64,000 bases of DNA from Stegostoma tigrinum (taxonomy: Eukaryota): the NCBI RefSeq assembly GCF_030684315.1, contig NC_081397.1, positions 14,098,421 to 14,162,420 on the forward strand. Reading direction: 5' to 3'. Of the stretch, positions 1-64,000 are shown one piece after another. Made by a program: the position numbers and the translations under genes. Within the stretch, counting starts at the first letter, position 1. Each line of letters opens with the position of its first letter. The notes below the pieces were generated by a model. It was not told the DNA's origin, searched no databases, and was given only the letters and a program-made list of their open reading frames with translations.

Positions 1-1039
1 TCAATCTCTCTCTCTCAAAAGAAACCAGGACAAAATAATCTCTTAAAGCGACAGTATCATCACAAAGCTCTTTATCTCCAATGATGTTGAGGTGGGGAGA
101 GGGGCAAGGCTATTTGTTTTGTAATTACACCCCCTCTCCAGATCAGCGACTATTCCTGCCTCAGAATGGCTGCTTTGTGATGCATTAGAATGGTAACAGT
201 GTGGGTTCAAATCCTACACCGGATGGGGTTACCGTGAAGGACTCTCCTTTTGAACCTCCCAATCACCTGAGGCGCAGTGACCCTCAGGTTCCATCACCTT
301 CCAATCCGCTCTCTCCAACGGGAGAGCAGCTCTAATGATCTGGTAAGACTGTGGTGAATTGACCATGATCTGTAATTGATGCACCAATTGCTTTTTAAAC
401 AGTAAATACCGACAGAAAGCTGTACTTTGTACAAACCGTTATCGCGATCATGTATCTCTCTGAAGTTGACACCACACCACCCCCCCCAGCCAAACCACAC
501 ACCCAATGCCAACCTCCCAACAACCCCACCACCCACCCCCCTCCCCCACCCCCACACCTGTAGAATAGGTCATTAAGTAGACACAGACCACTTTGGGAAG
601 CTGGGAATCTTTGATGATATTCACTTGGCAGGACTGCACCTGAAAAACGAACAGATTCTGTTTGAAGTTTTTCGTCTCGCATCAATCAGGAGTAGACGGC
701 AAGAACGGCAAATTTCAAAATCTTAGCCGGATTATGGAGAGGGAGAGAAACAGGAACAGAGTTAACATTACAGGTTATAAACACAGAAAGTTCTGGTGAA
801 CCTCAGCTGATCTGGCAGCAACCATCGAGAGAGACAAACAAAGTTAATGTTTCGAGTACAGTGACCTGTAATCAGGGTTGACCCTTTGAAACGAAAGAGC
901 AAGCCATTCAGTCGTATTCCTCGCCACAAGTTCTGAATAATGAAATGAAATGGGATGGATCACCCAGCATCGAGTCAGGCACCGGAAAAGACAACAGACC
1001 TGAAACAGCCCTGTCAGCCCTGCAAAGTCCTGCTTCCTA

Positions 1040-1200
1040 ACCTCTGGGAGCTCATGTCAAAATCCGGAGAGTCAGCATTATACTCAGAATCATACCTTAC
1101 AGACAATGTACCAGACACCACCATCACCATCCCTGGATATGCCATGTCCCACCAGCAGGATAGACCCTGGAGAGGTGGTGGCAGGGTGGAGTTGCCCCGG
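1040..1200 (+). mobile_element. LINE (L2/CR1 group) APE endonuclease fragment
   Basis: ESYLTDNVPDTTITIPGY...DRPWRGGG. Confidence 0.6.
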
Positions 1201-1214
1201 GAGTCAACATTTAT

Positions 1215-1580
1215 TTTGGACAACAGGAGGACATAGCACGCCAAAACAACAAGACTCCTGAGACCACCAGGAATCATGGGAGCACACAAGCCCACAGCCA
1301 CTTTATGATAAACACTCAAGGATTAAAGACCGCATTCTCACAACATGCAAACCCAATGTGGTCTACAAAATACCAAGCAACGACTGCCACAACCATTACC
1401 TTAGACAGGCAGGAAGAAAACTAGCTATCAAGACACATGAACATCTGCTAGCAGCAAAACTGCACAATAAACGCTTCTTACTATCGGTACACTGACAGTG
1501 AAGGCCATCAGTTTAACTGGGACACGGTAACCATACTAGTCCAAGCCAAACATAGACACACACGGGAATTCCAAGTGGCA
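1215..1580 (+). mobile_element. Decayed Penelope-like GIY-YIG fragment
   Basis: Translates as NVVYKIPSNDCHNHY...GRKLAIKTHEH. Confidence 0.75.
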
Positions 1581-1824
1581 GTCATTGAATTGAATTGGAA
1601 GAGGGAAACGTACATTGATAGCTAACTGCTATATTGTTCATCTTGTTTTGAGGTGACCTAAAGTTTGGGCACTGAGACATCAATCTGTTTATTACCGCAT
1701 TACAACAGCTTAATGTCTGAGTGTGGCCCCTTCTGGCCTGGGTCTCTGGGACAAGGAGCCATTCACTCTGGGTCCAGCATTGTTCACACAGGGAGCGTTG
1801 TCATTTCATGTTTCTTTGATGTCA

Positions 1825-2650
1825 GAAAGTTCGGTGGAGGGACAGGTAATGGTGAGGAAGCAGACAGGCTGCCGAAGGAATTGGACAGGCTCAGAGATTG
1901 GGCAAAGAAATGGCAAACAGAATACAATGGGGGAAAGTGTGAGGTTGTGCACTTTGGTGGGAATAGAGGCAGAGACCGTTTTTCAAATGGGGAAGGCTTC
2001 GGAAATCTCAAGCACAAAGCCACTTGGGAGTCCTACTTCAGGATTCTCTTCAGGTTAACATGCAAGTTCATTTGGCAGTTAATGTAACATTAGAATTCAA
2101 TTCAAGATGGCCAGAATTCAAGAACAGAGATGTACTGCTGAAGCTGTATTAGGCTCTGGTCAAACCATATTTGGAATATTGTGAGCAGCTTTGGGCCCTG
2201 TATTTCAGGAAGGATGTGCTGGCCCTGGAGGGGGGTCAAGAGGAGATTTACAAGATCCCAGGGATGAAGGGCTTGTCTAATGAGGAGTGGTGAAGGCTCT
2301 CTGTCTGCATTCAATGTAGTTTAGAAGGATGAGGGAGAATCCGATTGAAACTTACAGAATACTGAGAGGCTTGGACAGAGACGAGGACATGAGGGGCACA
2401 GCCTCAGCATGAAGGGATGATATTTTTGAACTGAGATGAACAGGAACTTCTTCAGCCAGAGGGTGTTGAATCTGTGGAACTCAATGAATGTCTTTAAGAC
2501 GGTGATGGATAGGTTCTTGATTGGTGAAGAGATCAAGGCCGAGGGGGAGAAGGCAGAGAATGGGGTTGAGAAACACAGCAGTCACAATCAAATGACAGAG
2601 TGGACTCGATCGGCCAAACAGCCTAATTCTGCTCCATTATCACATGGGTC
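1825..2650 (+). mobile_element. CR1/HER1-like LINE 3' fragment
   Basis: LDRLRDWAKKWQTEYNGGKCEVVHFG and RNFFSQRVLNLWNS. Confidence 0.85.
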
Positions 2651-3824
2651 TTACATTCACTCTTACTGAGTGACCTTTAATGGATTACACATTTTAGCAA
2701 CACAGAATAAGAGCTTTCTGTTGCTACTGTCTGTACCACCCACACTAACATGAGCCCAGGCTACTGAATGACCAATACAACTGAAGGGCTAGGAGCAGCA
2801 GGAGACCATTCAGCCTCTTGGGTGCCTACGGCCCCATTCAATATGGCACAGCTGATCCCATCTTGGCTTCAGCTCCAGTTTCCTGCCCCCACTCCCATTC
2901 ACCTATCATTGATTCCAAATCTGTCTGTCTCCTCCTCCAATTCATTCAGTGTCCCAACATTGAATACACACTCGAGAACAGCAGTATGTACCCACAGCAA
3001 ATCCCCCAGATTCACATCCCTGTCTCCCTTGGACAGAACCCATTCCTCCTTCTCTCTGTTTTCAATCTGTCCCAGCCCCTTCTCCTGAAATGTTGAACTC
3101 TTGTTCCAGATTGTCCCACATGAGCAATCATTCTCTTTCCTTCTCCTTTCCATCTTATATCCCTCAATGAGATCTCCTCTCATTCTTCTAAACTCCAGAG
3201 ATTATTGGCCGAAACTGCTCAATCTCTCCTCATAAGCCAAACCGCTTACCTCAGAAAATGACATGGACAAAATCGCATTGCATCTAAATAGTATACTGGA
3301 TGTAGAACACACATCCCAAAGTGAGCTCGTCACAGTGTTGGAGAGGTCTCCAGTGCCAATAAAAGGCCCATCGAGCCTGTGCCAGTTAAAAACACCACCT
3401 CACCATTCTCTAATTCCATTTCCCCAGCACTCAGCCCATTGCCTTGGCATCCCAGGTGCACATCAAAATTCTTCTTCATATGTGATGAGGGTTTCTGCCT
3501 CTCCCATCTTCACAGGTAGCAAGTTGCAGGTTCCCCACCAGCTTCTGGGTGAAAACTTGGTCCCTCATTGCTCCCTCCATCAAGGATGAAACCTTTCTTC
3601 CTGCTTACCCAATCTATGGACCCTCATCATTTGATACATCCCAATCATGTCCAGCATCTCAATCTCCTCTGCTCTGACGATAAGAACCCCAGTCTGTCCA
3701 ATCTCTCTCCATCACTGGCACTCTCCAGTGTCGAAGGCAACATCCTGGTAAATCTGCCTCTACACCCTCTCCCCGTGCATTTAGATACATTCTGTCATTA
3801 AAGTGTCTTTTCTTTTATTTACAG

Positions 3825-3845
3825 CTCACTGTGATGTTGCATCAG
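3825..3845 (+). other. Candidate 21-nt micro-exon
   Basis: TCTTTTCTTTTATTTACAG|CTCACTGTGATGTTGCATCAG|GTGGGA; same strand as, and upstream of, the ITIM exon. Confidence 0.3.
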
Positions 3846-3936
3846 GTGGGAAACACGCAAGTTATTTTGCAGTGAAAAAGCTGGCAGTTAATTTTTAATC
3901 AGCAAAGTTACGTTTTTAGCAGGTGGTTCATGTAGA

Positions 3937-4110
3937 NNNNNNNNNNNNNNNNNNNNNNNNNNNNNNNNNNNNNNNNNNNNNNNNNNNNNNNNNNNNNNNN
4001 NNNNNNNNNNNNNNNNNNNNNNNNNNNNNNNNNNNNNNNNNNNNNNNNNNNNNNNNNNNNNNNNNNNNNNNNNNNNNNNNNNNNNNNNNNNNNNNNNNNN
4101 NNNNNNNNNN
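3937..4110. other. Assembly gap
   Basis: Run of 174 N. Confidence 1.
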
Positions 4111-4276
4111 TTTTGTTGTTTAACTTTTCAACTGTTTAACCTGAGGGTCACCACATCTAAGGCAAAGGGGAACGATCATTCACAGCAATCTCAACCAGTG
4201 CAGAAACTGAACCACACACTTTCAGCACGACCAGACAGTCAACTGAGCTAACCAAGCCCTACACGGCAAAAACACT

Positions 4277-4560
4277 GGGCAACACGGTGGCTCAGTGGTT
4301 AGCACTGCTGCCTCATATTGTGTGTGTGGTTTCCACCGGGTGCTCCAGTCTTCTCCCATTGTCTCAAGGTGTGCAGGTTCGGTGGAGTGGTCATTCTAAT
4401 TTACGCATAGTGTCCGGGGTTGGTAGATTAGGGAGATTAACCATGGGAAATGCATGGTTACAGGGATACATTAGAGGAGTCGGTCTGTGTGGGATGCTGC
4501 TCAGATGGTTGGTACGGACTTAATGGACTGAATGGCTTACTTCTACTCTGTAGGGATTCC
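4277..4560 (+). mobile_element. tRNA-derived V-SINE (HE1-like), internally deleted
   Basis: A-box GGTGGCTCAGTGGTTAGCACTGCTGCCTCA, V-domain GGGTGCTCCAG...AAGGTGTGCAGGTT, CR1-like tail CTGTAGGGATTC. Confidence 0.85.
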
Positions 4561-5619
4561 ACTGATGTCGATGTTTGGCTCAAAGGTGCGGGGCAATTTA
4601 TTCTGATCTGAACACCGCACTTTAGTGTGATTCACTTTCAATTTCGAAATAATGGGGAGGCAATATCCTATTTTGTCAGATGCCTGGGATATACTGTGAG
4701 GACTTGAAATTAAATCTTGCTATTGCAGATCACGGATTTTGACTTAAACTTTAAACAAAACAGATCTGGAGTTAAGGCTCTAATGATGACCATTGTGAGA
4801 AGCAAAGAACCATCTGGTTCAGTAGTGAAGACTGACATGAAAAGTTATTTCTTCTCTCAGGGAGATAAGAGACTTTGGAACTCCTTGCTAGACAGAGCTG
4901 TATGTATTTGTGGCAGCAGGGGGAAGGCAGATTTAAGGCTGGGATTTACAGTTTCTTGATCAGACAGGGAATCAATGGGAAGGGCAGGAAAGTGGACATG
5001 AGGAATGTTGGATCAGCCACAGTCCTATTGAATGGTGGAGCAGGATCGAGGGGCCGAATATCCTACTCCCATTCCTGTCTCTGATGGTCCTTATGGGAGC
5101 AAAATCTGCCATTCTCACCTGATCTGCTCTGCACGTGACTCTTAACCCTTTGCAAACTCCTCATTACCTTCAGGTCGAGCATGTCAATCCATTCAAGGAC
5201 ATTTTGAGATTGGCATCCCCTTGCCACCTTGGCAGAGCTGGCCACACCCTGTTCAAAGTACAGAGAAATAACATTTGTCATCGTCAGTTTTAGGCTTGTT
5301 CCAACTGTGTGCTTTTCTAAGAGGAACTGGTCTGTGTCACAACCCCAGATATTAATTGCTCATCCCGTAAACTCTCACTGTCTTCCAGATAAAGTTTGTT
5401 TTTCTCACCATTCACCCCTCCATATCCCCACGTTCACCATCCAACCACTCCGAATGTCCAGCTTGTTGGCTCAACACTGAAATGATTCATGCAGTTCAAT
5501 GTAGATCAGAGTGACGTTATCTGCTTTGGGTGCAAAACCAGGAAATTGGGTTTTTATCCGCCGGATTGGGATGTGGGGGTGCTCCAAGTCCTGGATGTAC
5601 CTCATACACCAGTCAGTGA

Positions 5620-6490
5620 CAGTGAGCATTACAGGAGCAGCAGATGGTGAAGAATGGAAATGTGATGTTGGCCTTCATAGTGAGAAGGTTCCAGTCCAGG
5701 AGCAGGGCTGTCTTGCTGAAATTGTACAGGGAGAGACCACATCCTGCTGTATTGTGTCTGCAGTCTGGGGTCTCCGTCTCTGAGGATGGATGTCCTGGCT
5801 ATGGAGGGAGTGCAGCCGAGGTTTCCCAGACTGAATCCTGGGATGGCAGGACTGAAGGATAAGGACAGACTGGATCGCTTAGGATTATATTCACTGGAGT
5901 TTAGAAGAATGAGGAGTCATCTCATAGAAACCTGTGAAATTTCAATGGGAATTAACAGGGGTAAACACAGATGTTGCTGATGGCTGGACATGGGGCTAAG
6001 GACACATGAGTCCACCCTCAGGGGCTCACAGTCTAAAGGAGATGGGGAAGGGCTGAGGGTGGGGAGAAATGTCTTCACCTAGAGGGTGGGGATCCAATGG
6101 GATTCTCTGCCACAGAAAGTGGTTGGGATCAGAGTAGTGAATGTTGTTCAAGTAGCAGCATCGAGTTCTTAGGGGCAAAATGTCTTGGACAGCCACATCA
6201 TAACATCCCAACTCCTACACTCAGTGTTGGAACTGATGAAGGCAACTGTTCCAAACTTGCCGTCCGCCTGGGACTCCACTTTATGCAACTATGTGCCTGC
6301 ACCCTTCGATCCCTCTGTTTGACAACACTCCCCAGGGCCCTACCATTAACCTGCCCTGGTTTGCCTCAGCAAAAATGCAACACCTCTATATTTGTCTAAA
6401 TTAAACTCTACCTGCCAGTCCTCGGCCCATTGGCCCAGTTGATCAAGTTCCCAATGTACTCTGAGATAACCACCTTCACTGTCCATGAGG
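5620..6490. mobile_element. CR1-like LINE fragments (+ 5620-6170, - 6175-6490)
   Basis: LDRLGLYSLEFRRMRSHLIE on +; reversed RT C-terminal piece on -. Confidence 0.75.
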
Positions 6491-6547
6491 CCACCGATTT
6501 TGCTCCTGCTCCTCATTTACTATGTTTCTGTATTGTCCTATTTTCAG

Positions 6548-6679
6548 GCTGAGCAAGCAGACCAGCAACCATCCTGCATCACATACACCACCCTGAGGCA
6601 CACAGATATGCGAGGGGATGAGGAACCAGGTCAAGGTGAAGAGGGAAATGTTTATGCCAATCTTCCGCGGACATTGTGA
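6548..6679 (+). CDS. Probable terminal coding exon of an ITIM-bearing inhibitory receptor (cytoplasmic tail)
   Basis: Pyrimidine-rich acceptor TATTGTCCTATTTTCAG| then AEQADQQPSCITYTTLRHTDMRGDEEPGQGEEGNVYANLPRTL*. ITYTTL fits the ITIM consensus and a second Tyr motif, NVYANL, lies 23 residues later. Unique sequence between LINE fragments. Confidence 0.6.
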   Translation, partial: AEQADQQPSCITYTTLRHTDMRGDEEPGQGEEGNVYANLPRTL

Positions 6680-7089
6680 GACAGCACAGAAGAATCCCTT
6701 CAATGCCTCACAAATTGATGGATAGCAATTGTTCCTTCCAGCAAATAAGGGGGAGAAGGAAGAGAGGACAGAGGAGCGTCAGGTTTCTGCAGCTGAGAAA
6801 TGGCTAAGCTTTGTTCCCATTCACTCAGCCAGACATCAACTCCAAACATGAATTTGCCTTGAGAAGCCATCGGAATAACTGTCTCTCACATAACTCTGAG
6901 TGGGCCAATCTCTTCTGCTGCAGCATGATCTGACCCTTGATGGCAGGGATTTGAGATTTTGTGCTGTCCATTCCCAACTTGAGTATCCATTTGATCTCCT
7001 GGTGAGTGTATCAGGGCAGATGAGCCAATGAATTGAATCTACTCTGCATTTATTTTTTAATTGTGGTGAGCTATTATCAGAGGTGTGAT

Positions 7090-7930
7090 TATTCCCCAGC
7101 CTGATCTTCATTACCCTCGAACTTCATCATTTTCAAACATATATCCAGCTCTCTCTTCATACCTCATATGGAATCCACCTCCACCACTCTCCCAGGCAGT
7201 GCATTCCAAATCCGAACAATGCTCCAAAGATGTTTCTCCTCATCTCACTCCTAGCTGTCTTGGTGACAAATTTGAAATTGTACCCCTGGTTACTGACATA
7301 GTGGAAACAGAGTATTCTACTTTACCCTCTCAAAATTCTTCATTATTGTGAACACCCCCATTTGTGACCCCTCTGCTCCATGGAGAATAAGCCTGGTTTC
7401 ATTAATCTTTCTTTGAACGTAAAATCCTTCATTCCTGCTGTCATTCTAGTGACACCTTTAAGCCATCTCCAGAGTGTTCTTCCTTAAATAAGGTGTCTAG
7501 AACTGAACACAAGCGTAGCCTGAGCAATGTGGTCTTAGCAATGATTTGTAGAGGCGTAGCATTACTTCCTTGCTTTGAGACTCAATGCCTCTATTTTTAA
7601 ACTCAAAGATCCTTTGAACCTGCTTCACAACTGTTTCAACTGGCCTGGCCACCTTCAGAGAACGATGCACATGAACCCCAAGATCTCTCTGTTCCAATTT
7701 TCCCTTTAAAGCTGTACCCTTAAGCTTGTATTGTTTCTTTGCATTTTTCTCAGCAAAATGCATAAGCTCATATTTTTCTGCATTGAAATTTATCTGCCAG
7801 GTCTCTGCCCATTTGGCCAACTTGTCAATGTCCCTGTGAAGTCACTCAGTATCATCCTCACAATGCACTCTTCTCCATGGCTTAGTATGATCTGTAAATT
7901 TAGAGACTTTATCCTCAATACCCAACTCCA
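7090..7930 (-). mobile_element. CR1-like LINE fragment
   Basis: KWAETWQINFNAEKYELMHF...EQRDLGVHVHRSLKV...LYKSLLRPH. Confidence 0.85.
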
Positions 7931-7939
7931 AATCATTTC

Positions 7940-9760
7940 TACAATCAATATATTTATCTATATATATCTGTCAGTTTCTCTTACGTAAACGTATGACTAT
8001 TTACCAGCCTGTACCTGTTAGTTTCTGCTGAGAATTGCAAGTGACAATATTAATCTGTTAGCGAGTTTTGAGAAGATTTGTAGCTCAGTTTGAGGTTCTG
8101 GATGTAAGTTTGCTCACTAAGCTGGAAGGTTCATTTTCAGACGTTTCGTCACCATTCTAGGTAACATCATCAGTGAGCCTACGGTGAAGCGCTGGTGTTT
8201 AGGTTTCCTTGGGTTGGTGATGTCACTTCCTGTGCCGGTGATGTCATTTCCTGTTCTTTTTCTCAAAGGGTGGTAGATGAGCTCCAAATCTCTGTTTGTT
8301 GATGGAGTTTCGGTTGGAATGACATGCTTCCAGGAATTCTTGTGCGTGTCTCTGTTTGTCTTGTCCAAGATGGATGGATGTGTTGTCCCAAAGTGGTGGC
8401 CTTCCTCATCTGTATGCAAGGATACTAGTGATCGTGGGTCATGTCTTTTGGTGGATATTTACCAACAGGTGGCGACAGACCTGACCCCACAACTGGAGAA
8501 CCGAATCACAGCCTTACTCATAAAACTTCAAAAATCTGGAGAATTAAACAAGAGACTCTTCCAAAAAATGAAACCAGATGGATCCAACACACCACGCTTC
8601 TACGGACTACCCAAAATTCACAAACCAGGAGCTCCCCTCAGACCCATAGTCTCACTACCTGGAACACCAACATACAGACTAGCCAAGGAACTACACCAAA
8701 GACTAAAACACCGAGTAGAAGACTCACGCCACTCCATTCACTCCAGCCAAGAATTCTTGAACACCATCAAAAGCACCAAGATAGAAGAGGATGAAACAAT
8801 GGTCTCCTTTGACGTAACAGCCCTGTTCACATCCATCAACATCAATCTGGCCAAAGAAACACTGACTACACTAGTCGAAGAACCAAAGACACATACACCA
8901 GACACCACCAACCTCATCAGCAAGGACAAAATCATCAAGCTCGTGGACCTATGCCTCACCACCCACTTCACTTTCAATAACAAAACCTACAGACAAACTA
9001 ACGGTACACCCATGGGATCTCCGACATCAGGGTTCTTAGCAGAGGGAGTAGTGCAGAGACTCGAACAAACAGCTCTGCCAATCATCCAACCCAAACTTTG
9101 GGTCTGCTACGTGGATGACACCTTTGTCATCACTAAACGAAACAAATTAGAGGAAACATTCAAGACCATCAATAATATCCTTCCTGATGTAAAATTCACA
9201 AAAGAGGAGGAACACAACAACAAACTGCATTCCTAGGTACCACAGTAGAGCGACCAGTTAATGGGGAACTTCAAACCAGCGTCTACAGGAAAACAACACA
9301 GACAGACCAAATACTGAACTGCCTTGTCAGTGTGTAAATGCACATATCGAAGTACACCTGTCAGTTCCTGCTGGGTGAATGTGTGGGTGCTGTTCCCAAC
9401 ATGTACCTGTGAGATTCTGCTCTGTAAATAGGAGAGTCTAGTTAACAGACTATACTTGTCAGTTTGTGCTCTGTGAAACTGGGAGTGTAGTTATCATTGT
9501 GTATGTCCGTTTTAGCTTTGAGAATGAGGGTGAAGTTATTCATCTCTCCCTGACAGTTCCTGCAATGCGAATGCATGACTAACATTAGCAGAAACCAAGA
9601 GAGACTGATAACTACAGTCACACCTTTACATTGTAGTCAATGTGTTGTCATCATTTGTGTGTTTCTGCAATACGAACAAGTGGGTGTAGTTATCAAACTG
9701 TACGTGTCAGTTTCTCCTCATGTATCAAAATGGCTAAATCTCTGGGTGTAGTTATCAATC
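7940..9760. repeat. Degenerate ~49-bp satellite array interrupted by a Penelope-like element
   Basis: Units at 7940-8058 and 9321-9760 (spacing 9441 to 9490 = 49). Confidence 0.75.
8059..9320. mobile_element. Penelope-like element with internal inversion (3' end and GIY-YIG tail on -, RT on +)
   Basis: 8457-9320 encodes RT motifs FYGLPKIHK, LRPIVS, SFDVTALFT, QTNGTPMGSP, YVDDTF. 8059-8456 is the reversed endonuclease end plus pLTR, with a hammerhead core CTGATGA...GAAACGTC (8140-8173, -). Confidence 0.9.
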
Positions 9761-9804
9761 TGTACGTGTCAGTTTCTCCTCATGTATCAAAATGGCTAAA
9801 TCTC
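9681..9804. repeat. Recent 62-bp tandem duplication
   Basis: 9681-9742 and 9743-9804 differ at one base. Confidence 0.92.
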
Positions 9805-12739
9805 TGAAGGCCAGTAGTATTCTGTGACTGTATGATTCACTCTGTGATGGTTATTTTTAGGGTGTTGAGGCTGCGTCTTAATGTCTTCTGCATTGTGTGA
9901 TTTATGAGTTGAGTGTCAGTCCTTGTGGTAGGTGAGGGGGATGGAGAAGTTGAGGACATGGGGTGATAACAGGAGGGGAACTGCTTTATTCTGAGAACCA
10001 TTCTGACAAATTGTCACATATTTCCTATTTGGTCAGACAGCCTGAGATCTGTGGTACCACTGATTAAACTGCTTGTTTCTCACCAAAAACAGAATCACAG
10101 ATATGGTACAGCATAGCAGCAGACCATTCAGCCCACTGTCTCTGTACTGGGAATTTTTTATGCAGCAGTTCCGCAGTAATTGTTAGGAATGTGAACTTCA
10201 TCTACTCATTGTCAGCGTCTATTTGTAAAGGCCAATATGACATAAGTTCTGTGGGTATCTGGCTTTTCATAACGATTGTGGTAGTTTTGATATGTTTCCC
10301 ACAGTCTCAGGGAGAGTACATGGATCTCATTTTCGTATGTTCAGTTGTGGTTTGTGTCGGAGTAGTAAACTCTGTCAAACTCTTTTCAATTGCACTGAAC
10401 TGCATTGCATTTCAGTCTCAGTTTGTTTTTACATTGTGCATGAGGTTGAGTGTGCAGTAGAATCTATCTGTCACTACTGGGCACTGTCACAGTCCAATAT
10501 CCTCAGGTGTAATCAGAGATTTTGAGAGTCAGTTCATATCTGGAAATTACTGTGAGGCCGTACTTCATTCTTTTCCTTTTAGCATCCACTGGCTGTGTGT
10601 GAGTGAGTTTTCCCTCGTGCTGCCAGTCTGTATCTCAGTTCCCGTCTCCTGTCGTGAATGGGAAACCACCGAAGATCATTAATTGTTGGTGCCTGTGGGA
10701 ATCATGTGCAAGTGAAAGGCAACACACTGCTACAGAAGGGACTCTGTGCTGTTCCTCAGATTCAAGACTGGAAACACAATGGGCCTTTGTAACTTGTATA
10801 GTGTAGAGTTGAACAGGGATTAATGATATAAAGTGTTGACTGTCAGAATAATATCCGTTTCTTTTTCAGTGTGTAGTGATATGCTTTTCTGAGTAATGCT
10901 AAAGTAGCAATCAGTGTAAACTGTGAAAGCCAATGGCAGTGAACAATTCAACTGCATTGCTGCTGCCTGATCACACAGTGTCGCTTGGACAGAAAAGACA
11001 AACGGGGAACTTATTCCCTGATGTAGACAGGACATGACCCTGCTCTGTGCCGTGATGGTGGAAGCAATTACTGGTACTCTTGTGTTGTTCTATGGAAGGG
11101 AAGTGGAAAGGAAAAGGAAGTTTATTTTCTGTCTTGCAGTGCAGCAGATTTAAAGGGTGAAACTCAATTTATTGAACAATCAACACTGTTCAACTCTGCT
11201 TTGAAACAAAAGGAGTGTTTCACAAACCTACCAAGCAAACCAATTTTGTCTATTTTTATTTTGTGCACTGCTTCGAAAGGTAACCACTTGATTAAACTGA
11301 TTTATTGTGAAAATTGTATTCAGATATCTTGGTATTTCTCTGCAATACATCCGAGGGAGGGCCAGGAGGAATGTCAGGCTCTTTACAATAAATTGAGATT
11401 AATTTTGAAAGAGGTACTCGAGGTTTCTTGCTGGACTGAAAAAGACAAAACAAATTCTATTCCTGAAAGGTGAAGAAAAGGAGAATGATGTTGCGATAAA
11501 GGTGGGGATGGCAGCTCCTCTGCTGCTATCATACATTTGTGTGAATGAAATGTTGAATGAATGGGATGAGAATTCTCGGTACAGACTCAATAATGTGAAG
11601 GAATGCAGGCCTCTCTGACAATGGTTCTGTGAGTAGAAATCATTCCAGATGTGACAGTTTCTGTTGCTTGCAATGTATATGGTATTGCATGGCTATTATT
11701 TGTTGGAATGTGTGTTGGGATGGTTTATGCATTTGATAGTGAGAGAGAGAGAGGAGGGTGCAAGAGAGGGAGTGAGAGTGTATATTAACAATTCTCTCAA
11801 TGTCAGTCTTTGGCACAGCACGTGCATTTGGAATTCACATTATTTAAGTTTTGTGACTATTGAGACAAATATTCATTGAAATAATAATTGTCTGTCTGTT
11901 ACTTCTGACTGAAATGTTTGCTTCAATATCTGTACTCCATATCTACTTCCCATGTGGTTGGTCAAACTAACAGCATCATCTATGTGTTCACTTGACTGTA
12001 ACACTAAAAGTACCCTGACTAAATGCAGATTTCATGCTGTTCCTGTGTATATATTTTGGATGAGGATTCAGTCTGTCATTCCTCCAAAGTGAAATTGTTT
12101 AGAACTGGGTGGCTGGAAGTGACGGTACAGATAAGACATATACACTGGTATTTCCTCAATGGTGTTTGACTCTTGGTTAGAACACATCTCTCTGGAAATT
12201 GCATTCAATGTGTGAGATTGAATCTGCTATCACTGTGGCTAGGATATTCTATGCTCTGACAGTGCAACATACCTGGTGGTTGTTGTAAGATGCTGGTCAC
12301 AATTGGCTTCGAACTGAGAAAACACTAAATTGTCCTGGTCCTTCAAGTATTGGCCTGGAGGAAGAAGGAATACCTCCTGTAAACTAACATCAGTTGAGAT
12401 TGATCAGAGTGATATTGCCAATGTAACATTCAGTTAATTATTCATTAGGATTGTTTGTTTTGAGCTATTTATTTGAACAGAACCACGGTCTGATTCTACT
12501 CCTAGCCTGAGCTTCTCCTTGTCTATTTTCTTTTCTTAAAATTCGAATACCCGGTTGAGTGAGATCCAAAAGCTAACCAACACTGATACAGCTGCATGAG
12601 TGGGACTACATACTGCTAGTGGGTATATGGATATGCGAGTTTCGTTGTCCATCTATATCTGTCAGCTCCCTCTTGTTGAATGCGTCAGTGTAGTTACAAA
12701 TATATACCTGTCAGTATATGCTCTGTTAATTTTTTTTAA

Positions 12740-13430
12740 TAAATTCAAATGTCGCGAGAGACAGTGAAATGCTCTGTTTACGAGCAGTACAGGCCGATCA
12801 CAGTCAGCAAGGATGTACAGAACAAAACAACTCAGAGAGGCATGCAGGTTACATTTCACAGGGTGCGCACTCGGAGAGATCAACATTAACAAGATCATCA
12901 TTATTTGAGGCCAAAGAGTCGATTCATCAATTTAATAATGAACAGGAAGAAGTTGCCCCTGAACCTGTTCGGGCTTCTGTATCTTCTGCCTGATTCAAGA
13001 GGTTGTAGGAGATTATTCATCCCTGGAACATCTATACACCGTTACCCTGTGCAGACTGATCTCAAAACTCTGTGACCTTGGTCTCGGCTCCACCCACTGC
13101 AACTGGATCCTCAAATTTCTGACCCATAGACTGCAATCAGTGAAGACAGACATTTGCATCTCCTCTACAATAACACACAACACTGGAGGCCACCCGCCAA
13201 GGATGCAACCTCAGGCCCCTACTGTACACCCAACACTGTGGGGCCAATTTCCAAATGAACACCATCTACAAACTTGCTGATGACACCATCATAGTGGGAC
13301 ACATATGGAACAACCAGGAGTCAAAACCCAGAAGGGAGATAGAGGGCTTGATGACATGGTGCAGTGAAGGCGACCTCTCTCTCAATGTTGGAAAAACTAA
13401 AGAACTGACCATTGGCTTCAGAAAGAATGG
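12740..13430. mobile_element. Rex1/Babar-like LINE fragment with apparent inversion
   Basis: + strand CNWILKFLTHRLQSV and YKLADDTIIVG...WCSEGDLSLNVGKTKEL; 12740-13030 looks like the reversed 3' end. Confidence 0.6.
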
Positions 13431-13514
13431 GGGAGCACCACCACTGCCGCACCCCCACCCCCCACCTGCCCCTCCGCACACCCGCTACCCCACCCGCCCA
13501 CCCCCCCCGCCCCC

Positions 13515-15060
13515 TCGGCCCACGATGTTGTGCCGAACGTCTCCCCTAATCCTCATGTCTATCTAACCTCCACTCCTACCTTATGCTATCATCCATATGC
13601 CTGTCTCATAGCTGTTTAAATGCCCCGAAAGAGGCTGACTCCACTCTCCTTTCCAGAATGCATTCCACACCCCGACCACTCTCTGAGTAAAGAGCCCACC
13701 TCTGACTTCTCCCCAATATCTACCTCCACTCACTTTAACACTCTGCTCCCTCACAATAGCTACCTTCACCCGAGGAAAAAGTCTCTGGCTGTCCATTCTA
13801 TCTATACCTCTGATCATTTTGTACACCTCTATCAAGTCATCTCTCATCCTTCGTCGCTCTAAAGAGAAAAGCCCAAGGTCTCCCAACATTTCCTCATAAG
13901 ATCTTCCCTCCATTCCAGGCAACATCCTGGTAAATCTTGTCTGCACCTTTTCCAATGATTCCACATCTTTCCTGTAATGGCATGACCACAACTGGACTCA
14001 ATACTCCAGATGTGGATGAACCAGACTTTTGTATAGCTGGAGCATGACTTCATGGCTCTTGAACTCAATCCCTCTGTTAATGAAAGCTAACACAACATAC
14101 GCCTTCTAAACAACTCTATCCACCTGGCTGGTAGCTTTCAGGGAGCTGTGAACATGAACCCCAAGATCCCTCTGCTCCTCCACACTGCCAAGAAACTTTC
14201 CACTAACCCTGTATTCTGCTTTCAAGTTTGTCCTTCCAAAATGTATCATCTCACACTTTTCAAGGTTAAACTCCATTTACCAATTCTTAACCCAGCTCCG
14301 TATACCATCAATGTACTTTTGTAACCCAGAACATGATCCACCTTCGTATCGTCTGCGAACTTGCTGATGCATTCTTCCACGCCTTCAACCAAATCATTTA
14401 CAACAATCACAAATGGAAGAGAACCCAGAACAGATCCTTGTGGTACACACTCGTAATTGAACACTATATCAAATATTTTCCGTCCACTACTACCCTTTGT
14501 CATCTAAGGGTCAGCCAATTCTGAATCCAATCTGCCACATTTCCCTCTATCCCATGCCTCCTTACCCTCTGCATGAGCCTACTGTGGGGAACCTTATCAA
14601 ACGCCATACTTAAATCCATGGATACCACATCCACTGCTCTACATTCATCCACGTGTTTGGTCACCTCTTCAAAGAATTCAGTAAGGTTTGTGAAGCATGT
14701 TTTACCCCTCAGAAATCCATGCTGACTGTCCCAAATCAAACTGTGCCTTTCTAAGTGATCAGAAATCCTATCTCTCAGAGCCCTTGGCAATAATTTGCCC
14801 ACCACTGACGTTAGGCTAACTGGTCTGTAATTTCCAGGGTTATCCCGATTTCCTTTTTTGAACAAGGGATTGACGTTTGCCACTCTCCAATCTTCCAGCA
14901 CTCTACCCGTTGACAGTGAGGGCGAGGAGATCATTGCCAAGGGCCCTCCAATCTCTTCCCTCGCTTCCCACAGAATCCTTGGATAAATCCCATCAGGCCC
15001 GGGGGACTTACCTGTCTTCACCTTCCTCAAAATTCCTGGCACATCTTCCTTCCTAACATT
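13515..15060 (-). mobile_element. CR1/HER1-like LINE (RT to 3' end, disrupted)
   Basis: KSPGPDGIYPR, NYRPVSLTSVVGK, AFDKVPH, VPQGSVLG, FADDTK, LERRRMRDDLIEVYK. Confidence 0.92.
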
Positions 15061-15119
15061 GGTAGGCTAGAAGAGTTCAGACTGTTTCATACTGTTAAAA
15101 AAAAATCCTTCAGAATCCT

Positions 15120-16067
15120 CCGATCCTTCAGCCACTTCACTTCAATCAATGACCTCTGATTTTTGAACAGTTTCTCCAAGCAGGTTCCTCCTGTCCACTC
15201 TGTCTCTCCTTTTCACAGTTTTGTTTTCTATAATCATGACACCCCTCAGCCTCCTCTATTCCAAGCAATATAACCACAACCTCTGCAATCTCTCCTCGTA
15301 GCTACAATCTCCAGCCCTGGCAACATTCTGGTAAATCTCCTCTGCATTCCCTCCACAGCAATTACATCCTTCCTGTAATGTGGTGACCAGAATGCACACA
15401 ATACTCCAGTTGCAGCCTCACCATTTCCGGATACAGTTTCACAGTTATATCCCTACGTTTGTATTCCATACCACTGTCAATGAAGGGGAACATTCTACAT
15501 GCCTTGTTTACAATTCTAAATCCTTGTACTGCTACCTTTAGCGACCTGTGCACCTGCACACCAAGATCTCTCACTTCATCTACCCCTCTCAATATATTCT
15601 CAATTATTTTTGATTCCATTTACTGTTGGAGCTTCCAAAGTGCATTATCTCGCACTTATCAGAGCTGAACTCCATCTGCCACTTTCCTGCCGACTCCATG
15701 AAACTATCTGTACCATTTTGCATCTTACAATTATCCTCTGCACTACCCACTACATGGCCAAGTTTGTGTTGTCTGCAAACTTCTCAAATAAGCCCAACAC
15801 ATTCAAGTCCAAATCATCAATGTAGAAAATGGACAGCAGGGGTTCCATCACTGAGCCAAGCTGAGCACCACTTGAAACAGCTTTCTATTCACAAAGGCAG
15901 CAATCAACCACTACATTTTGTTTCCTGTTACTGAGCCATCTTTGGACACAATTCAACATATTGCCCTGTATCGCAGAGGCTCTTACTTTTTGGACCAGTC
16001 TACCATGTGGCACTTTGTCAAATACCTTACTAAAATCCATACAGATGGCATCTGATGCACTTCCCTC
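15120..16067 (-). mobile_element. Old CR1-like LINE fragment (paralogue at 36600-37797)
   Basis: MDFSKVFDKVPHGRLVQKV and RDLGVQVHRSLKV; same 5'-truncation junction CCCTCACACATTCAC as at 37792. Confidence 0.85.
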
Positions 16068-17775
16068 ACACATTCACATCACAGAAACTGACAAGGACAG
16101 ACTGATAACTAAAGTGATATATCCACATTGTAGAAACTGACAGAGACTGACTGATGAATATGTTTACATATTCACACAGAAGTAGTTAGTCACTGCCTAT
16201 TTCTGCGATATAAATATGAGCTTATTTATCAATCTGTTTATATTAGTTTCTGCCATGTGAAATTTTGAGTGCAGTTATCAGTTATCTGTCAGTTTGTGTA
16301 CTGTGCATATGAGAGTGCAGTAATTAATCTCTAGCTGTAAGCATCTGCTACTTCAAAACATGAGTATAATTATCAATCCTTACCTGTTAGGTCCTGCTAT
16401 GTGAATGCATTGAGTGCTGTGATCAATCTATTCTTGTCCTTGTGCTCTGTGAAATAGCATTTTAAATTTGTCCCTGTCAGTCTGATATGTGAATGCATAA
16501 GTGTATTTACCACTCTGTCCCTGCCAGTTTCAGGTCTGGGAATATATAAATATAGTTGTCTATTTTTATCTGTCAGTTACTTCTTTGTCAATATGTGAAT
16601 GATGTTAGCTGGAACTAACAGACAGCAATTGATATGTTAATATGTGAGTGCTGTTATGGATCTGTGCCTGTCAGGTTCTCCTCTTTGAATATGATTTCAG
16701 TTATCAATCTATGCCTATCAGTTTCTGCTCTGTCAATCTGGGAATAAAGTTATCAATATTTAATTGGCAAACACTTTTCTGTGAAAATGAATTTAGTGGT
16801 TCAAACGTACTTTTCAGATGATGTCAAATGAGCCTGGGAGTGATATTTTTATTCTGTCCATGTCAGTTTCTTCTACGTGCAGATGTCAATGTCATTATTA
16901 TTCTGCCCCTATCAGTTTCTGGTTTGTGAACGTGAGGATTTAGTTATTGATCTCTACCTGTCAGTTTCAGCTAAAAGAATGAGAGTTTCACTGCTGATTT
17001 CTGCCTGTCAGTTTCTGCTCTGTCTATGTGAGTTTAACAATCAGTCTATCCCTCTCAGACTGCTGTGTGAATATGTTTGTGTAGTTATCAATCTGTACAC
17101 TTTCAGCCTCTGCTTTGTGAATATGTTTGTGTAATTCTCAGTCTATCACTTGCAGTTTCTGTTATGTCAATATATGAGTTTAGTTATCAGTGAATACCTG
17201 TCAGTTTCTTCTGTGTGAATATGTACATGTCATTGTCAATCAGTACCTACGGCAGCAGATGAGTGTAGTTATTGGTCTATGCCTGTCAGTTTCTGCTCTG
17301 TGCATCGGTGAGTGAAGTTACCAATCTGTGCCCGATCAGTTATTTGAAACCAAGACTATTACAAACAATCATTCTGCTTTGGGAATGTGTGATTTTACCC
17401 ATCAATTTCCACCTATGAGTTTCTGGCTTTGAATAGGCAAATGCATTTATCAATGTGTAACAGTCAGTTTTTATTCTGTGAATTTGTGTGTAACAACATT
17501 ATTCTTGCTGTCAGTATCTGCAACATAAATGTGAGGCTGCATTTCCCCATCTCTCCAGTCAGTTTCTGCTGTGTGAATGGCCAAGTCAAATTATCAGTCC
17601 ATGCCTGTCAGTTTCTGTTATTTGAATGTGAATATGTGATTCATCATCAATTTTCTTTTGTGTGTTTCTGGAATGTGAATGAGTCAGTGTAGGTATCAAT
17701 CCGTATCTGTCAGTTTCTACTGTTGTGTATCAATGTGCCTTGATTCTCTTGCAACCAGTAATATTCTCTGTGAAT
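16068..17775. repeat. Degenerate ~49-bp satellite array
   Basis: Recurrent GTTATCAATCTGTACCTGTCAGTTTCTGCTCTGTGAATATGTGAGTGTA-like units at 49-nt spacing (e.g. 17183 to 17232); the first ~110 bp are inverted. Confidence 0.85.
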
Positions 17776-19790
17776 ATGCAACACATTCTGACACAGGTAA
17801 TACGGCGTTGAGACTGGATTTCAATCTCTTCGGCATTTTGAGACTTCTTAGTTCGTTATCAGTTGGCAGGATCTAGGAGGGGTCATACAAATGGGACTGA
17901 TTTCCTATGAGAACCATTCTGAATCAACAACACAATTTACAGTTTGTGTGCTGAGTGTGGGTTTTATATACCGATTGTATCATATGCTGATTCTCTGTCT
18001 CAGTACGGGATTTGTTTTTTCAGGTTTCAGTAGTATCAATGAGACATTTAGATTCATTTTTTTTTGTATTGGACATCGTTAGTGCTCTTTCTTAAAGATT
18101 TTGTTTTGCACCTGTCTGTCTATTTCTATGTTACATTTTTAAACTAATACTCTATACAACAGAATATCATTTACTTCATCACCAGGATCAGAATCAAGGT
18201 GAGGTGCAGCGTGGAAGCAGACCATTCAGCCCACTGTGGCTGCACTGGGACATTACATTCTGCATACTAGTTTCCAGTAATTGTTGGAATTGTGAACTTC
18301 TTCCACTCACTGCCAGTGTCTGTTAGTGCCAATTTGACATTATTTCTCCAGTTATCAGCCTGCGAATAGCTGCAGTGCTAGCTTCGTGATGTCGGCAACC
18401 ATCTCAGATACAGTAGATATTCACTGACTCTGTATGACTGAGGGATTAATATTACACTGACATTTGTCCGTACCATGAGGACTAATGTGATTGTGCTGTA
18501 GGGAAGGTTGACATGAACATCAAGCCCTTTGTAGAAAATTGAAACAAAAAATTCAAAGAGATACACAATGTTTCTTGCCAGACTGAAGAAAAAAAAAGAA
18601 ATATTAACTCCTGTAAGGTGAAGAAATGATAAGGGTGAGGATAGCAGTTCCTCTTCAGCCTCAATACATTCATGGAAATAGAATGCTGGCTGATTGGGAT
18701 TTTAAAAGTTGTTCATTGAAAAAAAAGGTGCAGACGCAATGGGCTGACGGGCCTTTCTCTTGTGCTGCAGAGTTCTGTAACTTGAGGGTGTTAGTGGAGA
18801 TCATTTTGAGTCTATCATTTTCTATGATTTGCAGTGAACACAAAACAATTTAGTTGTTCCACATTGTAACATACACCTTCAGTCAGTCAGAGTGTGTGTG
18901 TGTGAGAGTGAGAGGAGGAGAGAATTATTCATCAAAGGATTAATTCTGTCCTTCTCAGTCACTGATAAACTTCATATAAACATGTTTCATCCACTTTAGT
19001 AACTCTTGTTGCACGGGTTCTTCCCATTTCTGTACTTAACATCTCACTGAGGTATGGCTGTTGAAACTATGTTACAGCATGATCTATTGTTTGTCTTGAT
19101 TGTAACTTTGAAAATGCCCTTATAAAATGCAGATTTAATGCTGTTCCTGAGTGTCTATTTCGGATGACCAATCAGTCTATCCATCTTCAAAACTTGTGTC
19201 AACGTCAGTGGGCTACATACCTGCTGATTGTTAGCAGTAACTGGTCAGACTTGGCTTTGTACCGAGGAAATACAACATCATCCTGGTGCTTCAAGTATTT
19301 GCCTGGAGGAAGTCAACATACAGAAAGTCTGGCCGTATTGAACTAATCAACATAACATCAAGTTCATAATCATTGGGACGTGTGTCTGTTTTTAAAAGAA
19401 GAAAACTAGCAAATTGAACAGAACCAGAGGCTTTATTCCCTGTTCTCCAGATCTGCTCCTTTTCTGGGAATTCTCATGGTACTTTTTTTTTCCTGAAATA
19501 ATTCGAAATCAACTGAGTGAGAATCAGAAACTGAGCAACAACTGTACTTTCATACATGGGGCTATCCGAAGAAACAGGCATGCATACACAGTTCAATATC
19601 CAGCTCACAACACACTACCTGTGAAAAGGAAGAACAAAGGGCGCTATTTTAAATGTTTCAGGTGAGAAATGTAACCTGGGGACTCAAATACCTGTCCTTT
19701 TCAGGGTTATAACATGCCTCTAGTCTGTGTTTCCACTGTTCACGGCACTATGTCCATCCCAGTTTAGAGGATGAAAAGCACAAGCCTGAT

Positions 19791-20145
19791 CCCCAGCAGC
19801 AGCTTCTTGCCGCTGTGTCTCCCTCCGCAGGCCCACACACAGCCCGAGAAAGGCTTCTCTCTCCCCGCCCCCAGGCCGCTCACTCCAAGTTCCGGGACCA
19901 GTTCCTGCTCCGCTCCGCCTCTTACCAACAGCCCCCGGTTCTCCCTGAACTGAGCCCGAATCAACGCCGGTCTCGGAGCCCCCTCTGTGTCCCAGACTCA
20001 TATCTCGATGCGCTGCTGGAAGGAGCCTGCTGTTCCCTCGCTTCCCTGGGCGCTGGTCTCTCCATTGCGGCCTGTTTCAAACAAACTTCTTCCACTCACT
20101 GAGTCAATGGCAGCGCTGGGGGAGGGCCTCACGCATGCGCTCCTC
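19791..20145 (-). promoter_or_regulatory. CpG-rich promoter/first-exon-like element, copy 1
   Basis: About 97% identical to 48076-48440. NRF1-like ACGCATGCGC at 20131, TGAGTCA at 20100, minus-strand ATG in good Kozak context at 20065. Cut off at 20145 by a SINE fragment. Confidence 0.6.
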
Positions 20146-20600
20146 TGGGTTGTGTGTGACAAAGGGAAATGCAGGGTTGCAGGGAAATGGCGGTGCAATG
20201 GTTCTGGGAGGGGATGCTCTTCAGTGGGTCGGTGTGAAATTTTAGTTGGGCTGAAGTGTCTGTTTCCACATTGTAGGGATTCTATGATGATTCTATGAAG
20301 CGTGCTGCAGATTAGGCGCATAATTGTGAACTATGTGCCAATGTTTTGTTCTGCTCATGTCACCTTCCTTACTGTTTTCATATAGAATAAAAGTTAGAGC
20401 ATAATTTTGAATGCTCCTGTTTCCTCCCGCATTCCAAAGGTGTGCAAGCTAGGTGGATTGGCTATGCTAAATTGCCCGTGGTGCCCAGAGATGTTTAGGT
20501 TTGGTGGATTAGACATGAGAAATAAAGGGTAGGGGAATAGGTCTGGATAGGGTGCTCTTCAGCGGGCGATGAGGACTTGTTGAGCCAAATGGCCTGGAGC
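20146..20600 (+). mobile_element. Two HE1-like SINE fragments
   Basis: 20146-20297 is a 3' half ending TGTAGGGATTCTATGA; 20410-20600 carries the V-domain CCAAAGGTGTGCAAGCTAGGTGGATTGGC. Confidence 0.75.
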
Positions 20601-21903
20601 GGTTCAATGTGTGGCAGCATCTTCGAAGGAAAAAGGAACAAAATTAACATTCTGGGTCCAGTGACCTTTCCGCAGATTTGATGGTGGCTGGGAAAACGTC
20701 AGTTTATATGCAGATAAAAGGGGAGTGTGATGGGGTTTGGAATAAATGTTAGGATAGAGCCTAACAGAGAGAAGAACATTTGGACAGAGCAAGAATAATG
20801 CAGACATTTCAAAGAAAAAAAAATGCCAACTGTGGACATCACTGACTGGTCTGAGCATTGATTGACCCTCCTGAAATGCCCGTGAGAAGGCGGTAGTGAA
20901 CTGCCTTCCTGAACCGTTGCAATCTCTGAGCTGTAGGTTGGCCCACATTGCCATTAGTCAGGGAATTGCAGGATTTTCACGGATTGACACAGACTGAACG
21001 GCCAATATACTTCCAAGTCAGGATGGTGAGTGTCTTAGAGAAGATCTTGCAGATCGTGCAGTTCCCATGAACCTGCTGCTGCTGTCTTTCAAGATGGAAG
21101 TAGTTGTGGGTTTGGTAGGTGCTATCTAATTTTATATTTGAGAGAGTGGATGTTTGTGAATATGGTGCCAATTAAACAGGAGCAGCTTTTTCGTGGATAG
21201 TACCTTGCTTGCTGTGTGCAGTTGGAGCTGCACTAATACAGGTAATGGGGGCTACAGAGGGGAAACCTTTACATTCCTGACTTGAATGTTGGAGATTTTG
21301 GACAGGTTTGAGAAATCAGGAGGGAAGTTACTTGCTGCAGTATCCATAGCCTTGGCCCTGTTCTTGTAGCCAATGCATTTATCGGGTGAGTCCGGTTCAA
21401 TTTGTCCTTCATGGTAGCTCCCAGGATGTTGACAGTGGAGGATACAATGATGCTGAGTCCCAAGTCAAAGAATGCCTTACTGCACGACTCTGTGACACAG
21501 TTTTACACTCACACACTGATCAGACTTGATATAACCTCCATCCACCCTAACAGCAAGCTCTATCACTACAACCCCCCACTACAATCCCAAATCTCACTGG
21601 TATTGTATAGGTTAATGTGAGTGATAGTGAACAGAATTGGACATGTTGCACTGACCCTGAGAACAATCCTCTTGTATTACAGTGGGGTCATCACTATTCC
21701 TTCTCCTCTCAGAAAGTCTGTCCGGGCACACACTCACCTTGACAGTGGTTAGCTACATACCCCCCATGCTGAGAAACTGCACCATCTGTGTGTCTCTGTT
21801 TAGTGGAGAACAGCTGATCTCCGGTTGGGATTGATTTTGTACTGTTCACTGTCAGAGCAGGAGGAGCAAATACAATTGAAAACATTGGAAACGCTCACTG
21901 AAG

Positions 21904-22100
21904 TGAAGGCCAAGTTGAAAACCGAAGTTACCAAGAAAGCAGCAAAGAAATGAACCTGTCGGTGCAACATGTAACCACCTGAACCCAAAAGCTCCTGTCA
22001 GAGACACCGACATCTCTCAGGAGAGAGCTGGGCCCGGATCAAAGGATCCCTGTCCCAGTTCCGGTGGAGATACGGACATTAATTGATTTGAATAACTCAA
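21904..22100 (+). pseudogene. H1: H1 remnant: last codons, stop, decayed stem-loop and HDE; promoter and most of the CDS deleted
   Basis: GAAGGCCAAG...ACCAAGAAAGCAGCAAAGAAATGA (stop 21951-21953) and the following ~150 bp align with the 3' end of the intact H1 (53773-53970). The stem-loop has decayed to AGCTCCTGTCAGAGAC (21990-22005); HDE GAGAGAGCTG at 22021 is intact. Confidence 0.9.
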
Positions 22101-22224
22101 AACACACTTTCTCGGCTTCATTTACACCCAGCTCTTCTCACACATTCTACAAGGAATCAGTGTGAGGTTCCCCCTCTCATTTTAACTGACCATCAGTTCG
22201 GGTGCAGTTGCAGTTCATGAACAA

Positions 22225-23110
22225 AAACAAAGTTGTTGGAAAAGGTCAGGTTTGGCAGCACCTATGGAGGGAAAAAAAAGGAGTTAACGATTCAGGCCCA
22301 GTGCCCTTTCCTCAGAACTGGATGCAGAGAAATAAAGCTGAGGCCTTTGTTGAGTACAGAGCATCCAGCATCGGAGAGCAGAAGGTTAGGAGGGATGGTG
22401 AATACCTGGCAGGAGGTGAAGAGTTTGGGGGAGGGGATAGAGTCAGAGGGAAGGGAAGGAGAGGTAGGTCCCAGAGAGCCATGAGTAGTTTTGAGTTGGT
22501 GCATCTTGTGGGCCTTATTGCCTGAAAGGAAAAGAAAAAAAAAGTCCCTTGTTAGCACGACAAATGAGTCGGAGGATGAAGTGGTATCAGAGATAATGGG
22601 AACTGCAGATGCTGGAGAATCCAAGACAACAAAACGTGAGGCTGGATGAACACAGCAGGCCAAGCAGCATCCGTGCTCCTGAGATGCTGCTTGGCCTGCT
22701 GTGTTCATCCAGCCTCACATTTTGTTGTCTGTGGAGGATGAAGTGGAACTGGGGAGTGGAGCAGCCCTGAGCCAGTGTGTTACGATGCTGTTGGAGAGAG
22801 AGGTTGAGAGTATGCATGTGCCGCCACATGGCACTCAGGGTGGATCTCAGGATGTGGTGAGAGCAGCTGTCCGTGAAACGTTGAACATTATGGAGGTATA
22901 TATGCTCCTGGGAGGATTCAAAACATGAGGGATGAAACTTGAGTTGTAATCCACGTGGGGTAAGCCTGAACCAGAGGCAGTCATTGAGGAATGTGACATG
23001 GCTGTGGAAAGTGAAATGGCTGGATGAAGGGTCTCGGCCCAAAATGTCAGATTTTGAGCTCCTAAGATGCTGCTTGGCCTGCTGTGTTCATCCAGCCCCA
23101 CACTTTGTTA
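22225..23110 (-). mobile_element. Nested Penelope-like fragments (N-terminal ORF piece plus pLTR pieces)
   Basis: Minus-strand FHSHVTFLNDCLWFRLTPRGLQLKF resembles a PLE N-terminus; pLTR hairpin at 22585-22732; absent from duplicate copy 2. Confidence 0.55.
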
Positions 23111-23660
23111 TGATGGCTGTGGTAATGTCAGTTTCAGTTCCTGTCCATTTCTATTTCACATATTCAGGGAGTCAGTAACACTGGCGCAGAAACCCCGCTT
23201 CACAACACAGTCCCCAAGAAATGATTTTGTCTGATTCACCGGGAGCAATGGAAACTGACTGTCGGATTCTACAGCATCTGCAGTTCCTGCTATCTGTGAA
23301 ATGGAAGCTGACATGCTGTCTTCTGAAAGGAAGGCCAGGACATGGGCTTTTGATTGTTTCACAACTGCTTTTAAAATTGTATCAGTGATATCAGCTTTTG
23401 TGCTCCTGAGATGCTGCTTGGCCTGCTGTGTTCATCCAGCTTCACACTTTGTCATCTTGCTTTTAAAATATCCAGGTTTTATTATCTTTGAACACAAGTT
23501 TGGGTCTGCAGGTTTTCTGCCGGGCCTTGTGTTCACTGCCCTTGTGGAGAAAAGGTTTAGTTCCAGATCCAGTTGGGGGCGGCAGTAAGCTGGAGGCGGA
23601 GCTGGACATTTCTCTGCCTGTCACTCAGTTTTCTGCCAGCCTCTCACTTTCTGTCAGCTG

Positions 23661-23695
23661 TTTCTCAGTCAGGTCGGGGCAGGCGGTATAAAAAA
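23661..23695 (+). promoter_or_regulatory. H4 core promoter (H4-subtype-like element, GC box, TATA)
   Basis: TTTCTCAGTCAGGTCG resembles the vertebrate H4 element (TCA..(A/T)GGTCC). It is followed by GGGGCAGGCGG and TATAAAAAA, about 60 bp before the ATG. Confidence 0.7.
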
Positions 23696-23740
23696 GGAAG
23701 GTGAGGCAGCTCGGCTCTCAGTCGGCAGCGATTGGAGTGA

Positions 23741-24061
<321 letters not shown>

Positions 24062-24091
24062 GCAAATCGTCCCTTTTCCAGCGAACCCAAA

Positions 24092-24107
24092 GGCTCTTTT
24101 CAGAGCC
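24092..24107 (+). promoter_or_regulatory. Histone 3' stem-loop (H4)
   Basis: GGCTCTTTTCAGAGCC preceded by CCCAAA and followed by ACC. Confidence 0.97.
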
Positions 24108-24609
24108 ACCCCAACCCTCCGCCTGAGAGCGGAGACCTGAGGATGGGGAACCAGCACATAGGGCTGGTGCAGCGACTTTTAATGACGCTCCCAGGAATGA
24201 TAATTTGTTCAGTTTTGATTCTGGTAGCCGTGCCGAGGTTTTAGTGGCGTGTTCATTCCACCTGCCTGTTAGAGATGGTCAGGAAATGATTCAGAGCCCT
24301 CTCCGCGCTGACTGCAAGTTAGGTTCACAAGAAAATTTTGTGAAGCGTAAGATATAATCTTAGGCGCAGGCGCATGGGACTTTTTAATATTTTGTAAGGT
24401 CAGGCTGAAATCGGCGGGCGATTTGAAATTGACCAACTGTCATTTGAAGTTAACCAATCCAGCCTACAATAATTATTTTACTGCCTTTTCTGTCCTTCAG
24501 TGGCTGTTTCTCGGGGATTTGAGGGACGGGACTCGAACAAATCCCAGCTCTAGGGCGGGCTCTCCATCCTCTTAAATAGGCAGCGCCGCATCAAGTTCAG
24601 CATTGATAA

Positions 24610-25047
<438 letters not shown>

Positions 25048-25091
25048 ACGGAGCGTGCCCGGCCCTGTACATTCACCCCGAGAAACACAAC

Positions 25092-25107
25092 GGCTCTTTT
25101 CAGAGCC
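25092..25107 (+). promoter_or_regulatory. Histone 3' stem-loop (H3 copy 1)
   Basis: GGCTCTTTTCAGAGCC; purine-rich HDE GAGAGAGCAG at 25121. Confidence 0.97.
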
Positions 25108-25464
25108 ACTAAACTGTCCCGAGAGAGCAGCAATCGTCAGGCACTGTGGACTTCAGTTCATGTAAACGCAGAGCGTGCTATTGATGTCTCAATGCAACGG
25201 GAGTTGCAGAAACTGAATAGGTCTGTGAGATGCACGAATTCATACTACAGACGATGCAACTCGGGACAATCAGGTTTATAAATTTTCAGTAATCACAACA
25301 CATTCAAGTACTGCACTCCATATTTTATAACTTATATATTTCCAATGGAACCGCCTGTGTGCGAATTGCTTCCCGTGGCGTTTCCCCAGCTCTAACTGAA
25401 CTTGGCGGAGGAGGATGGTGGGTAACAATCGCCAAATTCAAACCCCACCACAACATACAAATGA

Positions 25465-25710
25465 CATCCCCTCCCTACCTCCCCACCTACACTCTCTCCA
25501 CCTATCTTCTTTACTCTCCATCTTCGGTCCGCCTCCCCCTCTCTCCCTATTTATTCCAGTTCCCTCCCCCCATCCCCCTCTCTGATGAAGGGTCTAGGCC
25601 CGAAACGTCAGCTTTTGTGCTCCTGCGATGCTGCTTGGCCTGCTGTGTTCATCCAGCCTCACATTTTATTAGCTTGGAATCTCCAGCATCTGCAGTTCCC
25701 ATTATCTCTG
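25465..25710 (+). mobile_element. Penelope-like pLTR fragment with hammerhead motif
   Basis: CTGATGAAGGGTCTAGGCCCGAAACGTC at 25582; TSD ATACAAATGA (25455 and 25711); empty site at ~56483 in copy 2. Confidence 0.85.
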
Positions 25711-26053
25711 ATACAAATGATTTTTGTAGTTTTGCCCAAATCTCCCACTAGTGTATTCGATCCTCTGAGGCTGGTCGGTTCTGTCTCGAATGGCCTCTTT
25801 CTGGCACCGAGCTATTCCATGTCTCTTGTTCCCTGCCACCGGATGGATGGGGATACTTTTTTGAGTCACTATTTAAAGTCGCTGTCCCGACAGCGAAACC
25901 TCCAACTTGATTCGTCCCGTTCTAGTTTTATCACTGTTAAAGCGAAAACAAAACGGACTATTTTTGCGTATTTGGAGGCCCCGGTTTGCACATAAAATCA
26001 AAATTAGTTAGCCAGCTGTGACAGTCTAGCTGCTTTTCACTGATGTTGGGAGT

Positions 26054-26069
26054 GGCTCTGAAAAGAGCC
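26054..26069 (-). promoter_or_regulatory. Histone 3' stem-loop (H2A copy 1)
   Basis: Reverse complement GGCTCTTTTCAGAGCC; downstream GAAAAGCAGCT is HDE-like. Confidence 0.97.
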
Positions 26070-26099
26070 TTTGGGTTGTCAGGTTACAGAACGGTCTCT

Positions 26100-26745
<646 letters not shown>

Positions 26746-28536
26746 ATATACCAAACAGTAAGAAGGCAAACAAAGAATAATGCTTATTTATTTGAAGTAG
26801 TTTACTTTTAGAATATACCGACATGATTCACACAATTTCAGTCATTCCCTAGCCTCCTTCCATCTGTATTTGTGATCTTGAAAGGATTGTTTCCTCGAAC
26901 TTTACAAATAAACAGAAAGAAAAAAAAACGCACGAAATCCATTCCCTGCGTAGATACTATTTTACATCAGCACCGGGCTTTTTTGATCGAATTCTACTCA
27001 TTTATTCCGTGTGTGAGTATCAGTGCTTTGGATAATATTTTTAAAATCGCCCTGCCTATAGCTGTCGGCTGCACTTCAACAATAGTTCTACGTTTGCGAT
27101 GCAAATGTTCTAGTTTCATTTCAGGTCGAAATTCTCCCGCCGACAGCAGAAAGCCTCATATCGAGTTTTCCGCAAAACCGGAGAGAACACGCGGGGAGAT
27201 CTGAAAAAAAATCCTCAGTGTGTGAACTGTTGTAAAAGACCGGCGCCAAATCATCAACCGTCTTCTTTCAGAATTTGAAAAGCCCGCCAATCTGGACAAG
27301 ACGAGGAAGACGTTTTTCACAGAATAGTGCATAAATGCTTACGATTTAATTGCCTTTTAGATTACAAATGGATGCTTCACTCCATCTCTCTTTCTCACTC
27401 CCTGACCTAATTGAATCCACCCATTTCTGATTTGAGTGGAGTTTTCCGAACAGGCAGAAACAAAATAAAACAAAGCGCCAACGTCCGCTTCTGTTTTTGT
27501 ATTTCACGTTTTAAACGCTCCCCAACATATTGATAAGGCATCAGGCAACGTTCATCCGGCTGAGCGCATTAATGGGCAGCACAGTCTTCAGACAATTTCG
27601 TAAAGTGGCCCTTATTGTGATAGATCAGGTTTCCGCTTGATCTCGGTTCATTTTGAAAGCCTCCAAGCGAAAGCAGAAAGCCCCACGTACTGCATTTTGA
27701 GAAAAGAAAATCACAAATCCCGCGTAGAAATTTAGAATTGAAATTAAACTGAAATCGCAAGATATTTCTATTCGTCGAACTCAAATAAGAGGTCATTTCA
27801 TTTTGGTTGCCACAGTTGGATTTCGGGGTTCAGAACCCACCGCGATTAGTTTGAAAAACCCTCCAGTGTACAAGAGGAGGAGGAATGAATAATTAAAATG
27901 TTCGTTTATAAGCTTAATTACATTGACGTTGCAAATGAATACTTGACACACTGTTTCTTCATCGCATCTGTCCATTTCTGCACTTGATGAGAATTTTCTG
28001 AAGTTAGGAACCAGGAAAACAACTACAAAAGCACGGCATTCTGCAACTTTTTAATTTCAATTTTTCAAGTGCACACCGAATATTGATTAAACCTTGCACA
28101 ACATCCTTTCGGATGAACGCGTTCAAACTTTAAACAACAGCTTGAAGTTGCCCTCCCCCTATTGTTCTTCATCAGACTTCAGGCACAATCGCAATTCGGC
28201 AGTTGTTCTTGTTCTTTATTATTAAAAGAAAAAAAAACAGTAGATTGTAAACTCTATTCATGGGATTAGAAGTTAATTTTGTTTCGGGGTGATCAAGTGT
28301 TAAAGAGGAACGCGAATGAAACGGAAGTTGCTAAAATATGACTCACTGGCGATAATTATGCTCGTTGCAGATACGGGGAAACGAGACAGGGTATGGCCGC
28401 AACTGAAACTAAAGGGCAGATCAGGGTCCACCCATAAACTTGTACAACGCACGTAAAGCCTAGGGACATTAATAATACATACCGAAAATATTTCGCAAAC
28501 TTAACGTGGTTCAGCCGTTTCAGAGAAGTTGTGGGT

Positions 28537-28552
28537 GGCTCTTAAAAGAGCC
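28537..28552 (-). promoter_or_regulatory. Histone 3' stem-loop (H2B copy 1)
   Basis: Reverse complement GGCTCTTTTAAGAGCC followed by ACCCA. Confidence 0.97.
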
Positions 28553-28593
28553 GTTGGGTTTTGGATGTGTTTTTCTCAGCACAATGTGGGGTC

Positions 28594-28974
28594 TCACTTG
28601 GAGCTGGTGTACTTGGTCACCGCCTTTGTACCCTCCGACACGGCGTGCTTGGCCAGCTCCCCGGGCAGCAGCAGCCGCACCGCGGTCTGGATCTCCCGGG
28701 AGCTGATGGTGCTGCGCTTGTTGTAATGGGCCAGGCGGGAAGCCTCCCCCGCGATACGCTCGAAAATATCCTTGACGAACGAGTTCATGATGCTCATCGC
28801 CTTGGAGGAGATGCCGGTGTCGGGGTGAACCTGCTTCAGCACTTTGTAGATGTAGATAGAGTAACTTTCTTTCCTGGATCGTTTCCTTTTCTTGCCGGCT
28901 TTCCCCGGCGCCTTCTTGATGATTTTCTTGGCGCCCTTCTTGGAGGCTTGCTGTGCTTTCTTCTCATCTGCCAT
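28594..28974 (-). CDS. H2B: Histone H2B (replication-dependent)
   Basis: [17 protein letters not shown]...[26 protein letters not shown]...[12 protein letters not shown] at 28974; TATA at 29027-29034; stem-loop at 28537. Confidence 0.99.
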
Positions 28975-29026
28975 ACTGACAGTCACTTTCAGACACAAAA
29001 TAAGCGAAAGCGGGCTCGGAGCTCGC

Positions 29027-29138
29027 TTTTTATAGCCTGATCGCGTCAGCAATGCTAATGAGGGATGGAGGAAAGTCTTATTCATGATTGGGTAGTTTAA
29101 AAGAATGTCAAGCATGACAGCAGCCTCTCTGTGATTGG
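29027..29138 (-). promoter_or_regulatory. H2B copy 1 promoter (TATA, octamer variant, two CCAAT boxes)
   Basis: TATAAAAA at 29027-29034; ATGCTAAT octamer variant at 29052-29059; ATTGG at 29087 and 29134. Same layout at 60523-60635. Confidence 0.8.
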
Positions 29139-29626
29139 TTAGTTTGGGACACAATGTGAATCTGTCAGGATCTGCAACGAAATGCGAGACACAAACCAAA
29201 TTTTGAACACGGATCTAACTCCTAACTCACTCGAAAATCAACTGGTTATTGTCATTTAATTATATCTGGAACACAGTATCTGTGAGATTTTAAATGTGGC
29301 AGTGTGTTTTATTCTGCTCATGACAGTCTTTTGTGCATAACATATTATTTTGTTTCATCTCTCTCTGAGTTCCACAGGGCACTTGTGTCATTGAGAGATT
29401 CAGGCTTATTGAGGGATAGTTTGTCCAATGTCTGTCAGTGTCTCCTATGTGAAAATGCGAGTGCAGTTCCTGAGATGCTGCTTGGCCTGCTGTGTTCATC
29501 CAGCCTCACATTTTATTATCTTGGAATCTCCAGCATCTGCAGTTCCCATTATCTCTGCAGTTATCTATCTGTCCCAGTCTGTTTCTGCAGTGTGAATGAT
29601 TATCACTCTCTCACAATCTGTTCCTG

Positions 29627-32400
29627 TCATACAGTCATAGAGATGGATAGCACTCTTGGGTCCACCTCGGCCTTAATAATCAGATTTCGTAAATTAATCT
29701 AGTCCCATTTACCAGCATTTGGCCGATATCGCTCTAAACCCTTCTCATCCTGAAACCATCCAGAAGCCTTTTAAACGTTGTAATTGTCCCATCCTCCACC
29801 ACTTCCTTTGGCAGTTCAGTCCAATTATGCACTACCCACTGCGAGCAAATGTTGCCCACCTTAGGTTATTTTTCTCACCTCTCACCTGAAACCCATGCCC
29901 TCTAGTTAGGGATTCCTCTACTCTGGGCAAAAGAACTTGATTATTCACCCTATCCATGCCCCTCATAATTTTATAATCTTCTGCAAGGTCTCCACTCAGC
30001 GTCCAACACTCCATGGAAAACAAGCCCCAGTAAGCCCTGTCTATTCAGTCTTTCCCGAAAGGCCAAGTCTCCGGCCATGGCAACAATCTTTTAAACATTT
30101 TCTGAACCCTTTCGAGTTTTAAAAAAACCCTTCCCCATTTTAAGGGGACACAAGACCCAAATGCAGTTTCTCAAAAGTAGCCGAACCAATGTTCTGTACA
30201 GCAGCAACATGACCTCCCAAACCATACATTCAATGCACTGACCAATAAAGGCAAGTGTATGAAATGCCTTCTTTGCTGACCTGTCTATCTGTAATTCTAT
30301 TGTAAGGAGCTATGAACCTGCACTCAAAGACCCTTTGGTTTGGCTTCCCTGGAGCTTACCTGGAGCCTGCCAGTCCTGCCCTGATCTTCCCTGACAAAAT
30401 GTAGCACCTCATGCTTATCAAGATTTAACTCCATCTGACAATCCCCAGCCCAGTGGTTCTTCGATCAAAGGTCCCATTGTTGTCTGAGGTCATACAGTCA
30501 TACAGCATGGAGAAAGGCACTTTAGGTCAAACTGGTTCATGTTGACCACAGTGCCGATTCAGCTAGTTCCAATTGCCTGAATTTGGTCCATGTCCCTCTA
30601 AACCCTTGCTATTCAAATGTTTTTTTCAATGTTCCTATTGTACCTGCCTCAACCACTTTCTCTGATCACCTATTCCACATATGCACCACTCTCTCATGTC
30701 CTTCTTATACCTTTGCCCTCTAGTTTTCAATTCCCTATTCTTGCAGAAAAAATACACTGTATGCATTCATCCTAACTGTCCTCTGATGATGTAACACACA
30801 TCAATAAGGTCATACCTCATTCTCCTATGTTCCAAGGAATAAAGTACTCTCCTGGCTAATCACTCCCTATAACTGAGGCTTCCTTGCCCTGGCAACATCC
30901 TCGTAAATCTTTTTTGCACACTTTCCAGTTTAACAATGACTTTCCTATAACAGGATGACCAAACTGTACATGATCCTCCAAATGTGGCCTTACCAGCAAC
31001 TTCTACAACTGTAACGTACGTCCCAACTCTTGTACTCAATGTTCCACCCAATGAAGGACAGCATGCTGAACGCTTTCTTCACTACCCTGCCCACTTCTGA
31101 CATCACTTTCAATGAACCATGTACTTGTATTCCCAGATGCCTCTGTTCCACAACACTCCTCAGGACCGGAACACTTACTGTGCAAGTCCTACCTTGGTTT
31201 GACTTTCCAAAGTGCAAAACCTCACACTTATCTGAATTGAATTGCATTTTCCAATCCTCAGCCCACTTACCCATCTGATCAAGATCCCTCTGTTATTTTT
31301 GACAAACTTCCTTGCTATCAACAATACCTTCTAATATTGTTCATTGGCAAACTTACCAATCTTAACTTGTACATTCACATCCGGATCATTTATATAAATG
31401 ACACATAACTAAGGTCACAGCACCAACCGTTGCGGCACACCATTAGTCACAGGCCTCCAGTCCAAGAAACAACCTTCAACCATCACCCTCAGCTCCCTAC
31501 CATCAAGTACATTTTGAATCCATTTAGCTAACTCCTCCTGTGAGCCATGCAACTAAACCTCCTCACTGTCTAGCCATGCAGGACTTTGTCAAAGGTCTTA
31601 CTAAAGTCCACACAGACAACATCCACTCCCGACGCTTATCTATCCAAATGGTTACCTCTTTAAAAAACTCAAACATTTGTCAGACATGACTTCCAACTCG
31701 CAAATCCTTGCAGGCTATCCCTAATCAGACATTGACGATCCAAAGTTGGTTGATTCTGTCCCTCACTATCCTCTCCGATAGCTTACCTCTCACTGACATC
31801 AGGCTCACTGGCCTGTAGTTCCCTGGCTTGTCTTTGCTACCTTTCCTAAACAATGGAACAACATTGCCCACCCTCCAGTCTTCCAGAACTTCACCAGTGG
31901 CTAAAAATGAAGCAGAAATCTCTGCACGGTCTCTGCAATTTCTTTCCTAGCCTCCCACATCATCCAAGGACAGACTTGATCAGGCCTCGGGAATTCATCC
32001 ACCTCAATGTGATCTAAGGCTGCAAACACCTCCTCTCTGGTAATATGTATGCAGTCTAAAAATATCTCCACTTGTTTCTCTTATTTCCTTAGCATCCATG
32101 GTTCTCTCCTTAGTAAACACGGAGATGAAATATTCATTAAAAATCCCCTCCCCTGGCACCGCGATCTGCTGTGGCTCCACACATAGATCACCATGTTGAC
32201 CTTTAAAGGGACATTTTCTCTCCTGAGCCACCCTTTTACTCTTAATATAGCTGTAGAACCTCTTGGGATTATCTTTACCCTAATCTGCCAGATCCATCTC
32301 ATACCCTCTTTTTGACCTTCTGATTTCCCTCTCAAGTGTTCTCTTACACTTTTTGGAGCTATCTAGAGATTCACCTGAGTCTGATAGCTTAAACCCAATG
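29627..32400 (-). mobile_element. Nested CR1-like LINE fragments
   Basis: Two 3' tails (29627 and 30490) and RT pieces such as KWAEDWKMQFNSDKCEVLHFG. Confidence 0.88.
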
Positions 32401-32404
32401 TATT

Positions 32405-35400
32405 CCTCATGAGTGTATTCACTCATATGTCCCCTTCAGTTTCCTGTCATATGAAAATGTGAGGTTAGTTATCAATCTGTACATTTTTGTCTGCGCTCTG
32501 AATGTTTGGCAGCAGTTATCACTCTGTACCTGTCAGGTTATGCTCGATGAATAAATTTTCAGTCAATCCATGACTGTTTCTGTTATAAGAATGCAAGAGT
32601 TATTTATCATTCTGTTGCTGCCAGGCTCTGCTATGTGAATGTCTGATTGCTTTTATCAGTCTTTCCCTCTCAGTTTCTCTGTGCATATGGGAGTGTGGGT
32701 ATGGGTATCAATTTGTACCTGCCATTTTCTGGTATCTGAATATGAGAGTTTGGATGTCAATCTGTACCTGTCACCTTCTGGTGTGTCAATATTTGTTTTA
32801 AGCTCTGTGACTGTGAATGTCATTTTCAGTCTCTCTTGTTTCTGCTATTACAACATTTCACTTTAGCTATCAATGTGATGTTAGTATCTGCCAGGTGACT
32901 ATTTGAGCACAATTATCAATCTATAACTGACAACTTTCCAATATGCAAGTATGAAAGTGTAATTGTCAGGCTGATCTGGTCAGTATGTACAATGTGAATA
33001 AGGGAGTGTAGTTATCTGTCTGTCTCTGTCAAGTTCTATACATGTCAACCTAAGTGTAACCTGAAAGACAATGTAATATCAATATGTGACCGTAGTTATC
33101 AACCTGTTCCTGACATTTTCTGCTGCGAGAAGGTGAGTGTCGTTATCGTTCTAGGTCAGTCAGTCTCTGCAATGTCCATCTGAAAGTTTAGTTATCAATT
33201 CATCCCTGGTGTTTTCTGCTCAGTGAATGTGTGTAGTCATCAAAGTGAGCCTGTCAGGTTATGCTGTGGGAGACAGAGTGTTATGATCAGTCTGCTCATG
33301 ACAGTATTTGCTGTGTGAATATGCGAGTGTAAATATCTACCTAGACCTTTCAGTTTCTGATTAGTGAATGTATGAGTGCAGTTTTAATTTGTATCTGTTA
33401 GTTTCTGGTCTGTGAATCTGAGAGCGCAGTTGTCAACATCGTCCACACAGTTTGTGTTAAGTGAATGAATGCAGTTATCTGTCTGTCTCTGTTATGTGAA
33501 TGTATGAGTCCATCATCATCCTGTACCGTCAGTTAATGCACTGCAATGAGACAGTGTAGTGATCACCCTGTCCCCGTCAGTTTGTCAGACTTGACTATGA
33601 GAGTGTTGTTATTCATTGATGCCTCTCAGTTTCTGCAATATGAATGTGAAAATGCCGTTATCAATCCATACTATTCACTTCCTGCTGTGTGAATGTGTGA
33701 GTTCATTCTCTGTTTCTGCTATGTCAATATGACAGTTTAATTATCAATCTGTACATGTCAGTTTCTGTGAGATGAATTTGTGAGTGCAGTTTTCAACATG
33801 TAACAATGAGATTCTGCTCTGTGAATACTTGAGTGTCGTCATAAATCTATACCTGTCAGTTTACGCTATGAGAAACTAGGAGTGTGATCATCAACCTGTT
33901 CCTGTCAGTTTCTGGTAAGTAGGTACCTGAGTATAGATACCATTCTCTTCCTGTCAGTTTCTACTCTGAACGTGTTTCTGAAATTATCAGTCTATCCATG
34001 ACACTGCTTTGCAACAGGAATGTTTCGTTATCAATCTGTATCTGTCAGTTTCAGTTCTGAGAGTCTGAAAGCATAGTTATTAAGGTTTGTAATTCATACA
34101 GATCAGGTACTCAACTACAACAGCAATCATCCCAAGTGTCATTTCCAATAACTACAAAACAGATGACAACAGAAAGACACAACACGTCGAGATACTAGTG
34201 ACCCTGCCATACATTAACGGCATGCCAGAAATGATCACTAGATTACACCGCCCAGTAGGAATCATGATTGCCCCCACAAACCAACAGCTACTGATGAGAA
34301 TAAAGGATCCGCCAACCACGACCGACAGAACCAATATTATTTACAAGATACAATATTTATAAGATGTTATAAGTTATTTACAAGACTATGAAAGGATCGC
34401 CATAAACATTACATAGGGTAAACCTGTTGCAAACTAGACATCAGCATTCATAATCACCATCCAGCTACCAAGGGACATGGCCAACTATCATTCATCTCAA
34501 TACACATGGGCAAAGAGTGACACCAATTTGAATGGGACAACGTAGCCATCCTAGGACAAGCCAACCAAAGGCACTCACCAGAATTCCTGGAGGCTGGCAC
34601 TCAAACTGAAACTCCATTAATAAACATGTCAAGCAGGATGTCATATACTAAGATACTAATCCAGAAGAGCCACCCACCCCAGCAAACCGAGGCACATAAA
34701 CAGTAAGTAGGACAGAACACCACTGCTTCACTGATGATGTCACGTAGGATGATGACAAAACATTTGTGAAGAAACTTACAAGCTTGGCAAGCAAGTCAGC
34801 AAAAGCATAGTTATGAATCTGACCCTGACAGTAACTGCAATGCAAATGTGACGGCAATTGTCAATTTGTATCTGTCAGTTTCTGCAATTTTGAATGTTAC
34901 TGTTATCAATCTCTGTCAGTTTCTACTTGGTGACCGTGTGAGTACAGTTATCAATAAGGACCAGCCAGGTTCTTTTCTGTGAATATCATAGTAGTTATCA
35001 AAATGTACCTGGCAGTTTATGCCATGTAAAACTGGGAAGGCTGGCTCCAGCTTCTGCAATTCTTGCTCTCTCCAAGGTTATTTTCAATCTATTCCTATCA
35101 ATTTCTTCGATATGGAAATGTGCATGTACAGCAACCTGTCTCTATAAGTTTCTTCTCTGTCAATTTGCAAGTAAACCTATCAATATGTACCTATGAAAAT
35201 CTACTTTGTGAGTATTTGAGTACAATTATCAAGCTGTGCCTGTCAGTATTTTTTAAATCTGTGGATATGTGAGTGCAGTTATAAATCTGTACCTATCACT
35301 TTATGCTCGGTGTAATTGTGAGTGTTATCATCAATATATCCCTGCCAGTTTCTGATAATGTGGATATGACAGTGTAGTTATCATTCAATTTCTGTCAGTT

Positions 35401-35580
35401 TGCTGTGTGAATATGAGCGTGGTTATTAATGTGTGCATGCCAGTTCTGACTGTGGGAATATTTTCATCAATCTTTACCTGTCAGTTTATGCAAACTCAAC
35501 ATGTGAGTTTCATTATCAATCTTTTTTGGTCTGTTTCAGTAAATATGAATCTGAAGGGTTAGGTATCAATCCATACTTGT
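32405..35580. repeat. Degenerate ~49-bp satellite array, interrupted at 34095-34805
   Basis: Dozens of TTATCAATCTGTACCTGTCAGTTTCTG-like units. Confidence 0.85.
34095..34805 (+). mobile_element. Decayed Penelope-like 3' fragment
   Basis: TLPYING, TNIIYKI and EFLEA motifs; degenerate hammerhead CTGATGATGTCAC...GACAAAACA at 34731. Confidence 0.75.
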
Positions 35581-35652
35581 TGCTTTCTACTTCTAAAAGT
35601 GGCTTAATGGTCAGCAATCAATTATTTTATGGGTTGACGTGTGATTCATAAC

Positions 35653-35861
35653 GTTCTGGATGTGAGTTTGCTCGCTGAGCTGGAAGGTTAGTTTTCACAC
35701 GTTTCGTCACCAGTCTAGGTAACATCATCAGTGAGCCTCCGACGAAGCGCTGGTGTTATGTCCCACTTTCTGTTTATCTGTTTAGGTTTCCTTCCAGCTC
35801 AGCGAGCAAACTCACATCCAGAACCTCAAACTGACCTATAAATCTTCTCAAAACTCGCTAC
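35653..35861. mobile_element. Penelope pLTR-only insertion (8059 family) with inverted ends
   Basis: 35-bp perfect inverted repeat 35653-35687 / 35790-35824; TSD ATTCATAAC; hammerhead core on the - strand. Confidence 0.85.
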
Positions 35862-36599
35862 ATTCATAACATGATAGATGTTATTAGAGTAATGTTATGT
35901 GGATTTCCTTCAATTTCTGAGAGTATACTTTGTACAAAAATGGTGTAAATGTCAATGGGCTGTGAATAATGAAACTTGTCAGAACTGGGCATTTTGAATG
36001 GAGAGAAAAGAAAAATAAAATTGCATTTTACTGTTGGTTTGAATATATCTGTTGGAAATTAAGCTCAGTGTGTGACTGACTCAATCTGCTCTGTGACTGT
36101 GGAAAGGATGTTCTCTGCTCTGACAGTGGGAACATACCTGCTGTTTATTAGGATGAGCTGGTCACACTGGCTTTGATCTGAAGCAATGTTACATTGTCCT
36201 GGTCCTTCCAGTGTTTGTCTGTAGGAAGACAGAAAAGATAGCTCCTGTAAACCAACATCAGTTGGATTTGACAATACTTAACCGATCAATACAACATTTT
36301 GCTAATAGTCATTTGGATATTTTACTTAACACCAGGGATTCGAGCAGAACTATGGGTCTGATTCCAGACTTGTCCTGAGATACTTCTTGTCTGATCATTT
36401 TTAAAGACTTCAAGACCATTTGAGTGAGGTCCAAAAAGTACAAACCTGTCTGTGGATACGCGTTTAGTTATTGATCTATTCATGTCAATTTACTACTTGA
36501 TGAATGTGAGAGTGTCATTGTCAAATTTGGTAAATTATTTGTGTATTACACAGCAGAGACTGACAAGGACAGAATGATGCTGATCTACAGACCAACTCA

Positions 36600-37797
36600 A
36601 ACGATCCAGCACAGAAGGCATCCATTTGGGTCATCATGTCCATGCTGATCCAAACAACACCAGATAGCCATCTTCATCCCATTTTCCTGCACACATCCCA
36701 TAGCCCTGCAGCTTACAGAACTTACGGGGGAGGTTCAGGTATGCTCTTAAAAGAGTTTAGAGTCTCTGCCTCCACCACCAACTCAGGCATGGTATTGGAG
36801 ATACACACCTTCTTGTAAAAATGATTTTCCTCCCATCACCTCTAATCCTTCTGTCACTTCACTTTAATCTATGACCAATGTTTTTTTTTAAATTCCCTAC
36901 CAAGGGAAACATGTTCCTCCTATTTACTGTCTCTCGCTCCCCTTCCCAATTTCATACGCCTCAATCATGGCACTGCTCAGTTAATGCTGTTCCAAGGAAT
37001 ACAACTCCAACCTCTCCAATCACACCTCGTAGCTGCAGCTCTCCAACCCTGGCAACGTTCTTGTAAAACTTCTCCACACTCTCTCCCCAGCAATAACATC
37101 CTTCCTGTAATATGATGTCCAGAACAGCACACAATACCCCAGTTCCAGCTTCACCAGGGTCTTCTGCAGTTTCATCATTATCGCCCTACTTTTGTGTTCC
37201 AAACCTCTGCCAAAGTAGGACAGCATTATATACACCTTTTTAACAACCTTATCTATCTGTACTGCTACCTTCATATTCCAGTGCACTTGCACACCAAGAT
37301 GACTTGCTTCATCCGCCACACCACTGCCCCGCCACCTCTTGTCTTCCTATTTATTGTTTCACCTCCAGAAATGCATTACCTCACACTTATCAACGTTGAA
37401 CTCCATGTGCCACTTACCTGCCCACGCCACAAAACCACTGATATCATTTCAGAGTTGATCGCTATCCTCTACACTACCCAAAACATGGTTATTTTTTGTG
37501 TTGTCTGCAAATTTCCAAATTGTGTCCCTCATGCTCAAGTCCAATTGTTAATGAATAAAACAAACAGAGATTCCAATAGCAAGCTGTGTGGAACACCACT
37601 TGAAACAGCTTTCCATTCATAAGGGCAGTCATTGACCATTACCATTTGATTCCTGTTGCTAAGCCAACTTTGGTTCCAATTTAAACACATTGCTCTGTAT
37701 CCCATGTGCTTTTCTATTTTTGATTAGTCTGCCATGTGGTACTAAGTCAAATGACTCACTAAAATCCATGTAGTCAACACCCATTACACTGCCCTCA
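36600..37797 (-). mobile_element. Old CR1-like LINE fragment
   Basis: LGVQVHWNMKVAVQIDKVVKK...YCVLFW...FTRTLPGLESCSYE. Confidence 0.85.
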
Positions 37798-38395
37798 CAC
37801 ATTCACGTGGCATTTACTGACAGGGGCAGATTGTGAAATACAACTGCGTCTTCACAAAGCAATCAGTGTCTGTTCCTGCTGTATAGATTTGTAAGCTTTG
37901 TTATTAACCTGTTTATGTTAATGTATGAACACACAACATGAATATTGGAGTGCTGTTATTAACCTGTACCTGTCTTTTTCTGCTGTGAGAGTCTAAGAAT
38001 TTGGTTATTCATCCTTAACTATCAGTTTCTGCGATGTGAATATCCAATGATTGCTGTTAATGTGTAACTGTCAGTTTCCTCTACATGAATATGTGAATGT
38101 AGTTATCCATTTCGACCTGTCCTTCTTGACTATATGGATATACAAACATGATCAAACTGTTCCTATCAATATCCACAGTGTGAATGTTTAAGTGCATTTA
38201 TAAACCTTTTCCAGTCAGTTTCTATGTTGTGAGAATGGAAATATAATTATTAATCTCAGTGTTAGATTCTGTTCTGTGAATATGAGTATAGTTATCAAAC
38301 TGTACCTGTCAGTTTATGTCATATGAAACTGGGCGTGTTATACAAATCTCTTTGTATCAGCTTTGGCTTTATGAACATGAGAGTGTAGTTAAACA
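37797..38395. repeat. Degenerate ~49-bp satellite array
   Basis: Same unit; starts with inverted units right after a LINE junction, as at 16068. Confidence 0.8.
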
Positions 38396-41300
38396 GTCAT
38401 AGAGTGATACAGATGGAAAACAGACCCTTTTGTTCCAACAGTCCATGCTGACCACAGGTATCAATTTCATTCTTTTCCTTTTAACATCTACTCCTTGCAT
38501 GTGAATGAGATTTCTAATGTGCTGCCAATCTAAATTAAAGGCAGGTACTGGTCTGAGTCACACTGTCCTTTTGTATATGTCTACTTGTCTTTCCAGCTCT
38601 GCATGTATGATCTGATAGCCTTTAGGAGGTGGGATTAATGTATGACAAATTTTCTTATGTTAAGTAAGTGTGGACATGCTTCTGCAATAGTCAGTCTCTC
38701 AACAAGATTGAGAGTGTGGTTAAAGTTGGTTTTCATCAACATCAGGCTAGCAGTCAGCATGGGATCCATTCAGTCTCTGGTATTGTGTGCAAAGTGCTCC
38801 TCATTCATTGTCATTGTCTTTCACAGTACGGGTTTCATGTTATGTTCAACATGTACATTGCAAGAACTGCTGGAGTTTTATTTTTTTGCTCTGGATTGGT
38901 CAGTTTCTCATCTGAATGTGTATTTCAAATCTATCCCTTCTGTAACAAGATCATTATGAGTGTTTCTTCAATCTATTTCCAATAATCTCTGGTTTTCTGT
39001 CTTGATCTGGGTCTGCTCATGTCACTGTTTGATCTCCTTTTTGGTCCATTTAACAACAACATTTTTATTCAGTTTGTTTGTATGAGATTGTGCTGCTTTT
39101 TAATTTGTACTTTCTCCAACAGAAATTGATACATGAGTTACACGTCCAAGTCTAAGACATGATGAGATATTTGGAGGCACATTTCATCTGGATTTCAATT
39201 TACCTCTTGGGCTGTTTCAGTAGAGTCCATCGTGGATCATGCAATAGCTTCAATATTTTCTAACGTAGAGAACAAGACTAATTTGCTTTCGACCAAGCTG
39301 ATACCACATACTTTATCTAAAAGGAATGCACTCACGTACTGGGATTGAAGTTCTTCACTCTCACCCTGTCCTGTTAACAGTTAATGAAAAGCGAGCTCTC
39401 CCCACCAATGTGATCTTCGACAGTGAATATATTTTGGTGTTTTTGTATGGACATCTACTGACGTGGCAGCATCTCTGTGCTTTGTCAATTATTGTGTGCA
39501 CATTGTGTATTGGCACCATCTCACTGCATTCGTTGTTGTGTCAGAAAATCAGTTTCCTCAAGTCCTTAATTGCATGAATAAGGAGAATACCTGGTGCATC
39601 CTATTTGGTCTTCTCTGTTACTTGTTTCTTCCATTCACAGGTACAATTAATGTATTTACGAATTACTTCTCTACCTGTCAGAATGTGCTATTCAATGGGA
39701 CTGCAGGCTTCACTCCGTTGCCCTTAAAAATTAGACAGACAGTCAACACAGACCAGCGTGATTATTTTGTGAAGAACTTGGAAACTAAAAATTAACACAC
39801 AGGACTGGGGCTGCTCTCTGATGCGCAAATTCTCAGAATTCATATGAGTTTTTTGAAAAGAGCTGTTGTGATGAAACAAGATAGACAGCCACAATCGATG
39901 GACCCTGTTTCAATCTTCCTGCATTGTGTTACTGAGCAGTTTAAATGTTTCCTGGAAATTGGAAAACCATTTATCACAGTTGGAGAGGAGAGAGTTTTCA
40001 AGTCATCTCTCCTGTAGTGAATGGGAAAGAGCTGAAATTCTTCAGTTGTTTGTGCCTGTAGCATTCACAGGCAGATGAACACACAGGACATTGCAATAGT
40101 AATGAGTCTGTGCTTTTCTTCAGAGTTGAGTAGGGAAACATAAGAGACCTTTGCAACTGCTATATTGCAGAGTCTAAACAGCAGTGGTGATATCAAGGGA
40201 CATCTTCAAGATGATAGGAGTATTGTTTCATATTGCATAGTGACATTCATTTTGGAATACTGAAGTAAATGCATTAATTTAATGTGTAATTGCTAAAGGG
40301 AAAGTGCCATGAACAAATCAACTGCACTGCAGCTGACTGATCACAATATTCCTTGTGCAGGAAAGAAAATTGGCTTATTTACTTCAATTTTATTTTGTGG
40401 CTCGGACATTACCCTCTCTGTGTGGGGAGGAAGAAGACAGAAGTTTTGTCTTCTGTCATGCTTTGGAGTAAACTGGAACAGTCAAACTAAATTTACTGAA
40501 GAATAAACATTGTTGAACTCTCCTGGCAAACAAAAAAAAACGTTTACTGTCTACCTGATTTGGCCAAATCCTTCTTTCTCCATTGTTTTGAAAAAAATGA
40601 CTTTTTATTATGTTCCACATTTGAGAAAATGGCATCTAATTTTCTAGTGTGTGTGATGTAATACTTCAAAGGGAGTGTCATGTGGAACACAGGGCTATTT
40701 GAATAAAATTTAAGCTAATTGGGAAAAAAACGGTTCACAATTATAAAGTCCTCTTGCTGAGGACAGAACAAAAGAAAAATCTATTCCCGCTCAGTGAAAA
40801 AATTGACAACTATTCGGTGATCAAGGTAGGGATGGTAGTTCCTCTGCCACCATGATATATTGATGGAAATTGAATGCTGGCTGAATGGACGTAGAATTGT
40901 TGCCTGGTTGTTTCTAACCAGTACAGGCTCAGTGAGAAACAGAACTGTTTGCTGTGCCGCAGATGTCTATGACTACATATGTGAGAGTGATAATTATTCA
41001 CATTTTCTGTTAGCTGGAGTTTAAATGGAACTCCATAGCTGTTAGTCCTTGCATCATATCTGTCGTTATGGTGTTTGCATTTTGAACTAATTCTGAATCA
41101 GTCAGTACCTATGGCTGTCAGTCCATCCACATGGAGACAAAGCAAAGTTAATATCACACGTCCTGTGACATTTCTTCAGAACAGAGGTTGAACTTCCGAA
41201 CACTCGTTTCTCTTCACAGGTGCTGACAGGCTTGCTGAGTTTTTGCAGCAATTTCTACTTCTGTCTCTGATTTCTATCATCTGCAGTTCCTTGATTTTCC

Positions 41301-41599
41301 ATTTGCCAGACTTTGACACTGAAAATTCACATCATTTATTTGTCGTGTTTATGTATGGGATTAATACTTATCAAAGGAGCAATTCTGTCCCGATCAGTTA
41401 TTGGTCAACTAAACTTAAATATCATTCGTCATTTATTTTGGTGACTCATGACTGTTAGTGACTGCAGTATTTTCTACATCTGTATTAAACATCTACCTCG
41501 ACTAAGATTGTTGATACAGTGTAACAGAGTGATCATCTGGATTGTAACTTGAAAAATATGCTTAATAACCGTAGATTTAATTCAGTTCCTGACTGATTT

Positions 41600-44500
41600 C
41601 AGTTGCTGTAACTGACAGAGACTGATTGATAATGACATTTATATGTTCATAAAAGCCATCCATCCCTGTCTGTTTCTGCAATGTCAATATGTGAGTTTAG
41701 TCATCAATCTGTTCATGTTAGTTTCTGCCATGTGAATGTTTGAGTGCAGTTATCAGTTTGTTGGTTTTGACAATGTGAATGTGTGAATGTAATGAGCAAT
41801 CTGTATCTGTCACTTTCTGCTGTGTGAATATTTAAACATAGGCATCAGTTTGCACCTGTCAGTTTCTTCCATGTGAAAGTAGTTATCAATCTTTGCCTGT
41901 CAGTTCAGCTTTTGTCAATATGAGAGAGTAGTTATCAAGTTTTACCTGTCAGTTTCTGCAAAGGGAATGTGAGAGCACATTTGTCAATCCATGTAGGTCA
42001 GTTGCTGCTTTTCAATGTGTGTAATTATCAATTTTTACCCATCCAATTCTGATTTGTAAAAAAAAAACTAAGATAGTTATCAAACTGTACCTGTCAGTTT
42101 TTGGTAGATGGAACTGGTATCATCATGGTTCCAAGATAATAAAATGTGAGGCTGGATGAACAGAGCAGGCCAAGCAGCATCTCAGGAGCACAAAAGCTGA
42201 CGTTTCGGGCCTAGACCCTTCATCAGAGAAGGGGATGGGGAGAGGGAACTGGAATAAATAGGGAGAGAGGAGGAGGCGGACCGAAGATGGAGAGTAAAGA
42301 AGATAGGTGGAGAGAGTGTAGGTGGGGAGGTAGGGAGGGGATAGGTCAGTCCAGGGAAGACGGACAGGTCAAGGAGGTGGGATGAGGTTAGTAGGTAGCT
42401 GGGGGTGCGGCTTGGGGCGGGAGGAAGGGATGGGTGAGAGGAAGAGCCGGTTAGGGAGGCAGAGACAGGTTGGACTGGTTTTGGGATGCAGTGGGTGGGG
42501 GGGAAGAGCTGGGCTGGTTGTGTGGTGCAGTGGGGAGAGGGGACAAACTAGGCTGGTTTAGGGATGCAGTAGGGGAAGGGGAGATTTTGAAACTGGTGAA
42601 GTCCACATTGATACCATATGGCTGCAGGGTTCCCAGGCAGAATATGAGTTGCTCTTCCTGCAACCTTCGGGTGGCATCATTGTGGCAGTGCAGGAGGCCC
42701 ATGATGGACATGTCATCTAGAGAATGGGAGGGGGAGTGGAAATGGTTTGCAACTGGGAGGTGCAGTTGTTTGTTGCGAACTGAGCGGAGGTGTTCTGCAA
42801 AGCGGTCCCCAAGTCTCTACTTGGTTTCCCCAATGTAGAGGAAGCCGCACCGGGTACAGTGGATGCAATATACCACATTGGCAGATGTGCAGGTGAACCT
42901 CTGCTTAATGTGCAATGTCATCTTGGGGCCTGGGATAGGGGTGAGGGAGGAGGTGTGGGGACAAGTGTAGCATTTCCTGCGGTTGCAGCGGAAGGTGCCG
43001 GGTGTGGTGGGTTTGGAGGGCAGTGTGGACCGAACAAGGGAGTCACGGAGAGAGTGGTCTCTCCGGAAAGCAGACAGGGGAGGGGATGGAAAAATGTCTT
43101 GGGTGGTCGGGTCGGATTGTAAATGGCGGAAGTGTCGGAGGATGATGCGTTGTATCCGGAGGTTGGTGGGGTGGTGTGTGAGAACGAGGGGGATCCTCTT
43201 GGGGCGGTTGTGGCGGGGGCGGGGTGTGAGGGATGTGTTGCGGGAAATACGGGAGACGCGGTCAAGGGCATTCTCGATCACTGTGGGGGGAAAGTTGCGG
43301 TCCTTAAAGAACTTGGACATCTGGGATGTGCGGGAGTGGAATGTCTGATCATGGGAGCAGATGCGGTGGAGGCGGAGGAATTGGGAGTAGGGGATGGAAT
43401 TTTTGCAGGAGGGTGGGTGGGAGGAGGTGTATTGGGCCTCCTGCACTGCCACAATGATGCCACCCAAAGGTTGCAGGAACAGCAACTCATATTCCGCCTG
43501 GGGACCCTGCAGCCATATGGTATCAATGTGGACTTCACCAGTTTCAAAATCTCCCCTTCCCCTACTGCATCCCTAAACCAGCCTAGTTCGTCCCCTCTCC
43601 CCACTGCACCACACAACCAGCCCAGCTCTTCCCCCCCACCCACTGCATCCCAAAACCAGTCCAACCTGTCTCTGCCTCCCTAACCGGCTCTTCCTCTCAC
43701 CCATCCCTTCCTCCCACCCCAAGCCGCACCCCCAGCTACCGACTAACCTCATCCCACCTCCTTGACCTGTCCGTCTTCCCTGGACTGACCTATCCCCTCC
43801 CTACCTCCTCACCTATACTCTCTCCACCTATCTTCTTTACTCTCCATCTTCGGTCCGCCTCCCCCTCTCTCCCTATTTATTCCAGTTCCCTCTCCCCATC
43901 CCCCTCTCTGATGAAGGGTCTAGGCCCGAAACGTCAGCTTTTGTGCTCCTGAGATGCTGCTTGGCCTGCTGTGTTCATCCAGCCTCACATTTTATTATCT
44001 TGGAATTCTCCAGCATCTGCAGTTCCCATTATCTCTCATCATGGTTCCAGTCAGTTTCTGCTATGTGCTGCCTTGAGCATATTTACTAATCTGTCACTTT
44101 CAGTTTCTCCTGTATATCTGACAGTGGAGTTACTGATCTCTACCCGTTTCTGCTTTATGAATGCGTGAAAGCATTTATCATTCTCTCCCCATCAGTTTAA
44201 GCTATGTGAACGAATGCATTTATCATTCTGTCCCTGTCAGTGTCTGTAATGAGAATATTCAAACGTGTTTGTGCAATTATTATTCTATCCCTGATAGTTT
44301 CTGCTCTGTGAATATGTGCTTCAGTTATCAAAAAATACCTGTCAGTTTCTACTTAGGGAATGTGTGAACACTGTTTTTCATTTGTACCTGTCAGCTTTGG
44401 TTTTGTGAATAATTGTCTGCAGTAATTAATCTGTACCTGCCAGAGCTTTCACGTGAAGATGTGAATATGATCATTAATCTGTCCCTCTCAGTTTCTGCTC

Positions 44501-45165
44501 AGTAATATGTGTGTTTAGTCATCAATCTGCAGCCATCACTTCCTGCCTCGTGAATGCGGGACTGTATTATGAATATGTCTAAGGTTCCTGAGTATATTTG
44601 TAGGTTAGGTCGTGGATACTGTGGTTGGTTCGCTTGCCGAGCTGGTTCATTCATTTGCAGATGTTTCATGACCCTGATGGGTAATATCATCGGAAACTGC
44701 AATGAAATGTTTGCAAGCTAATGAACCAGCTCAGCAAGCAAACCAATTACGTGTTACGAAAATATGCCTGTCAAATTCATCTATGAATATCCAAGTGTCG
44801 CTATCAGTCTCTCAATGTTTATGCTTTTTCCTTCTATAACGTGTGCATGCATTTCTCAATTTTTCCCAGTTTTTTGTGGTCTGAATGTGTCCAATTATAA
44901 TTCTGTCCTTATCATTTTCTGATATGCGAATATGAGAGTGTACTTATCACTATGTGCGTGTCAGTTTCTTCCCTATGGCTGTGAGAGTGTATTTACCCAC
45001 TTGTCCCAGTCAGATCCTGCTCTAAATCTGAGTGACTAGTTATTAACCTCTTCCTGTCGCTATCTGATTAGTGAATGTGTGAATGCACTTGTCATTCTCT
45101 CCCTGTCAAGTTTCTGCTGTGTGAATGTGCAAGTGAAGTTCTCAACCTGTGACTGTCAGTTTCAA
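41600..45165. repeat. Degenerate ~49-bp satellite array interrupted by Penelope-like insertions
   Basis: Units at 41600-42119 and 44050-45165. Confidence 0.8.
42134..44035 (-). mobile_element. Young Penelope-like (Neptune-type) element, 5'-truncated, with ~571-bp inverted terminal segments
   Basis: Minus ORF with CNRRKCYTC linker and GIY-YIG NVVYCIHCTRCGFLYIGET (premature stop at 42817). Arms 42131-42701 and 43433-44003; 14-bp TSD TCATCATGGTTCCA. Confidence 0.92.
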
Positions 45166-45239
45166 TCAAATATTCTACTTTTAGAAGTTGCAGGTTTTCT
45201 TTGATGTTCAAATATCTGCTCCACAACACAAATCAGATT

Positions 45240-45760
45240 TTACTTGTTGCCAAATGTGTAAAGTGCTAGAAATGAAACTGTTAGAGCTTTTAGCATTGAC
45301 TGTCTCTGGCAGAGTGCCTGAGGGCTGAGGATATTCCACAATATTCAGGCTGTGGTACAGTTGAAATTTTATTCTGGGATTGGTCACTGTCTTGTCTAAA
45401 TGTGCTCAGAGTTTAATATTCATTTTCTTTGAAAGTTCACCATACAATATCCTCTTCAATTTATTGGAACAGTTCATGAGAATTCTGCTAGAAAAGTCAA
45501 CAGCTTTTTTTTCTCTGATGGAGCGACCAAATGATATTTAGTTTATGATCACAGCAATTACCATGGATTTAAATGATGGGAATTGGACTCCTTAGCTCAA
45601 ATTCTGTTCTGTTTATCTCTTATCATGAAAAGCTAGCTCTCTGATCTGAAATCCATGACAAGAAATCATTTTGAATGTTACATGTTCTGAGGCTTGCAGT
45701 GTATGTGATTTTCATGGCTGTTACATGTTGTAGCACGTGTTGGGATTGTGCAGGTATTTG
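45240..45760 (-). mobile_element. Possible very old RTE-type LINE fragment
   Basis: Minus-strand LKRILYGEL resembles the RTE RT C-terminal motif. Confidence 0.35.
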
Positions 45761-45774
45761 CAACTCATTGTAAA

Positions 45775-45776
<2 letters not shown>

Positions 45777-45821
<45 letters not shown>
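45777..45821. repeat. (TG)n microsatellite
   Basis: About 22 perfect TG units. Confidence 0.98.
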
Positions 45822-45823
<2 letters not shown>

Positions 45824-47530
45824 TGAGAGTGTGTTGTTTATGTTCATGCGAGCACGAGATTGTGACAGCGAAAAATCACGTGCACTCAGTAAGCATTCTC
45901 TGTCAGGTGTTGGCACAGGACATGGGCATTTAAAAGTCATGTTACTTAATTGTTCTGTCTCTGCCTGGGACACGTGTTGGGCAAACGATCAAGACTGTCC
46001 CTGCTCAGTTACTGATGTGAATGTTTCCACCCATATCTGTACTCATTACCTACCTCACATATGGTTGGTGTAACTATGCAATGGCATGAACTAATTATTC
46101 ACCTTAACAAGGTGCACTAAGTATTCCTTTCGTGATACAGGAAAGCCTCCGGAGACTAATTAATATCTCTATATGAAGCTTTTTCCCTAATGCTTTTAGC
46201 GATCTTTGTATTTTATGAAGCACATATATTTCGAGATTTCAACATAATTATATGAAGAATCTTTAACTAAAAGTATTTCTTAATACCATGAATAATTTCA
46301 AAGAAACAACGAATTGCTTCATATGTTTTTTTTCTGCAGTTTTTATGAAATTCTAGGCTGACTGTCATCTGGGATCATTCACGTCACTTTCCCGAACTGA
46401 CTCTGTTCACCTAAAGGGACAACTTCCTTTCATTAATGAGATTGGAATTAATCATAACTGTAATTGAATGAACGTGTTTGATCCTCTGGTACTTATGTGA
46501 GCCATAATCCCATTAGTTCATCTGTTTGTTATTGCAGGAGTTTACCGTCCCCTTCAATGTTTGTTCCAAATCTTCAAACAGTCTCGCACAAACCTTCTTG
46601 CAGTTGTTTATGCAAATGCTCCCTTTTGTGTCAGAATAACATCTTCTCTTCTAATAGTAACACCTCTAATTTTTTATTCATTCACAGCATGATGGTGTTG
46701 CTGACTCGGCTCACATTTATTGCCTGCACCTAATTGCCCAGAAAGCAGTTCAGAGTCAACCTCATTGCTGTGGGTCTGGAGTCACACGTAGGCCAGACCA
46801 GGTAAGCATGCCAGTTTCCTTCCCTCAAGGACACAAGTGAAGCCAGATGGATTCTTTTTCCTGACAACAGACAATGGATTCATTGTCATCATTACATTCT
46901 TAATTCCAGATGTTTTTTTAATTCAAATTCCACCATCTGCTGTGGCAGTGATTGAAGCCATGTCCCCAGAATGTTGTCTGGTCTCTGCATTAACAGTCCA
47001 GTGATACGACCACTAAGTCAATGCCTCCCAGATCTGGTGGCCTTTGTTCAGAACTGAGGAAGCATACCAGGCCTGAAACGTTAACTCTGATTTCTCATCA
47101 CAGATGCTGCCAGACCTGCTGTGCTTTTCCAGAATCTTCTGTTTATTAATTGTCTTCCTTAGTCACTGATAACATCTAAAGTTTCCTTCCATGTCTGTAC
47201 CCAATATCCACTCCATACATGGTTATATTGTAACAGTGACAACTTGATCTATTTATATACCTTGACTGTAACTTTAAAAATGCCCTTCCTCACCAAGCAT
47301 TCAATGCAGTTAGTGAGCATATATTTGTGATGAAGATTCAATTAATCCCTCTTCAAATGCTAAAAATGACAATGGGCTTTCAAAGACGAACTTTACTGGA
47401 ATTGCACTGGGTTTTGGTGATGTTGTTTGGCCCTTGGATTGAATGTAGATATCTGGAATTTGAGCTCAATGCAAGTCTTACCCCTATGACTGTGGAAAGT
47501 AAATTCTCCACTCTGACAGTGCTAACATAC

Positions 47531-47631
47531 CTGCTGTTTGGTTGGAGCAGCTGGTCACACATGCTGTACCAAGTAAATATGAAATTGCCTTGGCCCATCA
47601 AGTATTTGCCTGGAGGAAGAACAGAATTCTC
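47531..47631 (-). other. Exon-like module B (paralogues at 12273-12376, 19221-19312, 36138-36244)
   Basis: Bounded by TTTACAG|GAG and CAG|GTATGT. The donor is kept in all four diverged copies and the acceptor in three. Confidence 0.55.
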
Positions 47632-48075
47632 CTGTAAATCAACATCCAACGAGTTTGCAAATATTAAAACTGATCAAGGCAAAATTGAATTAATACTCAT
47701 AACACTTCGTTGTTTTAAAGCCAACAATTCAAACAGAGAAGAGGCTGGCTCCATAATTTACCTGAGCTCCTCCTCGTCTCTTTCTTTATGCGAAATTCTG
47801 AAACAATTTATTAAGAGACAATGAATTGAATGCTTACACAGTTCAATACCCAGCTCCCAATACACTACCCATTTAAAGGAAGGACAACAGACACTATTTA
47901 AAACAAAACACACTACGAGTGCTGCGTTTATCCTTTACATGATTAACACATTTGTCTGTACTGTGACTTCTTTACGATTCAATGCCAATTCGCAACAAAC
48001 AACGTGAAACAGAAGCTAAACGAGGAATTACCATCAGCGTTCGGAGAATTAAATATCACAAGACTGAACCCCCCG

Positions 48076-48505
48076 CCCCAGCAGCCGCTTCTTGCCGCTG
48101 TGTCTCCCTCCGCAGGCCCACACACAGCCCGAGAAAGGCCTCTCTCTCCCCGCCCCCAGGCCGCTCACTCCAAGTTCCGGGACCAGTTCCTGCTCCGCTC
48201 CGCCTCTTACCTACAGCCCCCGGTTCTCCCTGAACTGAGCCCGAATCAATGCCGGTCTCGGAGCCCCCTCTGTGTCCCAGACTCACATCTCGATGCGCTG
48301 CTGGAAGGAGCCTGCTGTTCCCTCGCTTCCCTGGGCGCTGATCTCTCCATCGCGGCCTGTTTCAAACAAACCTCTTCAACTAACTGAGTCAATGCTCCTC
48401 AATGGCAGCGCTGGGGGAGGGCCTCACGCATGCGCTCCTCCAGTCACAACATGCAGCTTTTTGGTTGTTTTGGGGAGGGGGAGTGAAAAATTATCGCGCA
48501 TGCGC
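48076..48505 (-). promoter_or_regulatory. CpG-rich promoter/first-exon-like element, copy 2
   Basis: NRF1 motifs at 48426 and 48496 (perfect GCGCATGCGC); minus-strand GCCGCGATGG at 48350; donors GTGAGT (48286) and AG|GTAAGA (48210). Confidence 0.65.
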
Positions 48506-49699
48506 TGCTTTTCACAAAGATTCCCATAAACTAACATCAATTGGCCATTGACAGTAGGAACTGCAGATGCTGGAGAATCTGAGACAACAAGGTTAGAGCT
48601 GGATAAACACGGCAGGCCCAGCAGCGTCAGAAGATCAGGGAGGCTGACCTTTCGGTCCTCGGCCCTTCTTCAGAAAAGACTCCCGGCCCGAAACGTCCGC
48701 CTTCCTGCTCCTCTGATGCTGCTGGGCCTGCTGTGTCCATCCAGCTCCAAACCTTGTTATCCAATGGTCTTTTCCGTAATTCCCTTCACTCCCAGTGTGA
48801 GCAAAGCAAGTGGTGCTGTTGGGGAAAGGGCAGGGAACGTTTCAAGCTGGGGCTTTGGCTCTTTCTGAACCTTCAATGGAGATTATTCCGGATCATGTTA
48901 ATAACTGCCTCCCTCCGGCTCTCTTACAATCTGATGGGGAAGCACTGATGCTGACGGCCATTCCATTCATTTAATGCGCTTCACCATTCTATAACATCAC
49001 GTCGGATCTCATGTCAACTGCAGTTTTCATTCCTGCTGACCTTCGCCTCATTTTAACTCTGTCAAACTAACATACAGAGCGATGGAATAAATGGGACATT
49101 TGAAGGAAGGCAGAATACAACTGTTGGATGGAGTCTTGCGGCGCAGGGGTAATGTCACTATTTATGGGTCAGGTGGACCGTGCTGAAGTTACACACGAAC
49201 GAAAGTTTTTCAATATCATATCTGAATGCCTCCAGATGCAAATACCAGTTTCGAAAAGATGACTGATTTTGTATGCTGCAGACAGAAACCTTCTGATGAA
49301 AGGGATACCTCAACCACAGACCCTAAATGTTCTTGTTTACTCACTCCTGGGACGTGGATGTCGCTGGCTGGGCCAAAATTGTTTGCCCGTCCCGAGTCAC
49401 CCCCCGCGCCACCCCCCCCCCCGCCCCGAGAAGGTGCTGCCGAGCCGTCTTCCAGAACAATTGTCGTCCGTGTACTGCTCACATTGCCGTTAGTAGGGAG
49501 TTCCAGGGTCTTGATCCAACGACAGTGAAGCAAAGGGGATATATTTCTAAGTTAGTATAGTGGATGGCTTGGAGGAGAACTTGCCCTCGATCTTGCCCAG
49601 TGTTCCTAAACATCAGCCGCCCAAATTCTTTATACTGATGTATTCGTGAGTATGGAAGGTGCTCTTTTTACAGTTTACAAAACTGTCTTTTCAGAGGGC

Positions 49700-52360
49700 A
49701 ATTTAACACCGTGTTTGATCCACGGTGGAGGCGTACAAATGGAGAAGAAAATGAACTTGAAAGAAAATAAAAGTCCCTGAACTTGGGGAACATTTCAAAA
49801 TCTGGAATGAAGGAACAAACAAATGCATTGATTATGAATGAGAAAATGAGGAAAAGTTTTTTACAATTGCAGAAATCTTTGAAAAAATAACTGTTAATGT
49901 CTTGATAAATATGTAAAAGGAGAATGGAAATAAATCTAGGTTGGTAAACACAAATGCACATCACTTACAATCAAAAAGAGGGGAGTCCATTGTGAGGAAT
50001 AAAAAAAAGGCTATCCAACTGACTACTTACTGTTGTTCTATGTTCACACAGGGTGACACACATAACACGTCAGGAATGTTGTGGAAAACAGAGTTTAGTG
50101 AGAGGGAGACTCTGAATCAAGCCAGTATTATTCAGTAAATTGTGTTGGGAAAATTGGTAGTACTGAAGGCTTGGAAGTACCGGGGACTGATAACTTATGT
50201 GCCAGAGCTCTTAGTGGCCGTATTGGTGATGATGTTCCAAACCTTCATAGGTGCTACAATAATTTCCAAAGATTGGAGGGTAGCTAATGTCAACAATCTA
50301 TTTGTAAAGGGAGTGTTGAGGTAAAACTTGTAATTTTAGACCATTCAGCCTGCAGGAAAAAAATGCAGATAATTGGAATGAAATGTCAGGATCAGACAGA
50401 GTCAGCATGGATTTGAAAGAACTGTTCCTCTGCTGTACTATTCAATGTTCCCAGCCTGATTAATCTACTGGATTAGGGATGTTAAAGCAGAGCTGTTCAT
50501 TTTAATTTACCAAAAAGCTTTTTTAACAAAATCCCACAAAAGATGTTATCGTGTTAACACCAAGGAACTGTGATTGGTGCAAAGCATTCAGAATGATTAA
50601 AAAAAAACTCTAGCTGGATAACAAGAGATATGGAGAGGGAAGAAATGATTTTTTTTTCCTCAATGACAAGAATCAGTTTTAGGATCAAACGTCTTCACAA
50701 CATGTTCACAGTAATTTAGATATTTGTAACAAGACCCGGGTGTCTCCTACGCTAATCACTGAAAGTAAGCATGCAGATGCACCAGGCAATGAGGAAGGCG
50801 AGAGGTATGTTGGCCTTTGTGGAAAGTGAATTTGAGTACAGGAGAAACAGTGAATTGTGACAATTTATCAGGGCATCTGTGAGGCAACACATAGAATACT
50901 GAGAGCAGATTTGGCCTCCTTACTGAGGAAGGATGGTGTTGCTGTGAAGGTAATTTTAACAGGCAGATTGCTGGGATGGAAGGAGAGGTTGAATTAGTTG
51001 TGAATATATGTGCTGAAAGTTAGAAGAATGAGGGATTCTCTTAGAAATCTGTAAGACACTGTCAGACCGAGAAAGTGTAAATGCAGAAAAATATTCCTGT
51101 TGGTAGGAGTCATATTTTTAGGAGAAAGGATAACCCTTTCATGACTGAGAAGCCGAGAGTCTACTTAATTCAGAAAGTGGTGATCTTGTGAAATTCCCTG
51201 CCACAGAAATCAGCCACGTTCAACACATTGTATGAGTTCAGTATGGTGCAGGTGTAGCACTTGTGGCCAAAGGGAAGCAAGGTATAATTGGCTGAATGGC
51301 AAGTGACAGAGAGTGAAGATGGAGGGTTGTTTTTTCGACTGTAGGCCTGTCATCCAGAGGTGCTCCCCAGGGATTGGGACTGAGTCCTCTTTCGCTTGTC
51401 ATTATATAAATGATATGAATGAGAAGAGAGAAGTCATGGCAAACACGTTTGTAGATGATAACAAACTCAGCAGCATAGTATTCAGAGGAGAATGAGTCCT
51501 AAGATATCAAATGGATCTCGATCCTTTACCTCGATGGGCTGCAAAATGACAGATAGAATTCAATCTGGATGAATGCAACATTTTGCATTTTGGAGCAACT
51601 TACAGAAGTAGGCCTTGAATGATTAATGGTAGGTCCTTGGTAGTGTTGTAGGACCTATCCTGTTGAAGTCTGCATCACTTCTAAACGGGTTGTTTATGAA
51701 GGCATGCTTACCTTCATTGCACAGTCCTTTGAGATTATGAGGTGGGTAGTCACATTGAGGTTGAGAGGTCACCTTATAGAAGTGTTTAAAATAATGAGGG
51801 GATGAGACAGTGTTGACTGACGTTGTCCTTTTCCTGAGTTGTGGGTGGCGGCTGGGGAGGAATTGAAGACTAGGGCGAACATTTTTCATGTGACGGGAGA
51901 TAAATTTTTAAAAAGACACTTGCGTTTTGTTTTTGAACAGAGCATGGGCGCATGTGGAATGAAGCTCCTGACGAAATCGTCTCTATGCCTACAACTATAA
52001 CATTAAAACGACATTTGGATAAGTACATAAATAAGAAAGGAAATAGGCCAAGGACAGATCGGTGGAATTAGTTCAGTCTGGCATTATATTCGCCATGTTA
52101 TGGTCGGACTGAAGGTTATGCATCCTTGTTGAATGTGTCCATGTGAGAGAAAAACGGGCACAGGCTATTGAGTTGGATGATCTGCCATTCTCATGATGAG
52201 TTGGAGGGGAGGTTTGAAGGAGCTGTCTGATGAAGGGTCTAGGCCCGAAACGTCAGCTTTTGTGCTGCTGAGATGCTGCTTGGCCTGCTGTGTTCATCCA
52301 GCTTCACAATTTGTTATCTTGGTTTGAAGGGCTGATTGGTTAGGTCCAGTTGACATTATT
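49700..52360 (+). mobile_element. Highly decayed CR1-like LINE fragments with a pLTR insert at 52225-52320
   Basis: DWRVANV, QSQHGF and FVDDNKL remnants; pLTR bounded by TSD GGTTTGAAGG. Confidence 0.7.
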
Positions 52361-53059
52361 TATGTTTCTATTTCTGTTTATTCCCAGAACCGATGTTGAG
52401 TATTGTCAGCGAAATTAAAAATACTGATCTGGGTGATCAATATAAGTTCAAACCAGATGATTAACTTTTGGAGCTGAATCTGGAGAAGAGCGAATCTCCG
52501 GCGCACAGTCCTCAGAGAGTTTAACACTTACTGAGGAGAAAAACTGCAACTAACTCCCTGGATGTCGGAGCAAAAGCTGAAAGGAAAAGAAAATATATCC
52601 TTCCACATTTACATTTGGCGATATTTCTGGCATGTGACTGTGTGGATGTGAATATTGAATCAGAGAGACAGTGCGAAAAGGGCGGGCGGGTTAGGCGCAC
52701 GTAACTGTGCTTGTCTGTCCGCTCATATCATGATATTTCCGAATTTCTCTTAATCAGATCGAAAATACTTTCAATTCAAGTTATCCTCCTGCTCCCCCAC
52801 TAAACCCCAAAGCTAGAATTCAAAGCTGTGTAATTGTTAATTTTAAGATTTCAGTCTGAAAGTGATGATAATGCCAGCGCTCAGCTCAGAGAGCGCGATG
52901 AGTGCAGCAGCAAAATGCGTTTAACTCGACAACGGAGCCGTCAATTCGAGTGAAAACGCTTCGGCCGCAAACCTTCCCGTGTCAGGGTCAGGAACGATCG
53001 AGCCTGGCTCTCTGGAGATGCGGAATTGCAGAGGAATTGGAGAGTTTCTGCCGAGAGAG

Positions 53060-53066
53060 AAACACA
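53060..53066 (+). promoter_or_regulatory. H1 box (AC box)
   Basis: AAACACA about 150 bp upstream of the H1 ATG; this is the conserved vertebrate H1 promoter element. Confidence 0.75.
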
Positions 53067-53212
53067 GACAGGCAGCAGGAGCAGGGAGCTGAGGGCAGGT
53101 TGTCTCCGCGCCGTCCGCTCGCTGCCTTTAAGTTGCTCAGTGCCGCCACCAGCAGCTTCATTGCTGACCCAGTTCAGTCTGACAGAGAGAGATTCAGCGC
53201 AGAGTTCCCGAC

Positions 53213-53821
53213 ATGAGCGACAGTGCAGCCGCCGAAACGGCTCCTCCAGCCTCCGCTAGCACCAAACCCAAGTCTCCCAAGAAGAAGAAGGCGGCGGCTC
53301 CCAGGAAGAAACCAGCCGGTCCCGGGTTGGGCGAGCGGATTGTGAAGATTGTCGGGGAGAACAGCGATCGGAAGGGGACGTCTCTGGTCGCTATAAAGAA
53401 GGCGCTGCAGAGAAGCGGGGTCAATGTGGAGAAGCAAAATGCACAGATCAGGATGGCTGCCAAGAGGTGCCTGGCGAAAGGCTCCCTGGTTCTGGTGAAG
53501 GGCCAGGGCGTCTCCGGCTCCTTCAAACTCGCAAAGAATCCAGTCAAGGCAAGAGTGGGAAAGAAGGCGAGGCCAGCAGCAGCCGTGAAGAAAACAACGA
53601 GCAAGAAGGTGGCAGCGAAAAAATCCCCAGCCAAGAAAGCGGGCGGCAAGAAGGCAGCAACGCCAAAGAAAGCGGCGAAGAAAGCAGCGCCGAAGAAAAA
53701 GACTCCCGTGAAGAACGTGATAAAGACCAAGAGCCCCAAGGCCGCAAAGCCGGCCCCGAAATCGAGGAAACCGAAGGCCAAGCCCAAAGCGAAAGTGACC
53801 AAGAAAGCAGCAAAGAAATGA
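53213..53821 (+). CDS. H1: Linker histone H1
   Basis: 202 aa, intronless: globular domain (...DRKGTSLVAIKKAL...KGSLVLVKGQGVSGSFKL) and a Lys/Ala/Pro-rich tail with S/TPxK motifs. H1 box AAACACA at 53060; stem-loop at 53858. Confidence 0.97.
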   Translation: MSDSAAAETAPPASASTKPKSPKKKKAAAPRKKPAGPGLGERIVKIVGENSDRKGTSLVAIKKALQRSGVNVEKQNAQIRMAAKRCLAKGSLVLVKGQGVSGSFKLAKNPVKARVGKKARPAAAVKKTTSKKVAAKKSPAKKAGGKKAATPKKAAKKAAPKKKTPVKNVIKTKSPKAAKPAPKSRKPKAKPKAKVTKKAAKK

Positions 53822-53857
53822 AGCAGTCCGTGCAACGTGTAACGACCTGAACCCAAA

Positions 53858-53873
53858 GGCTCTTCTCAGAGCC
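53858..53873 (+). promoter_or_regulatory. Histone 3' stem-loop (H1)
   Basis: GGCTCTTCTCAGAGCC then ACCAC; HDE GAGAGAGCTG at 53888. Confidence 0.96.
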
Positions 53874-54221
53874 ACCACATCTTTCAGGAGAGAGCTGAGC
53901 CCGGATCAAATGATCCCTGTCCTAGCTCCGAGTGCAGGAATAAATTAGACACTAATTTATGTGAATAACCGTTCCGTATTTACCCACCGGATTTACACTC
54001 AGCCCCTCTTCCATACTCTACAATATGTGAGTGTGAGGTCCTGCTCACATGGACCATAGGCTCTAGTGCTTTGTCAGTTCATGTCAGTCTGCTTTTCACA
54101 CATGTAGGGAGAGAGTCTCAAAGAGACTAACACGCCCTGAAACTCCTCTTCACCACACAATCCCCATCAAATGATTTTGTCTCATTCAACTGGGGGAATA
54201 GAAACTGACGTGGAAATTGAA

Positions 54222-54951
54222 GCAAGACAAAATTTGAGGCTGGATGAACACAGCAGGCCCAGCAGCATCTCAGGAGCACGAAAGCTGACGTTTTGGGCCT
54301 AGACCCTTCATCAGAGAGGGGGATGGGGAGAGGGAACTGGAATAAATAGGGAGAGAGGGGGAGGCGGACCGAAGATGGAGAGAAAAGAAGATAGGTGGAG
54401 AGGAGAGTACAGGTGGGGAGGTAGGGAGGGGAAAGGTCAGTCCAGGGAAGACGGACAGGTCAAGGATGTGGGATGAGGTTAGTAAGTAGGAGATGGAGGT
54501 GCGGCTTGGTGTGGGAAGAAGGGATGGGTGAGAGGAAGAACAGGTTAGGGAGGCAGAGACAGGTTGGACTGGTTTTGGGATACAGTGGGTGGAGGGAAGA
54601 GCTGGGCTGGTGGTGTGGTGCAGTGGGGGGAGGGAAGAACTGGAATGGTTTTGGGATGCAGTTGGGGAAGGGGAGATTTTGAAGCTGGTATAGCCCACAT
54701 TGATAATGGAAGCAGAGGTAATGGGAACTGCAGATGTTGGAGAATTCCAAGATCATAAAATGTGAGGCTGGATGAACACAGCAGGCCAAGCATCATCTCG
54801 GGAGCACAAAAGCTGACGTTTCGGGCCTAGACCCTTCATCAGAGAGGGCGAAGGGTCTAGGCCCGAAACGTCAGCTTTTGTGCTCCCGAGATGCTGCTTG
54901 GCCTGCTGTGTTCATCCAGCCTCACATTTTATTATCTTGATAATGGAAGCA
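54222..54951 (-). mobile_element. Penelope-like 3' fragment plus adjoining pLTR hairpin insertion
   Basis: 54222-54700 matches the 42131 arm; 54715-54936 is bounded by TSD TTGATAATGGAAGCA and has 90-bp inverted arms. Confidence 0.88.
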
Positions 54952-55637
54952 ACCGTGTTGTCTTGTTAAGAAAGGCCGGATCATGGGCGTTCAATTGTAT
55001 CGCAACTGCTTAGAAAAAAATCCTGTTTTTGTCTGCTTCGAACATGAAGCTCGAGACCGCAGTTTTTTTTTCCCGAAAGTTGTGTTCACTGCCGTTCTGG
55101 AGAATAGTTTTATTTACAGATCTAGTTGGGGGCTGGAGTTAACATATATTGCTGTATTTGTATTTCATTAACAGTCACAGGAATGATATTTCGTTCAGTT
55201 TTGATTCTGGGACAACTGTGAAAGTTTTAATTTACTTTCCATCTGCCTGTTGCAGGAAGCAATGCCAAACGCCCTCCCCCTTTCCTCACGCCTGTTACAG
55301 ACAGATGAGGCAATCCTGTCGTCCTGTCTCCGCTGATGTAGATTTTATTCAAAAAACTTAGTTTGCAAAGTACACGATTTGATCGGAGTCGGAGTTTATT
55401 TTCCTTTTAAATATTTACCTTAAACTCAGGATCGCGAGGGTAAAATCGGCGGGCTTTTTGGAAGTGACCAACTGTCATTTCAATTTAAACCAAAAAATAT
55501 TTTTCTGCCTTTTCAGAACCTTCCGGAGCTGTTTCTCATGGGGTTGAGGGACGGGACTCTAACAAATCCCAGCTCGAGGGCGAGCTCTCCATTCCCTTAA
55601 ATAGGCAGCGCCGCCACAGGTTCAGCATTGAGAGTAG

Positions 55638-56072
<435 letters not shown>

Positions 56073-56117
56073 ACGGAACGTGCTTGGGGCCTGCACATTC
56101 ACCCCGAGAAACACAAC

Positions 56118-56133
56118 GGCTCTTTTCAGAGCC
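56118..56133 (+). promoter_or_regulatory. Histone 3' stem-loop (H3 copy 2)
   Basis: GGCTCTTTTCAGAGCC; the HDE position is occupied by (AG)n. Confidence 0.97.
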
Positions 56134-56851
56134 ACTACACTATCCAGAGAGAGAGAGAGAGAGAGAACAGTAATCATTAGACACGATGGACTGTAGTTAA
56201 TATAAACCCACAGCATGCCATTGATGTTATGTCTCAATGTCACCGCTGTTACAGAAACTTAGTGCATCTCTCAGGCCCAATAGTTCCCCCGAGTTGTGAA
56301 ACAGGTTTATAAGTGCTCAGTAATCACAACACAGTTCAAGCACTGTACCTAACATTTTATAAATTTCCGATTCAAACGCCTTTGCTTGCCAATTGCTTCC
56401 CTTGGCGTTTCCCCAGCTGCAACTGAAGTTGACGAATGAGGATGTTGGGAAACAGTGGCCAATTCGAAAAGCTCACCAAAATATACAAACGATTTTTATA
56501 TTGCTGATCGTGCAATTGAAATTTTGCCCAATCTCCCACGAGTGTATTCATTCGATCCTCTGAGGAGGCTCGGTTTAGTCTCGAACGGCCCCTTTCTTGC
56601 GGGGAGTTAGCGCATGTCTTTTGTTCCCTGTCGGCATAGTGATAGGGAAACCGCTGTGAGTTACTATTTAAAGTCGCTGTCCCTGCAGTAAAACTTTATT
56701 ACACCCTTCCGGCTGCTGTTCTAGTTTTCTTTGGGTTAAGGCAAAAAGGAAACGGATATTGTTGCGCATTTACAGTCCCGTGTTTGCACATAAAATTAAA
56801 ATAAACCAACCAGCAGTGACAGTCTAGCTGCTTTTCACTGATGTTGTGGGT

Positions 56852-56867
56852 GGCTCTTAAAAGAGCC
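56852..56867 (-). promoter_or_regulatory. Histone 3' stem-loop (H2A copy 2)
   Basis: Reverse complement GGCTCTTTTAAGAGCC followed by ACCCA. Confidence 0.97.
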
Positions 56868-56897
56868 TTTGGGTTGTCAGGTTACAGAACGGTCTCT

Positions 56898-57350
<453 letters not shown>

Positions 57351-58523
57351 TTAAGCCTTCGGGAGGAATGGGGGTGCGGCCATTGCTGATTGGTCACATT
57401 GTTCAGTATCTCCTAATGTCGTTTCAATGCCCAATCAGATATCTGCTTCCCTCACCAATCCCGAGAGGGCCCGGAAAATCCCGGCGCCAAATCATCAACC
57501 GCTTTCTTTCAAACTCGAAAAGCCCGCCAATAGTTTCAAAACGGGTAGAAGTTTTACGAAGAAGAATGCGTTCATATTCCAGATAATTTACTTTTAGAAT
57601 ACACCTGTATACTTCACACAATCTCTCTCTGATTCCCAGGCCTAAGTGAATCGATGTGATTATGATTTTGCTTTTTACCCTGATCCTTAAGAATAAACAG
57701 ATGGCAGAAAAAGAGCCCGGCGTAAATTGCTCTGAACAGATGCATTTTATTTCACATCAGCACCCGGATACATTGATAAAAGTATCACACAGCTATTTCT
57801 TTGCCGTTGAGCGCAATACTGCTTTCAACAATATTTTACAATCGCGCTCCCTATTGCACAAGATCAACAATATTTCTACTTTTGCGATGCCAGTCCGCCA
57901 GCTGTTCTGCTTTCATCTCGGTTCACTGAAATTTTCCCACCGACAGCAGAAAGCCTCATTTATTGCTTTCTGCAAAACCCGGGGAGATTTGAAAATAAAA
58001 CAAAATGCCTCGGCGCGGCAACCGTAGGAAAATACCGGCGCCAAATCATCAACCGTTTTCTTTCCGATTTGAAAAGCCCGCCAATATGGGCAATACGAGG
58101 AAGACGTTTTACATGAATGCGTATGATTTAATTTCCTTTTAGATTACAAATTGATCCTTGACATAACCTCTCTCGTTCTCATTCAAAACATCAGCGTCTT
58201 CCGAAAATTTTGTGATTATTGTGTGAGATCAGACTTCCCTGTTAATCTCGGTTCATTTTGAAAGACTCTACCCGACAACGGGGAACCCCACAGACTGCAT
58301 TCTGAAAATAAATTCACGTAGAGATTTGGAAATTGAAAAACACAAATCGCACGATACTTCTGTTCGTATGTCTCAAATACGGGCTTATTGGTTTTGGTTA
58401 CCACGAGAGAGAGTTGGGGTCGTTACCCACAGGGACAAAACCCTACAACGTGTACGAAATAGGAAAAAAAAACTAAGTTTTACAAAGAGGAATGAATAAT
58501 TTAAATTTTCGCCGAACTAAGTT

Positions 58524-59265
58524 AGAACATAGAACATAACAGCACAGTACAGACCCTTCGGCCCTCGATGTTGTGCCGACCTGTCATACCGATCTGAAGC
58601 CCATCTAACCTACACTATTCCATGTACGTCCATATGCTTATCCAAAGACGATTTAAAGATACCTAAAGCTGGAGAATCTACTACCGTTGCAGGCAAAGCG
58701 TTCCATTCCCTTACTACTCTGAGTAAAGAAACTACCTCTGACATCTGTCCTGTATCTTTCACCCCTCAATTTAAAGCTATGCCCCCTCGTGCTCGCTGTC
58801 ACCATCCTATGAAAAAGGCTCTCCCTATCCACCCTATCTAATCCTCTGATTATTTTATATGTTTCAATTCAGTCACCTCTCAACCACCTTCTCTGTAATG
58901 AAAACAGCCTCAAGTCCCTCAGCCTTTCCTCGTAAGACGTTCCCTCCATACCAGGCAACATCCCAGTAAATCTCTGCACCCTTTCCTCAGCTTCCACATC
59001 CTCTCTTATAATGCGGTGATCAGAACTGTGCACAATACTCCAAGTGCGACCGCACCAGAGTTTTGTACTGCTTCACCATAACCTCTTGGTTCCGGAACTC
59101 GATCCCTCTATTAATAAAAGCTAAAACACTGTATGCCTTCTTAACAGCCCTGTCAACCTGGGTGGCAACTTTCAAGGATCTGTATACATGGACACCGAGA
59201 TCTCTCTGCTCATCTACACTGCCATGAATCTTACCATAAGCCCAGTACTTTGCCTTCCGGTTCAT
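58524..59265 (-). mobile_element. Young CR1-like LINE 3' fragment inserted in the copy-2 H2A-H2B spacer
   Basis: Tail AGAACATAGAACATA; EQRDLGVHVYRSLKVATQVDRAVKKAY; absent from the copy 1 spacer. Confidence 0.9.
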
Positions 59266-60031
59266 TTTCATATTGCAAGTGCACCCTGAAATATTTATTT
59301 AAAACTCACATAACGTTCCTGCGGGTGAGAACGGTGAAACTTCAGTTCAAAGTTGCCATCCCTATTGTCGTTGATCAGACTTCAGCCAGTTTCACACCTG
59401 AGATGGCAATCCAGCAGCTATACTAGCTTTATCTCAGTTCATTTTGAAAGCCTCTTATCGACAGCTGAGAGCCTCATTTACAGTGTTCTGCAAAAATTAG
59501 ACGACGTCTCAGTGGCGTTTTGAAAATTTAATTTAAGAAAAGAACAAATAAATTTCAAAATCTATTCGTGGGACGACAACAGTTACTTTTCTTTCCGGGA
59601 GTGAAACTCGTGTTTCATACCCCACGGGGCACTGTACCTTCTGCCCTGATCAAGGGTTAAAGAATAACTGGAAAATACAGAATTTGCTGAAAAGTGACTC
59701 GGTGTCGATAAATATGCTCTCTATACAGGCTGGGAAAAGAGACTGGGAAATACGCAACCGACAATAAAGGGCAGAGGGTCTGGGATCAAACGAAATTATT
59801 TTTATAATTAAAAACAAAGCTTAGCGACATTCATTATCCAGACCCAGAATCAATTGTAAAGCTAAAACTTCATTTGAAAAGAAGGGTCTCGCCCCGAAAC
59901 GTCAATTTACCTGCTTCTCTGATGCTGTTTGGTTTGCTGTGTTCATCCAGCTCCACATCTTGTCGTCTCAGATTCTCCAGCATCGGCTATCCAAGTTAAT
60001 ACGGTTCAGCTGTTTCAGAGAAGTTGTGGGT

Positions 60032-60047
60032 GGCTCTTAAAAGAGCC
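60032..60047 (-). promoter_or_regulatory. Histone 3' stem-loop (H2B copy 2)
   Basis: Reverse complement GGCTCTTTTAAGAGCC followed by ACCCA; downstream GAAACAGCTG. Confidence 0.97.
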
Positions 60048-60089
60048 TTTGGGTTTTGGATGTGTGTTTTTTCAACACAATGTGGGATC

Positions 60090-60470
60090 TCACTTGGAGC
60101 TGGTGTACTTGGTCACCGCCTTTGTACCCTCCGACACGGCGTGCTTGGCCAGCTCCCCGGGCAGCAGCAGCCGCACCGCGGTCTGGATCTCCCGGGAGCT
60201 GATGGTGCTGCGCTTGTTGTAATGGGCCAGGCGGGAAGCCTCCCCCGCGATACGCTCGAAAATATCCTTGACGAAAGAGTTCATGATGCTCATCGCCTTG
60301 GAGGAGATGCCGGTGTCGGGGTGAACCTGCTTCATCACTTTGTAGATGTAGATAGAGTAACTTTCTTTCCTGGATCGTTTCCTTTTCTTGCCGGCTTTCC
60401 CCGGCGCCTTCTTGATGATTTTCTTGGCGCCCTTCTTGGAAGGTTGCTGCGCTTTCTTCTCATCCGCCAT
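60090..60470 (-). CDS. H2B: Histone H2B (replication-dependent)
   Basis: [17 protein letters not shown]...[18 protein letters not shown]...KYTSSK; stem-loop at 60032-60047. Confidence 0.99.
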
Positions 60471-61189
60471 ACTGACAGTCACTTTCAGACACAAAATAAG
60501 CGAAAGCAGGCTCGGAGCTCGCTTTTTATAGCCTGACCGCGTCAGCAATGCTAATGAGGGATGAGGGAAAGTCTTGTTCCTGATTGGGTAGTTTACAAGA
60601 ATGTCAGACCATGTGATTAGCCTTTCTGTGATTGGTTAGTGTGAAACACAAAGTGGATCTGTTCGGATCTACAACGAAATATGAAACACAAACCGAAATT
60701 TTGTACACGGACCAAATTCCTAGCTCCCTTGCAGTTGAACTTGTTCCTGTCATCCACTAACATTTTGAACACTACCTCCGAGATTTTAATTGTGACAGGG
60801 TGTTTTATTCTGCTCATGGTAATCTTTTGTGAGTAAAATGTTACCTTGTTTCATCACTAGCTGAGATTTCCTTATTAAGCTGTGGGGAGTATTGTATTGT
60901 ATTGTTAAGACATTCGGGTTTATTGAGCGACAATTTGCCAAATATCTGTCATTCTCTGCATTGTGGAAATGGGAGTGCGGTTCTCGATCTGTTCCTGTCT
61001 GTTGAGGCAGTGTGAATGATGATTATTCTCTCATAATCAGTCCCCGTCATACAGTCCGAGAGATGTACAGGGTCCACCTCGTCCATGGAGAGCACATATC
61101 CGAGATTAATCTGGTTCCATTTACTAGCATTTGGTACATATCCCACGAAACACTTCCTATTCATTTACTCATCCATGTGCTTTTTAAAT

Positions 61190-62805
61190 GCACAGGAGGC
61201 TGTTGAGTAACACAAGGGCCCATGGTGCTAGCATGGATAGGAGACGAGCTGCCTGGCAGAAAGCAGAGAGTGGGGATAAAAGGCATGCTTTATACATTAA
61301 TGATCTGGATGAAGGAACTGTTTGCATTCTGACTACGTTTGCAGATGATACAACAATAGGTAGAGTGACAGGTAGTATTGAGGTGCTGAGGCTGCAGTAT
61401 GAATTGGACAGGTTAGGAGAATGGGCAAAGAAGTGGTAGATGGAGTACAATGTGGGAAAGTGTGATGTCATGCACTTGGCTAAGGAGAATAAAAGCATGA
61501 GAGATAATGATAACTGCAGATGCTGGAGAATCCGAGATTAAAAAAAAAGTGTGGAGCTGGATGAACACAGCAGGCCAAACAGCATCTCAGGAGCACAAAA
61601 GCTGACGTTTCGGGCCGAGACCCTTGATCAGAAATGTGGGAGGGGGAAGAGGGCTCTGAAATAAATAGGGACAGACTGGGAGGTGGATCAAAGATGGATA
61701 GAGGAGGAGGTAGGTGGAGGGGAATCTAGAGTTGCAGTGGTGTAGAGATCCCCTGAGGTTTGTCCAGATTCTCCAGCATCTGCAGTCACCATTATCTCTG
61801 ATACAATTTTAACTTCACTGCAAAGCTTCTTCCAGGGATGCCTGACCTGAAGAAGTTACCATCCTCCCTCCAGAATAAAAGCATAGACTCTTTTCTAAAT
61901 GGGCAGAAAATTCAGAAGTCTTGCGTGCAAAGAGAGTTGGGAGTTCTACTCCAGGAATCTCTCACGGTAAACTCGCAGGTTGAGTCAGTAGTCAGGAAGG
62001 CAACTGCAATACTGGCATTTATTTTGCCAGGAATTCAAGGCAGAAATTGACAAATTCTTGATCTCACAAGGAATCAAGGGCAACAGGGAGAGTGCAGGAA
62101 AGTGGAGTTGAAATGCCCAGCCGTGATTTAAATGGTGGAGTGGACTTGATGGGCCAAATAGCCTCACTTCCACTCCCATGTCTTATGGTCTTACGGACTT
62201 GAATATGTAAAAAAGGATGTGCTTATGAGGCTTTAGAAGACTCGAGTCAGGCCACATTTGAAGTAGCATGTGCAGTTTTGGGCCCCATATCTCAGGAAGG
62301 ATGTACTGGCCCTGGAGCAGTTTCAGAGGAGGTTCACGAGAATGGTCCCAGGAACGAAAAGCTGAACATTTGAGCAATGATTGAGGATTCTGGGACTGTA
62401 CTCTTTGGAGTTGAGAAGGATGAAGGGGGATCTGATCAAAACTTAGTCTACTGAATGCCTGGACAGAGTGGATGTAGGGAAGATGCTTCCATTGGTAGGA
62501 GAGACTAGGACCCAAGGGCACAGCCTTCAAGTAAAGGGCAGGCCTTTTAGAACAGAGATAAGGAGAAACTTCTTCAGCCAGAGAGCGGTGAATCTATGGA
62601 ATTCACTGCCACAGAAGGCTGTGGAGGCCAGGTTATTGAGTGCATTTAAGGGTGAGATAGATAGGTTTTTGATTGTCAAGGGGATCAAGGTTATGGGGAG
62701 AAGGAAGGAGAATTGGCTGAAGGAACTTCTCAGCCATGATTTAATGGTGGAGCAGACTTGATGGGCCAAATAGCCTGATTTCTGCTCCTATGTCTTATGG
62801 TCTTA
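61190..62805 (+). mobile_element. CR1-like LINE fragments
   Basis: YINDLDEG...FADDTTIG...LDRLGEWAKKW and RRNFFSQRAVNLWNSLP. Confidence 0.88.
61499..61871. mobile_element. Penelope-like pLTR insertion inside a CR1 LINE
   Basis: TSD AGAATAAAAGCAT (61486 and 61872); contains inverted pLTR segments. Confidence 0.8.
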
Positions 62806-63860
62806 TAGTAACACAGTATGGACATGGGCCCTTCCACCCAAACTGGTTCATGATGGCCATGGTGCCCACTCAGCTGGATCCAACTGCCCACATTATATCC
62901 CTCGAAATCCTTCCCTTCCATGTACCTGTTCAAATGTTTTTTTTTAAAGTGTTGATATTGTACCTGCCTCAACAACTTTCTCTGGCAGCTGATTCCACAT
63001 GTGCTCCACTCTCTCTGTGAAGTTGGCACCCCTCAGGTCCTTCTTAAATTCTTGCCCTCTCACCTGAAACCTATGCCCTTCAGTTTTCAATTCCTCATCT
63101 GTGGGGGAAAAAAAACAAACATGATATGCATTTATCTGACCTATGGGCCTCATGATTTTATACATCTGAATAAGGTCACACTTCATTCTCCTACGGTCCA
63201 AGAAATAAAGTCTTACCCTGGCCAACATCTTGCTATAACTCAGGCCCACTAGTCCTGCATAAATCTTCTTTGAACACTTTCTAGTTGAACTAGGTCTTTT
63301 TTACAACAGGGTGACCAAAACTGTACACAATACTCCAAGTCTATTCTAAATGCCTCGATCAATGAAGGCCAGCATGCTGAATTCCTTCTTCAGCACCCTA
63401 CCCACCTGCGACACTGCTTTAACCAAACTACATACCTGTACTCCTTGGTCCCTCTGGACCACATCACTAATCAGGGACCTTACCAAATACTATACAAGGC
63501 TTACTTTAGTTTGACATTCCAAAGTGCAACACCTCACACCTATCTGCATTGAATTGCATTTTCCAATCCTTAGCCCACTTCCCCATCTGATTAAGATCCC
63601 TCTGTAATTTTCGATAACCTTCCCCACTATGAACGATACCGCCTAACATTGCAGCATCTGTAAACTTACTAATCATGCTTTGCACATTCACATCCAGATC
63701 ATTTATGTTAATAACAAATAACAAAGGTCCCATCACCAATCCCTGTGGCACACCACAAGTCACAGGCCTCCAGTCCGAGAAACAATCTTTAACTGTCACC
63801 CTCTGCTTTGTACCATCAAGCCAATTTTGAATCCAATGAGCTAGCTTTCCCTGTTCAAGT
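62806..63860 (-). mobile_element. CR1-like LINE fragment (probable paralogue of 30490-31550)
   Basis: GVPQGLVMGPLLF...KWAKDWKMQFNADRCEVLHFG; shares the unusual WKMQFN variant with 31250. Confidence 0.85.
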
Positions 63861-64000
63861 GAGCCACAACACACTGCAGCATCGCGGAGTTTCATAAAGC
63901 CAAGGAAGAACACAGATAGTGTCTTTAGAAATGACAGTTACCCAAAATGCATTGTTCGCAGATGCCACACAACTGATGGCAACAGGAAGACACAACACAT

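Follow-up and report, generated by a model that had tools for sequence, protein, structure and literature searches.

The described receptors closest to the locus reported here are the mammalian FCRL3/4/5 and Fc-gamma-RI, the inhibitory XFL proteins of Xenopus and, as regards the spacing of tail tyrosines, PECAM-1 and the catfish receptor LITR 1.1b. According to the accessible parts of the respective papers, a second leader exon of 21 bp is the rule in mammals (PMC7940838), only a fraction of the Xenopus XFL genes comply with it (PMC2413239), the tyrosine pairs of PECAM-1 and LITR 1.1b enclose 22 intervening residues, and Y-x-N is a Grb2-binding motif (both PMC4810170). Cartilaginous fishes are said to lack FCRL molecules in the available portions of a 2014 survey (PMC4016189) and of a 2026 review (PMC13337447), the latter of which raises the question of how antibody is linked to cells in sharks. 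A 2024 single-cell study, likewise available in part, names fcrl3, fcrl5 and an fcgr1a-like gene for bamboo shark B cells (PMC11372145). In the text portions returned by our literature search, which left subscription journals mostly outside its reach, no description of the shark family or of the amplicon treated below was found.

Here, we analysed a window of 64,000 nucleotides from Stegostoma tigrinum, in which an initial annotation had read a short open frame as the hidden terminal exon of a tandem-ITIM inhibitory receptor. Our analysis makes it very probable that this exon ends a shark FCRL-like gene which has lost its Ig, TM and upstream tail exons at this site by deletion, and that it is a likely non-functional passenger of a histone-linked amplicon.

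The terminal exon, its motifs and its copies

The letters were read correctly: an AG acceptor at 6546-6547 stands behind a pyrimidine tract, the frame 6548-6676 runs for 43 codons into TGA, and ITYTTL and NVYANL lie where they had been placed, with their tyrosines 23 residues apart (Table 1). For the intact gene described below, the RefSeq model reads its terminal exon in this same phase-0 frame. The label 'tandem ITIM' suits one motif of the two. Under the consensus quoted in the initial annotation and applied by us as well, I/V/L/S-x-Y-x-x-L/V, ITYTTL qualifies, whereas NVYANL is not a consensus ITIM because it carries N at -2. Position -2 of motif 1 is I or V in all 15 family tails; motif 2 has N at -2 in 14 of them, with C in the other, and N at +2 in all 15. 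The tandem ITIMs of PECAM-1 and LITR 1.1b have the same 22-residue gap, and differ in that the second motif of the shark exon is Y-x-N.

The 43-residue peptide gave no match against Pfam, and the motif pair by itself is within chance: two loose pairs occur in the window, against an average of 0.6 over 40 first-order Markov resamples, of which 18 held at least one pair and six held two. A chance open frame with chance motifs would be in keeping with these numbers, but it is refuted by homology, the exon being 95% identical to the final exon of a gene that is annotated and has conserved relatives, so that it can be dismissed for practical purposes. It is this homology, and not the motif pair, which makes the exon real.

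The island holding the exon had been taken for unique sequence; a search with 6500-6760 instead returned 40 matches in the same genome, and the resulting counts are lower bounds, as 40 of 46 candidates were scored. At least 29 of them match at 98-100% on both strands of C56, the contig of the window, between 9.1 and 15.2 Mb. The lesser matches comprise three at 93-95% (two on C62 and one at C56 5.5 Mb), one at 77% on C53 and seven short ones (67 bp). With stops in the C62 and C53 copies and a frameshift in the 5.5 Mb copy, these are plainly dead. The C53 copy was rejected as a parent since it has lost the acceptor, carries an in-frame stop and has no + strand Ig exon in the 75 kb upstream; two Ig C2-type exons, which presumably resemble CD22/Siglec domains, lie 22-30 kb from it on the - strand (C53:16673730-16680914). 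The 29 high-identity copies examined divide into two intact genes and 27 orphans, and the tail exons c2-c4 are present within 9.5 kb in two copies and absent in 27.

Table 1 Features of the window discussed in the text (positions count from the first nucleotide of the window)
Feature	Position	Strand	Remarks
Deletion junction	1180..1592	+	~17.6 kb of gene B missing (C56:12481885-12499488), a stretch that holds the five Ig exons, the TM exon and four exons of the tail
Penultimate exon remnant of gene B	3825..3856	+	32 nt, phase 1/0; donor GC, GT in the intact gene
Low-divergence island around the exon	6284..6811	+	13/528 differences from intact B vs 142/881 in the intron next to it; probably a tract of gene conversion
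Pyrimidine tract and AG acceptor	6520..6547	+	phase 0; last 14 nt identical in 29/29 copies examined
Terminal coding exon of FCRL-like gene B, orphan copy	6548..6679	+	43 codons and TGA; 41/43 aa and 128/132 nt as in the last exon of XP_059498323 (C56:12504326-12504457)
Motif 1, ITYTTL	6578..6595	+	fits ITIM consensus; ITYATL in the intact gene
Motif 2, NVYANL	6647..6664	+	non-consensus for ITIM; Y-x-N (Grb2-type) site; Tyr kept in the window copy
Histone gene group H4, H3, H2A, H2B	23750..29214		same amplified unit; more histone genes at ~53200-60600

The parent gene and its sister in the amplicon

Which gene does the exon come from? The route to the parent led through two exon copies 12.9 kb downstream of a distant intact Ig exon, where five Ig exons are present. 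This parent, gene B, is modelled in RefSeq as XP_059498323 ('Fc receptor-like protein 4', 653 aa), with five Ig domains, a TM segment and five tail tyrosines. This protein is encoded, with one residue different, by 14 exons on C56:12477933-12504454, and a second complete copy lies at C56 12.72-12.74 Mb, both loci being 1.4-1.6 Mb from the window. RefSeq lists their products as 'Fc receptor-like protein 4/2/6' isoforms (XP_059498322-326 and XP_059497893-897). In isoform X4 (C56:12491425-12493872) the TM exon is skipped with the tail still in frame, and in isoform X6 Ig5 is skipped. B-type copies at C56 3.02 and 4.71 Mb were rejected as further intact genes, only Ig5 to c4 being found in 40 kb each. 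Compared with gene B, the window copy has the same terminal exon, acceptor, phase and 23-residue spacing, and differs in having neither Ig nor TM exons, in the loss of four tail exons and in its GC penultimate donor. The four bases by which the terminal exon of the window type departs from that of intact B are at exon positions 6, 40, 45 and 102.

The ectodomain of gene B points to Fc receptors. The best PDB matches of the whole protein were FCRL5 (E 4e-51), FCRL4 and Fc-gamma-RI. Searched singly, three of four domains had Fc-gamma-RI or FCRL chains as best match: Ig2 matched Fc-gamma-RI 87-167, Ig3 matched FCRL5, Fc-gamma-RI 170-255 and FCRLA, and Ig4 matched FCRL5. For Ig1, which has the place of an N-terminal D1-type domain, none of the 11 weak PDB matches at E<=0.01 was an Fc receptor. 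The Ig domain types follow the FcR order under the D-type labels that we assume for them. A likeness to PECAM-1 and Siglecs had been proposed as well. The tyrosine spacing is indeed that of PECAM-1, but the ectodomain is nearest to FCRL/Fc-gamma-RI, and at E<=1e-8 the parent has 13 PDB matches with no PECAM-1 chain among them, nor did the searches with single domains return one, in a database that holds only part of PECAM-1.

The leader of gene B is spread over two coding exons of 34 nt and 30 nt, its TM segment is uncharged, and its tail lies on separate exons with YxxL/I/V motifs, as in the inhibitory class. The five motifs are FDYAEI, TVYSSV, LVYSVI, ITYATL and NVYANL, of which we take TVYSSV to fit the ITSM pattern. 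In its split leader, phase-1 Ig exons, uncharged TM and multi-exon YxxL/I/V tail, gene B is alike to the inhibitory XFL TM2 type of Xenopus, as far as that type is described in the accessible part of PMC2413239. It differs from mammalian FCRL genes in the second leader exon, which has 30 nt rather than 21 bp, and for this reason we file it as FCRL-like and not as a strict member. Judged by its sequence, gene B is an FCRL-like, annotated but uncharacterised shark receptor.

Relatives of gene B, labelled 'PECAM-like' or 'FCRL', exist in Hemiscyllium, Chiloscyllium, Mustelus and Heptranchias; these names are database labels only. Both tyrosines and their spacing of 23 are conserved, as had been expected, in all five B-type proteins compared, which come from four genera and comprise the parent and its relatives from Hemiscyllium, Chiloscyllium and Mustelus; in A-type tails (see below) the spacing is 20. 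The Heptranchias model has the ectodomain in common with gene B, and the tail is absent from its record. The idea of an uncharacterised cartilaginous-fish family holds in that a shark family with relatives exists, and fails in that the gene was already modelled. Gene B is not wholly new, given the RefSeq FCRL names and the accessible part of PMC11372145.

In the initial annotation, the exon ended an intact inhibitory receptor with ectodomain and TM exons left of the window. An Ig exon resembling those of FCRL and a TM exon are in fact present 17-18 kb upstream on the + strand; the Ig exon, 18 kb upstream of the 6548 exon and flanked by phase-1 splice sites, has FCRL5 as its best PDB match and is 99% identical to Stegostoma tigrinum RefSeq models named FCRL3, FCRL5 or PECAM-like. 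However, they belong to a paralogue, gene A, with relatives in Rhincodon, Chiloscyllium and Hemiscyllium, and are followed by its own last exon, ending 16 kb before the window exon; as partners of the 6548 exon they were rejected on this ground. Gene B's Ig and TM exons were found nowhere in the 168 kb upstream of the exon. Of that proposal, what stands is a terminal exon with tyrosine motifs from an Ig-superfamily receptor of a cartilaginous fish. With gene B's own exons deleted, and an assembly error unlikely (26 units have the same junction), an intact receptor at this site is highly improbable.

Paralogue A shares tail layout and amplicon with gene B, its last exon being 45% identical to the 6548 exon. 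The Ig5 domain of gene A has FCRL5 as best match, and the A-type final motif is YENI, YMNI or YANI. Gene A lies 18-28 kb upstream of the B remnant on the same strand in most units, and is complete in most (the full check covering one neighbour), whereas B is a remnant. In the neighbouring unit (C56:13941135-13963000), all of its exons are present, including its own two-tyrosine last exon. The window's gene A is broken, with one Ig exon, the TM exon, an out-of-phase last exon and no leader. Its homology to the complete neighbour starts ~190 nt upstream of the last Ig exon; no further A Ig exon was found between it and the gene of the neighbouring unit, 130 kb off. Tail exons A1-A4 are absent, so that a phase-1 donor is opposite a phase-0 acceptor. 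An A-type gene with nine Ig domains lies at C53 16.3 Mb.

The two orphan exons might alternatively serve as a tail of the upstream gene A, its phase-1 donor joining the B penultimate exon to form a chimeric receptor. The exon phases are compatible and gene A has the position and strand just described, but complete A copies carry penultimate and terminal exons of their own, AATAAA signals follow the last exon of A, and the window's A lacks a leader and retains just one Ig exon. Moreover, the B tail ends none of the A models examined (15 of 18 listed main-cluster members and other A models). We consider such a chimera very unlikely. Most of the 15 listed RefSeq models in the main A cluster end after the last Ig or TM exon, and RefSeq annotation seems to miss the tails of gene A.

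The amplicon itself is marked by histone genes. Five Histone3 stem-loops were found in the window with Rfam, which gave no matches other than histone. Over 36.9 kb, the window unit shares 98.9% identity with one at 10.1 Mb. The histone groups at 23750-29214 and 53183-60635 are partly duplicated (81-91% alike over 0.9-1.7 kb), and the H3 gene at 24637 encodes Val for Ala in the KAARK motif. Retroelement reverse-transcriptase-like open frames lie at 8277-9233 (+), 42454-43572 (-), 14503-15066 (-), 5632-5916 (-) and 7500-7841 (-); we take them to be Penelope-like and CR1/L2-like. A possible link between the human FCGR1 and HIST2 duplications was considered and set aside, as our literature search returned nothing that bears on it.

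A shared deletion and the state of the orphan copies

A little beyond the left edge of the window, at C56:14095851 and 14097170, diverged leader exons of gene B are kept. When the window unit is aligned to intact B, the alignment passes through these exons, jumps by ~17.6 kb and comes back before the penultimate exon. The right-hand breakpoint is common to 26 of the 27 orphans and to the 5.5 Mb copy, which points to a single event older than the split of subfamilies 8-9% apart in their introns; the same junction in 26 units with this intron divergence is also what makes an assembly error unlikely. No direct repeat was found at the junction. To be a functional receptor gene, the locus would need ectodomain and TM exons of its own that lie upstream and are in phase, and these are missing here: the nearest gene B TM exon lies 1.37 Mb from the window, and of the genome-wide B-type matches, two of 22 for the TM exon and two of 13 for Ig4 fall into the 9-15.6 Mb array, in each case both at the intact loci.

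A second array at C56 0.3-5.7 Mb holds 20 B-type TM exons, whose linked Ig5 exons mostly carry stops. At 4.35 Mb, the last exon is cut after ~20 nt and followed by the 3' UTR, which matches a skip of 6563-6776 in one DNA-like run. The debris of gene B is thus mirror-imaged, with heads without tails in this second array and tails without heads in the array of the window.

Among the orphans, the second tyrosine is changed to Ser in 20 of 27 and stops occur in two, while an open frame with both tyrosines is kept in six, the window copy included. Six of seven variant sites are nonsynonymous or nonsense, as under neutrality (99:30 nonsynonymous:synonymous sites, P = 1.0), and hence show no sign of protein constraint, at a sample of only seven sites. 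The penultimate donor, scored in 26 orphans, is GT in 12, GC in 10 (window included) and CT in four; no orphan combines a GT donor with both tyrosines. The leader remnant of the window is identical to the intact leader at 14 of 22 positions and less hydrophobic, and the pyrimidine tract of leader exon 2 is replaced by an A run.

Around the terminal exon, the picture is that of a low-divergence island, which departs from intact B by 2.5% compared to 16% in the intron (P = 5e-18). Across 10 distant orphans, divergence over 10 kb is lowest in the region of the exon (0.5-3.4% per 150-nt bin vs up to 14.7%); some non-coding bins are likewise low (2.5-4%). Repeat-derived intron makes up 216 nt of the island, and the C62 copies are nearer to B in the intron and farther from it in the exon. 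Both observations favour gene conversion, and conversion with the intact gene is, from these comparisons, the likely source of the island; residual selection may act on the exon region.

When both remnants of the leader are joined to the penultimate and the terminal exon, they give a continuous frame of 75 codons without a stop. The remnant could therefore be imagined to give a short transcript of these four exons and a TM-less peptide of 75 residues with tyrosine motifs, acting as decoy or adaptor for SH2 proteins. Apart from the open join, the island and the intact acceptors speak for it, and there are precedents in a Xenopus XFL cDNA without TM but with tail, recorded in the accessible part of PMC2413239, and in isoform X4 of gene B. 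Against it stand the GC donor, the A run and the altered leader of the window copy, as well as the lack of protein-level constraint among orphans. No such protein occurred among three matches in 1.84 billion representatives, a weak point as members beneath the 50% clusters are hidden. Among contigs from four of 13 sequencing runs, one from a relative, presumed to be RNA and stemming from one study (16 differences), starts exactly at 6548 with the preceding 24 nt uncovered, a weak hint at use of the acceptor in the relative's orthologue that does not enter our weighing; a contig from another organism runs unspliced across the 6548 acceptor. We regard the short peptide as very improbable. The same low probability applies to its extension, according to which the amplified units produce such a peptide as a multicopy decoy or adaptor, and the leftover exons stay in frame and are homogenised for this reason; the Tyr-to-Ser change in most copies would drop its Grb2-type site.

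Proposed history and meaning of the locus

Under the preferred reading, that of a last exon left behind by a deletion, a tandem pair of receptor genes A and B would have been duplicated, and one copy of B would then have lost 17.6 kb, once. Amplification of the deleted unit, along with its histone genes and gene A, would have followed and given at least 27 units; at a later time, gene conversion would have homogenised the region of the exon with the intact gene. By its gene structure, intact B encodes a type I membrane protein that has five Ig domains, a TM segment free of charges and five tail tyrosines. By analogy with established receptor biology, a Src-family kinase would phosphorylate the tail upon ligand binding, the ITIM-type motifs would bind SHP-1/SHP-2, the final Y-x-N would bind Grb2, and activation of the leukocyte, likely a B cell, would be damped. 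With 22 residues between the tyrosines, as in PECAM-1 and LITR 1.1b, the pair may also bind tandem SH2 domains.

Taken by itself, the exon probably belongs to the ordinary debris that an immune gene array with birth-and-death evolution leaves behind, and its value is that of a pointer to the parent gene. Two sister genes have met opposite fates in one amplicon, A being multiplied and B cut to its tail. Present in two copies and shark-wide, the receptor gene B combines Fc-gamma-RI/FCRL-like domains with a tail of the inhibitory type, which makes it a direct candidate for binding of IgM, IgW or IgNAR.
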